The notes under the pieces were generated by a model. It searched no databases. It saw nothing but the letters and a program-made list of their open reading frames with translations, and had not been told where the DNA came from. Positions 1 to 19,205 of a stretch of DNA of 19,205 bases are shown here, one piece after another. Position numbers and translations under genes: made by a program. The stretch is from a virus. Numbering within the stretch: the first letter of the stretch is position 1; the number at the start of each line of letters is the position of its first letter. The stretch is taken from UHGV virus genome UHGV-0342274; one strand, written 5' to 3'.

Positions 1-229
<229 letters not shown>

Positions 230-567
230 TTTCATTCCCCGCACAGATAAGAATAAGTCTTATTCTAACAATGCCGCCCTGTCGGTCATCAATCCTCTGC
301 TTAATGGCAACGACAATTATCCGACTTAAATCACAAATCAGACACATGACATAACAGGGCTTGCGAGGTAACACATCGTCCTGTTTCTTCCACCATCGCA
401 CCGGACTGGCGACTATGAGGGGACAACGCCGCGCTCCGTTAACGCGGTAAACCCCGGTGTGTATCGTTTTTGATTATCCCCGCACACTCGCGCAGAGGAG
501 TCTCCCTGTCGGGCTGCGGTCTCTGTTAATGAGGGAATACAGCGACGATACGGCGCATCAGCAAAAC

Positions 568-1035
568 TTAGTTCAGGCACTGAGTGCGGATATAGTCCTG
601 TGCCCCTTCCAGTTGCTTCTGCATTGTCATCAACCGTTCTCTGAGGATGAAATAATCCCGTTCAGCGGTGTCTGCCAGTCGGGGGCCGGTTGCATTATCC
701 ACGCCGGAGGTGCCGGTGGCTTCACGCACTGTACCGGAGCAGGTGGCGTTGATCCGCAGGCGCTTACGACCAGCGGCAACATCAGCACGCAGAGTTTCAT
801 TTTCAGCTCTCGCATCGGCTAATTCCCTCGAGTATCTGGCATCAAGTTCAGCGACATCACGCTGGCGTATCTGCATATCAGTAATTGTCGCGTTCGCCAG
901 TTTCAGCTCACTGACTTTTTTATCGCGCTGCGCTTTGTAGGTGATGGCGTTATCGCGGTAATGATTCAGCCCCAGACTAAGCACACCACAGGCTACCAGC
1001 AGGACAATAATCACCACACACAGAACACGGTTCAT
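568..1035 (-). CDS. Rz: Rz i-spanin (inner-membrane spanin subunit)
   Basis: Translation from ATG at 1035 ([18 protein letters not shown]...[16 protein letters not shown]...[29 protein letters not shown]) shows an N-terminal TM helix plus coiled-coil, recalled as close to lambda Rz. The track ORF is longer because of an upstream in-frame start without RBS. Confidence 0.85.
630..815 (-). CDS. Rz1: Rz1 o-spanin lipoprotein, embedded in +1 frame inside Rz
   Basis: 61-aa ORF wholly inside Rz: [55 protein letters not shown].... Lipobox VSAC and a proline-rich mature region, matching recalled lambda Rz1. True start may be the internal MKLCV. Confidence 0.85.
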
Positions 1036-1253
1036 ATCACCACCAACGGATTGCCCAGACCAGAACAGCAATGGCCACAATACGAATGGCAAATGCCATT
1101 GCCCGAATAAGTTCAGCACTCATCTTTTTAAAGTTCACGATTTCAGCGCAATGACCAGTTTTGCCAGCCCATACAGCATCGGAGACACAGCAATACCAAC
1201 AGCCACCCACTTAATAGCAAAAGCCAGCGCTCTGCTGATGTCATCAGTCACTG

Positions 1254-1385
1254 TCACCCCAGCAGCCCCGACGAAGACAACATCACCCAGGCGAGGGACA
1301 GAAAAAGAGCAACCAGCATTAGTGAAAATGAAATACCGACAATCACACACAGGACCTTTGCCGGCGTTATGAGTTTGTCTGACAT
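1254..1385 (-). CDS. Putative 43-aa small membrane protein between endolysin and Rz
   Basis: ATG at 1385 preceded by AAGGGG about 6 nt upstream; translation MSDKLITPAKVLCVIVGISFSLMLVALFLSLAWVMLSSSGLLG has a single predicted TM helix. Not in the ORF track (under 60 aa). Competing frames (track ORFs 1135..1407 -, 1151..1372 +) cannot be excluded. Confidence 0.3.
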   Translation of the reverse strand: MSDKLITPAKVLCVIVGISFSLMLVALFLSLAWVMLSSSGLLG

Positions 1386-1550
1386 AGCTACCCCTTAATT
1401 GCCACAATTAACTGGGATACTACCCATAAAAAAGGGATGCTCCAGACCAGCAAAAATTTCCAGTTTGGTAATTGACTAATCATGAGTCGCAACTCCCTAA
1501 TCAGTTTGCTAAAATCAATCAAGGCAGCCTCCCATAGCTTACTGCCATAA

Positions 1551-1600
1551 AAACAAAACCCCGCTTGCTGCCAACAAACGGGGTTTTTACTTTTATTCAC
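1551..1600. terminator. Bidirectional intrinsic terminator-like hairpin between R and Rz
   Basis: AAACCCCGCTTG / CAAACGGGGTTT form a stem of about 11 bp (one mismatch) with a 7-nt loop, flanked by an A-run on one side and a T-run (TTTTTACTTTTATT) on the other, so it is followed by U-rich sequence on either strand. Confidence 0.5.
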
Positions 1601-1677
1601 TTACATTTTGCCAGTTCGCAGGATTTCGTGTTATCCGTCCGCCTTGGCCAACGTCATTTATTAGCAAAATATTCTGC

Positions 1678-2211
1678 TTATCTGTCGATTCCCCAGCACG
1701 CCAGCGCGCTCTCCTGGTCACGACGGGATACCTGACCGTAACAGTTATTTGAGCGAATACGGCAGTCTCTGCCACCGTCCTTAATCCACCAGCGAATCGC
1801 CTCACACGCTCCCCTGCGATCACCTGCATTAATTCGTTTATAAAACGTCGACGGAAAACACTTACCGGGGCCAATGTTGTACGGACAGAATGACGCGATC
1901 CCCGCTTTCTGGGGTTCACTCAATGGCACTCTGATGTTTTTCTCCACCCATGCCAGCGCCTTATCACGCTCAATGGCGTTAACCCGGTCGCATTTTTCCT
2001 TCGACAACTTCATGCCCGGAACGACAGGTTTGCCATCCACCAGGATGGCACCGCGGCAGATGGTCCAGATACCCGCGCCATCACGGTATGCCGTGGTGTG
2101 GTTACCTTCCTTTTCATCCAGAAACTGGTCGAGAATGTCAGGCGCAGGCGCACCAGCGGCAATCAGCGCCAGAACGGCAGCCGACAGGCCGTATCTGATT
2201 TTTGCGTTCAT
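1678..2211 (-). CDS. R: SAR endolysin (phage lysozyme, T4-lysozyme/GH24-like, P21 R-type)
   Basis: 177 aa. N-terminal Gly/Ala-rich weakly hydrophobic segment (GLSAAVLALIAAGAPA) typical of signal-anchor-release domains, followed by a lysozyme-like core (EGNHTTAYRDGAGIWTICRG...). Resembles recalled P21 R endolysin. Confidence 0.85.
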   Translation of the reverse strand: MNAKIRYGLSAAVLALIAAGAPAPDILDQFLDEKEGNHTTAYRDGAGIWTICRGAILVDGKPVVPGMKLSKEKCDRVNAIERDKALAWVEKNIRVPLSEPQKAGIASFCPYNIGPGKCFPSTFYKRINAGDRRGACEAIRWWIKDGGRDCRIRSNNCYGQVSRRDQESALACWGIDR

Positions 2212-2316
2212 GGATATTTATCAGGATTTATCGGTTTCTGAGCCCTGGATATGTTTATCAGTTCCAGCCTGTTGCCTCAGGCTGCTAACAGGTCAATACA
2301 ATCATGAGGATTATTT

Positions 2317-2589
2317 ATGGACAATAACACCATTTCTCTACAGGAGTTGCTCGACAGCATTTCCAGGCTTCGGGAAGACGTGAATACCCTTACCGTCGCC
2401 TTCTCATATCTGGCATTCTCAATTCCAAGGGAACAGATGCAATCAACGCTGGCATCAATCCAGTTTGAATCATGCAATCCCAAATGGTCTCAGGAACAAC
2501 AAGACTCTTTCAGGCGGCTTGCTGTATTACTGGATGAAAAATATGCTGGTAAAATTACCATTTCGGCGGACTCTTCAGAGAACCCGTAA
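2317..2589 (+). CDS. Hypothetical 90-aa protein encoded antisense within the lysis cassette
   Basis: ATG at 2317 with GAGGA about 8 nt upstream; no predicted TM segment; protein-like composition. Its 3' end overlaps the 3' end of the convergent 114-aa gene by 35 nt. No homology recognised. Confidence 0.4.
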   Translation: MDNNTISLQELLDSISRLREDVNTLTVAFSYLAFSIPREQMQSTLASIQFESCNPKWSQEQQDSFRRLAVLLDEKYAGKITISADSSENP

Positions 2590-2899
2590 TTATTCCCGGT
2601 AGTTTTCCTCTGTAGGTTATCAACACATCCTGCGCCTCTAAAATTACGGGGCGCTTTTCCGGCGACTGCTCATCCCCTTCACATAACCCGGCAGCAACAT
2701 CCAGGAAGACCTGTCTGATGCTCCTTCTGGCTGCTGCCTCATAAAACTCCAGCGCGGCACCTTCAACACGGTCCAGCGAGATGTCCAGGTCAAAAATTTC
2801 ACCGTCAAAGCGTTTTTTGTCCCGTAACGCTAAAGTTACCGTAACTTTATTCTCAAAATTGCGGATCCCTTTCACAATCAGTTCATAGTTTTGCGTCAT
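2555..2899 (-). CDS. Hypothetical protein between holin and endolysin (tentatively YdfR-like, DUF1327)
   Basis: 114 aa, ATG at 2899 with GGGAGAG RBS, beginning 5 nt after the holin stop. Position matches my recollection of ydfR between essQ and rrrQ in Qin; the family assignment is from memory only. Confidence 0.55.
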   Translation of the reverse strand: MTQNYELIVKGIRNFENKVTVTLALRDKKRFDGEIFDLDISLDRVEGAALEFYEAAARRSIRQVFLDVAAGLCEGDEQSPEKRPVILEAQDVLITYRGKLPGIITGSLKSPPKW

Positions 2900-2903
2900 T
2901 GAA

Positions 2904-3119
2904 TTACTCTCCCCGTGCAGCCTTACGACGGTCCTCTCTGATTTTGAAATACAGGTTAGTCAGATATGTCAGCAGCCCAAACAGCAGACTCCCCAGCACG
3001 CCTATTGCCGCCCACTGAGACGGGGAAACCCTGTCCAGCAACTGCAGGAACCAGTAGCCCGTTCCCACCGCTGACGTGGTGTATGACACACCTGTTGTGA
3101 TTTTTTCCATCTGGTACAT
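2904..3119 (-). CDS. S: Class II pinholin (S21-like) with dual-start motif
   Basis: 71 aa from ATG at 3119: [71 protein letters not shown]. Two TM segments and the C-terminal [15 protein letters not shown] recalled from P21 S. Met1 and Met4 give the antiholin/holin dual start. The track ORF is extended upstream. Confidence 0.85.
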
Positions 3120-3269
3120 ACCCCGTCTCCCGTTATCCGGAAGCTGACAACAATAAAAAAAGCCACCAGTTAAGTACTGATGGCTCTGATAACTCATGCA
3201 GGCATCTCAGACGACCCACTGACACTACCGGTGAGTTTAACGATACCTTCCATTTGACTGGCTCACTTT

Positions 3270-5138
3270 TTATGATGATGCTGGTGCATTTATCTCCAGC
3301 ACCAGACTTTCTATCTCAACGCCATACGCTGCATTTTTGGTAATATCCGTCAGCGTCAGCGCATTCAGCCCCAGTGTCAGACTGTCTTTTATGACCAGGA
3401 ATGCCGGGCCAGCCACTCCATTCAGTTTCGGAGTAACCGTGGCACTGCCGGCGGTGAACACCAGCTCCAGCGTCTGCCAGTCGTTACTGTAATTCCCGAA
3501 CTCGCCCAACTTTGTGTTTCCTGCTTTCCTGTGATGCATCAGATTCAGTTTGCCGTCTGTGGTCTGGGTGAAGAACGACATCAGGAACGGGTTACCAGTC
3601 CCGGTCATCGCCACGACGTCAGGTAACGCTACATCGGTATACAGATAAATTCCCAGACCGAACTGGTTGTTGGTCAGTGCGCCTGACAGTCGAAACTTAC
3701 AGCTCAGTCTGCCACCCCGTGTCAGCAGGGAGACTGCGTCATCCACCGGATGCATCAGGGACCAAGTTTTATTGCTCTGCTTGGTGATCTTAAATACACC
3801 ACCCGACAACTGAATTCCGCCGTCCTTAATGGTCCAGCCCTGCGCAGCAGCCTCTCCGGCTGTCGGCAACAGGGAGATTGTGCGTACGGATGCATCTTCA
3901 GACGGCCCCGATGGCGTGTCGACGCCGGGCGAGGGTTTGATTTCCGGTGCCTTACCACTGATGAAGGCTGAGGTGCGCCCGGCTGCGTTCAGAATAGCGG
4001 TTGCCATACGATCCGGAATAATGCTCCTGCGCGCCCATGAACTGAAATGTGTCGGGCGGTTTGACGATACCCAATTACCATTACTACGGGATTGCGCGCC
4101 GTAATAACCTGCATCAGCAATATCCGGGTCTTCTGCCGGTAAGTTGGTGGGCGTGTTGTTGCCGTTACCGTCGGTCATGAACGGCACAAAGAAAACGTTG
4201 TCGCTCTCCCTGTTTTTGTATGCGCCGTAGACGGAGTCATACTGTGTGCCGTATGTGTTTTTCCAGTAATACGTCGTGTCGCCACAAATCCACGGTACAA
4301 CTGCAGCACTGCCGCCATGGCACTGCGCGTTAAATCCGGAAAGGTCAGTACGGAACTGCTTCAGCATGGCCGTGAACAGGTCCGGTTGCTGTGCGTAGGT
4401 GGCAGCGCTCATGTCAAATTCGCCCTGCATCCAGCACACCGCCAGCAACACATTTTTCGGGTTCTTCTGTAATGCCGCTTTGGTGCGTGCGATCAGGTCC
4501 TGATATAACGGTTTACCCACACCCCAGCGTGCCGAATCCTGGCTGGCCCCCGTGTCCGCACTGAATGTCCCCTCCGCGCCCTGGGTGAATGCCGAACCAC
4601 CACGACAGCATGGTACCAGCAGGATCCCCGCGTTATTCGGGATATACGGAAGCAGTTTTTTGGCAATATGTAAGCCCTGGCCGACACAGCCGTACTGCCC
4701 TTTGCTCAGGTCTGCCTTCGGATGATTCAGTGCGCTCATATCCTGAACATCATGCAGGCAGTGGTCTGCCGGAATGATGTCGTTAAATGCGCATGCTTTA
4801 CCACCGGGAGTCACTGTGTTGCGACGGGCCAGTTGCTTAATGCGTGGGTGGGGCGCATCGTAAGAATCCGGAAGCGGAAGCCCTTCACCGTAAGCCATGG
4901 CATTGGATTGCCCGGCCAGTACGATGACGTAGTACCACTCCGGCTCAGTTGCACCACTGACGACCACATCACCTTCTGCTGCAATCGCCTGCATCAGGGT
5001 ATAAGGGGTTATGGCCACCGGACTACCAAACGGCTGCCAGCCCTCTTTCAGTTTATGTGTCAGCTTTTCCGCAAGATCTGACGGCGACGCCGCCCTGACA
5101 ACATCATAGTGTTTAAATGCCATGGTTCTTTCCACCAT
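3270..5138 (-). CDS. nanS-p: NanS-p-like sialate O-acetylesterase (DUF1737 N-terminal domain plus SASA/SGNH-type esterase)
   Basis: 622-aa ORF. N-terminus MAFKHYDVVRAASPSDLAEKLTHKLKEGWQPFGSPV (DUF1737-like), then YVIVLAGQSNAMAYGEG (GQSN esterase motif). Sits just upstream of the holin, as in Stx phages. Start may be the ATG at 5123 (MAFKHY) rather than 5138. Confidence 0.75.
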   Translation of the reverse strand: MVERTMAFKHYDVVRAASPSDLAEKLTHKLKEGWQPFGSPVAITPYTLMQAIAAEGDVVVSGATEPEWYYVIVLAGQSNAMAYGEGLPLPDSYDAPHPRIKQLARRNTVTPGGKACAFNDIIPADHCLHDVQDMSALNHPKADLSKGQYGCVGQGLHIAKKLLPYIPNNAGILLVPCCRGGSAFTQGAEGTFSADTGASQDSARWGVGKPLYQDLIARTKAALQKNPKNVLLAVCWMQGEFDMSAATYAQQPDLFTAMLKQFRTDLSGFNAQCHGGSAAVVPWICGDTTYYWKNTYGTQYDSVYGAYKNRESDNVFFVPFMTDGNGNNTPTNLPAEDPDIADAGYYGAQSRSNGNWVSSNRPTHFSSWARRSIIPDRMATAILNAAGRTSAFISGKAPEIKPSPGVDTPSGPSEDASVRTISLLPTAGEAAAQGWTIKDGGIQLSGGVFKITKQSNKTWSLMHPVDDAVSLLTRGGRLSCKFRLSGALTNNQFGLGIYLYTDVALPDVVAMTGTGNPFLMSFFTQTTDGKLNLMHHRKAGNTKLGEFGNYSNDWQTLELVFTAGSATVTPKLNGVAGPAFLVIKDSLTLGLNALTLTDITKNAAYGVEIESLVLEINAPASS

Positions 5139-5383
5139 CTGAAAAATGATTCTTTAAAATACCTGACATGTAATACAGAAAAAACACAAAACCATACCTT
5201 AAATAAAAACCTCATCATCAAGCAGATATGCATGGATAAACTACAAGACGAGATATAAACCACCCTGCATTTAAATAAACAATAAACAACATCAGAAAAA
5301 TAATTCTGCTCTATGGTTTGCAATCAAAAATATCATTTATACTTTTCAGAACATCACTAGCAAGGCATAAACAAGGAAACTAA

Positions 5384-5719
5384 ATGAAGTGGATTGTGAT
5401 TGATACAGTTATCCAGCCATCATGCGGAATATCTTTTTCAGTCATATGGAGTAAAATAAAATTAATAATCTGGTATCAATCGGATGCTTTCTTACCTCCT
5501 GAAAGTATATTTACACTGACTCACACAGGCATCATGCTCAATAACAAAGTGCTACCTGTAACCATTTACAACGTAGTACCATTCAATAAAACATTCTGGA
5601 ATTTAATCAAAAACAGCCAGGAATGCCCTACAAATACAGATAACGTATTGAATGAATGCTTTAATAACCGTTGCACTCTGCAAATATGTCCTTATGGGCT
5701 AAAACAACAAAGTCCATAA
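5384..5719 (+). CDS. Hypothetical Cys-rich 111-aa protein in an AT-rich segment
   Basis: ATG at 5384 with AAGGAA RBS 6 nt upstream. Strongly AT-rich codon usage; several Cys in the C-terminal third ([26 protein letters not shown]). Opposite strand to the late operon. No homology recognised; could be a spurious ORF in AT-rich DNA. Confidence 0.3.
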
Positions 5720-5739
5720 GCAGTTTACTCACATCTGAC

Positions 5740-5775
5740 AAAATCAATATAAACAGCCCCTCCGGAGAGGGGCTG
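5740..5775 (-). terminator. Intrinsic terminator downstream of the tRNA cluster
   Basis: GC-rich 9-bp stem CAGCCCCTC/GAGGGGCTG with loop CGGA at 5754-5775. On the minus strand it is followed by TTTATATTGATTTTG. Confidence 0.5.
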
Positions 5776-6010
5776 GAGTGTGGCGCTATGTGCCATTGCA
5801 TGGTGCCGGGTGCCTCCCGGTGAATTCAGTACCAGCACCTGAATCCGCGATTATCCCATATACCTACTCGCTGATTGCCCCTCCGCACAGGGGGATTCAC
5901 CATGCCAGTTTCTTTTAACAAACTCCCCGCAAACCAGACAACAGTCAACCGCCTAAATTGTGAGACATTTAAAAAAAAGGCCCACAAAAGCGAGCCAGGG
6001 AAAATAAGTG

Positions 6011-6087
6011 TGGCGCGTTGTACTGGATTCGAACCAGTGACCGATTGCTTAGAAGGCAATTGCTCTGTCCGGCTGAGCTAACAACGC
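6011..6087 (-). tRNA. argO: tRNA-Arg (anticodon UCU)
   Basis: Cloverleaf built by hand: acceptor GCGTTGT/ACAACGC, D-arm GCTC...GAGC, anticodon stem ATTGC/GCAAT with loop CTTCTAA, T-arm ACTGG-TTCGAAT-CCAGT, CCA encoded. Third gene of an Ile-Arg-Arg cluster as in Stx phages. Confidence 0.8.
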
Positions 6088-6100
6088 ATGATGCAGATAA

Positions 6101-6177
6101 TGGACCGCCATCGGGGACTTGAACCCCGCGCAACCAGCTTCGAAGGCTGGCGCTCTTTCCTGATGAGCTAATGGCGG
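6101..6177 (-). tRNA. argN: tRNA-Arg (anticodon UCG as read from the loop)
   Basis: Acceptor CCGCCAT/ATGGCGG, anticodon stem CCAGC/GCTGG with loop CTTCGAA, T-arm CGGGG-TTCAAGT-CCCCG, CCA encoded. The symbol is by position in the cluster; the anticodon should be confirmed by software. Confidence 0.75.
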
Positions 6178-6184
6178 TATGTGA

Positions 6185-6260
6185 TGGTGGCCCTTGCTGG
6201 ATTTGAACCAGCGACCTGGCGATTATGAGTCGCTCGCTCTCACCACTGAGCTAAAGGGCC
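6185..6260 (-). tRNA. ileZ: tRNA-Ile2 (anticodon CAU, lysidine type; tRNA-Met alternative not excluded)
   Basis: Acceptor GGCCCTT/AAGGGCC, anticodon loop CTCATAA, T-arm GCTGG-TTCAAAT-CCAGC, CCA encoded. Very close to recalled E. coli ileX sequence. Confidence 0.8.
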
Positions 6261-6309
6261 GGGAGCAGAATAATAATGGTGCGTAATTAATTCTGCAATC
6301 TCATCCGTT

Positions 6310-7359
6310 TCAAACGATTAAATCCTGAACTTCCCTGACTGTCTGCTCAAAACGTCCGGTCTCCAGTTCAACGCCAATCGCACGACGCCCGAGCGCCAGT
6401 GCAGCTTTTACCGTTGAACCTGAGCCCATAAAAAAATCTGCAACCAGGTCTCCCGGACGACTGCTTGCGCTGATTATCTGCTGCAGCATTTCTGCCGGTT
6501 TTTCGCACGGATGTTTCCCGGGATAGAACTGCACCGGTTTATGCGTCCACACATCGGTATACGGCACCTGCACCGTCACGCCAAAATACCGCCGCAGATG
6601 TTTATATTCACTCAGCAGCTCCGCATACTGCCGGTTCAGTGAGGTATACGTATCCACCAGATGGTGGTGGAGCTTTTCCAGTTCACCACGCCGATGCTTC
6701 TCTTCTGCCACCCGGGCAAACAGCGCCTGTAATTTCAGATAATCGCTTTCATTCGGTAGCTGCCACTGACTGGCACTGAACCAGTGCGACACCATGTTTT
6801 TCTTTCCTGTGGCATCTGCAATCTGTTTTGCCGTTATCCCCAGGGCCGCGCGCGCATCACGAAAGTAAGAAATCAGCGGGGCCATCACATGCTGTTTCAG
6901 TGCACTGCCCTTCGCCGCATACCCGGCATCTTTCGGACGATACGGCCCCTGATAATGTTCCGCGAACAGAATGCGCTCTGTGGCGGGGAAATACGCCCGC
7001 AGGCTTTCCTTGTTGCATCCGTTCCAGCGTCCGGACGGCTTCGCCCAGATAATATGGTTCAGCACACTGAAGCGTTCACGCATCATGATTTCGATATCAG
7101 ATGCCAGGCGATGACCACAGAACAGGTAAAGACTTCCGGCAGGTTTCAGCACCCGCCAGAACTGCGCCAGACACTGGTCCAGCCACTTCAGGTAATCATC
7201 GTCGCCCTTCCACTGGTTATCCCAGCCCTCAGGCTTCACTTTAAAGTACGGCGGGTCCGTGACTATCAGGTCAACAGAATTTTCGGGTAACGACCGGATA
7301 AATTCCAGGCAGTCGGCGTTGATTAACTCACAACTGGATATTTTTACAGTATTAAGCAT
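6310..7359 (-). CDS. Orphan DNA N6-adenine methyltransferase (beta-class, DPPY motif)
   Basis: 349 aa. Motif IV DPPY near the N-terminus (DLIVTDPPYF) and SAM-binding motif I near the C-terminus (DFFMGSGST), the order of beta-class amino-MTases. No adjacent restriction gene in the window. Confidence 0.8.
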   Translation of the reverse strand: MLNTVKISSCELINADCLEFIRSLPENSVDLIVTDPPYFKVKPEGWDNQWKGDDDYLKWLDQCLAQFWRVLKPAGSLYLFCGHRLASDIEIMMRERFSVLNHIIWAKPSGRWNGCNKESLRAYFPATERILFAEHYQGPYRPKDAGYAAKGSALKQHVMAPLISYFRDARAALGITAKQIADATGKKNMVSHWFSASQWQLPNESDYLKLQALFARVAEEKHRRGELEKLHHHLVDTYTSLNRQYAELLSEYKHLRRYFGVTVQVPYTDVWTHKPVQFYPGKHPCEKPAEMLQQIISASSRPGDLVADFFMGSGSTVKAALALGRRAIGVELETGRFEQTVREVQDLIV

Positions 7360-7494
7360 GGATCATTAAGCCTGTCTCTGATAGGCTCATTCTGCTTTTG
7401 CGCAAAGCAGTGGGCCTGAGGTTTGCTTGTGATCCGGACGCATGAGCAGATGGCTGGTGGGTGCCCCTAACACCCACCAGCCGCCCATTTACCA

Positions 7495-7523
7495 CAAATA
7501 AAAAAGCCTTCACTGCGGAAGGC
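7495..7523 (-). terminator. Intrinsic terminator after the first late-operon ORF
   Basis: Stem GCCTTC/GAAGGC with loop ACTGCG at 7506-7523; on the minus strand followed by TTTTTTATTTG. It overlaps the stop codon of the 65-aa ORF. Confidence 0.5.
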
Positions 7524-7707
7524 GTCTGTAACAACCGAACTGATAGTCTGCCAGACCCGCCATAACCAGCTGAGTCAGTATTAACTGGCAGCGTTCGCGT
7601 GAAAGGTAAGTATTCTGCGCTATCTCCCCGACTGTCGCCGGGTCGGTAACGCTTAATTCATTAAACACCACTCTGGCGGTTTCTGTCATATCCTGCTGTT
7701 TTAGCAT
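7510..7707 (-). CDS. Hypothetical 65-aa protein, first ORF downstream of pR'/tR'
   Basis: ATG at 7707 with AAGGAA RBS 6 nt upstream. MLKQQDMTETARVVFNELSVTDPATVGEIAQNTYLSRERCQLILTQLVMAGL... suggests a small winged-helix-like fold (inference). Confidence 0.5.
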   Translation of the reverse strand: MLKQQDMTETARVVFNELSVTDPATVGEIAQNTYLSRERCQLILTQLVMAGLADYQFGCYRRLPQ

Positions 7708-7825
7708 GTCTTTTCCTTTTCCGGTTAACGTGACACACCAATAACTCTTGTCGAAAAAGCCAGCAAGCTGAAAGACAGGTATTCACCGCCACCAGCGCGT
7801 TTACTGTACTGACGCGATTTCAGTC

Positions 7826-7849
7826 ATAAAAAACCCGCCAGGCGGCGGG
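7826..7849 (-). terminator. Candidate tR' terminator of the short pR' transcript
   Basis: Stem CCCGCC/GGCGGG with loop AGGC at 7834-7849; on the minus strand followed by TTTTTTAT. About 45-65 nt downstream of the predicted pR' start. Confidence 0.55.
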
Positions 7850-7892
7850 GTGTAAAAAATCTTCTAACGTCAGGCATAAAACGCCCATCGTT

Positions 7893-7926
7893 AGAGCAAA
7901 TTTACCACAGATTCGGGAAAAATCAA
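7893..7926 (-). promoter_or_regulatory. Late promoter pR' (lambda-type) with sigma70-dependent pause element
   Basis: Minus strand reads TTGATT-16 nt-TAAATT-TGCTCT-AACGATGGG. The TAAATT...AACGATGGG arrangement matches what I recall of lambda pR' (the -10 and the pause-inducing -10-like element in the initial transcribed region). Lies directly after the Q stop. Confidence 0.55.
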
Positions 7927-7931
7927 CAACA

Positions 7932-8753
7932 CTATCGCGTTACCCTCTTTAACTGCCGCTCCGCCCATGCCTCTTCAATGTCAAACCGAACCACCAACGT
8001 ATCGTAAAAGCGTTTCACTGATTTTTTCCACGTATCAAGCGTGATAGCACTCGTCACTTTGCGTATGGCATTAAATGCCTCCGTTGATGGTAGTCTTTCA
8101 CAGCCACGACCACCACAACGCTGGCAGTCTCTGATAACAGGCATACCACGTTTTACCGACTCTTCACGATGAATGGCGACACCACGCCCACGGCAATCCT
8201 TACAGGCGGTGGAAACCTCACCCTTTCCGCCACACTCCGGACAGGCAACTTTTACCACCTCCCTGACTTTTTTCCATTCTTCCCAGTAAGACGGATACAC
8301 ACCTTTCGTACACTTTGCCCATACCGGCGGCTTACCATCCGGATACTGGACCTTGTTTGTAAAAACCTCGCTTTCAATAAATTTTTTTCCGTGACAGCAG
8401 GAGCACTGTTTTTTGCTCGCCGCGCTACGGGCATAATCTTCAAACGCATACGAAGCCATAATACGCATCACTGCCGGTTTTATTTCTGCCGGGAGTTTTC
8501 TTAACGCCGCCACGCGATCACACCGACTGAGTGCATATTCTGTCAGCAATTCTGTTGCCCGCTCTCTGTCATTCATACTAATGCCCATTTTACCAAGGAA
8601 CGCAGAAAACCCCATCTCAGCCCGATTCTGTGTCATGCCCTGCGCGGCCATCACATCAGTGATACTCAGCGCATCTTTCGACGTTGAGGCCGATGCATCA
8701 GTCAGGCCGGGGGATTTTGGGGAGTAGTATTTCGGTAAATCTTCCAGTTTCAT
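7932..8753 (-). CDS. Q: Late-gene antiterminator Q (lambda Q family, enlarged zinc-binding region)
   Basis: 273 aa. Shares with recalled lambda Q the blocks SPKSP, TDVMAAQGM, EDYARSAA and the C-terminal YDTLVV...RVTR. Multiple Cys pairs (CSCCHG, CPECGG, CKDCRG, CQRCGG) form an expanded zinc-finger segment. Start overlaps the rusA stop (ATGA). Confidence 0.85.
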   Translation of the reverse strand: MKLEDLPKYYSPKSPGLTDASASTSKDALSITDVMAAQGMTQNRAEMGFSAFLGKMGISMNDRERATELLTEYALSRCDRVAALRKLPAEIKPAVMRIMASYAFEDYARSAASKKQCSCCHGKKFIESEVFTNKVQYPDGKPPVWAKCTKGVYPSYWEEWKKVREVVKVACPECGGKGEVSTACKDCRGRGVAIHREESVKRGMPVIRDCQRCGGRGCERLPSTEAFNAIRKVTSAITLDTWKKSVKRFYDTLVVRFDIEEAWAERQLKRVTR

Positions 8754-9124
8754 TTTTTGACCTGCCCTTCAAGCATTATGGGGTAAATCTTCACCCCCAG
8801 ACGTCCACCAGATACTGGCTGACCACGAACGATATTGATTTCATCAAACTGCTCATCGTCCATTAACACTCCCGCATGCGTCAGCGCATCCAGCGGTGCT
8901 TTCAGGATATTGTCCAGGTCGCGACGACGCTTATCCGGTAGCTCTGCAATCACCTTTATCGCCAGCCTTCCGGACAGGCTTAATTTCAGCCGCTGCTGGC
9001 GAACAATAAGCGCCACAGCCCGGCGATAACGCTTTCCCTCCTCCGAGATAAAATATGTGCTGCCACGGCGTCGCCAGTAAGTGTTCACCGTCGGCGGGTA
9101 AGGTAAAACCAAATCTATGAGCAT
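8750..9124 (-). CDS. rusA: RusA Holliday-junction resolvase
   Basis: 124 aa; AGAGGTG RBS; sequence pattern LPYPPTVNTYWRRRG...DLDNILKAPLDALTHAGVLMDDEQ typical of RusA; stop overlaps the Q start. Confidence 0.8.
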   Translation of the reverse strand: MLIDLVLPYPPTVNTYWRRRGSTYFISEEGKRYRRAVALIVRQQRLKLSLSGRLAIKVIAELPDKRRRDLDNILKAPLDALTHAGVLMDDEQFDEINIVRGQPVSGGRLGVKIYPIMLEGQVKK

Positions 9125-9136
9125 CAGTCACCTCTT

Positions 9137-10183
9137 TTACCCAAGCACGCCAGTTGCAAAGGCGTGATCAAGAAAACGAAAAATTAAATCAACCTGAGAA
9201 CCATGCTTTTCTTCGAACGCCAGAGGATCCGCATGAAGCTCGTTGTGATGCTCCCGACACAGCGGTAGCGTGAAAATATCGTGAGATTTTGTCCCCATTC
9301 CGCCCTGACCATGACCAATCAGGTGATGGGGATCGTCGGCTGGCTTACCACAACACGCACACGGCTGTGTCTTCACCCAGCGTGTGTATTTCTCGTTAAC
9401 CCAGCGGCGACGTTTAGGTCGTTTCATGAAAGATTCCGGAGACTCAGGATCAACGGCAATGCTGACCACCGTCTCTTCCTGTGGCGGGTTTTGCTGGTGG
9501 GCGTGAGGCAGCGGCGCAAGATTTTTTGTGCGCTGCTTCAGTATGCTGGTGGCGGTCTGCTCTCCCGGTACGATGTCGCTTTCACGGTACATTGAGCGGA
9601 TTTTTTCCGCACGCAACCCCAGCGAACGACGTAATACCGCTTCCGGTAGCGCGTCCGCCACCTGATTGCGGACCGCCCACCAGGATAATTCAGCCAGCGA
9701 TAATTCCCGTTCCTGCGAGCCATTCATTGCATGGCGTATGACGTCAATCATCCATGCAGACAGGTTTTGGTGAGCAAGTTGCCCGAGTGATTCGGAGGTC
9801 TGGTCGCGCAGCTGGTTGTCGCAGTGCCAGCACAACACCATTGCGCCGGTACCATAACGGTGAATGACGGTTTCACTGTGGTGATAATCGCCGTGTGGCC
9901 ACTGGCAGGATTTAACATGGCGCAGTAACCAGTCAGACAATGCGCCAGCGCCACCAGCAGCACGAATCACTCGTTCGTCGCTGAAAAATGGCAGTAATGA
10001 TTTATCCTCCGCCAGCGGCTGGCGAACGGCAGGAACGACCCCGGACGACAGATTACGCATGCTTTTCGGTTCCGGCTCCACCAGTACCCGGGTATTGTGG
10101 AATACCGGCATGGATTCACGGCCCGGCTTAACGATCACCAGCCCGAGTTCCGGTACCAGAACAGGTCGAAGTAATACCCGCAC
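9137..10183 (-). CDS. DUF968 family protein (YdfU-like), Cys/His-rich C-terminus
   Basis: 348 aa from a GTG start at 10183 with GGAGGT RBS inside the end of the upstream gene. C-terminal CACCGKPADDPHHLIGHGQ...LCREHHNELH is a metal-binding-like motif. Position upstream of Q as I recall for ydfU in Qin. Internal ATG starts are possible. Confidence 0.55.
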   Translation of the reverse strand: MRVLLRPVLVPELGLVIVKPGRESMPVFHNTRVLVEPEPKSMRNLSSGVVPAVRQPLAEDKSLLPFFSDERVIRAAGGAGALSDWLLRHVKSCQWPHGDYHHSETVIHRYGTGAMVLCWHCDNQLRDQTSESLGQLAHQNLSAWMIDVIRHAMNGSQERELSLAELSWWAVRNQVADALPEAVLRRSLGLRAEKIRSMYRESDIVPGEQTATSILKQRTKNLAPLPHAHQQNPPQEETVVSIAVDPESPESFMKRPKRRRWVNEKYTRWVKTQPCACCGKPADDPHHLIGHGQGGMGTKSHDIFTLPLCREHHNELHADPLAFEEKHGSQVDLIFRFLDHAFATGVLG

Positions 10184-10184
10184 G

Positions 10185-10457
10185 TTACCTCCAGATGCGT
10201 TGCTGGAATGTGCGGGACGGACGCGGTGGCCGTTCGGAATAAGGGAGTCTGACGTAGATTATCCAGTGACGATAATCGAGGGTGAGGGCTTTCCTAAACT
10301 CATATCCACGTCTGCGGTAGTTATGAATCAGCCATTCGGCCTGTTCTTCAGTACAGGGATCGTGCTGATACCAGTCATATTTGAATGCGTGAGAACGCCA
10401 CCCGTGCCTGCTGGCAAAGGCAGAATCAGAATTGCGAAATTTGAAATTATGCGCCAT
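10185..10457 (-). CDS. Hypothetical 90-aa protein (possibly Rem-like)
   Basis: ATG at 10457 (MAHNFKFRNSD...) with GGAG 6 nt upstream; the track ORF begins at an upstream TTG. Stop abuts the YdfU-like start. The Rem assignment is by position and size only. Confidence 0.4.
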   Translation of the reverse strand: MAHNFKFRNSDSAFASRHGWRSHAFKYDWYQHDPCTEEQAEWLIHNYRRRGYEFRKALTLDYRHWIIYVRLPYSERPPRPSRTFQQRIWR

Positions 10458-10516
10458 TGTCATCTCCAATGGCGCTGCAGGTTGCCAGTTGTTCAGGCTG
10501 GCTCACGTATTATAAC

Positions 10517-10690
10517 TTATTCCCGAACTACCTTGAAACCGAGTCTTTCCAAGTATTCAATGAATGCCTCAACAGATAACACTACATGATCATCAGGAAT
10601 TAACGCTGTGTAGGTAATACCCCCATTCTCAACGCGCACAGCATAGAGGCCATCTTCACTAAAAATTTCACGTAATTCTTCGATTTTCAT
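10517..10690 (-). CDS. Hypothetical 57-aa protein
   Basis: ATG at 10690 with GGAAGGA RBS about 9 nt upstream: MKIEELREIFSEDGLYAVRVENGGITYTALIPDDHVVLSVEAFIEYLERLGFKVVRE. The track ORF is extended upstream without RBS. Confidence 0.45.
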   Translation of the reverse strand: MKIEELREIFSEDGLYAVRVENGGITYTALIPDDHVVLSVEAFIEYLERLGFKVVRE

Positions 10691-10773
10691 CAACAGAATC
10701 CTTCCAGATAAATAGCACTCCCCCTGTTCGGGGTCCATCCCTCTTCTCCCTGCGCGCTACTTAAGTATTTTTG

Positions 10774-10803
10774 ATTCTATTCTGGCACCGTCCAAAACTT
10801 CAA
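10774..10803 (-). promoter_or_regulatory. Candidate sigma70 promoter just downstream of the cassette terminator
   Basis: Minus strand TTGAAG-18 nt-TAGAAT, placed to drive the 57-aa/90-aa/YdfU-like/rusA/Q genes. Confidence 0.35.
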
Positions 10804-10810
10804 ACACGTT

Positions 10811-10843
10811 GAAAATAAAAACAAAAAACCCGCCGAAGCGGGT
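10811..10843 (-). terminator. Intrinsic terminator at the 3' end of the two-gene cassette
   Basis: Hairpin ACCCGC-CGAA-GCGGGT at 10828-10843; on the minus strand followed by TTTTTTGTTTTTATTTTC. The stop codon of the HTH-peptidase gene is immediately upstream. Confidence 0.7.
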
Positions 10844-10847
10844 ATAC

Positions 10848-11951
10848 TCAAACAATCTGGAAAATATTTCTTGGATTTGTAATAGGTCTGTTGATGGAGA
10901 ACAACTCACGAATTAAATCTTGGCTCAAGCCAGTTTTCATAAGAATTCTTAGCCAGGTTGCATCATCCAGCATTTCAATCGCCTCGGCCAGCATGCCGGG
11001 TTCTTCAGGGCGCAAAAGTTCATCACCAGGTTCAACTCTCGTATACCCTCTGGAATTAAGATGCATATAGCCAGTTCTTGCCTGTTCCTGGGTCAATAAG
11101 CCTAATGCGCTGGCTCGATAAATACACATTTTAAGGCTGATTTTCCATCTAAGTTTAAATTCAACCAGAGCATTCCAGTCGAATTGCTTACCTCGTATTC
11201 GTGGAAATTCTTTAATGAAAGATAACCTGGGAACTAATAAGGCGCTCGAAAAGTGATCGGCTTGTGATTCCGTAAGTTTATCACCTGTCGTTATGCCCTC
11301 ATGCATTACTAAATGCCCTAATTCATGACCTAAATCAGAGCGAAATCTACATATGCTTTTTTTAACATTGTTCCTGATGATAACAGGCCTGTTATTGTGA
11401 ACAGTAAAAGCATCAACACGATCATCGACTCCCGTAACATGCGCAACGATTACCCCTAAACTCTCCGCCAATTTAACCATTGATGATATAGGGCCAAGAC
11501 CTAAATTCCAGGCACGGCGACAATCTTCTGCCACTCGCTCAATATCATTCGGAGTAAGTAATTCAGCCCCTGGGTGCTCCGGTATGTTAACGTCAGGAAA
11601 TTCGATTTCACCTTCAACAGCAGAAATTATAATATTAAGAATCTCAGCCCTGGCCAATACACTATTAGTCAGCGTTTGAGTCCTGGACTTCTTACTCCGA
11701 AAATGGCAGACATCACTTTCCAGAGCGTATTTTCGTTCAGTAAAAAGAAAACTGGACTTAATCATAAGCGCTGAAGATATTAACTCAAGACATTGCTCCG
11801 ATGGCCTGCACCCCTTCTCCAGTTTGCTAACGAATTGCTTTGTCTTGCCAATTTTTTCGGCTAACTCTTCACAAGAAAGCCCAACAGCCATTCTCGCTAG
11901 TTTGAGCTTATCACCCCGATACTCAGTGAAGTTATTCACCTGATGTTCCAT
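10848..11951 (-). CDS. HTH-XRE DNA-binding domain fused to ImmA/IrrE-family (M78, COG2856) zinc metallopeptidase
   Basis: 367 aa from ATG at 11951 (the track begins one codon earlier at GTG). N-terminal HTH (LKLARMAVGLSCEELAEKIGKTKQFVSKLEKG); HEXXH zinc site at DLGHELGHLVMHEG; about 150 aa C-terminal of the peptidase core. Overlaps the upstream gene by about 20 nt. Lower GC than flanks by eye. Confidence 0.75.
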   Translation of the reverse strand: MEHQVNNFTEYRGDKLKLARMAVGLSCEELAEKIGKTKQFVSKLEKGCRPSEQCLELISSALMIKSSFLFTERKYALESDVCHFRSKKSRTQTLTNSVLARAEILNIIISAVEGEIEFPDVNIPEHPGAELLTPNDIERVAEDCRRAWNLGLGPISSMVKLAESLGVIVAHVTGVDDRVDAFTVHNNRPVIIRNNVKKSICRFRSDLGHELGHLVMHEGITTGDKLTESQADHFSSALLVPRLSFIKEFPRIRGKQFDWNALVEFKLRWKISLKMCIYRASALGLLTQEQARTGYMHLNSRGYTRVEPGDELLRPEEPGMLAEAIEMLDDATWLRILMKTGLSQDLIRELFSINRPITNPRNIFQIV

Positions 11952-12582
11952 CACTGCTCACATCCAAATCTTTATCCTTCGTACGCCGACGAAGAGGCAC
12001 CTTATTAATCTCCGCTTCGTCAGGGAGTGTGTTATAATCAAGAGGCATAAGCGGCATCGATGCTGTAGATTGATGAGAAACTATACTAATCTGAGCACCA
12101 TAAGTATTAAATCCAACAAGAGCTACCTCCCAACGAGGCAGTGTGGACTCTAATTCACCATCGCCCTCTTCGGATAAAAAAGGCTCAGCTATGACTCGCC
12201 ATGTAATATCTTGCTCAGCCTCAACATCACCAAACAATGAGAGCTGCTCATACTCTACTTTATTTCGACGCAGACGATGTTTCTTTTTGGGGTTATTAAT
12301 GCAATCTTTGGTAAATTGTAGCGGAACTTTATTTAAAGCAACTACATAGTCCAACCCCTTGGAAATCATCTCAAGGCCAGGAATTGCATCTTCATTTTGA
12401 ATAAGATGATTTCTGACCCAATCATAAGCCCTTACACCTTCAGACCAGTTGCTGTCTAATGCGTGCTTATGATAGTACAGCTGCTCAAGTACGTTAGCGA
12501 TCTCCGCCAACAAGTGGCGAACATAGTTTTCAGCAAGATAAGGTTGAAATTCCCAACAAGGAGCTAACTGATTTTCATTCAT
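11932..12582 (-). CDS. Hypothetical 216-aa protein, first gene of the cassette
   Basis: ATG at 12582, no strong SD but AT-rich leader. Acidic C-terminal tail. No domain recognised. Co-oriented with and overlapping the HTH-peptidase gene. Confidence 0.55.
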   Translation of the reverse strand: MNENQLAPCWEFQPYLAENYVRHLLAEIANVLEQLYYHKHALDSNWSEGVRAYDWVRNHLIQNEDAIPGLEMISKGLDYVVALNKVPLQFTKDCINNPKKKHRLRRNKVEYEQLSLFGDVEAEQDITWRVIAEPFLSEEGDGELESTLPRWEVALVGFNTYGAQISIVSHQSTASMPLMPLDYNTLPDEAEINKVPLRRRTKDKDLDVSSDGTSGE

Positions 12583-12611
12583 TTCAAGTTTCGCTTTTTT
12601 TAGAATTCGTA

Positions 12612-12646
12612 AACCACATATTTTCGCATTTTTCTATTTTTGTCAA
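12612..12646 (-). promoter_or_regulatory. Candidate cassette promoter
   Basis: Perfect -35 TTGACA (plus-strand TGTCAA at 12641-12646), 17-nt spacer, weak -10 AAATAT; about 30 nt upstream of the 216-aa start. Confidence 0.3.
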
Positions 12647-12654
12647 CCAGACTA

Positions 12655-12678
12655 ATGCAAAAACCCGCCGAAGCGGGT
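12655..12678 (-). terminator. Intrinsic terminator downstream of hokD; second copy of the cassette-flanking hairpin
   Basis: Same core AAAAACCCGCCGAAGCGGGT as at 10821-10843; on the minus strand followed by TTTTTGCAT. Confidence 0.6.
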
Positions 12679-12747
12679 TAAGTGCGGGTGCGTTGAGGAT
12701 GCCTGGCACATCAGAGGTGGCGGGAGATTACTCCCCCGCCGGGTCTC

Positions 12748-12903
12748 TTACTCCTCAGGTTCGTAAGCTGTGAAGACAGCGACCTCCGTCTGGCCGGTTC
12801 GGATTCGTACCTCGCAGAGGTCTTTCCTCGTTACCAGTGCCGTCACAATGACGGTTAAACAGATGACGATCAGGGCGATTAGCATCGCCTTTTGCTGCTT
12901 CAT
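12748..12903 (-). CDS. hokD: Hok/Gef-family type I toxin (HokD/RelF-like)
   Basis: 51 aa from ATG at 12903: MKQQKAMLIALIVICLTVIVTALVTRKDLCEVRIRTGQTEVAVFTAYEPEE, matching HokD as I recall it. The track ORF extends in frame 19 codons upstream (MLYTRRLASYVPKGKEKQA). Confidence 0.85.
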   Translation of the reverse strand: MKQQKAMLIALIVICLTVIVTALVTRKDLCEVRIRTGQTEVAVFTAYEPEE

Positions 12904-13114
12904 AGCCTGCTTCTCCTTGCCTTTCGGCACGTAAGAGGCTAACCTACGTGTGTAGAGCATAGATATGGCCTCAGATTAATGTTAAGCGTCTTGCCGGACG
13001 CGTAATGTTAACTGGGGCTTTTCTCTATCTGCCTTTTGGTGTTCATGCCTGAGACAGATAGCCTCAAGCACCCGCTGCAATTCTACTTAACTCTCCTTTT
13101 CCCGCAAACCGTTT

Positions 13115-13198
13115 TTATCCCCAGTGGCAAATCGAATACACCACCAGCGCCACCGCCATCGCAATTCCTACCGTTGTTAATGCTTCAGGCCAGGTCAT
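13115..13198 (-). CDS. Putative 27-aa hydrophobic micro-protein, translationally coupled
   Basis: ATG at 13198 overlaps the TGA of the 114-aa gene (ATGA). [27 protein letters not shown] has one TM-like segment. Not in the ORF track. Confidence 0.25.
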
Positions 13199-13539
13199 CG
13201 TAAAATATCCTCCACGCTTATCAGTCCGTTCCGCTCCAGATAACTCATCGCCTTATCCGGTAATTTGCAGTCTGGCTTCGCTTTCCTCAGTTGCCAGGTT
13301 AACTGCTTTACCAGCATGGTTAACTCATCGACCAGACGCTGATATCCCACTGGTTTGTATTCATGCAATTTACCGGCTGGCTCTGCTGCCAGCGATACCA
13401 GTGCGATTTCCAGAACAGCAATATCCATCTTATATGTGCGGATGATGTCATGGTCGATTGTGCCCGGTATGCACAGTCTCTGTGCTTCAATAGTCTCCTC
13501 TGCGTGAGCTATTAACTGCTCTCTGGTAAAAGTCGTCAT
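13195..13539 (-). CDS. Hypothetical 114-aa protein (paralogous to the upstream 55-aa ORF at its N-terminus)
   Basis: ATG at 13539 overlaps the stop of the 55-aa ORF (ATGA). N-terminus MTTFTREQ... and the motif [10 protein letters not shown] parallel MTTITKER...[10 protein letters not shown] in the 55-aa protein. Confidence 0.5.
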
Positions 13540-13703
13540 GCCGTAGCCCCTTCTTGATATTTTTCAAACCAGAACACAACCGGCTCTGCTTCCAGCGATG
13601 CCAGCGCAATCCGTGCCAGTTCCATTTGTTCACCACGGGTAAGCCCGTTTTCAAGCGGGTTTTTAATGAACAATTCAATACGTTCTTTGGTAATAGTGGT
13701 CAT
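13536..13703 (-). CDS. Hypothetical 55-aa protein
   Basis: ATG at 13703 with perfect AAGGAG RBS: [55 protein letters not shown]. Not in the ORF track (under 60 aa). Confidence 0.5.
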
Positions 13704-13713
13704 GTGTTACTCC

Positions 13714-13977
13714 TTAACCCGCAGTGCTTTCAACTGATGAGGGGAACAAAATCTTTTCATCAAACCCTGCATTCATATCATGAACAGCAACACACCAATC
13801 CATCGACGAACGATTATCAAGAGCCTCCATGATTTCATCCATGCGGCGCAGGTCATACAGGTAAATGCTTTTATCGCCAATGGTGTAAAAACCAATTTTT
13901 TTCGGTGATGGACAGCGATCAAGAACGTCCTGTAATTCGCTCAACCATGCTTGTTCTTTTTTTGTCAAAGTTGCCAT
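13714..13977 (-). CDS. Hypothetical 87-aa protein
   Basis: ATG at 13977 immediately after the junction box ...ATCAAAGGAGAGTGAT (SD AAGGAGAG). Confidence 0.5.
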   Translation of the reverse strand: MATLTKKEQAWLSELQDVLDRCPSPKKIGFYTIGDKSIYLYDLRRMDEIMEALDNRSSMDWCVAVHDMNAGFDEKILFPSSVESTAG

Positions 13978-13978
13978 A

Positions 13979-14470
13979 TCACTCTCCTTTGATGCGAATG
14001 CCAGTGGTACTCATTCTCCTGATTTCCCAGAGCACACGAGGAACACCACCGTTTCCGACCGGATCGCGTTTACTCCGCAGGGCGACGCTTGATTCCGCCC
14101 AGCTTTTTCTTGGAGGAAGCTCTTTCACACGAACAAAACCAGCTGCGCGGAGAGATGCTCCTGATTCATCTGCCTGGGTGTACGTAATACAACGTTGATA
14201 ACCCATAGCCTTTGCTGCCCGCCAGACAGCACCATAAAGCGCGCTGTTAGCGTTGCGTTCTCCTGTGGTACATGTGCGATTTACTTCAAGCGTTAATCCA
14301 TCGTCCAAATGTCGTGCAACAGGTCTACCGGCTGTCGCCACACCTATCAATTCTCCGGCATCATTTCTCAGACCAATGCTGAATTTATGCCCCACCGGGG
14401 GTTTATTGTGTCGGTGATGTCTGGATATAAACGCCTTCGCAACACGAAGAGTAACCGGTGAAATTTGCAT
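13979..14470 (-). CDS. Hypothetical 163-aa protein (nin-region-like gene)
   Basis: ATG at 14470 (MQISPVTLRVAKAFISRHHRHNKPP...) preceded by the junction box with AAAGGAGAG SD. The track ORF is extended upstream. Ends ...GIRIKGE. Confidence 0.55.
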   Translation of the reverse strand: MQISPVTLRVAKAFISRHHRHNKPPVGHKFSIGLRNDAGELIGVATAGRPVARHLDDGLTLEVNRTCTTGERNANSALYGAVWRAAKAMGYQRCITYTQADESGASLRAAGFVRVKELPPRKSWAESSVALRSKRDPVGNGGVPRVLWEIRRMSTTGIRIKGE

Positions 14471-14472
14471 TC

Positions 14473-14832
14473 TCACTCTCCTTTGATGCCAATGTTTACA
14501 GACTGGCAAGCCTCTTTGAGCACCCAGTCAACAGCGTCTTTCCATGCTCCGGTTTCGACTGGCGGATTCTCACGCTTTACCTGTTCATAGAAACGCACTG
14601 CTTTAATCAATCCTTCTGGTGTCAGTGGCACAGGCGGGGCAGTGAATAACGCCTGAATTTCATAGTTCGGTCTGTCGTTGCAATCCTCTTTTGTCGGTAC
14701 ATATTTCCAGTCACCAACCCACTGCTTCCCCTGAAAGTCTGTAACGCCTTTTTTCACGTAGCGATATCGCCATGCCACTGGTTTTGCCTGCCCTGCCTTT
14801 TCATGCCCTTCCTGATAATTAATCTCGCTCAT
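14473..14832 (-). CDS. Hypothetical 119-aa protein
   Basis: ATG at 14832 overlaps the stop of the 58-aa ORF (ATGA). Ends ...NIGIKGE inside the junction box. Confidence 0.55.
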   Translation of the reverse strand: MSEINYQEGHEKAGQAKPVAWRYRYVKKGVTDFQGKQWVGDWKYVPTKEDCNDRPNYEIQALFTAPPVPLTPEGLIKAVRFYEQVKRENPPVETGAWKDAVDWVLKEACQSVNIGIKGE

Positions 14833-15005
14833 TCATCGCCCCACTCATCACAATATGCTTCGACCGGTGTTTTCCCTGCTTCATAATCATCACGCCATGC
14901 TTCAGCATCAGCGGCACTTCCACCGCGTAACTCTGCATAATCCATTAACAGTTCATGCCATTCTTCAAAACTGGCGTTATATTTAGTTGAACCAAAATCA
15001 GCCAT
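14829..15005 (-). CDS. Hypothetical 58-aa protein
   Basis: ATG at 15005 with AGGAAG RBS: MADFGSTKYNASFEEWHELLMDYAELRGGSAADAEAWRDDYEAGKTPVEAYCDEWGDE. Overlaps neighbours at both ends. Not in the ORF track. Confidence 0.45.
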   Translation of the reverse strand: MADFGSTKYNASFEEWHELLMDYAELRGGSAADAEAWRDDYEAGKTPVEAYCDEWGDE

Positions 15006-15180
15006 TTTGTTCTTCCTCTTCGTCTTTTATTTCGTGGTATGAGTAATTGCAGTAGTTAAAGAAAATATCTTTAGCTTCATCCTGTATTTCATCTGGTGTT
15101 GCATCATCATCCACTTCGAATGCATCCTCGAAATCTCCACCGGCTATTCCCGTTTCAATAATTATTTTGAATTTTCGCAT
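14998..15180 (-). CDS. Hypothetical 60-aa acidic protein
   Basis: ATG at 15180; very acidic C-terminus (HEIKDEEEEQNG). First gene after an ORF-poor region of about 450 bp. Confidence 0.4.
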   Translation of the reverse strand: MRKFKIIIETGIAGGDFEDAFEVDDDATPDEIQDEAKDIFFNYCNYSYHEIKDEEEEQNG

Positions 15181-15687
15181 TTCACTACCGCCCTTTCGGA
15201 CGGCCTCCTGATGTTCTGAGGGTGCAGAAATCCCTCCGGTTAAGGATTAAATTTTTAACAGTGCTAAATTTAATTATTCAGTTCTGGATTTTGTCACCCT
15301 GCGTATCCGCGCTTTCCCGTTACGCTCAATCTGAATTAGCTTTTCTATATTTTTTCGTCTTTCCCGTTCCTCCTGGCGCAAGAGCCTTACATCATCTGCC
15401 AGTCTGGTTTCTCTTTTCGCCACAGAGAGCATCCAGTCAAATGGCTCCACAACTGCACCTCAGATTTTACAGCGGACCTGACGCTCTTTTTCGTCAACCC
15501 GGACAGAAGCGTGATGGCAATATGGTCTTTCCGATGGCTCATAAAGAAAATTAACCTGATTACGAGGGTCATCCTCTTTTATCGGAAATAAAACGATATT
15601 GCTTAACTAATCCTCTGGTTTTATTTCCATGCTCCTCTCCTTTGATGCGAATGCCAGCGGTAATTGAAGCCTGATAGCTAATTTCAC

Positions 15688-16110
15688 TCACAGTACCGCC
15701 TCCTGAAAATTACCCTGATAGAAAGCCAGTACACGCTGCATAGCTTCACTCTTCCGGCACTCGCGACAGATTATGTTTAGACGACTGTCGTAGCGACGTA
15801 TTTCTCCATCAGGTAGTGACCAGATAAGGTCCGGATCAACCACAGCGGGTTTCTTCACCTTCGCCCTAGAGAGTTTTTTGCGGGCATTTTGCCAGTCCTT
15901 TCGTGCCTGTTCAGACGGGAATAACCCGTAGCCGGAGTTGTATACATAACCACTGGCAACCAGCTCTCTGGCAAGAATGCTCATCAGATATCTTGTCGCA
16001 CCTGTTTTAGCTTCCAACTGTCGTAATGTCTCGCGACCGCTCTGGCGCACAAGTTCGACCACCTGCTCTTTAATTTTTTCCCGCTCTTCCTGTGTAAAAA
16101 CTTTTGCCAC
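15688..16110 (-). CDS. Hypothetical 140-aa protein downstream of the replication initiator
   Basis: GTG start at 16110 with strong AAGGAGG RBS 4 nt upstream; sits where a helicase-loader or partner protein would be, but is too short for lambda P or DnaC. Function unknown. Confidence 0.55.
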   Translation of the reverse strand: MAKVFTQEEREKIKEQVVELVRQSGRETLRQLEAKTGATRYLMSILARELVASGYVYNSGYGLFPSEQARKDWQNARKKLSRAKVKKPAVVDPDLIWSLPDGEIRRYDSRLNIICRECRKSEAMQRVLAFYQGNFQEAVL

Positions 16111-16150
16111 AAGTCCTCCTTAAAATTACCTCATGACCTGAAATCAACAC

Positions 16151-17116
16151 TTATCCCCTGAAACCAGGCGGAATTTCTGTATCCGGTTCAGAAATATGAT
16201 TCACACAACGCTGTACAGGTGAACGTCCCAAGCGGATGACCAGTTCGTCCCATTTTTCGCGGAGTTTTGACGGGCTCATGATGTTTTTTACCCAGAATGG
16301 ATCTCGCTGTACCCGACCAAACATTTCGCAAATTTGTCTGTGGCTTCTGCCATCCAGCATCCGCATTGTGCGCACGTCATTGGCCCAGGCTGTCCAGTTA
16401 GGCTCTTTTGGTCGCATGATCTCTCCATCGTCGCTGGCAGCCTGTTCGTAAAGGTTCACGATCCGCCCCCAAATCCACTGCGCACACGCCAAATCCTCCC
16501 TGCTACCCCACTGGCGTTTTTTCGCACTAAACACAACCGCGTCGGGGTTCCGGATTAAAAAATCCTGTTCAGCGGTCTGCGGGTCCGGTTGCGAAGCTTC
16601 CGGACGAAAAGTGTTTTTATTCTCTGTAGTAATCTCTGTTGTATTCTCTGTAAGATCATCAGGCCATTTTGACCCGATGACATTGGGTCGTTTTGAACCA
16701 ATGGAGCGTTTCATTTTGACCTCTTCCATCGTGTCATTTTGACCTGATGGAGCGGCGCATTTTGAACCGATGGATTCGTTCAATTTGCCACCATCTAAAA
16801 GCTCGCTCCCATAGTTGATCGTGTAGAAATTGGTCATATCGCGCTTTGATTTATTGAGCTTTTCACAACGCAAAAGCCCCAGCGTTTTCAGACTTGCAAA
16901 CGCGCGCTTTAACGTTGACTCTGACCAGAATGGGAACTGTTCCAGCCATTGTTCCGTTGTGTTGTAAATCCAGCGAACACCATCACATTCCATGCCGGAA
17001 TTGGTATCTCTCAACCAGTAATGCAACTGCTGCAACACAATGGCTTCATTTAAGCCAATCTTCATCGCAAGCTGTGTGTTTATAACCAGTGGGCGTTCAG
17101 CAAAAAGAAGGCTCAT
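16151..17116 (-). CDS. Replication initiator (lambda O-like / replisome organiser) containing the origin iterons
   Basis: N-terminal domain (LVINTQLAMKIGLNEAIVLQQLHYWL...WIYNTTEQWLEQFPFWSESTLKRAFASLKTLGLL) resembles phage replication-initiator winged-helix domains. The central coding region is built from the DNA iterons (SIGSK repeats). Start taken as ATG at 17116; the track start is an upstream TTG. Confidence 0.65.
   Translation of the reverse strand: MSLLFAERPLVINTQLAMKIGLNEAIVLQQLHYWLRDTNSGMECDGVRWIYNTTEQWLEQFPFWSESTLKRAFASLKTLGLLRCEKLNKSKRDMTNFYTINYGSELLDGGKLNESIGSKCAAPSGQNDTMEEVKMKRSIGSKRPNVIGSKWPDDLTENTTEITTENKNTFRPEASQPDPQTAEQDFLIRNPDAVVFSAKKRQWGSREDLACAQWIWGRIVNLYEQAASDDGEIMRPKEPNWTAWANDVRTMRMLDGRSHRQICEMFGRVQRDPFWVKNIMSPSKLREKWDELVIRLGRSPVQRCVNHISEPDTEIPPGFRG
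16600..16795. repeat. Phage replication origin: about six iterons plus an adjacent AT-rich tract with 11-bp-phased TCTCTGT repeats
   Basis: Direct repeats of CATTTTGACC-type cores at about 16666, 16690, 16712, 16736, 16759 and 16782 (spacing 23-24 bp), followed in the O direction by an AT-rich stretch (16600-16660) containing three TCTCTGT copies. Confidence 0.6.
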
Positions 17117-17618
17117 AATTCCATCCAGCTTTTTGTTGGTATTGCTGTCGATACGCAAGTTTGAAAGCAATTGCTTTTTCTATAAGTTCGTCAGTTTCAC
17201 GATCCACTACGGCAGGATCAGCAAAAAGCAGTCCGGACTCCACCACATCGCCATATTCTTTGTTTAACCCGGCGATCATGTACGTGATGCTTTTTCCGTC
17301 ACTAATTTCACGATACAACCTGAAATCATTAATCCGGATAGCCTCCATAATTGCAGGCACTAGCGCCGTGAACTTTTCACGCTTATCCCTGGTGTCGATA
17401 GCCTTCCAGCGTTCGAATATCTTCACTCGATTAACGCCAAGCGCTCGCTGATCAACCGCGCCACCTTCATCTGTGACACGCTGAACATCGATGTTCGGGC
17501 GCTCTTTCAAAGCCCAGAATGCTTCAGTGATTAATATCGTCGCCTGCTCCTGTGTCATTCCTGGTCGACATATCCAGGCATCCAGAGCCTCACGAGCCTG
17601 TTCAGGAGTGATTTTCAT
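17097..17618 (-). CDS. Hypothetical 173-aa protein downstream of cro
   Basis: ATG at 17618 overlapping the end of the cro-like gene; occupies the cII-position of lambdoid early-right operons but shows no recognisable CII similarity. Confidence 0.45.
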   Translation of the reverse strand: MKITPEQAREALDAWICRPGMTQEQATILITEAFWALKERPNIDVQRVTDEGGAVDQRALGVNRVKIFERWKAIDTRDKREKFTALVPAIMEAIRINDFRLYREISDGKSITYMIAGLNKEYGDVVESGLLFADPAVVDRETDELIEKAIAFKLAYRQQYQQKAGWNYEPSFC

Positions 17619-17829
17619 TGTTCAACCGCCCCGCCCGCTTCGTCTTACGATATTCGTCATAAACCTTGGGATCATACAGAAGCTCCCCGCCAGATGCCTC
17701 CTGTAGACGCATCGCGCGACCTTCAGGAACCAGCTCTTGCCATTGAGAAACAGCAGATGGGTCAACGCCAGCAGCTTTCGCTACTTTGGCTTTCGTACCG
17801 TAAAAATTAATTACGTCTGATTTAAACAT
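17602..17829 (-). CDS. Cro-like repressor (P22 Cro / DicC-like HTH)
   Basis: 75 aa from ATG at 17829 with GGAGGTG RBS: MFKSDVINFYGTKAKVAKAAGVDPSAVSQWQELVPEGRAMRLQEASGGEL..., resembling recalled P22 Cro. Divergent from the DicA-like gene. Confidence 0.7.
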   Translation of the reverse strand: MFKSDVINFYGTKAKVAKAAGVDPSAVSQWQELVPEGRAMRLQEASGGELLYDPKVYDEYRKTKRAGRLNNENHS

Positions 17830-17906
17830 CGCACCTCCAATATTGAGTTTTCTCAATGCTAATCACTCAAGGAATCTCAAGTCAAGGGTTATTAAGATAT
17901 CTAAAT
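17830..17906. promoter_or_regulatory. Divergent immunity-region promoters and operators
   Basis: Minus-strand cro promoter TTGACT-17/18 nt-TAGCAT. Palindrome TTGAGTTTTCTCAA at 17843-17856. Direct repeats CTCAAG at 17866-17871 and 17876-17881. The repressor start has no SD, suggesting leaderless or near-leaderless translation. Confidence 0.45.
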
Positions 17907-18314
17907 ATGAACGAGAAAACTTTAGGTCAACGCATTAGAGAAAGACGTAAGCAGGTAGGCTTAAGTCAAAACGGTTTAAGCAAAGCTGCTGGCGTATCTG
18001 GCTCATCAATTTCATTATGGGAAAGTGACCATACAGCCCCGCGTGGGCAAAATTTGCATCGCCTCGCCGAGGTATTGCAATGTTCACCAACCTGGATACT
18101 GTTTGGCGACGAGGACAAAACACCAGCTCCCCCTGTTTCACTCGATAGTGCCTTAGACTTATCGGAAGATGAGTTAGAGATGCTGCGTTTGTATCGCGCA
18201 CTTCCTAAATCAGAGCAACAAGCACAACTCAGCGAACTCCGCGCCCGCGTTGAGAATTTTAATCGCCTGTTCACCGAGCTATTAGAGGCTCGCAAACGCA
18301 ACAAGCATCAATAA
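17907..18314 (+). CDS. dicA: DicA-like HTH-XRE repressor (CI analogue lacking a peptidase domain)
   Basis: 135 aa from ATG at 17907: MNEKTLGQRIRERRKQVGLSQNGLSKAAGVSGSSISLWESDHTAPRGQNLHRLAEVLQCSPTWILFGDEDK.... The block LQCSPTWILFGDEDK and the length match my recollection of Qin DicA. The track ORF begins at an upstream in-frame ATG. Confidence 0.8.
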   Translation: MNEKTLGQRIRERRKQVGLSQNGLSKAAGVSGSSISLWESDHTAPRGQNLHRLAEVLQCSPTWILFGDEDKTPAPPVSLDSALDLSEDELEMLRLYRALPKSEQQAQLSELRARVENFNRLFTELLEARKRNKHQ

Positions 18315-18378
18315 TCATCCCTTCACAAAATTTTAAAGCCTTACATTTCAATGTATTGGCTTTATCTTGCGCCAATAC

Positions 18379-18430
18379 TTGAGTTTTCTCATCAAAAAAC
18401 CTTGACGAAAAATAATGAGAAAACTAAATT
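18379..18430 (+). promoter_or_regulatory. Candidate repressor-controlled promoter downstream of dicA (dicB-operon-like)
   Basis: -35 TTGACG (18402-18407), 17-nt spacer, -10 TAAATT (18425-18430). Operator-like TTGAGTTTTCTCAT upstream (18379-18392) and its inverted copy ATGAGAAAACT inside the spacer (18415-18425). Confidence 0.5.
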
Positions 18431-18506
18431 ACCTCCATCAACACACCGCACGGTGTTCTCAGCAAACAGTTCCGCTACCCCGGCGTTAAGGGGAAATGAG
18501 GTCAGC

Positions 18507-18659
18507 ATGGATACTATCGATCTTGGCAACAGCGAATCTCTGGTATGTGGCGTGTTCCCCAACCAGGACGGTACGTTCACCGCGATGACATATACCAAAA
18601 GCAAAACGTTTAAAACCGAATCTGGCGCGCGTTGCTGGTTAGCCAGAAACACTGACTGA
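18507..18659 (+). CDS. ydfA: YdfA-like small protein
   Basis: 50 aa from ATG at 18507 with GAGG RBS: MDTIDLGNSESLVCGVFPNQDGTFTAMTYTKSKTFKTESGARCWLARNTD. Size and position (first gene after dicA) match recalled Qin ydfA. The track ORF is extended upstream. Confidence 0.55.
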   Translation: MDTIDLGNSESLVCGVFPNQDGTFTAMTYTKSKTFKTESGARCWLARNTD

Positions 18660-18670
18660 TGAGGCTGACG

Positions 18671-19036
18671 ATGGAATTTAAAGATTTACCGTCTGATGTA
18701 CAGAAAACAGCAGCTCATACATTGCATTCTGTGCTGCGAGAAATCGGGAAAGATATTGCAAGCGAGCCAGCAAAAGATCTGGCCCGGAAAATCAAGACCG
18801 CTTTCGTTGAGCTTTATAATGTTGGCACTGACTCTGAAACTGTCGAGACCAAGACCGTAAGTTCACCAATATTCTCACTTGAGCCAGGCGTATTATCAGG
18901 TGAAATATGCACCGAGATTTCCAGCGAACTGCTTCCGGTAATACGAGAAGCAATTTGCCGTCGCGGTTTGGATGGAAGTTACGATCATGACGTCCTGCAA
19001 GTTCTCAGGACAATGGTGACTTCACTGGGGATTTGA
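18671..19036 (+). CDS. Hypothetical 121-aa protein
   Basis: ATG at 18671 with GAGG about 6 nt upstream; an alternative start at 18659 overlaps the ydfA-like stop. Confidence 0.45.
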   Translation: MEFKDLPSDVQKTAAHTLHSVLREIGKDIASEPAKDLARKIKTAFVELYNVGTDSETVETKTVSSPIFSLEPGVLSGEICTEISSELLPVIREAICRRGLDGSYDHDVLQVLRTMVTSLGI

Positions 19037-19205
19037 TCCCTGCGTCCTCTAACCTTTTGATATAGCGGTCCTCCAAGAAGCGGTAAATTTTGTCGAAATC
19101 ATCTTTCCCCTCTGGTTTATTCAGAGGATTACAGGACCCGTAAGTAGCGGCATACATTTCAACCGTTTTATCAAAAATATAAGAGACAAATTCTTCTTTA
19201 GTCAT
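19005..19205 (-). CDS. Hypothetical protein, probably partial (5' end at or beyond window edge)
   Basis: 66-aa ORF beginning with ATG exactly at the last three bases of the window; convergent with and overlapping the 121-aa gene by 32 nt. Cannot tell whether this ATG is the true start. Confidence 0.25.
   Translation of the reverse strand: MTKEEFVSYIFDKTVEMYAATYGSCNPLNKPEGKDDFDKIYRFLEDRYIKRLEDAGIKSPVKSPLS

What the first reader, a model, noticed from the sequence alone, without database searches (positions are those of the whole stretch)
2212..2903. Lysis cassette interrupted between holin and endolysin by a 114-aa gene and a convergent, antisense 90-aa ORF
In canonical P21/lambda cassettes S and R are adjacent or overlapping. 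Here about 690 bp separates them. The space holds a co-oriented 114-aa gene with good RBS (tentatively YdfR/DUF1327-like) and, in the 340-bp gap before R, a plus-strand 90-aa ORF with a strong GAGGA RBS whose 3' end overlaps the 114-aa gene convergently. R itself has no recognisable SD. An antisense gene inside a lysis operon could act as a lysis-timing or anti-lysis element, or as a moron expressed in the lysogen.
Basis: partly seen in the sequence, partly recalled or inferred. Interest (0 to 1): 0.6.

Follow-up and report, generated by a model that had tools for sequence, protein, structure and literature searches.

The report
Reverse-oriented accessory gene in lysis cassette
A lambdoid E. 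coli prophage carries, between its holin and endolysin genes, the known YdfR gene plus a real but uncharacterised 90-aa gene on the opposite strand. This is common mobile cargo found in about a fifth of complete E. coli genomes, not a new piece of the lysis machinery.

Summary
A P21-type holin (2904-3119, -) and a lysozyme (1678-2211, -) are 692 bp apart. The space holds a 114-aa YdfR/DUF1327 gene (2555-2899, -) and a convergent 90-aa ORF (2317-2589, +). The ORF has a GAGGA ribosome-binding site and overlaps ydfR by 35 nt. The lysozyme has no SD.

The 90-aa ORF is a real gene. Its frame and start codon are kept in six loci down to 58% identity, dN/dS is 0.12-0.38, and PGAP and PHROGs (phrog_2411) already list it. 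It has no Pfam, NCBIfam, PADLOC or fold match. The model is a soluble, acidic three-helix protein.

K-12 Qin has essQ-ydfR-rrrQ without it. Window 2222-2693 replaces 92 bp of K-12.

Relatives sit in other places: upstream of a different holin, among tail genes, on IncF plasmids, and between dinI and bssS. That argues against a lysis-specific role and for moron-like cargo. Its own promoter and its expression in lysogens are inferred, not shown.

One point is unexplained. In every phage context the gene is convergent with a late-strand gene ending in a conserved "...ITGSLxxPP" tail.

The arrangement is ordinary and already annotated. The gene's function is unknown.

The parts
2904..3119 (-). Class II (P21-type) holin, 71 aa, with an MYQM dual-start motif. 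First gene of the lysis cassette.
   Evidence: PF04971, E 2.3e-32. PGAP calls it a class II holin.
2694..2899 (-). YdfR, DUF1327 core (codons 1-69). Homologous to K-12 Qin ydfR.
   Evidence: PF07041, E 7e-43. blastn to K-12 covers 2694-3110 at 81%. The AF2 model shows three strands plus a helix.
2555..2693 (-). Alternative C-terminal tail of YdfR (codons 70-114), ending ...ITYRGKLPGIITGSLKSPPKW. It is not homologous to the K-12 YdfR C-terminus.
   Evidence: K-12 homology stops at 2694. The tail motif recurs on unrelated N-terminal parts in Citrobacter, Yersinia, Atlantibacter and Klebsiella. Third-position variation within ITGS shows selection at the protein level.
2317..2589 (+). 90-aa gene (phrog_2411 / 'Ybl58' family). 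Predicted as an acidic (pI 4.5), soluble, three-helix protein.
   Evidence: Frame conservation and dN/dS of 0.12-0.38. phrog_2411, E 1e-58. PGAP CDS WP_000369850.1. AF2 pLDDT 71.7 with helices at 8-34, 38-52 and 59-76. No TM segment.
2306..2310 (+). GAGGA Shine-Dalgarno of the 90-aa gene, 6 nt before the ATG.
   Evidence: Sequence. AGGA is kept at this position in 7 of 8 divergent loci although the flanks differ.
2555..2589 (.). 35-nt convergent 3'-3' overlap of the 90-aa gene and ydfR.
   Evidence: A 7-47 nt overlap occurs in the phage-context relatives whose partner gene is intact.
2212..2316 (.). 105-nt spacer. It is the SD-less leader of the lysozyme on the late strand and the 5' flank of the 90-aa gene on the plus strand. 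If the gene has its own promoter, it should lie here.
   Evidence: The spacer is kept next to the 90-aa gene even in phage phiSTEC1575-Stx2k, where the lysozyme is replaced. Positions 2212-2262 are also kept in the variant that lacks the 90-aa gene. No sigma-70 consensus was found. The RNA fold is not significant, z = -0.87.
2222..2693 (.). 472-bp segment that replaces 92 bp of the K-12 Qin cassette. This is the inserted cargo.
   Evidence: blastn of window against NC_000913 matches only 1668-2221 and 2694-3110. GC is 46%, against 53-55% for the holin and lysozyme.
1678..2211 (-). Lysozyme (RrrQ-like, 177 aa, hydrophobic N-terminus) with no SD.
   Evidence: PF00959. PGAP names it rrrQ. Upstream sequence.
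568..1035 (-). Rz spanin, with Rz1 embedded at 630-815. End of the lysis cassette.
   Evidence: PF03245, E 1e-49. ORFs; annotation.

Best explanation
The holin-lysozyme interval of this Qin/P21-type lysis cassette holds horizontally acquired accessory cargo, not lysis machinery.

One part is YdfR. It is a late-strand gene already known from K-12 Qin. Here its DUF1327 core is fused to a different C-terminal tail.

The other part is a real 90-aa gene on the opposite strand. It encodes a small, acidic, soluble three-helix protein. The family is uncharacterised and confined to Enterobacterales (phrog_2411; the plasmid paralogue is named 'Ybl58').

I infer that the 90-aa gene behaves as a reverse-oriented moron. 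It would be transcribed from its own promoter in the 105-nt spacer, against the direction of the pR' late transcript. It would therefore be expressed mainly when late transcription is off, that is, in the lysogen. Its protein would act on a host or competing-phage target rather than on holin or endolysin. During lytic growth the antiterminated late transcript would read through it antisense to reach the SD-less lysozyme gene.

Shown: the gene is real, it is mobile, and it is independent of lysis genes. Inferred: the promoter, the timing of expression and the target.
For: Real gene:
- The frame and Met are conserved in six loci at 58-87% identity.
- dN/dS is 0.12-0.38, with codon-position variation 45/32/71.
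- About 800 of about 866 member sequences in the homologue clusters are full length.
- The SD is conserved.
- PGAP and PHROGs already list it.

Cargo:
- K-12 Qin has essQ-ydfR-rrrQ with the ydfR stop overlapping the rrrQ start, and no such gene.
- The breakpoints lie at 2221/2222 and 2693/2694.
- A 116-aa YdfR variant is a clean deletion of the gene.
- Loci L007-L009 carry the gene but only a 35-codon ydfR remnant.
- GC is 45-46%, against 53-55% for the neighbours.

Not lysis-specific. Relatives lie:
- upstream of a lambda-S-type holin and a CHAP endolysin in Citrobacter;
- between tail genes M and L in Atlantibacter;
- after tail gene I in Yersinia;
- near the terminase genes in Klebsiella;
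- beside an AIDA-type autotransporter on 75 E. coli plasmids, 70 of them predicted conjugative and the two inspected IncF;
- in chromosomes, between dinI and bssS and in Sodalis.

Phages that carry it are viable: Chlobot and phiSTEC1575-Stx2k.

In variants with a 176-aa YdfR, the same slot holds a different convergent small gene, phrog_2572. This suggests the slot takes cargo repeatedly.

No TM segment or signal peptide was found.
Against: - No sigma-70 consensus promoter was found upstream. No clear intrinsic terminator lies downstream.
- There are no transcript or translation data.
- No functional clue came from Pfam, NCBIfam, PADLOC, Foldseek against PDB and BFVD, or a profile search against PDB sequences.
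- The gene is linked in every phage context to a late-strand gene with a conserved tail. The simple moron reading does not explain this.
Confidence: 0.6

Rival explanations
1. The 90-aa gene and the tail-bearing late-strand gene form a functional two-gene module. Here that late-strand gene is YdfR-114. The 90-aa protein would bind or counteract the conserved C-terminal tail. Alternatively, convergent overlapping transcription would make the two genes mutually exclusive, one expressed in the lysogen and the other late in infection.
For: - Wherever the partner gene is intact, the two genes converge with a 7-47 nt 3' overlap. This holds across five genera and four positions in the prophage.
- The partner's last ~25 aa keep the motif [I/L]xGxLxxxx[I/L][T/I/F]G[S/D]LxxP, although the N-terminal parts differ: DUF1327, a 238-aa unknown protein, or 62-71 aa helical proteins.
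- Third-position changes within ITGS show that the tail is selected as protein.
- In Atlantibacter loci L035-L037 the partner has lost the tail, and the convergent gene is also a different one.
Against: Neither gene needs the other.
- The tail persists without the 90-aa gene in the very abundant 116-aa YdfR and in the 176/183-aa YdfR.
- In Salmonella the partner is intact while the 90-aa gene is a remnant.
- The 90-aa gene persists with only a startless ydfR remnant.
- It stands alone on plasmids and chromosomes.

Overlapping 3' ends would by themselves keep two genes linked through recombination.
Confidence: 0.15
2. The antisense gene tunes lysis, either as an anti-lysis protein or through its transcript. 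The transcript would pair with the late mRNA between ydfR and the lysozyme gene and alter lysozyme expression.
For: - The gene sits exactly between holin and endolysin in about a fifth of complete E. coli genomes.
- Its transcript would be complementary to the ydfR 3' end and to part of the lysozyme leader.
- The lysozyme has no SD and is no longer translationally coupled to ydfR as it is in K-12.
Against: - Relatives sit in tail, terminase, plasmid and chromosomal contexts with no holin or endolysin nearby.
- The same lysozyme leader (2212-2262) and SD-less start occur in cassettes that lack the gene.
- The protein has no TM segment. Known antiholins are membrane proteins (established knowledge of S107, S21-71 and RI).
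- The holin has its own dual start.
- Selection acts on the protein sequence, so an RNA-only role is not sufficient.
Confidence: 0.1
3. The 90-aa ORF is a chance open frame in a spacer, kept open only because it shares wobble positions with constraints on the other strand.
For: - An antisense frame that shares third positions is also nearly open.
- No promoter was recognised.
- No function is known.
Against: - The ORF is open full length, with a conserved start, in all loci examined, including plasmid and chromosomal contexts where no late-strand gene lies opposite.
- Synonymous sites are saturated while the protein stays 58-72% identical.
- Distant members at 25-40% identity keep the VAFSYLAFS motif.
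- The antisense frame has stops at shifting positions.
Confidence: 0.03

Closest known systems
Lysis cassette of E. coli K-12 cryptic prophage Qin (essQ-ydfR-rrrQ-rzpQ/rzoQ)
   Same: - It has the same class II holin, DUF1327 YdfR core, RrrQ-type lysozyme and Rz/Rz1, in the same order. DNA identity is 81-83%.
- YdfR between S and R is therefore a known arrangement.
- K-12 YdfR binds the RNase E catalytic half and co-purifies with RNA (PMC13232886).
   Different: - K-12 has no 90-aa gene. Its ydfR stop overlaps the rrrQ start.
- Its YdfR C-terminus (34 aa) is unrelated to the 45-aa ITGSL tail here. The window has 472 bp where K-12 has 92 bp.
Reverse-oriented morons of lambdoid late regions, such as lambda bor downstream of Rz (established knowledge: Barondess & Beckwith 1990; Juhala et al. 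2000)
   Same: - It is a small gene on the strand opposite to the late transcript.
- It is present or absent between otherwise collinear phages.
- Its GC is lower than its neighbours'.
- A Lambda_Bor gene lies antisense after Rz in related cassettes. IraM lies antisense in this same late region.
   Different: - Bor is a lipoprotein with a known promoter and a serum-resistance phenotype.
- This protein is cytoplasmic, has no known function and no recognised promoter or terminator.
- It lies inside the cassette and overlaps a late gene.
phrog_2572 gene in cassettes with 176/183-aa YdfR
   Same: It occupies the same slot between YdfR and the lysozyme, in the same convergent orientation. It is of similar size (86 aa) and overlaps the YdfR 3' end by 53 nt.
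   Different: Its sequence is unrelated (hhalign probability 0.2%). There YdfR continues past the ITGSLKTPP tail into an extra helical C-terminal region.
'Ybl58' hypothetical protein of E. coli plasmids, mostly conjugative (IncF where checked)
   Same: It belongs to the same protein family (58% identity, same length, VAFSYLAFS core).
   Different: It stands alone downstream of an AIDA-type autotransporter gene. It has no convergent partner and no phage genes nearby.

Membership tests
YdfR / DUF1327 (PF07041) | Match to the Pfam model above the gathering score | tested here: met
   145.2 bits against a cut-off of 25, E 7e-43, covering residues 1-111.
YdfR / DUF1327 (PF07041) | Position between the class II holin and the lysozyme, as in K-12 Qin | tested here: met
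YdfR / DUF1327 (PF07041) | Binding to the RNase E N-terminal half and co-purification with RNA, as reported for K-12 YdfR | not testable with these tools
   PMC13232886 maps the interaction to residues 1-72, which are conserved here. The weak Foldseek resemblance to PUR repeats (E 0.05) is only a lead.
phrog_2411 (90-aa family) | Full-length match to the family profile | tested here: met
   E 1.1e-58, residues 1-90 of 90. Citrobacter and Yersinia relatives also match.
Moron (independently transcribed accessory gene in a phage operon) | Present or absent between otherwise collinear phage genomes | tested here: met
   Absent in K-12 Qin and in the 116-aa YdfR variant. Present in the window and in phages Chlobot and Stx2k.
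Moron (independently transcribed accessory gene in a phage operon) | Own promoter | tested here: inconclusive
   There is no sigma-70 consensus site in 2212-2316. Only weak candidates were seen by eye. The 105-nt flank travels with the gene.
Moron (independently transcribed accessory gene in a phage operon) | Own terminator | tested here: inconclusive
   The scan found no plus-strand terminator downstream. By eye there is only a weak hairpin (stems at about 2633-2637 and 2652-2656), inside the ydfR coding sequence.
Moron (independently transcribed accessory gene in a phage operon) | Expression from the repressed prophage | not testable with these tools
   No expression data were available. The literature searches found nothing on this gene.
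Moron (independently transcribed accessory gene in a phage operon) | Base composition different from the neighbours | tested here: met
   GC is 45% for the gene and 46% for the cargo, against 53-55% for the holin and lysozyme. The difference is modest.
Antiholin / lysis-timing regulator | Membrane association, or similarity to a holin or antiholin | tested here: not met
   The highest 19-residue Kyte-Doolittle mean is 0.75. There is no Pfam holin hit.
Antiholin / lysis-timing regulator | Consistent genomic association with holin and endolysin genes | tested here: not met
   Relatives lie in tail, terminase, plasmid and chromosomal contexts.
Obligate two-gene (toxin-antidote-like) pair with the tail-bearing late gene | Neither gene persists without the other | tested here: not met
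   The tail occurs without the gene. The gene occurs without the partner.
P21/Qin-type lysis cassette | Class II holin with a dual start, lysozyme with a hydrophobic N-terminus, and Rz with embedded Rz1 | tested here: met
   PF04971, PF00959 and PF03245 all match. The holin starts MYQM, the lysozyme starts MNAKIRYGLSAAVLALIAAG, and Rz1 lies at 630-815 inside Rz.

The most novel reading that the evidence does not exclude
The 90-aa protein and the conserved '...ITGSLxxPP' tail of the late-strand partner could form a previously unrecognised two-component phage module. The small protein, made in the lysogen, would bind or mask the tail of a late protein. In E. coli that late protein is the RNase E-binding YdfR. 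Convergent overlapping transcription would flip the balance between the two at induction. That would link prophage state to host RNA decay or to a late-stage function.
Probability: 0.12. Interest if true: 0.65.

Novelty: new member of a known kind. Interest (0 to 1): 0.35.

Why it matters
This affects annotation and the design of lysis studies. The S-R interval of Qin/P21-type cassettes is a recurrent cargo slot, so extra genes there should not be assumed to be lysis genes.

The 90-aa family is widespread. It is in about 21% of complete E. coli genomes, on 75 E. coli plasmids (70 predicted conjugative), and in at least five other enterobacterial genera. It is under purifying selection and has no assigned function. 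That makes it a reasonable candidate for a lysogenic-conversion or phage-competition factor.

The conserved convergent pairing with a tail-bearing late protein is a small, testable puzzle. One form of that late protein is YdfR, which was recently reported to bind RNase E.

Tried and rejected
No functional clue for the 90-aa protein or its distant relatives:
- Pfam, NCBIfam and PADLOC gave nothing above noise. The best was 'Mip' at E 0.037 over 15 residues.
- Foldseek of the AF2 model against PDB and BFVD gave nothing below E 0.6. The afdb50 library was unavailable.
- A profile search against PDB sequences returned only coiled-coil noise.

No RNA element or regulatory signal:
- Rfam found nothing in 2100-3000.
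- The promoter/terminator scan found no plus-strand promoter upstream of the gene.
- The late-strand leader RNA folds no better than shuffles, z = -0.87.
- The short TTTATCAG repeats in the leader could be chance.
- I looked by eye for a LexA box upstream of the gene and of the dinI-adjacent relative and found none.

Relationships tested and rejected:
- hhalign shows the alternative 86-aa gene (phrog_2572) is unrelated.
- PHROGs and Pfam do not recognise the small tail-bearing partners.

Searches that failed or returned nothing:
- Literature searches for the protein accessions, phrog_2411, ybl58, DUF1327 and essQ/rrrQ/ydfR returned only the RNase E interaction paper.
- The search for related loci failed with the broad alignment and was rerun with a narrower one.

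Full report
**1. What is in the sequence**

The minus strand of window 568-5138 carries the late region of a lambdoid prophage. In order it holds:
- a NanS-p-like SASA esterase (3270-5138);
- a class II P21-type holin (2904-3119; PF04971, E 2e-32; starts MYQM);
- a 114-aa YdfR/DUF1327 gene (2555-2899; PF07041, E 7e-43);
- a 343-bp gap;
- an RrrQ-type lysozyme (1678-2211; PF00959);
- a further stretch of small ORFs;
- Rz (568-1035, PGAP start; PF03245) with Rz1 (630-815) embedded.

The gap contains a plus-strand ORF at 2317-2589 (90 aa). GAGGA sits at 2306-2310, 6 nt before the ATG. The ORF's last 35 nt overlap the 3' end of ydfR.

The lysozyme start is preceded by TCAGAAACCGATAAATCCTGATAAATATCC, which has no SD. 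ydfR has GGGGAGAG 7 nt upstream of its ATG.

**2. The 90-aa ORF is a gene**

- PGAP annotates it as hypothetical protein WP_000369850.1.
- It matches phrog_2411 over its full length, E 1e-58.
- A search of 5.8 billion proteins found 62 clusters. Those of 85-93 aa hold about 800 of about 866 member sequences.
- I took DNA from six loci at 58-87% protein identity: the window, E. coli B Rac, an IncF-type plasmid, a Citrobacter contig, and two metagenomic or isolate contigs. In all six the frame is open from a conserved Met.
- Nei-Gojobori dN/dS is 0.12-0.38, and synonymous sites are saturated in the distant pairs. Variable sites fall 45/32/71 on codon positions 1/2/3. Fisher tests for excess synonymous change give p between 7e-3 and 6e-11.
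- One antisense frame shares the wobble positions and is nearly open, but its stops shift between loci.
- AGGA is kept before the start in 7 of 8 loci although the flanks differ.
- A profile search of 1.84 billion cluster representatives found only 20 clusters. These include 81-97 aa members at 25-40% identity that keep the core L..VAFSYLAFS...E....T[IL].[AS]L.FES.N.

**3. What the protein looks like**

- It is 10.2 kDa with pI 4.5. It has no hydrophobic segment long enough for a membrane span.
- AlphaFold2 gives three helices (8-34, 38-52, 59-76) at mean pLDDT 71.7.
- There is no Pfam, NCBIfam or PADLOC hit, for it or for its distant relatives.
- No fold match appeared in PDB or BFVD. A profile search of PDB sequences also found nothing.

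**4. How the arrangement arose**

- K-12 Qin has essQ-ydfR-rrrQ packed tightly. The ydfR stop overlaps the rrrQ start, and no gene lies on the other strand.
- blastn aligns the window to K-12 only at 1668-2221 and 2694-3110. Window 2222-2693 (472 bp) therefore replaces 92 bp of K-12.
- The replaced segment holds three things: the last 45 codons of YdfR (a different tail), the 90-aa gene, and its 5' flank.
- The cargo's GC is 46%, against 53-55% for the holin and lysozyme.

Related E. coli cassettes show every intermediate.
- A very abundant 116-aa YdfR has the 90-aa gene cleanly deleted. Only 63 nt separate it from the lysozyme, and it has the same SD-less leader.
- A 176/183-aa YdfR runs on past the tail. 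It has a different convergent 86-aa gene in the slot (phrog_2572), unrelated by hhalign.
- Loci L007-L009 keep the 90-aa gene, but ydfR is reduced to a startless 35-codon remnant.
- The interval 2212-2600 is at least 80% covered in 1130 of 5426 complete E. coli genomes.

Two deposited complete phage genomes carry the module. Chlobot was recovered from puddle water or mud. phiSTEC1575-Stx2k is a Shiga toxin 2k phage in which S-ydfR-ORF90 is followed by a second holin pair and an M15 peptidase instead of the lysozyme.

**5. Where relatives sit**

- Citrobacter: upstream of a lambda-S-type holin and a CHAP endolysin.
- Salmonella: the same position, but the gene is degraded.
- Atlantibacter: between tail genes M and L.
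- Yersinia: after tail gene I.
- Klebsiella: upstream of the terminase genes.
- Plasmids: 75 E. coli plasmids, 70 predicted conjugative (the two inspected are IncF). In the three records examined, the 'Ybl58' paralogue follows an AIDA-type autotransporter gene.
- Chromosomes: in Sodalis ligni, and between dinI and bssS in an unnamed enterobacterial assembly.

A gene with this distribution is not a dedicated part of holin-endolysin lysis.

**6. Most likely mode of action**

The evidence fits a reverse-oriented moron.
- It is presence/absence cargo in a late operon.
- It lies on the opposite strand.
- It has its own ribosome-binding site and encodes a soluble protein.

By analogy with lambda bor, and with IraM in this same prophage, I infer two things. 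It is transcribed from a promoter in the 105-nt spacer when late transcription is silent. Its product acts on a host or competitor target.

These steps are inferred, not shown. The consensus scan finds no sigma-70 promoter there. No clean terminator lies downstream. I found no expression data.

On the late strand, Q-antiterminated transcription has to read through the gene antisense to reach the lysozyme. The SD-less leader (2212-2262) is conserved with or without the gene. The lysozyme's unusual start is therefore not a consequence of the insertion.

**7. YdfR**

- The DUF1327 core matches K-12 YdfR. A 2026 study found that K-12 YdfR binds the catalytic half of RNase E through residues 1-72 and co-purifies with RNA. 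Overexpression had little effect on the transcriptome (PMC13232886).
- My AF2 model (pLDDT 64.7) shows three strands and a helix, then a poorly predicted tail with three short strands.
- The best Foldseek hits are PUR repeats at E 0.05, which is only a lead.

**8. An unexplained regularity**

In every phage-context locus, the 90-aa gene or its relative is convergent with a late-strand gene. Where that partner is intact, the 3' ends overlap by 7-47 nt. In L007-L009 only a startless 3' remnant of the partner remains. The partner's last ~25 residues share a motif:
- ITYRGKLPGIITGSLKSPPKW in E. coli;
- KINGEIRNEKITGSLRAPIKL in Citrobacter;
- ELYSEKITGSLFAPL in Yersinia;
- FSIKGNIFSDQIFGDLKKPPSY in Atlantibacter;
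- VIKGGQLRYKRLTGDILIPLES in Klebsiella.

The N-terminal parts are unrelated or only loosely similar. Third-position changes within ITGS show that the tail is selected as protein.

The pairing is not obligate in either direction. I therefore rate a functional two-gene module at only about 0.15. Overlapping 3' ends alone would keep the two genes linked. It is still the most interesting loose end.

**9. Comparison with what is known, and verdict**

- YdfR between S and R is known from K-12.
- Antisense morons in lambdoid late regions are known.
- The 90-aa gene is already in RefSeq and PHROGs as a hypothetical protein.

What this analysis adds:
- evidence that the gene is under purifying selection;
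- its breakpoints relative to K-12;
- its non-lysis distribution, which argues against the lysis-timing idea;
- the conserved convergent partner tail.

I class it as a new member of a known kind, with interest 0.35.

Noticed in passing
window 1036-1677: The cassette is interrupted a second time, between the lysozyme and Rz. A strong terminator-like hairpin lies on the late strand at 1587-1555. It is followed by three small late-strand ORFs, at least one hydrophobic, that match PHROGs of unknown function: 1388-1600 (phrog_6632), 1254-1385 (phrog_4906) and 1135-1290 (phrog_3246).
   Followed up: partly
window 2555-2693 and loci L005, L006, L011, L012, L028, L030: A conserved C-terminal tail motif (...[I/L]xGxLxxxx[I/L]TG[S/D]LxxP(P)) sits on otherwise different late-strand proteins. 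Each is convergent with a member of the 90-aa family. This holds across E. coli, Citrobacter, Yersinia, Atlantibacter and Klebsiella, at different positions in the prophage.
   Followed up: partly
L017 2979-3239 (-): In cassettes with a 176/183-aa YdfR, the same slot holds a different convergent 86-aa gene (phrog_2572, E 1e-53). It overlaps the YdfR 3' end by 53 nt and is unrelated to the 90-aa family.
   Followed up: partly
L021 3001-3279: A distant family member (92 aa) lies as a stand-alone chromosomal gene between dinI and bssS, in the order rne-pyrC-dinI-X-bssS-solA. The assembly is an unnamed enterobacterial one. The gene lies after the dinI terminator and I saw no LexA box.
   Followed up: partly
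window 2212-2262: The SD-less lysozyme leader is more conserved between alleles than the neighbouring 90-aa coding sequence. It contains three TTTATC(A/G)G repeats (GATAAA on the late strand). This may be an A/U-rich initiation region, or the repeats may be chance.
   Followed up: partly
window 5384-5719 (+): An IraM anti-adaptor gene lies on the strand opposite to the late operon, between the tRNA/pR' region and the esterase gene. It is a second reverse-oriented accessory gene in the same late region.
   Followed up: no
window 5745-5934 (-), 6014-6260 (-): There is an Rfam STnc100 sRNA match (132 bits) and three tRNA genes, downstream of the Q antiterminator gene on the late strand (upstream of the lysis genes).
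   Followed up: no
window 12898-13073 (-): A sok antitoxin RNA match (117 bits) lies next to a hokD-type toxin gene in the early/nin region.
   Followed up: no
window 3159-3187 (-): A terminator-like hairpin with a T-run lies between the esterase gene and the holin, inside the late operon.
   Followed up: no
L023 (phage phiSTEC1575-Stx2k) 1285-3303: This Shiga toxin 2k phage carries the class II holin, YdfR-114 and the 90-aa gene. These are followed not by the lysozyme but by a second holin pair and an M15 metallopeptidase. The junction lies exactly at the lysozyme start codon, next to a strong late-strand terminator.
   Followed up: partly
window 2555-2899 (YdfR model): The best PDB fold matches of the YdfR model are PUR-alpha nucleic-acid-binding repeats (E 0.05, probability 0.47). 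The match is weak, but it agrees with the reported co-purification of RNA with K-12 YdfR.
   Followed up: no

What the first reader, a model, noticed from the sequence alone, without database searches (positions are those of the whole stretch)
5139..5780. AT-rich segment with a Cys-rich 111-aa ORF at the position where Stx phages carry stx
Gene order here (Q, tRNA cluster, segment, NanS-p-like esterase, holin) places this roughly 600-bp AT-rich stretch where stx sits in Stx phages. It encodes, on the strand opposite the late operon, a 111-aa ORF with a good AAGGAA RBS and a Cys-rich C-terminus. Low GC, divergent orientation and placement after rare-codon tRNAs fit a horizontally acquired moron at a known cargo hotspot; the protein has no obvious signal peptide and no recognisable family.
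Basis: partly seen in the sequence, partly recalled or inferred. Interest (0 to 1): 0.55.

Follow-up and report, generated by a model that had tools for sequence, protein, structure and literature searches.

The report
Known prophage gene iraL, beside stx slot
The 111-aa ORF is iraL, an already characterised prophage gene whose protein blocks RssB and so stabilises the stress sigma factor RpoS; it sits next to, not in, the site where Stx phages carry the toxin genes.

Summary
Window 5139-5780 is AT-rich (GC 0.34 against 0.48 for the window). It carries a 111-aa ORF (5384..5719, +) with an AAGGAA RBS and four C-terminal Cys, antisense to the late operon.

The claim of "no recognisable family" is wrong. 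The protein matches NCBIfam "anti-adapter protein IraM" (162 bits, cut-off 121). It is 62% identical to K-12 IraM and 100% identical to IraL of UPEC CFT073. IraL is an experimentally characterised RssB anti-adaptor that stabilises sigma-S in log phase (PMC4045071). The 5'-RACE-mapped iraL mRNA start aligns to window 5351. At least 80% of the segment 5100-5850 occurs in 1431 of 5426 complete E. coli genomes, where PGAP annotates the gene as IraM.

The position claim is only roughly right. In Stx phages stxAB lies between the tRNA cluster and an STnc100 sRNA element, a junction that is empty in the window (5964-5969). The iraL cassette (5125-5754) fills the next slot, between the STnc100 terminator and nanS-p. 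Some Stx2 prophages carry stx2AB and an iraL-like gene together.

Verdict: a real moron that is already known. Two loose ends remain. The four-Cys tail is the most conserved part of the family and is unstudied. This copy also has a private A>G change in the likely -35.

The parts
5384..5719 (+). iraL coding sequence (111 aa), an RssB anti-adaptor of the IraM/IraL family
   Evidence: ORF. NCBIfam NF007393, 162 bits against a cut-off of 121. 100% identical to CFT073 C_RS06710/c1429 = IraL. 62% identical to K-12 IraM. PDB 8twd IraM, E 9e-32.
5373..5378 (+). Shine-Dalgarno AAGGAA, 5 nt upstream of the ATG
   Evidence: Read directly from the sequence. It lies inside the published iraL 5' UTR sequence.
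5315..5351 (+). iraL sigma-70 promoter region. The TSS equivalent is at 5351. The likely -10 is TATACT at 5338-5343 (or TACTTT at 5340-5345). The likely -35 is TTTGCA at 5317-5322, which reads TTTACA in CFT073 and in all other alleles sampled except phage 640R1 (TTTATA).
   Evidence: The 5'-RACE mRNA start ACATCACCAGCAAGGCATAAACAAGGAAACCA (PMC4045071) aligns to window 5351-5382 with 2 mismatches. The hexamer assignment is my inference.
5125..5754 (.). iraL cassette: 630 bp, GC 0.327. It replaces about 231 bp of unrelated spacer found in Stx phages between nanS-p and the STnc100 terminator.
   Evidence: blastn break-points against Stx2a and Stx1 phages; alignment.
5754..5775 (-). G+C-rich hairpin followed by a T run on the - strand. 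It is the intrinsic terminator of STnc100. iraL transcription converges on it, but there is no T run on the + strand.
   Evidence: Terminator scan, RNA fold, Rfam alignment end.
5745..5934 (-). STnc100-family sRNA element (neighbour of iraL, not part of it)
   Evidence: Rfam RF02076, 132.3 bits against a gathering score of 47, full-length match. A homologous element lies directly downstream of stxB in Stx1 and Stx2 phages (PMC12370729).
5964..5969 (.). Empty stx slot: the junction where Stx2 prophages carry stx2AB (a 1338-bp insert in L010)
   Evidence: Window 3990-5963 is collinear with L010 1776-3817, and window 5970-8348 with L010 5156-7536. The same break is seen against Stx2a phage L004.
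6011..6260 (-). tRNA cluster Met(CAT)/Arg(TCG)/Arg(TCT), upstream of the cargo slots in late-operon sense
   Evidence: ARAGORN, Rfam.
3270..5138 (-). NanS-p-like sialate O-acetylesterase gene, next gene of the late operon. The conserved start MAFKHY is at 5123.
   Evidence: Pfam DUF1737 + SASA + DUF6645. Homology with Stx phages ends at 5124.

Best explanation
The ORF is iraL, a prophage-borne moron encoding a small anti-adaptor protein.

Shown experimentally for the identical protein in CFT073:
- IraL binds the N-terminal receiver domain of the adaptor RssB.
- This stops RssB from handing sigma-S (RpoS) to the ClpXP protease.
- RpoS is therefore stabilised and accumulates during exponential growth.

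Arrangement here: the gene is transcribed from its own sigma-70 promoter in the lysogen. It runs antisense to the Q-dependent late operon and converges on the hairpin that terminates the neighbouring STnc100 sRNA.

Inferred, not shown:
- On prophage induction, Q-modified RNA polymerase would read through that terminator and run antisense across iraL to reach nanS-p and the lysis genes. That would make iraL a lysogeny-phase gene.
- This particular copy has an A>G change in the likely -35 hexamer, so its expression level is uncertain.
For: Identity:
- NCBIfam "anti-adapter protein IraM", 162 bits against a cut-off of 121, full length.
- 111/111 identical to the CFT073 protein, in the same Q-tRNA-...-DUF1737-holin context in the potB prophage. 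That gene is iraL/c1429 of PMC4045071 and PMC12890032.
- 62% identity to K-12 IraM, close to the 58.9% published for IraL against IraM.

Fold:
- The PDB IraM-RssB structure 8twd matches at E 9e-32 by sequence.
- It is also the top Foldseek hit of the AF2 model (E 5.5e-7), followed by PmrD 4hn7, as described for IraM.
- 10 of the 14 IraM residues that contact RssB are identical. The other four are conservative changes: T13S, L75I, H63N, I64V (residues).

Function (literature):
- Deleting iraL lowers the sigma-S half-life from about 5 to about 2.5 min in log phase.
- A plasmid carrying iraL raises sigma-S in K-12.
- A two-hybrid assay shows binding to the RssB N-terminal domain.

Promoter: the RACE-mapped 5' end aligns to 5351.

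Prevalence: at least 80% of 5100-5850 occurs in 1431 of 5426 complete genomes, with the gene annotated IraM. The exact protein is UniProt IRAM_ECO27.
Against: - Nothing contradicts the identity.
- Expression of this copy is untested. The -35 candidate reads TTTGCA rather than TTTACA, and there is a second private SNP at 5358. No exact 60-nt promoter match exists in 5426 complete genomes.
- The consensus promoter scan did not pick up the RACE-mapped promoter at all.
- The antisense read-through model on induction is inference only.
- The local Pfam-A scan found no family, although precomputed annotations list PF11183 PmrD.
Confidence: 0.95

Rival explanations
1. It is a functional equivalent of K-12 IraM: a PhoP-activated, Mg2+-starvation-induced anti-adaptor that binds both RssB domains, rather than the log-phase IraL type.
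For: Databases name it IraM. A PhoP-box-like motif TGTTTATTGTTTATTTA lies at 5272-5288 (-), 63-79 bp upstream of the TSS, with 1 mismatch.
Against: The protein is 100% IraL and only 62% IraM. The upstream regions of iraL and K-12 iraM do not align. The PhoP-like motif is not significant: 60 of 200 shuffles give at least one such hit, and the region is AT-rich. The literature reports different conditions and a different RssB interaction pattern for IraL.
Confidence: 0.04
2. This copy is an intact but poorly expressed allele, a decaying moron, because of the A>G substitution in the probable -35 hexamer.
For: Position 5320 is G here. It is A in CFT073, in three other sampled genomes and in a phage. 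No genome among 5426 has the exact promoter allele. The authors of PMC4045071 raised the same doubt for a -35 point mutant (JJ1886 iraL2).
Against: The coding sequence is intact and identical to the functional protein. TTTGCA still matches TTGACA at 4 of 6 positions. The hexamer assignment is my inference, because the published figure is not available.
Confidence: 0.15
3. It is a toxin or secreted host-interaction factor that occupies the stx locus, analogous to Stx.
For: Only the neighbourhood: the Q-tRNA-cargo-nanS-p-holin order.
Against: There is no signal peptide. The protein belongs to the family of a cytoplasmic RssB binder. It does not occupy the stx slot, and it co-occurs with stx2AB in L010-L012.
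Confidence: 0.005
4. The ORF is spurious and the segment is a non-coding spacer or an sRNA locus.
For: STnc100 overlaps the last 36 bp of the segment.
Against: The protein family is conserved down to about 24% identity with invariant residues. There is experimental genetics on the identical protein. No Rfam hit lies inside 5139-5744.
Confidence: 0.005

Closest known systems
IraL (c1429 / C_RS06710) of uropathogenic E. coli CFT073 (Hryckowian et al. 2014, PMC4045071)
   Same: The protein is 111/111 identical. The surrounding 1072 bp are 97.9% identical. The orientation and neighbours are the same: Q, tRNAs, STnc100 region, DUF1737/esterase gene, holin.
   Different: CFT073 has an IS200 and about 640 bp of extra DNA (DUF3927 ORF) between the tRNAs and STnc100, and its nanS-p is truncated. 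The window differs in the promoter and 5' UTR at 5320, 5323, 5350, 5358 and 5381.
IraM (YcgW, b1160) of E. coli K-12, beside the e14 prophage
   Same: Same family, with 62% identity over 107 aa. 10 of 14 RssB-contact residues and all four tail cysteines are shared. The fold matches PDB 8twd.
   Different: The promoter region is unrelated. IraM is induced by Mg2+ starvation and contacts both RssB domains, whereas IraL acts in log phase and bound only the N-terminal domain in two-hybrid assays. IraL has 4 extra C-terminal residues.
RssC of Salmonella and the wider IraM-like family in Enterobacterales
   Same: Small proteins of about 110 aa with a beta-barrel plus a helix and a C-x10-C-x4-C-x4-C tail. 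71 representatives at E<=1e-3.
   Different: Identity to the window protein is 24-50%. Their genomic contexts were not examined, except for P0038 (no informative neighbours).
PmrD (PDB 4hn7, 2jso), connector protein of the PhoP-PmrA systems
   Same: Same unusual beta-barrel fold (Foldseek rank 2-3; noted in PMC10844676). Both are small proteins that bind a response-regulator receiver domain.
   Different: Only 15% identity, no Cys-rich tail, and a different target (PmrA rather than RssB). It is not a member of the same family by sequence.
stx1/stx2 morons of Stx-converting phages
   Same: Both are cargo genes in the same Q-to-nanS-p interval of the same phage backbone.
   Different: The slot differs: stx sits between the tRNAs and STnc100, iraL between STnc100 and nanS-p. 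The orientation differs: stx is co-oriented with the late operon and Q-dependent, iraL is antisense with its own promoter. The two can coexist.

Membership tests
IraM/IraL/RssC RssB anti-adaptor family | Sequence match to the curated family model above its cut-off | tested here: met
   NCBIfam NF007393, 162 bits against a cut-off of 121, residues 1-110 of 111.
IraM/IraL/RssC RssB anti-adaptor family | IraM fold: antiparallel beta-barrel with a beta-hairpin and one alpha-helix | tested here: met
   AF2 model with pLDDT 85.5: strands 2-66 and helix 69-77. In a Foldseek search with the first, shallower AF2 model (mean pLDDT 63.6), the best hit is 8twd_A (IraM), followed by PmrD.
IraM/IraL/RssC RssB anti-adaptor family | Conservation of the residues that contact RssB in the IraM-RssB crystal structure | tested here: met
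   10 of 14 are identical and 4 are conservative changes (residue list from PMC10844676).
IraM/IraL/RssC RssB anti-adaptor family | Binds RssB and stabilises RpoS | not testable with these tools
   Shown experimentally for the 100%-identical CFT073 protein (PMC4045071). Not tested for this locus or strain.
IraL subtype (as opposed to IraM) | >=95% identity to CFT073 iraL over the coding region, the criterion used in PMC4045071 | tested here: met
   The protein is 100% identical. The coding DNA differs at 1 position.
IraL subtype (as opposed to IraM) | Conserved iraL promoter and regulatory region (>=96% identity to CFT073 from -100 to the TSS) | tested here: met
   3 substitutions in the 100 bp upstream of the TSS (5320, 5323, 5350). 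One of them falls in the probable -35.
Phage moron (independently transcribed lysogenic-conversion gene) | Own promoter and terminator, atypical composition, dispensable insertion relative to related phages | tested here: met
   The TSS is mapped in CFT073 and conserved here. GC is 0.33 against 0.48. The cassette is absent from Stx1 and Stx2a phages that share both flanks. The terminator on the + strand is only a hairpin without a T run.
Cargo at the stx insertion site of Stx phages | Occupies the same junction as stxAB (between the tRNA cluster / pR' region and the STnc100 element) | tested here: not met
   The stx junction corresponds to window 5964-5969. iraL lies at 5384-5719, beyond STnc100. 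Both slots are filled in L010-L012.

The most novel reading that the evidence does not exclude

- C81, C92, C97 and C102 (motif C-P-x9-C-x4-C-x4-C-P-Y-G) are the most conserved residues of the whole family, down to about 24% identity.
- With a deeper alignment, AF2 raises the tail from pLDDT below 50 to 63-74.
- The only crystal structure removed the tail. The authors reported that full-length IraM was often proteolysed during purification, and called the tail less conserved and flexible.

The tail could be a Zn/metal-binding or redox-sensitive knuckle that controls the stability or activity of IraM/IraL. That would give RpoS stabilisation a post-translational input such as oxidative stress or metal status.
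Probability: 0.3. Interest if true: 0.4.

Novelty: already known. Interest (0 to 1): 0.1.

Why it matters
As it stands this is a correct re-discovery of a characterised gene. IraL raises RpoS levels in growing cells. It is enriched in uropathogenic E. coli and Shigella, so the prophage rewires the host's general stress response.

The modest added value here has three parts:
- A base-level map showing two separate cargo slots flanking the STnc100 element in this phage backbone: stx on one side and iraL on the other, sometimes both filled.
- The observation that the unstudied four-Cys tail is the best-conserved part of the family.
- A private -35 variant in this copy.

Tried and rejected
- Pfam-A scans of the ORF at E<=0.01 and E<=10 gave nothing. 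The family was recognised only by NCBIfam, PHROGs (phrog_4407, unknown function) and PDB sequence search.
- The consensus promoter scan missed the RACE-mapped iraL promoter and proposed two other sites (5276-5304, 5435-5462). I do not rely on it.
- PhoP-box search: one 1-mismatch hit upstream of iraL, but it is not above chance.
- The Stx2a phage record LC645409 has no annotation. I used ORF calls, VT1-Sakai and blastn instead.
- The first AF2 run with 15 close homologues gave a poor model (pLDDT 63.6). The run with 47 sequences succeeded.
- A whole-window search found no complete genome covering more than 81% of the window, so the source strain was not identified.
- The RNA fold of the STnc100 region is not distinguishable from shuffles (z = -1.55). 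The Rfam covariance match is what identifies it.
- Context of a distant homologue (P0038) was uninformative.

Full report
**1. Observation**

The segment is as described. GC falls to 0.29-0.35 across 5139-5780, against 0.48 for the window. A 111-aa ATG ORF lies at 5384..5719 on the + strand. AAGGAA sits at 5373-5378, five bases before the start codon. The protein has Cys at 14, 81, 92, 97 and 102.

All neighbours are on the - strand:
- an antiterminator Q (7932..8753, PF03589)
- a 65-aa ORF
- a DNA methylase (6310..7359)
- tRNA-Met(CAT), Arg(TCG) and Arg(TCT) (6011-6260)
- a DUF1737/SASA/DUF6645 NanS-p-like esterase (3270..5138)
- a P21-type holin (2904..3197)

**2. What it is**

- Phage records annotate the ORF as "anti-adapter protein". 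PGAP annotates it "anti-adapter protein IraM" in E. coli genomes.
- NCBIfam NF007393 (IraM) scores 162 bits against a cut-off of 121, over residues 1-110.
- Identity to K-12 IraM (b1160) is 62%.
- The PDB chain 8twd_A (IraM 1-78 bound to RssB) matches at E 9e-32.
- The exact sequence is UniProt IRAM_ECO27 and is seen on at least 1000 contigs.

The literature distinguishes IraM from a paralogue, IraL, of uropathogenic strain CFT073. IraL is 58.9% identical to IraM and lies on the potB island (PMC4045071). I fetched that region. The CFT073 gene (C_RS06710; c1429 according to PMC12890032) encodes a protein 111/111 identical to the window ORF. It sits in the same place and orientation, between a Q-tRNA block and a DUF1737 fragment followed by a holin. 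The window ORF is therefore iraL.

**3. How it works**

Shown experimentally for the identical protein:
- Deleting iraL halves the log-phase half-life of sigma-S in CFT073, from about 5 to about 2.5 min.
- iraL on a plasmid under its own promoter raises log-phase sigma-S in K-12.

For the paralogue IraM, the crystal structure shows the anti-adaptor occluding the alpha4-beta5-alpha5 face of the RssB receiver domain and remodelling the interdomain linker. Sigma-S then cannot be delivered to ClpXP (PMC10844676). Of the 14 IraM residues listed there as contacting RssB, 10 are identical in the window protein and 4 are conservative changes.

Two AF2 models were built. The Foldseek search used the first, shallower one (mean pLDDT 63.6). 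It retrieves 8twd_A first and PmrD (4hn7, 2jso) next, as reported for IraM. The second model, from a 47-sequence alignment, has mean pLDDT 85.5 and shows strands 2-66 and a helix at 69-77.

Regulation:
- The 5'-RACE-mapped mRNA start (ACATCACCAGCAAGGCATAAACAAGGAAACCA) aligns to window 5351-5382 with two mismatches.
- TATACT lies at 5338-5343 and TTTGCA at 5317-5322. The hexamer assignment is my inference.
- The iraL and K-12 iraM upstream regions are unalignable, which fits their different regulation.
- iraL mRNA rises 1.6 log2 on a shift to 37 C (PMC12890032). IraL is also increased in a fur mutant (PMC7157518).

Inferred only: in the lysogen iraL is expressed from its own promoter. After induction, Q-modified polymerase would read through the STnc100 terminator and cross iraL antisense to reach nanS-p and the lysis genes.

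**4. Position relative to stx**

Rfam finds a full-length STnc100 sRNA element at 5934..5745 on the - strand (132 bits against a gathering score of 47). It ends in the hairpin at 5754-5775 plus a T run.

blastn against an Stx2a phage gives three collinear blocks:
- the nanS-p 5' end (window 5016-5124)
- STnc100 (window 5755-5967)
- the tRNA cluster (window 5970-6299)

stx2B and stx2A lie between the last two blocks. In VT1-Sakai the STnc100 homologue likewise lies just downstream of stx1B. The literature places STnc100 75 nt downstream of the stx2 operon (PMC12370729).

The stx slot in this window is therefore the empty junction at 5964-5969. The iraL cassette (5125-5754, 630 bp, GC 0.327) occupies the next slot. 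It replaces about 231 bp of unrelated spacer between the STnc100 terminator and nanS-p.

The decisive evidence is a 76%-identical IraL-like protein, P0019. It is encoded in prophages L010-L012 with this order: Q, 65-aa ORF, methylase, three tRNAs, stx2A, stx2B, STnc100, the iraL-like gene on the opposite strand, nanS-p and holin. The stx2A product is 319 aa and its best PDB match is Stx2k subunit A at E 8.9e-185. The stx2B product is 87 aa, and STnc100 scores 136 bits.

The window is collinear with L010 on both sides of a 1338-bp stx2AB insert located exactly at 5963|5970. The two cargoes are neighbours, not alternatives.

**5. Prevalence and alleles**

At least 80% of 5100-5850 occurs in 1431 of 5426 complete E. 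coli genomes. A further 1338 or so genomes carry only the STnc100 end.

A 60-nt promoter probe finds iraL promoters in 1446 genomes, but none is identical. Alignment of sampled alleles shows that the window is alone in having G at 5320 (TTTACA->TTTGCA) and T at 5358. The authors of the IraL paper had already questioned expression of a -35 point-mutant copy in JJ1886. Expression of this copy is likewise uncertain.

**6. The Cys-rich tail**

Across 32 family representatives down to about 24% identity, the invariant columns are M1, W72, C81, C97 and C102. C92, P82 and P103 are nearly invariant. In 47 sequences, C81 and C97 are invariant, and C92 and C102 are conserved in at least 90%.

The structural paper removed residues 79-107 because full-length IraM was often proteolysed during purification. 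It described the tail as less conserved and flexible. With a 15-sequence alignment, AF2 gave the tail a pLDDT below 50. With 47 sequences it gave 63-74.

A search of the held papers did not turn up any study of these cysteines. This is the only part of the finding that is not already explained. A metal- or redox-dependent role is possible but untested.

**7. Verdict**

The family is recognisable, the mechanism is published, and the gene is routinely annotated. The stx analogy holds only at the level of the interval, not the insertion site. Novelty: already known. Interest: low.

Noticed in passing
window 5745-5934 (- strand): A full-length STnc100-family sRNA element (Rfam RF02076, 132 bits) lies between the tRNA cluster and iraL. 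The homologous element sits directly downstream of stxB in Stx1 and Stx2 phages, so it separates two distinct cargo slots.
   Followed up: yes
window 5964-5969: Empty stx insertion junction. Stx2 prophage L010 is collinear with the window on both sides of a 1338-bp stx2AB insert placed exactly here.
   Followed up: yes
L010 3206-5105, L011 3173-5072 (both from GCA_039832115.1), L012 1158-3057: Prophages that carry stx2AB (stx2A's best PDB match is Stx2k subunit A) together with a 76%-identical iraL-like gene. One assembly holds two such prophages on different contigs.
   Followed up: partly
window 5320 and 5358: Two substitutions private to this copy, one in the iraL promoter and one in the 5' UTR. 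5320 A>G changes the probable -35 from TTTACA to TTTGCA. No exact 60-nt match exists in 5426 complete E. coli genomes.
   Followed up: partly
window 5624-5701 (IraL residues 81-106): The four tail cysteines (C81, C92, C97, C102) and the adjacent Pro residues are the most conserved positions of the whole IraM/IraL family. The published crystal structure nevertheless omitted the tail as less conserved and flexible.
   Followed up: partly
window 5272-5288 (- strand): PhoP-box-like direct repeat TGTTTATTGTTTATTTA upstream of the iraL promoter, the only hit with at most 1 mismatch in the window. It is not above chance (60 of 200 shuffles).
   Followed up: yes
window 12898-13073 (- strand): sok antitoxin RNA (Rfam RF01794, 117 bits), implying a hok/sok-type type I toxin-antitoxin locus in the early region of the prophage.
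   Followed up: no
window 6185-6260 (- strand): ARAGORN calls this tRNA-Met(CAT). In CFT073 the first tRNA of the homologous cluster (about 94% identical region) is annotated tRNA-Ile by PGAP. This suggests an ileZ-like lysidine-modified tRNA-Ile2, as in Stx phages.
   Followed up: no
window 5979-5996 (- strand) and 7506-7523, 7834-7849, 7882-7898 (- strand): Terminator-like hairpins with T runs, one just after the last tRNA and three between Q and the methylase. The latter are candidates for the pR'/tR' region, but no consensus promoter was found there.
   Followed up: no
window 5121-5138: The longest nanS-p ORF starts at 5138 (MVERT...), but the conserved start (MAFKHY) is at 5123. Homology to Stx phages stops at 5124, so the GGAGG ribosome-binding site seen in Stx phages is replaced by iraL-cassette sequence.
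   Followed up: partly
window 5384-5719: The local Pfam-A scan returns no family even at E<=10. Precomputed annotations for the same protein cluster list PF11183 (PmrD). This is a discrepancy between Pfam versions or thresholds.
   Followed up: no

What the first reader, a model, noticed from the sequence alone, without database searches (positions are those of the whole stretch)
10811..12690. Terminator-bracketed, low-GC two-gene moron: unknown 216-aa protein plus HTH-XRE/ImmA-IrrE metallopeptidase fusion
Between hokD and the YdfU/RusA/Q block sits a self-contained unit on the minus strand: a candidate promoter with a perfect TTGACA -35, a 216-aa protein with no recognisable domain, an overlapping 367-aa protein that fuses an XRE helix-turn-helix to an M78 (ImmA/IrrE, HEXXH) zinc peptidase plus a C-terminal domain, then a strong intrinsic terminator. 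The unit looks lower in GC than its flanks and is bounded on both sides by the same terminator hairpin, which suggests horizontal acquisition as a cassette. HTH plus ImmA/IrrE modules are known as signal-responsive protease switches (ImmR/ImmA, IrrE). Coupling one to an uncharacterised partner inside a prophage fits a candidate phage-defence or superinfection-exclusion system, or a non-SOS induction switch. I do not recognise it as any named system.
Basis: partly seen in the sequence, partly recalled or inferred. Interest (0 to 1): 0.85.

Follow-up and report, generated by a model that had tools for sequence, protein, structure and literature searches.

The report
RosmerTA toxin-antitoxin cassette in prophage
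The two genes are a catalogued RosmerTA-type toxin-antitoxin (candidate anti-phage) pair carried as a small mobile cassette in an E. coli prophage; the family is already named, but what this toxin type does is still unknown.

Summary
There are two overlapping minus-strand genes of 216 aa and 367 aa. The 367-aa protein carries an XRE helix-turn-helix, an M78 peptidase domain with HELGH, and a C-terminal region. The unit has 41.5% GC against 49.1% elsewhere, a TTGACA promoter candidate, and an exact 20-nt terminator hairpin on each side.

The claim that it matches no named system does not hold. PADLOC calls the 367-aa protein RmrA (E 6e-105) and the 216-aa protein RmrT (model PDLC03929, E 5e-25). 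That pair is RosmerTA (Millman 2022).

The window is 100% identical to E. coli CFSAN061761. The cassette is in 232 of 5426 complete E. coli genomes. Sampled prophages without it have hokD next to rem; in the one aligned, a single copy of the hairpin sits between them, which defines a 1835-bp insertion.

The pairing of this RmrT type with the same RmrA subtype recurs in 10 loci (14 places) sampled from other genera and mobile elements.

Verdict: ordinary and already catalogued. The open questions are the toxin's activity and the trigger.

The parts
12659..12679 (-). Upstream copy of the terminator hairpin. This is hokD's own terminator and forms the left junction of the cassette.
   Evidence: Terminator scan. 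Fold energy -15.1 kcal/mol, z -3.6. Exact 20-nt repeat. The aligned empty site in strain SCU-102 (L002) has this hairpin once, between hokD and rem.
12583..12650 (-). Promoter and leader region. It holds -35 TTGACA (12646-12641), a 17-nt spacer and -10 AAATAT (12623-12618). Two GGTTKAC motifs lie 33 nt apart (12648-12642 and 12615-12609); they are candidate operator sites for the RmrA HTH.
   Evidence: Read from the sequence. This stretch is 85-91% identical across three other genera, against 64-82% for the coding DNA and 45-62% at third codon positions. The consensus scan did not list it because the -10 matches 3 of 6. The operator role is inferred.
11932..12582 (-). rmrT: a 216-aa predicted toxin (WP_001004956.1). 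It is soluble, acidic (pI 4.9) and has no transmembrane segment.
10848..11951 (-). rmrA: a 367-aa predicted antitoxin (WP_000401168.1). It has an N-terminal XRE HTH, an M78 (ImmA/IrrE) Zn-peptidase domain with HELGH at 209-213 and the ESQADHF...LLVP motif, and a C-terminal region.
   Evidence: PADLOC RmrA PDLC03943, E 6.2e-105, plus 13 further RmrA models. Pfam HTH_3 and Peptidase_M78. PHROG 2439, E 8e-123. 29% identity over about 300 aa to the experimentally verified RmrA of E. coli OLC-716. It overlaps rmrT by 20 nt.
10820..10843 (-). Downstream intrinsic terminator of the cassette. It is the second copy of the same hairpin, followed by a T-run.
   Evidence: Terminator scan. Fold energy -10.9 kcal/mol. 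Exact repeat. The same CCCGCTTCGGCGGG hairpin follows rmrA in a Buttiauxella prophage that has no upstream copy.

Best explanation
This is a RosmerTA-type two-gene toxin-antitoxin module carried as a 1.8-kb moron in the nin region of a Qin-like lambdoid prophage of E. coli.

Shown by the analysis:
- Both proteins match RosmerTA models (RmrT, RmrA).
- The two genes overlap by 20 nt.
- The cassette carries its own conserved promoter-like region and its own terminator.
- It is an optional insertion between hokD and rem.
- The same toxin type is paired with the same antitoxin subtype in many different mobile elements.

Inferred from the literature on related systems:
- RmrT is toxic when it is not held in check.
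- RmrA neutralises RmrT, and probably also represses the operon through its helix-turn-helix at the conserved GGTTKAC repeats.
- Neutralisation may need ClpX/ClpP, as it does in E. coli E101, S. pneumoniae RipAB and Pectobacteriaceae.
- Phage infection, or another stress, disturbs RmrA. By analogy with IrrE, ImmA and CapP, this could happen through signal-activated cleavage by the M78 peptidase. RmrT is then released and stops the cell, aborting the infection, which protects the lysogen and the prophage.

The activity of this RmrT type is unknown. It is not a membrane toxin, because it has no transmembrane segment. The model weakly resembles a restriction-endonuclease-like fold, so a nucleic-acid target is the best guess, held with low confidence.

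The confidence of 0.8 applies to the classification as a RosmerTA toxin-antitoxin module. I put the abortive-infection defence mechanism at about 0.5 and the nuclease-like activity of the toxin at about 0.3.
For: - Classification: PADLOC gives RmrA 6.2e-105 and RmrT 4.6e-25. All 58 family members hit RmrT model PDLC03929.
- Domains: HTH_3, Peptidase_M78 and HELGH. RmrA is 29% identical to the verified RmrA.
- Conserved pairing: every sampled place (14 places, 10 distinct loci) has the toxin upstream of an HTH/M78 gene, which overlaps the toxin gene in most of them (two calls start 65-70 nt downstream). The six partners scanned against PADLOC were all RmrA subtype PDLC03943.
- Optional cassette: it is present in 232 of 5426 complete E. 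coli genomes. The aligned empty site (strain SCU-102) holds a single hairpin.
- Foreign composition: 41.5% GC against 49.1%.
- Regulatory region: it is more conserved than the coding DNA.
- Literature: Millman 2022 describes RosmerTA as a defence system in which the rmrA deletion could not be obtained. The phage Kita RosmerTA defends against some BASEL phages. RipAB is a Rosmer TA whose antitoxin action depends on ClpX. A related E. coli E101 prophage TA makes clpP essential. clpX is essential only in the Pectobacteriaceae strains that carry RosmerTA.
Against: - No experiment exists on this RmrT type. PADLOC's RmrT models are largely built by association with RmrA.
- The toxin is unrelated in sequence to the verified E. 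coli OLC-716 RmrT (hhalign probability 0.3%).
- It has no transmembrane segment, unlike the Kita toxin.
- RosmerTA relatives have functions other than defence, such as competence induction by RipAB. Defence is therefore not guaranteed here.
- The -10 element is weak, at 3 of 6.
Confidence: 0.8

Rival explanations
1. It is an addiction or stabilisation module. The pair acts mainly as a classical toxin-antitoxin that penalises loss of the prophage or cassette. Any phage defence would be incidental or absent.
For: - It sits directly next to another TA locus, hok/sok.
- Antitoxin genes of RosmerTA systems are essential in Tn-seq screens, and the rmrA deletion could not be obtained. Both fit addiction.
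- It rides on several kinds of mobile element, including a Tn7-like transposon.
Against: - Two RosmerTA systems tested so far did protect against phages.
- The cassette occupies moron positions typical of prophage accessory or defence cargo, including the Q-holin gap in Serratia.
- Addiction and defence are not mutually exclusive.
Confidence: 0.25
2. It is a prophage induction or anti-repressor switch of the ImmR/ImmA, IrrE/DdrO or CapH/CapP kind. On this reading the HTH-peptidase regulates prophage or host genes in response to DNA damage, and the 216-aa protein is a regulated effector or co-factor rather than a toxin.
For: - The M78 peptidase domain and the XRE HTH are the same building blocks as in those switches.
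- There are weaker PADLOC hits to CapP (1.6e-14) and CapH (1.5e-4).
Against: - The HTH and the peptidase are fused in one protein.
- The best matches, by 50-90 orders of magnitude, are full-length RmrA models.
- The cassette is absent from most related prophages, which therefore do not need it.
- It lies in the nin region, about 8 kb from the prophage's own repressor region (YdaS/YdaT and the HTH genes).
- The same pair occurs in non-phage elements.
Confidence: 0.05
3. It is a decaying remnant. The cassette would be a non-functional passenger in a cryptic prophage.
For: - The neighbouring rem-like gene is annotated as a pseudogene fragment in RefSeq.
- Qin-like prophages are often defective (my own knowledge, not tested here).
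Against: - Both ORFs are intact.
- The identical toxin protein heads a cluster of 413 member sequences.
- 211 records match the 2.8-kb query (cassette plus flanks) at 99% identity or more.
- The gene overlap and the regulatory region are conserved across genera.
Confidence: 0.05

Closest known systems
RosmerTA (RmrT/RmrA), verified instance from E. coli OLC-716 (Millman et al. 2022)
   Same: - Two-gene operon with the toxin gene first.
- The antitoxin is about 370 aa, with an XRE HTH, an M78 Zn-peptidase domain and a C-terminal region. It is 29% identical over 300 aa.
- Both proteins are recognised by PADLOC RosmerTA models.
   Different: - The toxin is unrelated in sequence (BLASTP finds nothing; hhalign probability 0.3%).
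- The antitoxin is a distant relative, not an orthologue.
- No phenotype has been measured for this instance.
RipAB (Spr1630/Spr1629) of Streptococcus pneumoniae, a Rosmer-family TA
   Same: - The antitoxin architecture is the same. NCBIfam's 'spr1629 family repressor/antitoxin' model aligns end to end (E 1.5e-45).
- It suggests a testable dependence on ClpX.
   Different: - The score of 155.9 bits is far below the model's equivalog cut-off of 335.
- RipA targets the DnaN sliding clamp and induces competence. No similarity between RipA and this toxin was tested or is known.
Gordonia phage Kita RosmerTA (Ernits et al. 2023)
   Same: It is phage-borne, and an ImmA-type antitoxin is paired with an orphan toxin.
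   Different: The Kita toxin has a C-terminal membrane segment and depolarises the membrane. This toxin has no hydrophobic segment (maximum 19-aa Kyte-Doolittle hydropathy 0.84) and is acidic and soluble.
ImmR/ImmA (ICEBs1), DdrO/IrrE (Deinococcus) and CapH/CapP (CBASS) repressor-protease switches
   Same: - The M78/COG2856 HEXXH peptidase works together with an XRE helix-turn-helix.
- There are weak PADLOC hits to CapP and CapH.
- These switches are the likely template for how a signal is turned into proteolysis.
   Different: - In those systems the repressor and the protease are separate proteins that control transcription of other genes.
- Here they are fused, paired with a toxin, and score far better as RmrA.
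PD-(D/E)xK restriction-endonuclease-like fold (for example NaeI)
   Different: - Sequence identity is 8%.
- Foldseek finds no match.
- The canonical D...(D/E)xK residues are not conserved in the family. The nearly invariant residues are D43 and E110 instead.
- Inositol monophosphatases score similarly.

Membership tests
RosmerTA defence/TA system | The antitoxin RmrA has an N-terminal XRE HTH and an M78/COG2856 Zn-peptidase domain and is matched by RmrA profile models. | tested here: met
   PADLOC RmrA PDLC03943 at E 6.2e-105 over residues 11-350, and 14 RmrA models in all. Pfam HTH_3 and Peptidase_M78 above cut-off. HELGH at residue 209.
RosmerTA defence/TA system | An adjacent partner gene belongs to a recognised RmrT toxin family. 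| tested here: met
   PADLOC RmrT PDLC03929 at E 4.6e-25 over residues 7-209. All 58 aligned relatives hit the same model, best E 3e-72.
RosmerTA defence/TA system | The two genes form one operon, and their pairing is conserved across unrelated genomic contexts. | tested here: met
   The genes overlap by 20 nt. The toxin is followed by an HTH/M78 gene in all 14 sampled places (10 distinct loci), which include lambdoid and P22-like prophages, an integrase-associated island and a Tn7-like element; the two genes overlap in most, with two antitoxin calls starting 65-70 nt downstream. All six partners scanned against PADLOC were RmrA subtype PDLC03943.
RosmerTA defence/TA system | RmrT is toxic and RmrA neutralises it. 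| not testable with these tools
   Needs expression assays. The only support is indirect: related systems behave this way.
RosmerTA defence/TA system | The system protects against phage infection. | not testable with these tools
   Needs plaque assays. Protection has been shown only for two RosmerTA systems that carry different toxins.
ImmR/ImmA-type induction switch of a mobile element | A separate XRE repressor gene lies next to a stand-alone M78 protease in the element's immunity or integration module, and the element needs it for induction. | tested here: not met
   The HTH and the peptidase are in one 367-aa polypeptide. The cassette lies in the nin region between hokD and rem, away from the repressor region. 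It is absent from most related prophages.
PD-(D/E)xK nuclease superfamily (for RmrT) | The protein has the restriction-endonuclease-like alpha-beta-beta-beta-alpha-beta core fold. | tested here: inconclusive
PD-(D/E)xK nuclease superfamily (for RmrT) | The catalytic D...(D/E)xK motif on strands 2-3 is conserved. | tested here: not met
   D78, at the start of strand 2, is replaced by N, G, H, Q, T, A or Y in many members. Strand 3 reads VP-x-[RQK]-F. Only D43 and E110 are nearly invariant.
Membrane-depolarising RmrT (Kita type) | The toxin has a predicted transmembrane segment. | tested here: not met
   The maximum 19-residue Kyte-Doolittle hydropathy is 0.84 and the pI is 4.9.
spr1629 (RipB) antitoxin equivalog | The score reaches the NCBIfam NF052239 cut-off of 335 bits. 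| tested here: not met
   155.9 bits, E 1.5e-45. This makes it a homologue, not an equivalog.

The most novel reading that the evidence does not exclude
The RmrT type encoded here is a small, compact family: only 65 representative clusters among 1.84 billion proteins. It may be a new enzymatic toxin built on a degenerate restriction-endonuclease-like scaffold, with a non-canonical acidic site (D43/E110). It would act on nucleic acid or a nucleotide. It would be held in check by an HTH-M78 antitoxin whose action depends on ClpX/ClpP and that is switched off by a phage cue. If so, working out this pair would give the first mechanism for a soluble RosmerTA toxin in E. coli, and for how the fused HTH-peptidase senses infection.
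Probability: 0.3. Interest if true: 0.45.

Novelty: already known. Interest (0 to 1): 0.22.

Why it matters
As a discovery it matters little. The pair belongs to a named defence/TA family and standard defence-annotation tools would call it. RefSeq, however, still labels the two genes only 'helix-turn-helix domain-containing protein' and 'hypothetical protein'.

Its residual value is practical:
- It is a clean, 1.8-kb, natively bounded RosmerTA cassette from E. coli, with its own promoter and terminator.
- It is present in about 4% of complete E. coli genomes.
- Its toxin is soluble and uncharacterised.

That makes it a convenient model for three open questions about RosmerTA: what the toxins do, how the HTH-M78 antitoxin neutralises them, and why ClpX/ClpP becomes essential in carrier strains.

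Tried and rejected
- Pfam and NCBIfam on the 216-aa protein gave nothing. A Pfam scan of all 58 relatives gave only scattered chance hits.
- Sequence searches of the PDB were uninformative. For RmrA only the HTH matched. For the RmrT profile there was one hit at E 0.24.
- Foldseek against the PDB gave no meaningful match. The afdb50 library was unavailable.
- No homology to the verified RmrT of E. coli OLC-716 was found by BLASTP or hhalign.
- The cassette and RmrT are absent from the INPHARED phage collection by megablast and tblastn.
- The RefSeq accessions of the two proteins appear in no paper in the library.
- I could not retrieve the E. coli E101 toxin (WP_001179380.1) or RipA to compare with this RmrT.
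- A strain with an IS element near the cassette (UTME-9) turned out to have the IS outside it, next to hokD.
- The induction-switch reading and the pseudogene reading were considered and rejected; the reasons are given under the rival explanations.

Full report

Yes. The minus strand carries a 216-aa ORF at 11932-12582 and a 367-aa ORF at 10848-11951. The two overlap by 20 nt. RefSeq annotates the same two genes in an identical genome.

The 367-aa protein matches Pfam HTH_3 (residues 16-62) and Peptidase_M78 (residues 176-281), both above the curated cut-offs. It has HELGH at residue 209, followed by the ESQADHF...LLVP motif typical of ImmA/IrrE peptidases. The 216-aa protein matches nothing in Pfam or NCBIfam.

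Terminator-like hairpins lie at 10843-10828 and 12679-12662. They fold at -10.9 and -15.1 kcal/mol. They share an exact 20-nt repeat, AAAAACCCGCCGAAGCGGGT, at 10824-10843 and 12659-12678.

The unit is 41.5% GC against 49.1% for the rest of the window. It is the lowest of all 1815-bp windows.

The promoter candidate is TTGACA (12646-12641), a 17-nt spacer, then AAATAT (12623-12618). The -10 is weak, so the consensus scan did not report it. Conservation supports it, however. The 68 nt before the start codon are 85-91% identical in Enterobacter, Serratia and Buttiauxella. The coding DNA is 64-82% identical, and third codon positions are 45-62% identical. Two GGTTKAC motifs lie exactly 33 nt apart in this stretch.

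**2. Where the window comes from and what bounds the unit**

The region is 100% identical to the chromosome of E. coli strain CFSAN061761. It lies in a Qin-like lambdoid prophage, between hokD/sok and a rem-like remnant, DUF968 (YdfU), RusA and an antiterminator.

At least 80% of the 2.8-kb query is present in 232 of 5426 complete E. coli genomes. In many of the remaining hits listed, hokD lies next to rem. An alignment with one such empty site (strain SCU-102) shows a single copy of the hairpin between them. The cassette is therefore a 1835-bp insertion whose two junctions fall in the repeated hairpin.

The same hairpin follows rmrA in a Buttiauxella prophage that has no upstream copy. In an Enterobacter prophage a related hairpin follows rmrA. 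So the downstream hairpin belongs to the cassette and the upstream one belongs to hokD. Insertion by recombination at this short homology is a reasonable inference.

**3. What it is**

Against PADLOC, the 367-aa protein hits 14 RmrA models (best PDLC03943, E 6.2e-105, nearly full length). The 216-aa protein hits RmrT model PDLC03929 (E 4.6e-25). RmrT plus RmrA is the RosmerTA system of Millman et al. 2022. [quoted passage not shown]

The antitoxin is 29% identical over about 300 residues to the verified RmrA from E. coli OLC-716. The toxin is unrelated to the verified RmrT. That fits the known diversity of RmrT toxins.

PHROGs also holds both families: 2439 ('transcriptional regulator', E 8e-123) and 5786 (unknown function, E 8e-85). 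NCBIfam's spr1629 antitoxin model aligns end to end but scores below its equivalog cut-off.

**4. The toxin family and its partner**

A word-indexed search found only enterobacterial relatives at 53-100% identity. An exhaustive profile search of 1.84 billion representative proteins found 65 clusters at E <= 0.001, nearly all about 200 aa long.

All 58 aligned members hit PADLOC RmrT PDLC03929. In each of the 14 places (10 distinct loci) I sampled, the toxin gene is followed by an HTH/M78 gene, which overlaps it in most places. The six partners I scanned were all RmrA subtype PDLC03943.

The contexts differ:
- the nin region of lambdoid prophages (Enterobacter, Buttiauxella, Xenorhabdus);
- the gap between Q and the holin in Serratia prophages;
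- next to a cI-like repressor in P22-like elements;
- an integrase-associated island;
- the cargo of a Tn7-like transposon.

This is the behaviour of a self-contained mobile two-gene module. Neither the cassette nor the toxin is found in the collection of sequenced phage isolates.

**5. What the toxin might do**

RmrT is acidic (pI 4.9) and has no hydrophobic segment. It is therefore not a membrane toxin like the phage Kita RmrT.

With the 58-sequence alignment, AlphaFold2 gives a confident model (pLDDT 85.3, pTM 0.75). It has two long helices followed by a mixed sheet, and a disordered C-terminal tail.

I treat a nuclease-like fold as a lead, not a finding.

**6. How it most likely works**

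Shown: the classification, the operon structure, the conserved pairing, the optional-cassette status and the constrained regulatory region.

Inferred from related systems:
- RmrT is toxic.
- RmrA neutralises it, and probably represses the operon through its HTH.
- Neutralisation may need ClpX/ClpP. A related prophage TA makes clpP essential in E. coli E101. RipB action depends on ClpX in S. pneumoniae. clpX is essential only in the Pectobacteriaceae strains that carry RosmerTA.
- Phage infection or stress inactivates RmrA and frees the toxin, giving abortive infection.

The M78 peptidases IrrE, ImmA and CapP cleave XRE repressors when activated (also established knowledge). They suggest how a signal could be transduced here, but this is analogy only.

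**7. Rival explanations**

- A pure addiction role is plausible and is not exclusive of defence.
- An induction-switch role is unlikely. The HTH is fused to the peptidase, the cassette is dispensable for related prophages, and it lies far from the immunity region.
- Decay is unlikely given the intact ORFs, a cluster of 413 member sequences for the identical toxin, and 211 records that match the 2.8-kb query (cassette plus flanks) at 99% identity or more.

**8. Verdict**

The interpretation as a defence or TA candidate is reasonable. The claim of an unnamed system is wrong: this is an already catalogued RosmerTA module.

What remains unknown is the activity of this toxin type and the trigger. 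Interest is low to modest.

Noticed in passing
window 5745-5934 (-): There is a full-length match to the Rfam sRNA family STnc100 (132 bits, E 2e-29). It lies in the lowest-GC part of the window (33-38% GC around 5200-5800), where the identical RefSeq record annotates only a small pseudogene fragment.
   Followed up: no
window 6011-6260 (-): ARAGORN and Rfam both find three tRNA genes: Arg-TCT, Arg-TCG and a CAT-anticodon tRNA. The RefSeq feature list for the identical sequence shows only two (Arg and Ile), and a 'DUF3927' CDS reaches into the position of the third.
   Followed up: partly
window 12748-13073 (-): A complete hok/sok type I toxin-antitoxin locus lies immediately upstream of the cassette: hokD at 12748-12903 and the Rfam sok match at 12898-13073. 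Two unrelated TA modules are therefore adjacent.
   Followed up: partly
window 12583-12650 (-): The rmrT leader consists of two 33-nt units, identical at 20 of 33 positions. Each unit starts with GGTTKAC and contains AAAAA-x-GCGAAA. The stretch is more conserved between genera than the coding sequence, so it is a possible tandem operator for RmrA.
   Followed up: partly
L008-L010 (Serratia prophages) about 3000-5950; L016 1-4205: The same RmrT/RmrA pair occupies the gap between the antiterminator Q gene and the holin gene in Serratia prophages. From my own knowledge, not tested here, that is where Stx phages carry their toxin genes. In a metagenomic contig the pair follows Mu-transposase, TniB and TniQ genes, like the cargo of a Tn7-like transposon.
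   Followed up: no
window 10517-10738 (-): A 73-aa rem-like ORF lies just downstream of the cassette. An identical contig in another collection gets a Pfam Rem hit, whereas RefSeq annotates only a 75-nt pseudogene fragment here.
   Followed up: no
RmrT residues 175-216 (window 11932-12060): The C-terminal tail of RmrT is predicted to be disordered, yet it carries a motif conserved among enterobacterial relatives: P-x-EAEI...LRRR-x-K-D-x-D-x-DV-x-x-NGTSG. It could be a docking or cleavage site for RmrA or a Clp degron. This is pure speculation.
   Followed up: no

What the first reader, a model, noticed from the sequence alone, without database searches (positions are those of the whole stretch)
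10821..12680. Duplicated terminator hairpin (AAAAACCCGCCGAAGCGGGT) at both ends of the cassette
The same 20-bp core forms the terminator after the HTH-peptidase gene (10821-10843) and the terminator after hokD (12658-12680). A direct repeat of a functional terminator flanking about 1.8 kb of low-GC DNA is what homologous or illegitimate recombination at a terminator would leave behind. It marks the cassette as an exchangeable module and predicts that related prophages have one terminator copy with nothing in between.
Basis: seen in the sequence. Interest (0 to 1): 0.5.

Follow-up and report, generated by a model that had tools for sequence, protein, structure and literature searches.

The report
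Defence cassette bracketed by duplicated hokD terminator
A 1.8-kb anti-phage toxin-antitoxin cassette in an E. coli lambda-like prophage sits between two identical copies of a 20-base terminator hairpin; related prophages have one hairpin and no cassette, or a different cassette between two hairpins, so the terminator also marks a swap point for defence genes.

Summary
AAAAACCCGCCGAAGCGGGT occurs exactly twice (10824-10843 and 12659-12678). Read on the minus strand, each copy is a C(UUCG)G hairpin followed by a T-run. One follows rmrA and the other follows hokD.

The 1,815 bp between them is a RosmerTA defence operon (rmrT and rmrA) with GC 0.415. Closely related prophages carry a single hairpin whose left flank matches copy 1 and whose right flank matches copy 2.

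In 171 hokD-junction loci, about 26% have a hairpin pair. The pairs enclose one of five unrelated cargos:
- two Rosmer types
- an antitoxin plus Doc toxin pair
- a lipoprotein
- an HTH plus M78 peptidase pair

The same cargo is joined to several different distal flanks exactly at the hairpin, and hairpin variants travel with the cargo-proximal half.

The best explanation is that the hokD terminator also serves as a 20-nt homology where promoter-bearing morons are lost, gained and exchanged. The topology matches the PeSL cassettes of T4-type phages. The recombination step is inferred, not shown.

Three caveats apply:
- The hairpin is a widespread generic terminator.
- 20 nt is below the published minimal pairing length for Redβ and RecA.
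- Some cargos at or near this site lack the pair.

I rate it a new variant of a known kind, of moderate interest.

The parts
10824..10843 (-). Hairpin copy 1 (HP1), the predicted intrinsic terminator of the rmrT-rmrA operon. Stem 10829-10833 and 10838-10842, loop 10834-10837, A-run 10823-10828 (a T-run on the minus strand).
   Evidence: Exact repeat. Called by the terminator scan and folds at -10.9 kcal/mol. Its left flank equals the left flank of the single hairpin in empty-site loci.
10848..11954 (-). rmrA, the RosmerTA antitoxin, with an N-terminal XRE-type HTH and an M78/ImmA-IrrE Zn-peptidase domain (368 aa).
   Evidence: Pfam Peptidase_M78 6e-11 and HTH_3 5e-7. PADLOC RmrA 6e-105.
11932..12582 (-). 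rmrT, the RosmerTA toxin of unknown fold (216 aa). It overlaps the start of rmrA by 23 nt.
   Evidence: PADLOC RmrT 4.6e-25, no Pfam hit. ORF coordinates.
12641..12646 (-). Putative -35 hexamer (TTGACA) of the cassette's own promoter, 12 nt downstream of the HP2 T-run.
   Evidence: Read directly from the sequence. The motif 'ttgtcaacca' is conserved in the Tritos-type cassette and in the 80%-identical KL53 cassette, where homology ends just upstream of it. No good -10 hexamer was found by the scan, so this is a prediction.
12659..12678 (-). Hairpin copy 2 (HP2), the predicted intrinsic terminator of the hokD mRNA.
   Evidence: Exact repeat. Called by the terminator scan and folds at -15.1 kcal/mol. 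In the non-cargo chromosomal hokD rows listed (E. coli complete genomes), homology to the window begins at 12658-12661.
12748..12960 (-). mok/hokD reading frame (type I toxin).
   Evidence: Pfam HOK_GEF 2.9e-23. Annotated as hokD in RefSeq relatives.
12898..13073 (-). Rfam match to the 'sok' family (sok/hok 5' regulatory region).
   Evidence: Rfam RF01794, 117 bits, E = 1.6e-26.
10517..10738 (-). Short Rem-like ORF (73 aa). It forms the distal flank of the cargo slot and is present unchanged in the empty-site loci.
   Evidence: PHROG 340, 1.8e-18. The same module sits next to the single hairpin in L012 and L019-L021.
10185..10469 (-). Conserved 94-aa nin-region ORF, used as the anchor for the locus survey.
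   Evidence: PHROG 1212, 5e-37. 597 related stretches in viral contigs.
9137..10183 (-). ydfU (DUF968, HNH-nuclease-like), the conserved downstream neighbour.
   Evidence: Pfam DUF968 1.4e-76. PHROG 96 HNH endonuclease.

Best explanation
The 20-nt repeat is the Rho-independent terminator of the hokD type I toxin mRNA. It is present twice because a self-contained cassette lies between the two copies. The cassette has a putative promoter, rmrT, rmrA and a terminator, and encodes a RosmerTA anti-phage toxin-antitoxin system.

The position just downstream of hokD, in the nin region of Escherichia/Shigella lambdoid prophages, is a cargo slot. About 70-75% of loci have one hairpin. About 25-30% have hairpin-cargo-hairpin, holding one of at least five unrelated toxin-antitoxin or defence-like cassettes, all oriented the same way as hokD.

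The hairpin does two jobs.

(i) Transcription (inferred). In the lysogen it ends the hokD transcript and then the cargo transcript. This insulates each unit from the downstream nin genes. During lytic growth, antiterminated pR transcription would read through it.

(ii) Recombination (inferred from comparative anatomy). The hairpin is a portable 20-nt identity. Cassettes can loop out between the direct repeats and leave one hairpin. They can re-enter, or be re-joined to a different downstream genome segment, by a crossover inside the hairpin. The second exchange would take place in the long hokD homology. Phage Rad52-type or host recombination would carry out these steps.

Shown here: the repeat, the single-hairpin empty site, several cargos, several distal partners, and breakpoints that fall inside the hairpin. 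Not shown: terminator activity, the recombination pathway, and how each cargo first came to sit between two hairpins.
For: - Exact repeat that is not due to chance, with terminator anatomy.
- Cargo identified as RosmerTA. The system is described as a defence TA with a Zn-peptidase antitoxin in bioRxiv 10.1101/2022.05.11.491447.
- Empty site. Window 8000-10843 and 12658-13120 align to L012 with a 21-nt overlap on one hairpin. The flank sequences match.
- Survey anchored on orf94. Every interval carrying an extra cassette between the hairpin and the orf94 spacer has two hairpins, with intervals of 681/751, 933, 1367, 1434, 1948 and 2209 bp.
- Cargo identities: Doc/Fic plus a small ORF, a lipoprotein, HTH plus M78 peptidase, and a second Rosmer type.
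- Independent samples anchored on hokD. Hairpin pairs were found in 21 of 94 viral loci and 24 of 77 metagenome or genome loci.
- The same distal flanks occur next to single hairpins and next to HP1 of filled loci, in at least 5 backgrounds. The Doc cargo is joined at HP1 to at least 6 different distal sequences and Rosmer to at least 3.
- Hairpin variants follow the cargo-proximal half. The Rosmer-2 HP1 loop CGAG is found in 6 of 6 loci, although a single-hairpin locus with the same distal flank has the canonical loop. The lipoprotein HP2 left arm AACGC is found in 17 of 17 loci. A crossover inside the hairpin would give this pattern.
- In E. coli complete genomes, 231 of 237 Rosmer carriers have the rmrT-HP2-hokD junction. 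In the non-cargo chromosomal hokD rows listed, homology begins at the first base of the hairpin.
- The same single-versus-double motif topology, and circular excision products, were demonstrated for PeSL cassettes in T4-type phages (PMC2839356).
- Rad52-like recombinases drive lambdoid mosaicism on short or diverged homology (PMC3945230).
Against: - 20 nt is below the reported minimal efficient pairing segment, which is 23-27 bp for Redβ and 31-34 bp for RecA (PMC3945230). Hairpin-by-hairpin exchange would therefore be rare.
- No locus among about 170 has three hairpins or two cargos in tandem. No circle or tandem junction was found in viral contigs.
- An 80%-identical Rosmer cassette in strain KL53 sits elsewhere in a nin region without the hairpin pair. 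It has a different terminator loop, CCCGC-ATATA-GCGGG, so the cassette can move by other routes.
- A HicAB cargo at this site (L046) has only a degenerate hairpin.
- Modules such as rem are bounded by the hairpin on one side only.
- The hairpin is a generic terminator found in many unrelated phages, so part of the sequence identity could reflect selection for the C(UUCG)G hairpin.
- The comparative data cannot tell insertion from deletion, and cannot show how each cargo first came to lie between two hairpins.
Confidence: 0.68

Rival explanations
1. Classical moron accretion without any role for the hairpin in recombination. Each cassette arrived by random illegitimate recombination carrying its own terminator. 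Selection kept only junctions that leave terminators intact. The terminators look alike because C(UUCG)G on a CCCGC stem is a favoured design, possibly homogenised later by gene conversion from the neighbouring hokD terminator.
For: - The 18-mer core occurs in at least 100 unrelated viral contexts with GC from 0.30 to 0.67, so it is a favoured sequence.
- The KL53 Rosmer homologue has its own terminator with the same stem and a different loop.
- In three cargo classes the HP1 loop differs from HP2 by 1-2 nt.
- rem-type modules and the HicAB cargo are not bracketed by hairpins.
Against: - Five unrelated cargos would each need a terminator identical or nearly identical to hokD's over 14-20 nt, including the loop. 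Both junctions of each would also have to abut it to the nucleotide.
- Empty sites retain exactly one copy.
- The same cargo is fused to many distal flanks precisely at HP1.
- Hairpin variants split into cargo-proximal and cargo-distal halves.
Confidence: 0.17
2. The hairpin is the recognition site of a structure-specific or site-specific enzyme that inserts circular cassettes. This would be an integron-like or HUH-like cassette system. Candidate enzymes would be the neighbouring RusA resolvase, the YdfU HNH-like nuclease, or a host enzyme.
For: - The topology (one site when empty, site-cargo-site when filled, all cargos in one orientation) is what site-specific integration of a circle gives.
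- rusA (8750-9124) and ydfU (9137-10183) are conserved neighbours.
- 20 nt is short for homologous recombination.
Against: - No recombinase, integrase or HUH gene was identified among the ORFs examined in or beside the slot.
- The hairpin is a 6-bp stem with a 4-nt loop. It is unlike attC sites or IS200/IS605 ends (established knowledge).
- No cassette arrays were seen.
- Filled sites persist with distal contexts that lack ydfU and rusA next to the slot.
- The same cargo exists elsewhere without the site.
Confidence: 0.08
3. The repeat is a target-site duplication made by a transposable element that carries the cassette.
For: A direct repeat flanks an insert of different GC content.
Against: - There is no transposase. 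The only ORFs longer than 70 aa in the insert are rmrT and rmrA.
- There are no terminal inverted repeats at the insert ends.
- 20 nt is far longer than usual target-site duplications (established knowledge).
- Five unrelated inserts share the same 'duplication'.
Confidence: 0.02

Closest known systems
PeSL (promoter-early stem-loop) regulatory cassettes of T4-type phages (Arbiol et al. 2010, PMC2839356; Comeau et al. 2014, PMC4122927)
   Same: A short conserved regulatory motif containing a terminator stem-loop brackets non-essential variable ORFs. The related genome has a single motif where the ORF is missing. Exchange between flanking motifs is proposed to delete, insert and shuffle modules, and was shown there to produce circles.
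   Different: Here the repeated unit is only the 20-nt terminator, and the promoter belongs to each cargo. In the 19-kb window there is one slot, not dozens of copies spread through hyperplastic regions. The hosts are temperate lambdoid prophages and the cargos are TA or defence operons. No circles have been demonstrated.
Morons of lambdoid phages (Hendrix and colleagues' moron-accretion model, as summarised in PMC2839356)
   Same: An autonomous unit (putative promoter, genes, terminator) of deviant GC content is inserted between genes that are adjacent in related phages. It is presumably expressed from the prophage and benefits the lysogen.
   Different: In the moron model the regulatory sequences are not the vehicle of mobility and no conserved flanking sequence is expected. 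Here both junctions of five different morons fall within one conserved 20-nt hairpin.
Prophage and satellite defence hotspots (P2/P4 hotspots; Rousset et al. 2022, PMC9122126, title and abstract only)
   Same: A fixed position between conserved phage genes holds interchangeable anti-phage systems.
   Different: A different phage family and position. Here the slot is delimited by a duplicated terminator. I did not check how the boundaries of the P2/P4 hotspots are built.
Integron gene cassettes (attC-bounded)
   Same: Each cassette ends in a hairpin-forming site. The empty and filled topology is the same, and orientation is uniform.
   Different: No integrase was found. The site is a 16-nt perfect terminator hairpin, not a 57-141-bp attC. 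The cargos carry their own promoter, and no arrays were seen.

Membership tests
Rho-independent (intrinsic) terminator | GC-rich stem-loop immediately followed by a U-run on the transcribed strand | tested here: met
   ACCCGC-UUCG-GCGGGU followed by 5-6 U on the minus strand for both copies.
Rho-independent (intrinsic) terminator | Located just downstream of a stop codon or at the 3' end of a transcription unit, in the same orientation | tested here: met
   HP1 starts 4 nt after the rmrA stop codon. HP2 lies about 68 nt after the hokD stop codon. All genes are on the minus strand.
Rho-independent (intrinsic) terminator | Measured termination of transcription | not testable with these tools
   Needs Term-seq, 3' RACE or reporter assays.
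RosmerTA defence system | Adjacent rmrT (toxin) and rmrA (antitoxin) genes matching the family profiles | tested here: met
   PADLOC RmrA 6.2e-105 and RmrT 4.6e-25. The genes overlap by 23 nt.
RosmerTA defence system | Antitoxin carries a Zn-peptidase domain (with HTH) | tested here: met
   Pfam Peptidase_M78 and HTH_3. Description in bioRxiv 10.1101/2022.05.11.491447.
RosmerTA defence system | Protects against phage infection | not testable with these tools
   Requires plaque assays.
Moron (lambdoid phages) | Insert lies between genes that are adjacent in related phages | tested here: met
   Empty-site loci L012 and L019-L021, and K-12 Qin-type loci.
Moron (lambdoid phages) | Own promoter and own terminator | tested here: inconclusive
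   The terminator is met (HP1). For the promoter, a conserved TTGACA lies at 12641-12646, but no convincing -10 hexamer was found.
Moron (lambdoid phages) | Nucleotide composition different from the surrounding genome | tested here: met
   GC 0.415 against 0.51 and 0.48 in the flanks.
PeSL-type cassette shuffling | Conserved motif on both sides of the variable ORF(s), and a single motif at the empty site | tested here: met
PeSL-type cassette shuffling | The repeated motif is a composite of a strong promoter and a stem-loop | tested here: not met
   Identity is confined to the 20-nt terminator. The promoter-side sequences are specific to each cargo.
PeSL-type cassette shuffling | Many motif copies dispersed in hyperplastic regions of one genome | tested here: not met
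   Only two copies in the 19-kb window, allowing up to 3 mismatches. At most two per hokD locus.
PeSL-type cassette shuffling | Circular excision products (mini-circles) | not testable with these tools
   Scans of viral contigs for the predicted circle or tandem junctions found nothing. This is weak negative evidence only.
Integron gene cassette | attC-type recombination site and an adjacent integron integrase | tested here: not met
   The site is a 16-nt perfect hairpin. No recombinase was found among the ORFs examined next to the slot. Not every ORF in the window was scanned.
Transposon with target-site duplication | Transposase gene and terminal inverted repeats | tested here: not met
   The insert encodes only rmrT and rmrA, and no inverted repeats lie at its ends.
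hok/sok type I toxin-antitoxin locus | Hok-family toxin ORF with a sok/mok regulatory region | tested here: met
   Pfam HOK_GEF 2.9e-23. Rfam sok, 117 bits.

The most novel reading that the evidence does not exclude
The A5-CCCGCCGAAGCGGG-T hairpin may not be only a local feature of hokD. It could be a widespread 'portable terminator-linker' through which tailed phages of many lineages exchange modules. The exact 18-mer occurs in at least 100 unrelated viral contigs. In 11 of 12 related pairs of such contigs, similarity is kept on one side and lost on the other exactly at the hairpin. About a third share an extended flank, GGCAWWAAA. If this holds, terminator hairpins would be general recombination linkers, extending the PeSL principle well beyond T4-type phages. 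They would then be a predictable address for finding new defence and TA cargo.
Probability: 0.2. Interest if true: 0.7.

Novelty: new variant of a known kind. Interest (0 to 1): 0.5.

Why it matters
It gives a simple sequence rule for locating interchangeable defence and TA cargo in the very common hokD-bearing lambdoid prophages of E. coli. hokD-type loci occur in 4,705 of 5,426 complete genomes, with a median of two per genome. The rule is to look between two copies of the hokD terminator.

It also offers a testable mechanism for how morons move in temperate phages. The original moron model left this step undefined, and only T4-type lytic phages have an experimentally supported 'regulatory cassette as linker' mechanism.

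The slot already holds one experimentally validated type of defence system (RosmerTA) and several uncharacterised candidates: a 130-aa lipoprotein, an HTH plus M78 peptidase module, and a 142-aa partner of HicAB. These become candidates for prophage-encoded defence or exclusion functions.

Tried and rejected
- **Chance repeat.** Rejected: 0 of 200 shuffles gave two matches.
- **Transposon target-site duplication.** Rejected: no transposase and no terminal inverted repeats.
- **Integron or attC-like site.** Rejected on site structure and the absence of a recombinase among the ORFs examined.
- **Hairpin intrinsic to the Rosmer cassette.** Rejected: the KL53 homologue sits elsewhere and has a different terminator loop.
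- **Hairpin intrinsic to all hok loci.** Rejected: 933W hokW and plasmid hok loci lack it, and homology to the window starts at or after its right edge.
- **Circle or tandem junctions of the Rosmer and Doc cargos.** Searched in viral contigs, none found.
- **Arrays of three hairpins.** None in about 170 loci. More distant 'second' hairpins 3.6-4.4 kb away turned out to be other terminators with 2 mismatches.
- **Prior description of this hotspot.** Literature searches (hokD with hotspot; hokD with ydfU; moron, terminator and lambdoid) found none in the held library. Subscription journals are not covered.
- **Other plasmid contexts for the cargo.** The plasmid search found only prophage-like copies with the same hairpin pair.
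- **Species range.** The genome-wide scan showed the hokD-hairpin junction only in Escherichia and Shigella, plus a few MAGs.
- **Counts.** The locus counts are therefore samples, not censuses.
Full report
**Observation**

The 20-mer AAAAACCCGCCGAAGCGGGT occurs exactly twice in the 19,205-base window, at 10824-10843 and 12659-12678. No further match appears even with three mismatches allowed, and none of 200 dinucleotide-preserving shuffles gave two matches. Similarity ends at the edges of the 20 nt.

All genes in this region are on the minus strand. There each copy reads ACCCGC-UUCG-GCGGGU followed by 5-6 U. This is a six-pair stem closed on a C(UUCG)G tetraloop. The consensus scan calls both as terminators, and they fold at -10.9 and -15.1 kcal/mol.

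**What lies around it**

The window is part of a lambdoid prophage, read leftward on the minus strand:
- a cI-like repressor (17856-18314, plus strand)
- cII-like (17097-17618)
- O-like replication protein (16151-17170)
- hokD with its sok region (12748-13073)
- hairpin 2
- a two-gene operon (11932-12582 and 10848-11954)
- hairpin 1
- a short Rem-like ORF (10517-10738)
- a conserved 94-aa ORF (10185-10469)
- ydfU, DUF968/HNH-like (9137-10183)
- rusA (8750-9124)
- Q (7932-8753)

The two-gene operon is a RosmerTA system. PADLOC gives RmrA 6e-105 and RmrT 5e-25, and the antitoxin has HTH and M78 peptidase domains. RosmerTA was reported as an anti-phage TA system with a Zn-peptidase antitoxin (bioRxiv 10.1101/2022.05.11.491447).

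The insert has GC 0.415, against 0.51 and 0.48 in the flanks. A TTGACA at 12641-12646, 12 nt after the hairpin-2 T-run, is conserved in diverged homologues and is a candidate -35 hexamer. No convincing -10 hexamer was found.

**Test of the prediction**

Megablast against 5,426 complete E. coli genomes and against phage records showed many loci in which ydfU and hokD are much closer together. I fetched ten of them.

K-12 Qin-type loci have one hairpin. Its left flank is the window's copy-1 left flank, and its right flank is the window's copy-2 right flank. The closest relatives (L012, L019-L021) carry the same Rem-like ORF. They align to window 8000-10843 at 98% and to 12658-13120 at 96%. The two alignments overlap by 21 nt on the single hairpin.

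So the window equals an empty site plus 1,835 bp, which is the cassette and one hairpin.

**Other cargo**

I anchored on the 94-aa ORF in 80 viral contigs plus the ten fetched loci. The intervals to hokD fell into two groups:
- Intervals of 83-86 bp (37 loci) and 371-466 bp (16 loci) have one hairpin.
- Intervals carrying an extra cassette beside the hairpin (681/751, 933, 1367, 1434, 1948 and 2209 bp) all have two hairpins.

The enclosed cargos are unrelated to one another:
- the window's Rosmer type
- a second Rosmer type, as in phage Tritos (RmrA 5e-102, RmrT 7e-10)
- a small ORF plus a Doc/Fic toxin
- a 130-aa lipoprotein
- an HTH protein plus an M78 peptidase

All are oriented the same way as hokD.

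Two independent samples anchored on the hokD side gave similar proportions. Hairpin pairs were found in 21 of 94 viral loci and 24 of 77 metagenome or genome loci, and there were no three-hairpin arrays.

Among one genome per species of 185,579 species, the hokD-hairpin junction appears only in Escherichia and Shigella, plus a few MAGs. In complete E. coli genomes the Rosmer cargo is in 237, the Doc cargo in 125 and the lipoprotein cargo in 255.

**Breakpoints fall in the hairpin**

Four lines of evidence agree.
- The same distal sequences are found next to a single hairpin and next to hairpin 1 of filled loci, in at least five backgrounds.
- The Doc cargo is joined at hairpin 1 to at least six different downstream contexts. 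Some are nin regions without ydfU or the 94-aa ORF. Rosmer is joined to at least three.
- In 231 of 237 Rosmer-bearing genomes the rmrT-hairpin-hokD junction is intact. In the non-cargo chromosomal hokD rows listed (the search found 10,582 places in 4,705 genomes in all), homology to the window begins at 12658-12661, the first base of hairpin 2.
- Hairpin variants split by halves. The Tritos-type cargo always has the loop variant CGAG in hairpin 1 (6 of 6), although a single-hairpin locus with the same distal flank has the canonical loop. The lipoprotein cargo always has AACGC in the cargo-proximal arm of hairpin 2 (17 of 17).

A crossover inside the hairpin would produce this last pattern, whether by integration of a circle or by unequal exchange.

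**Is it just a ubiquitous terminator?**

Partly. Only 23 of 123 occurrences are next to hokD. The hairpin is therefore a generic, favoured terminator sequence.

That weakens any argument from sequence identity alone. It does not explain three things:
- five unrelated cargos are each bracketed to the nucleotide by it
- the empty site keeps exactly one copy
- many distal partners join at the same point

Among the non-hok occurrences there were 12 related pairs of contigs. In 11 of them, similarity is kept on one side only, with the alignment abutting the hairpin. This suggests that the association of this hairpin with mosaic junctions may be more general. There was no control with other terminators, so this is only a lead.

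**Mechanism**

The best-supported reading is that the hokD terminator has two roles.

As a terminator, it insulates hokD, then the cargo, from the downstream nin genes in the lysogen. This is inferred from its anatomy. That antiterminated early transcription reads through such terminators during lytic growth is established lambda biology, not something tested here.

As a 20-nt direct repeat, it allows loop-out deletion, re-insertion of the excised unit, and re-joining of 'hokD-hairpin-cargo-hairpin' to other downstream segments. The second crossover would fall in the roughly 420-bp hokD homology.

This is the topology described and experimentally supported for PeSL cassettes in T4-type phages. 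There, a single PeSL in one phage corresponds to PeSL-ORF-PeSL in its relative, and circles were detected by inverse PCR (PMC2839356). Phage Rad52-like recombinases drive lambdoid mosaicism on short and diverged homology (PMC3945230).

**Limits of this reading**
- 20 nt is below the quoted minimal efficient pairing segments, 23-27 bp for Redβ and 31-34 bp for RecA.
- No arrays or circle junctions were found.
- An 80%-identical Rosmer cassette in strain KL53 sits in another nin-region position with a different terminator loop and no hairpin pair.
- A HicAB-containing cargo at this site has only a degenerate hairpin.
- rem-type modules are bounded by the hairpin on one side only.
- How each cargo first came to lie between two hairpins is not explained by any data here. 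One possibility is microhomology between the hokD hairpin and a cargo's own CCCGC-stem terminator, as seen in KL53. That is speculation.

**Comparison with known systems and novelty**

Each cassette fits the definition of a moron. The difference is that the moron model assigns no role in mobility to the regulatory sequences (PMC2839356 discussion).

The arrangement works like PeSL-mediated shuffling but fails two of its defining features. The repeat lacks the promoter, and it is not dispersed in many copies.

It is not an integron cassette and not a transposon.

I found no description of a hokD-adjacent, terminator-bracketed cargo slot in the searchable literature. That library omits most subscription journals.

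I rate it a new variant of a known kind. It is a solid and easily testable comparative finding of moderate interest (0.5).

Noticed in passing
L091-L210 (viral contigs containing AAACCCGCCGAAGCGGGT outside hok loci): About a third of 100 non-hok occurrences share an extended left flank, consensus GGCAWWAAA, directly before the hairpin. This is often preceded by CTCC and CAT. On the other strand that reads as terminator, TTTWWTGCC, Shine-Dalgarno GGAG, then ATG. The contigs range from GC 0.30 to 0.67. It may be a conserved terminator-plus-RBS cassette in many phage lineages. Contig L207 has two copies 6.6 kb apart.
   Followed up: partly
L091-L210, pairs such as L131/L156, L165/L198, L109/L138, L115/L142/L201: Of 12 related contig pairs sharing this hairpin outside hok loci, 11 keep similarity on only one side, with the alignment abutting the hairpin. 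There was no control with other terminators.
   Followed up: partly
L211 (E. coli KL53, NZ_CP030919.1) 2300-4480: An 80%-identical RosmerTA cassette sits in a different nin-region position, between a hypothetical gene and a DNA methyltransferase fragment next to dinI. Its terminator is CCCGC-ATATA-GCGGG. A further variant hairpin, CCCGCCGTAGCGGG, lies about 150 bp beyond it.
   Followed up: partly
L046 (IMGVR_UViG_2802429219_000011), interval between the 94-aa ORF and hokD: A 1.38-kb cargo encodes HicA, HicB and an unannotated 142-aa protein at the same slot. Only a degenerate hairpin (GCCCACATCGGCGGGC) is present at the distal end, and there is no recognisable hokD-side hairpin.
   Followed up: partly
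L037 and L056, about 419 bp upstream of the 94-aa ORF: The hairpin is truncated in its right arm (CCCGCCGAAGCG|CTGAGGGGTCCCC...) and no hokD follows. This may be an insertion or rearrangement breakpoint inside the hairpin.
   Followed up: no
L316 (phage 933W, AF125520.1) 1440-1580; L317 (plasmid hok locus): The hokW locus of 933W lacks the hairpin. Homology to the window starts at the right edge of the hairpin, and hokW runs straight into the next gene (L0136). Plasmid hok homology starts a further 8 nt or more inward.
   Followed up: partly
window 5745-6260 (minus strand): There is an Rfam STnc100 sRNA match (132 bits) and three tRNA genes (6014-6087, 6104-6177, 6188-6260). They lie downstream of Q and a DNA methyltransferase gene (6310-7359), as in many Stx-type and lambdoid late regions.
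   Followed up: no
window 7834-7849: A third terminator-like hairpin has a related stem (AAAAAACCCGCCAGGCGGCGGGG on the plus strand). It lies just downstream of the Q antiterminator gene and may be the late-operon terminator. It is not a copy of the 20-mer.
   Followed up: no
H81, NZ_CP069459.1 (E. coli FDAARGOS_1249) 1256741-1259621: The same Rosmer cassette is interrupted by an IS5-family transposase in one genome.
   Followed up: no
L042 / L188 cargo; L003 / L022 / L218 cargo: There are two uncharacterised cargos in the slot. One is an HTH protein (119 aa) plus an M78 peptidase (158 aa) plus a Cys-rich 60-aa ORF, which looks like a split RmrA/CapH-CapP-like regulator. The other is a 130-aa lipoprotein (lipobox LGGC) with no Pfam or PADLOC match, present in 255 complete E. 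coli genomes.
   Followed up: partly
Doc cargo, hokD-proximal ~125-140 bp (L067 versus L049, L215-L217): The Doc cassette exists in two versions. They share 701 bp from the hairpin-1 side but have unrelated promoter-side segments, and both versions end exactly at hairpin 2.
   Followed up: partly
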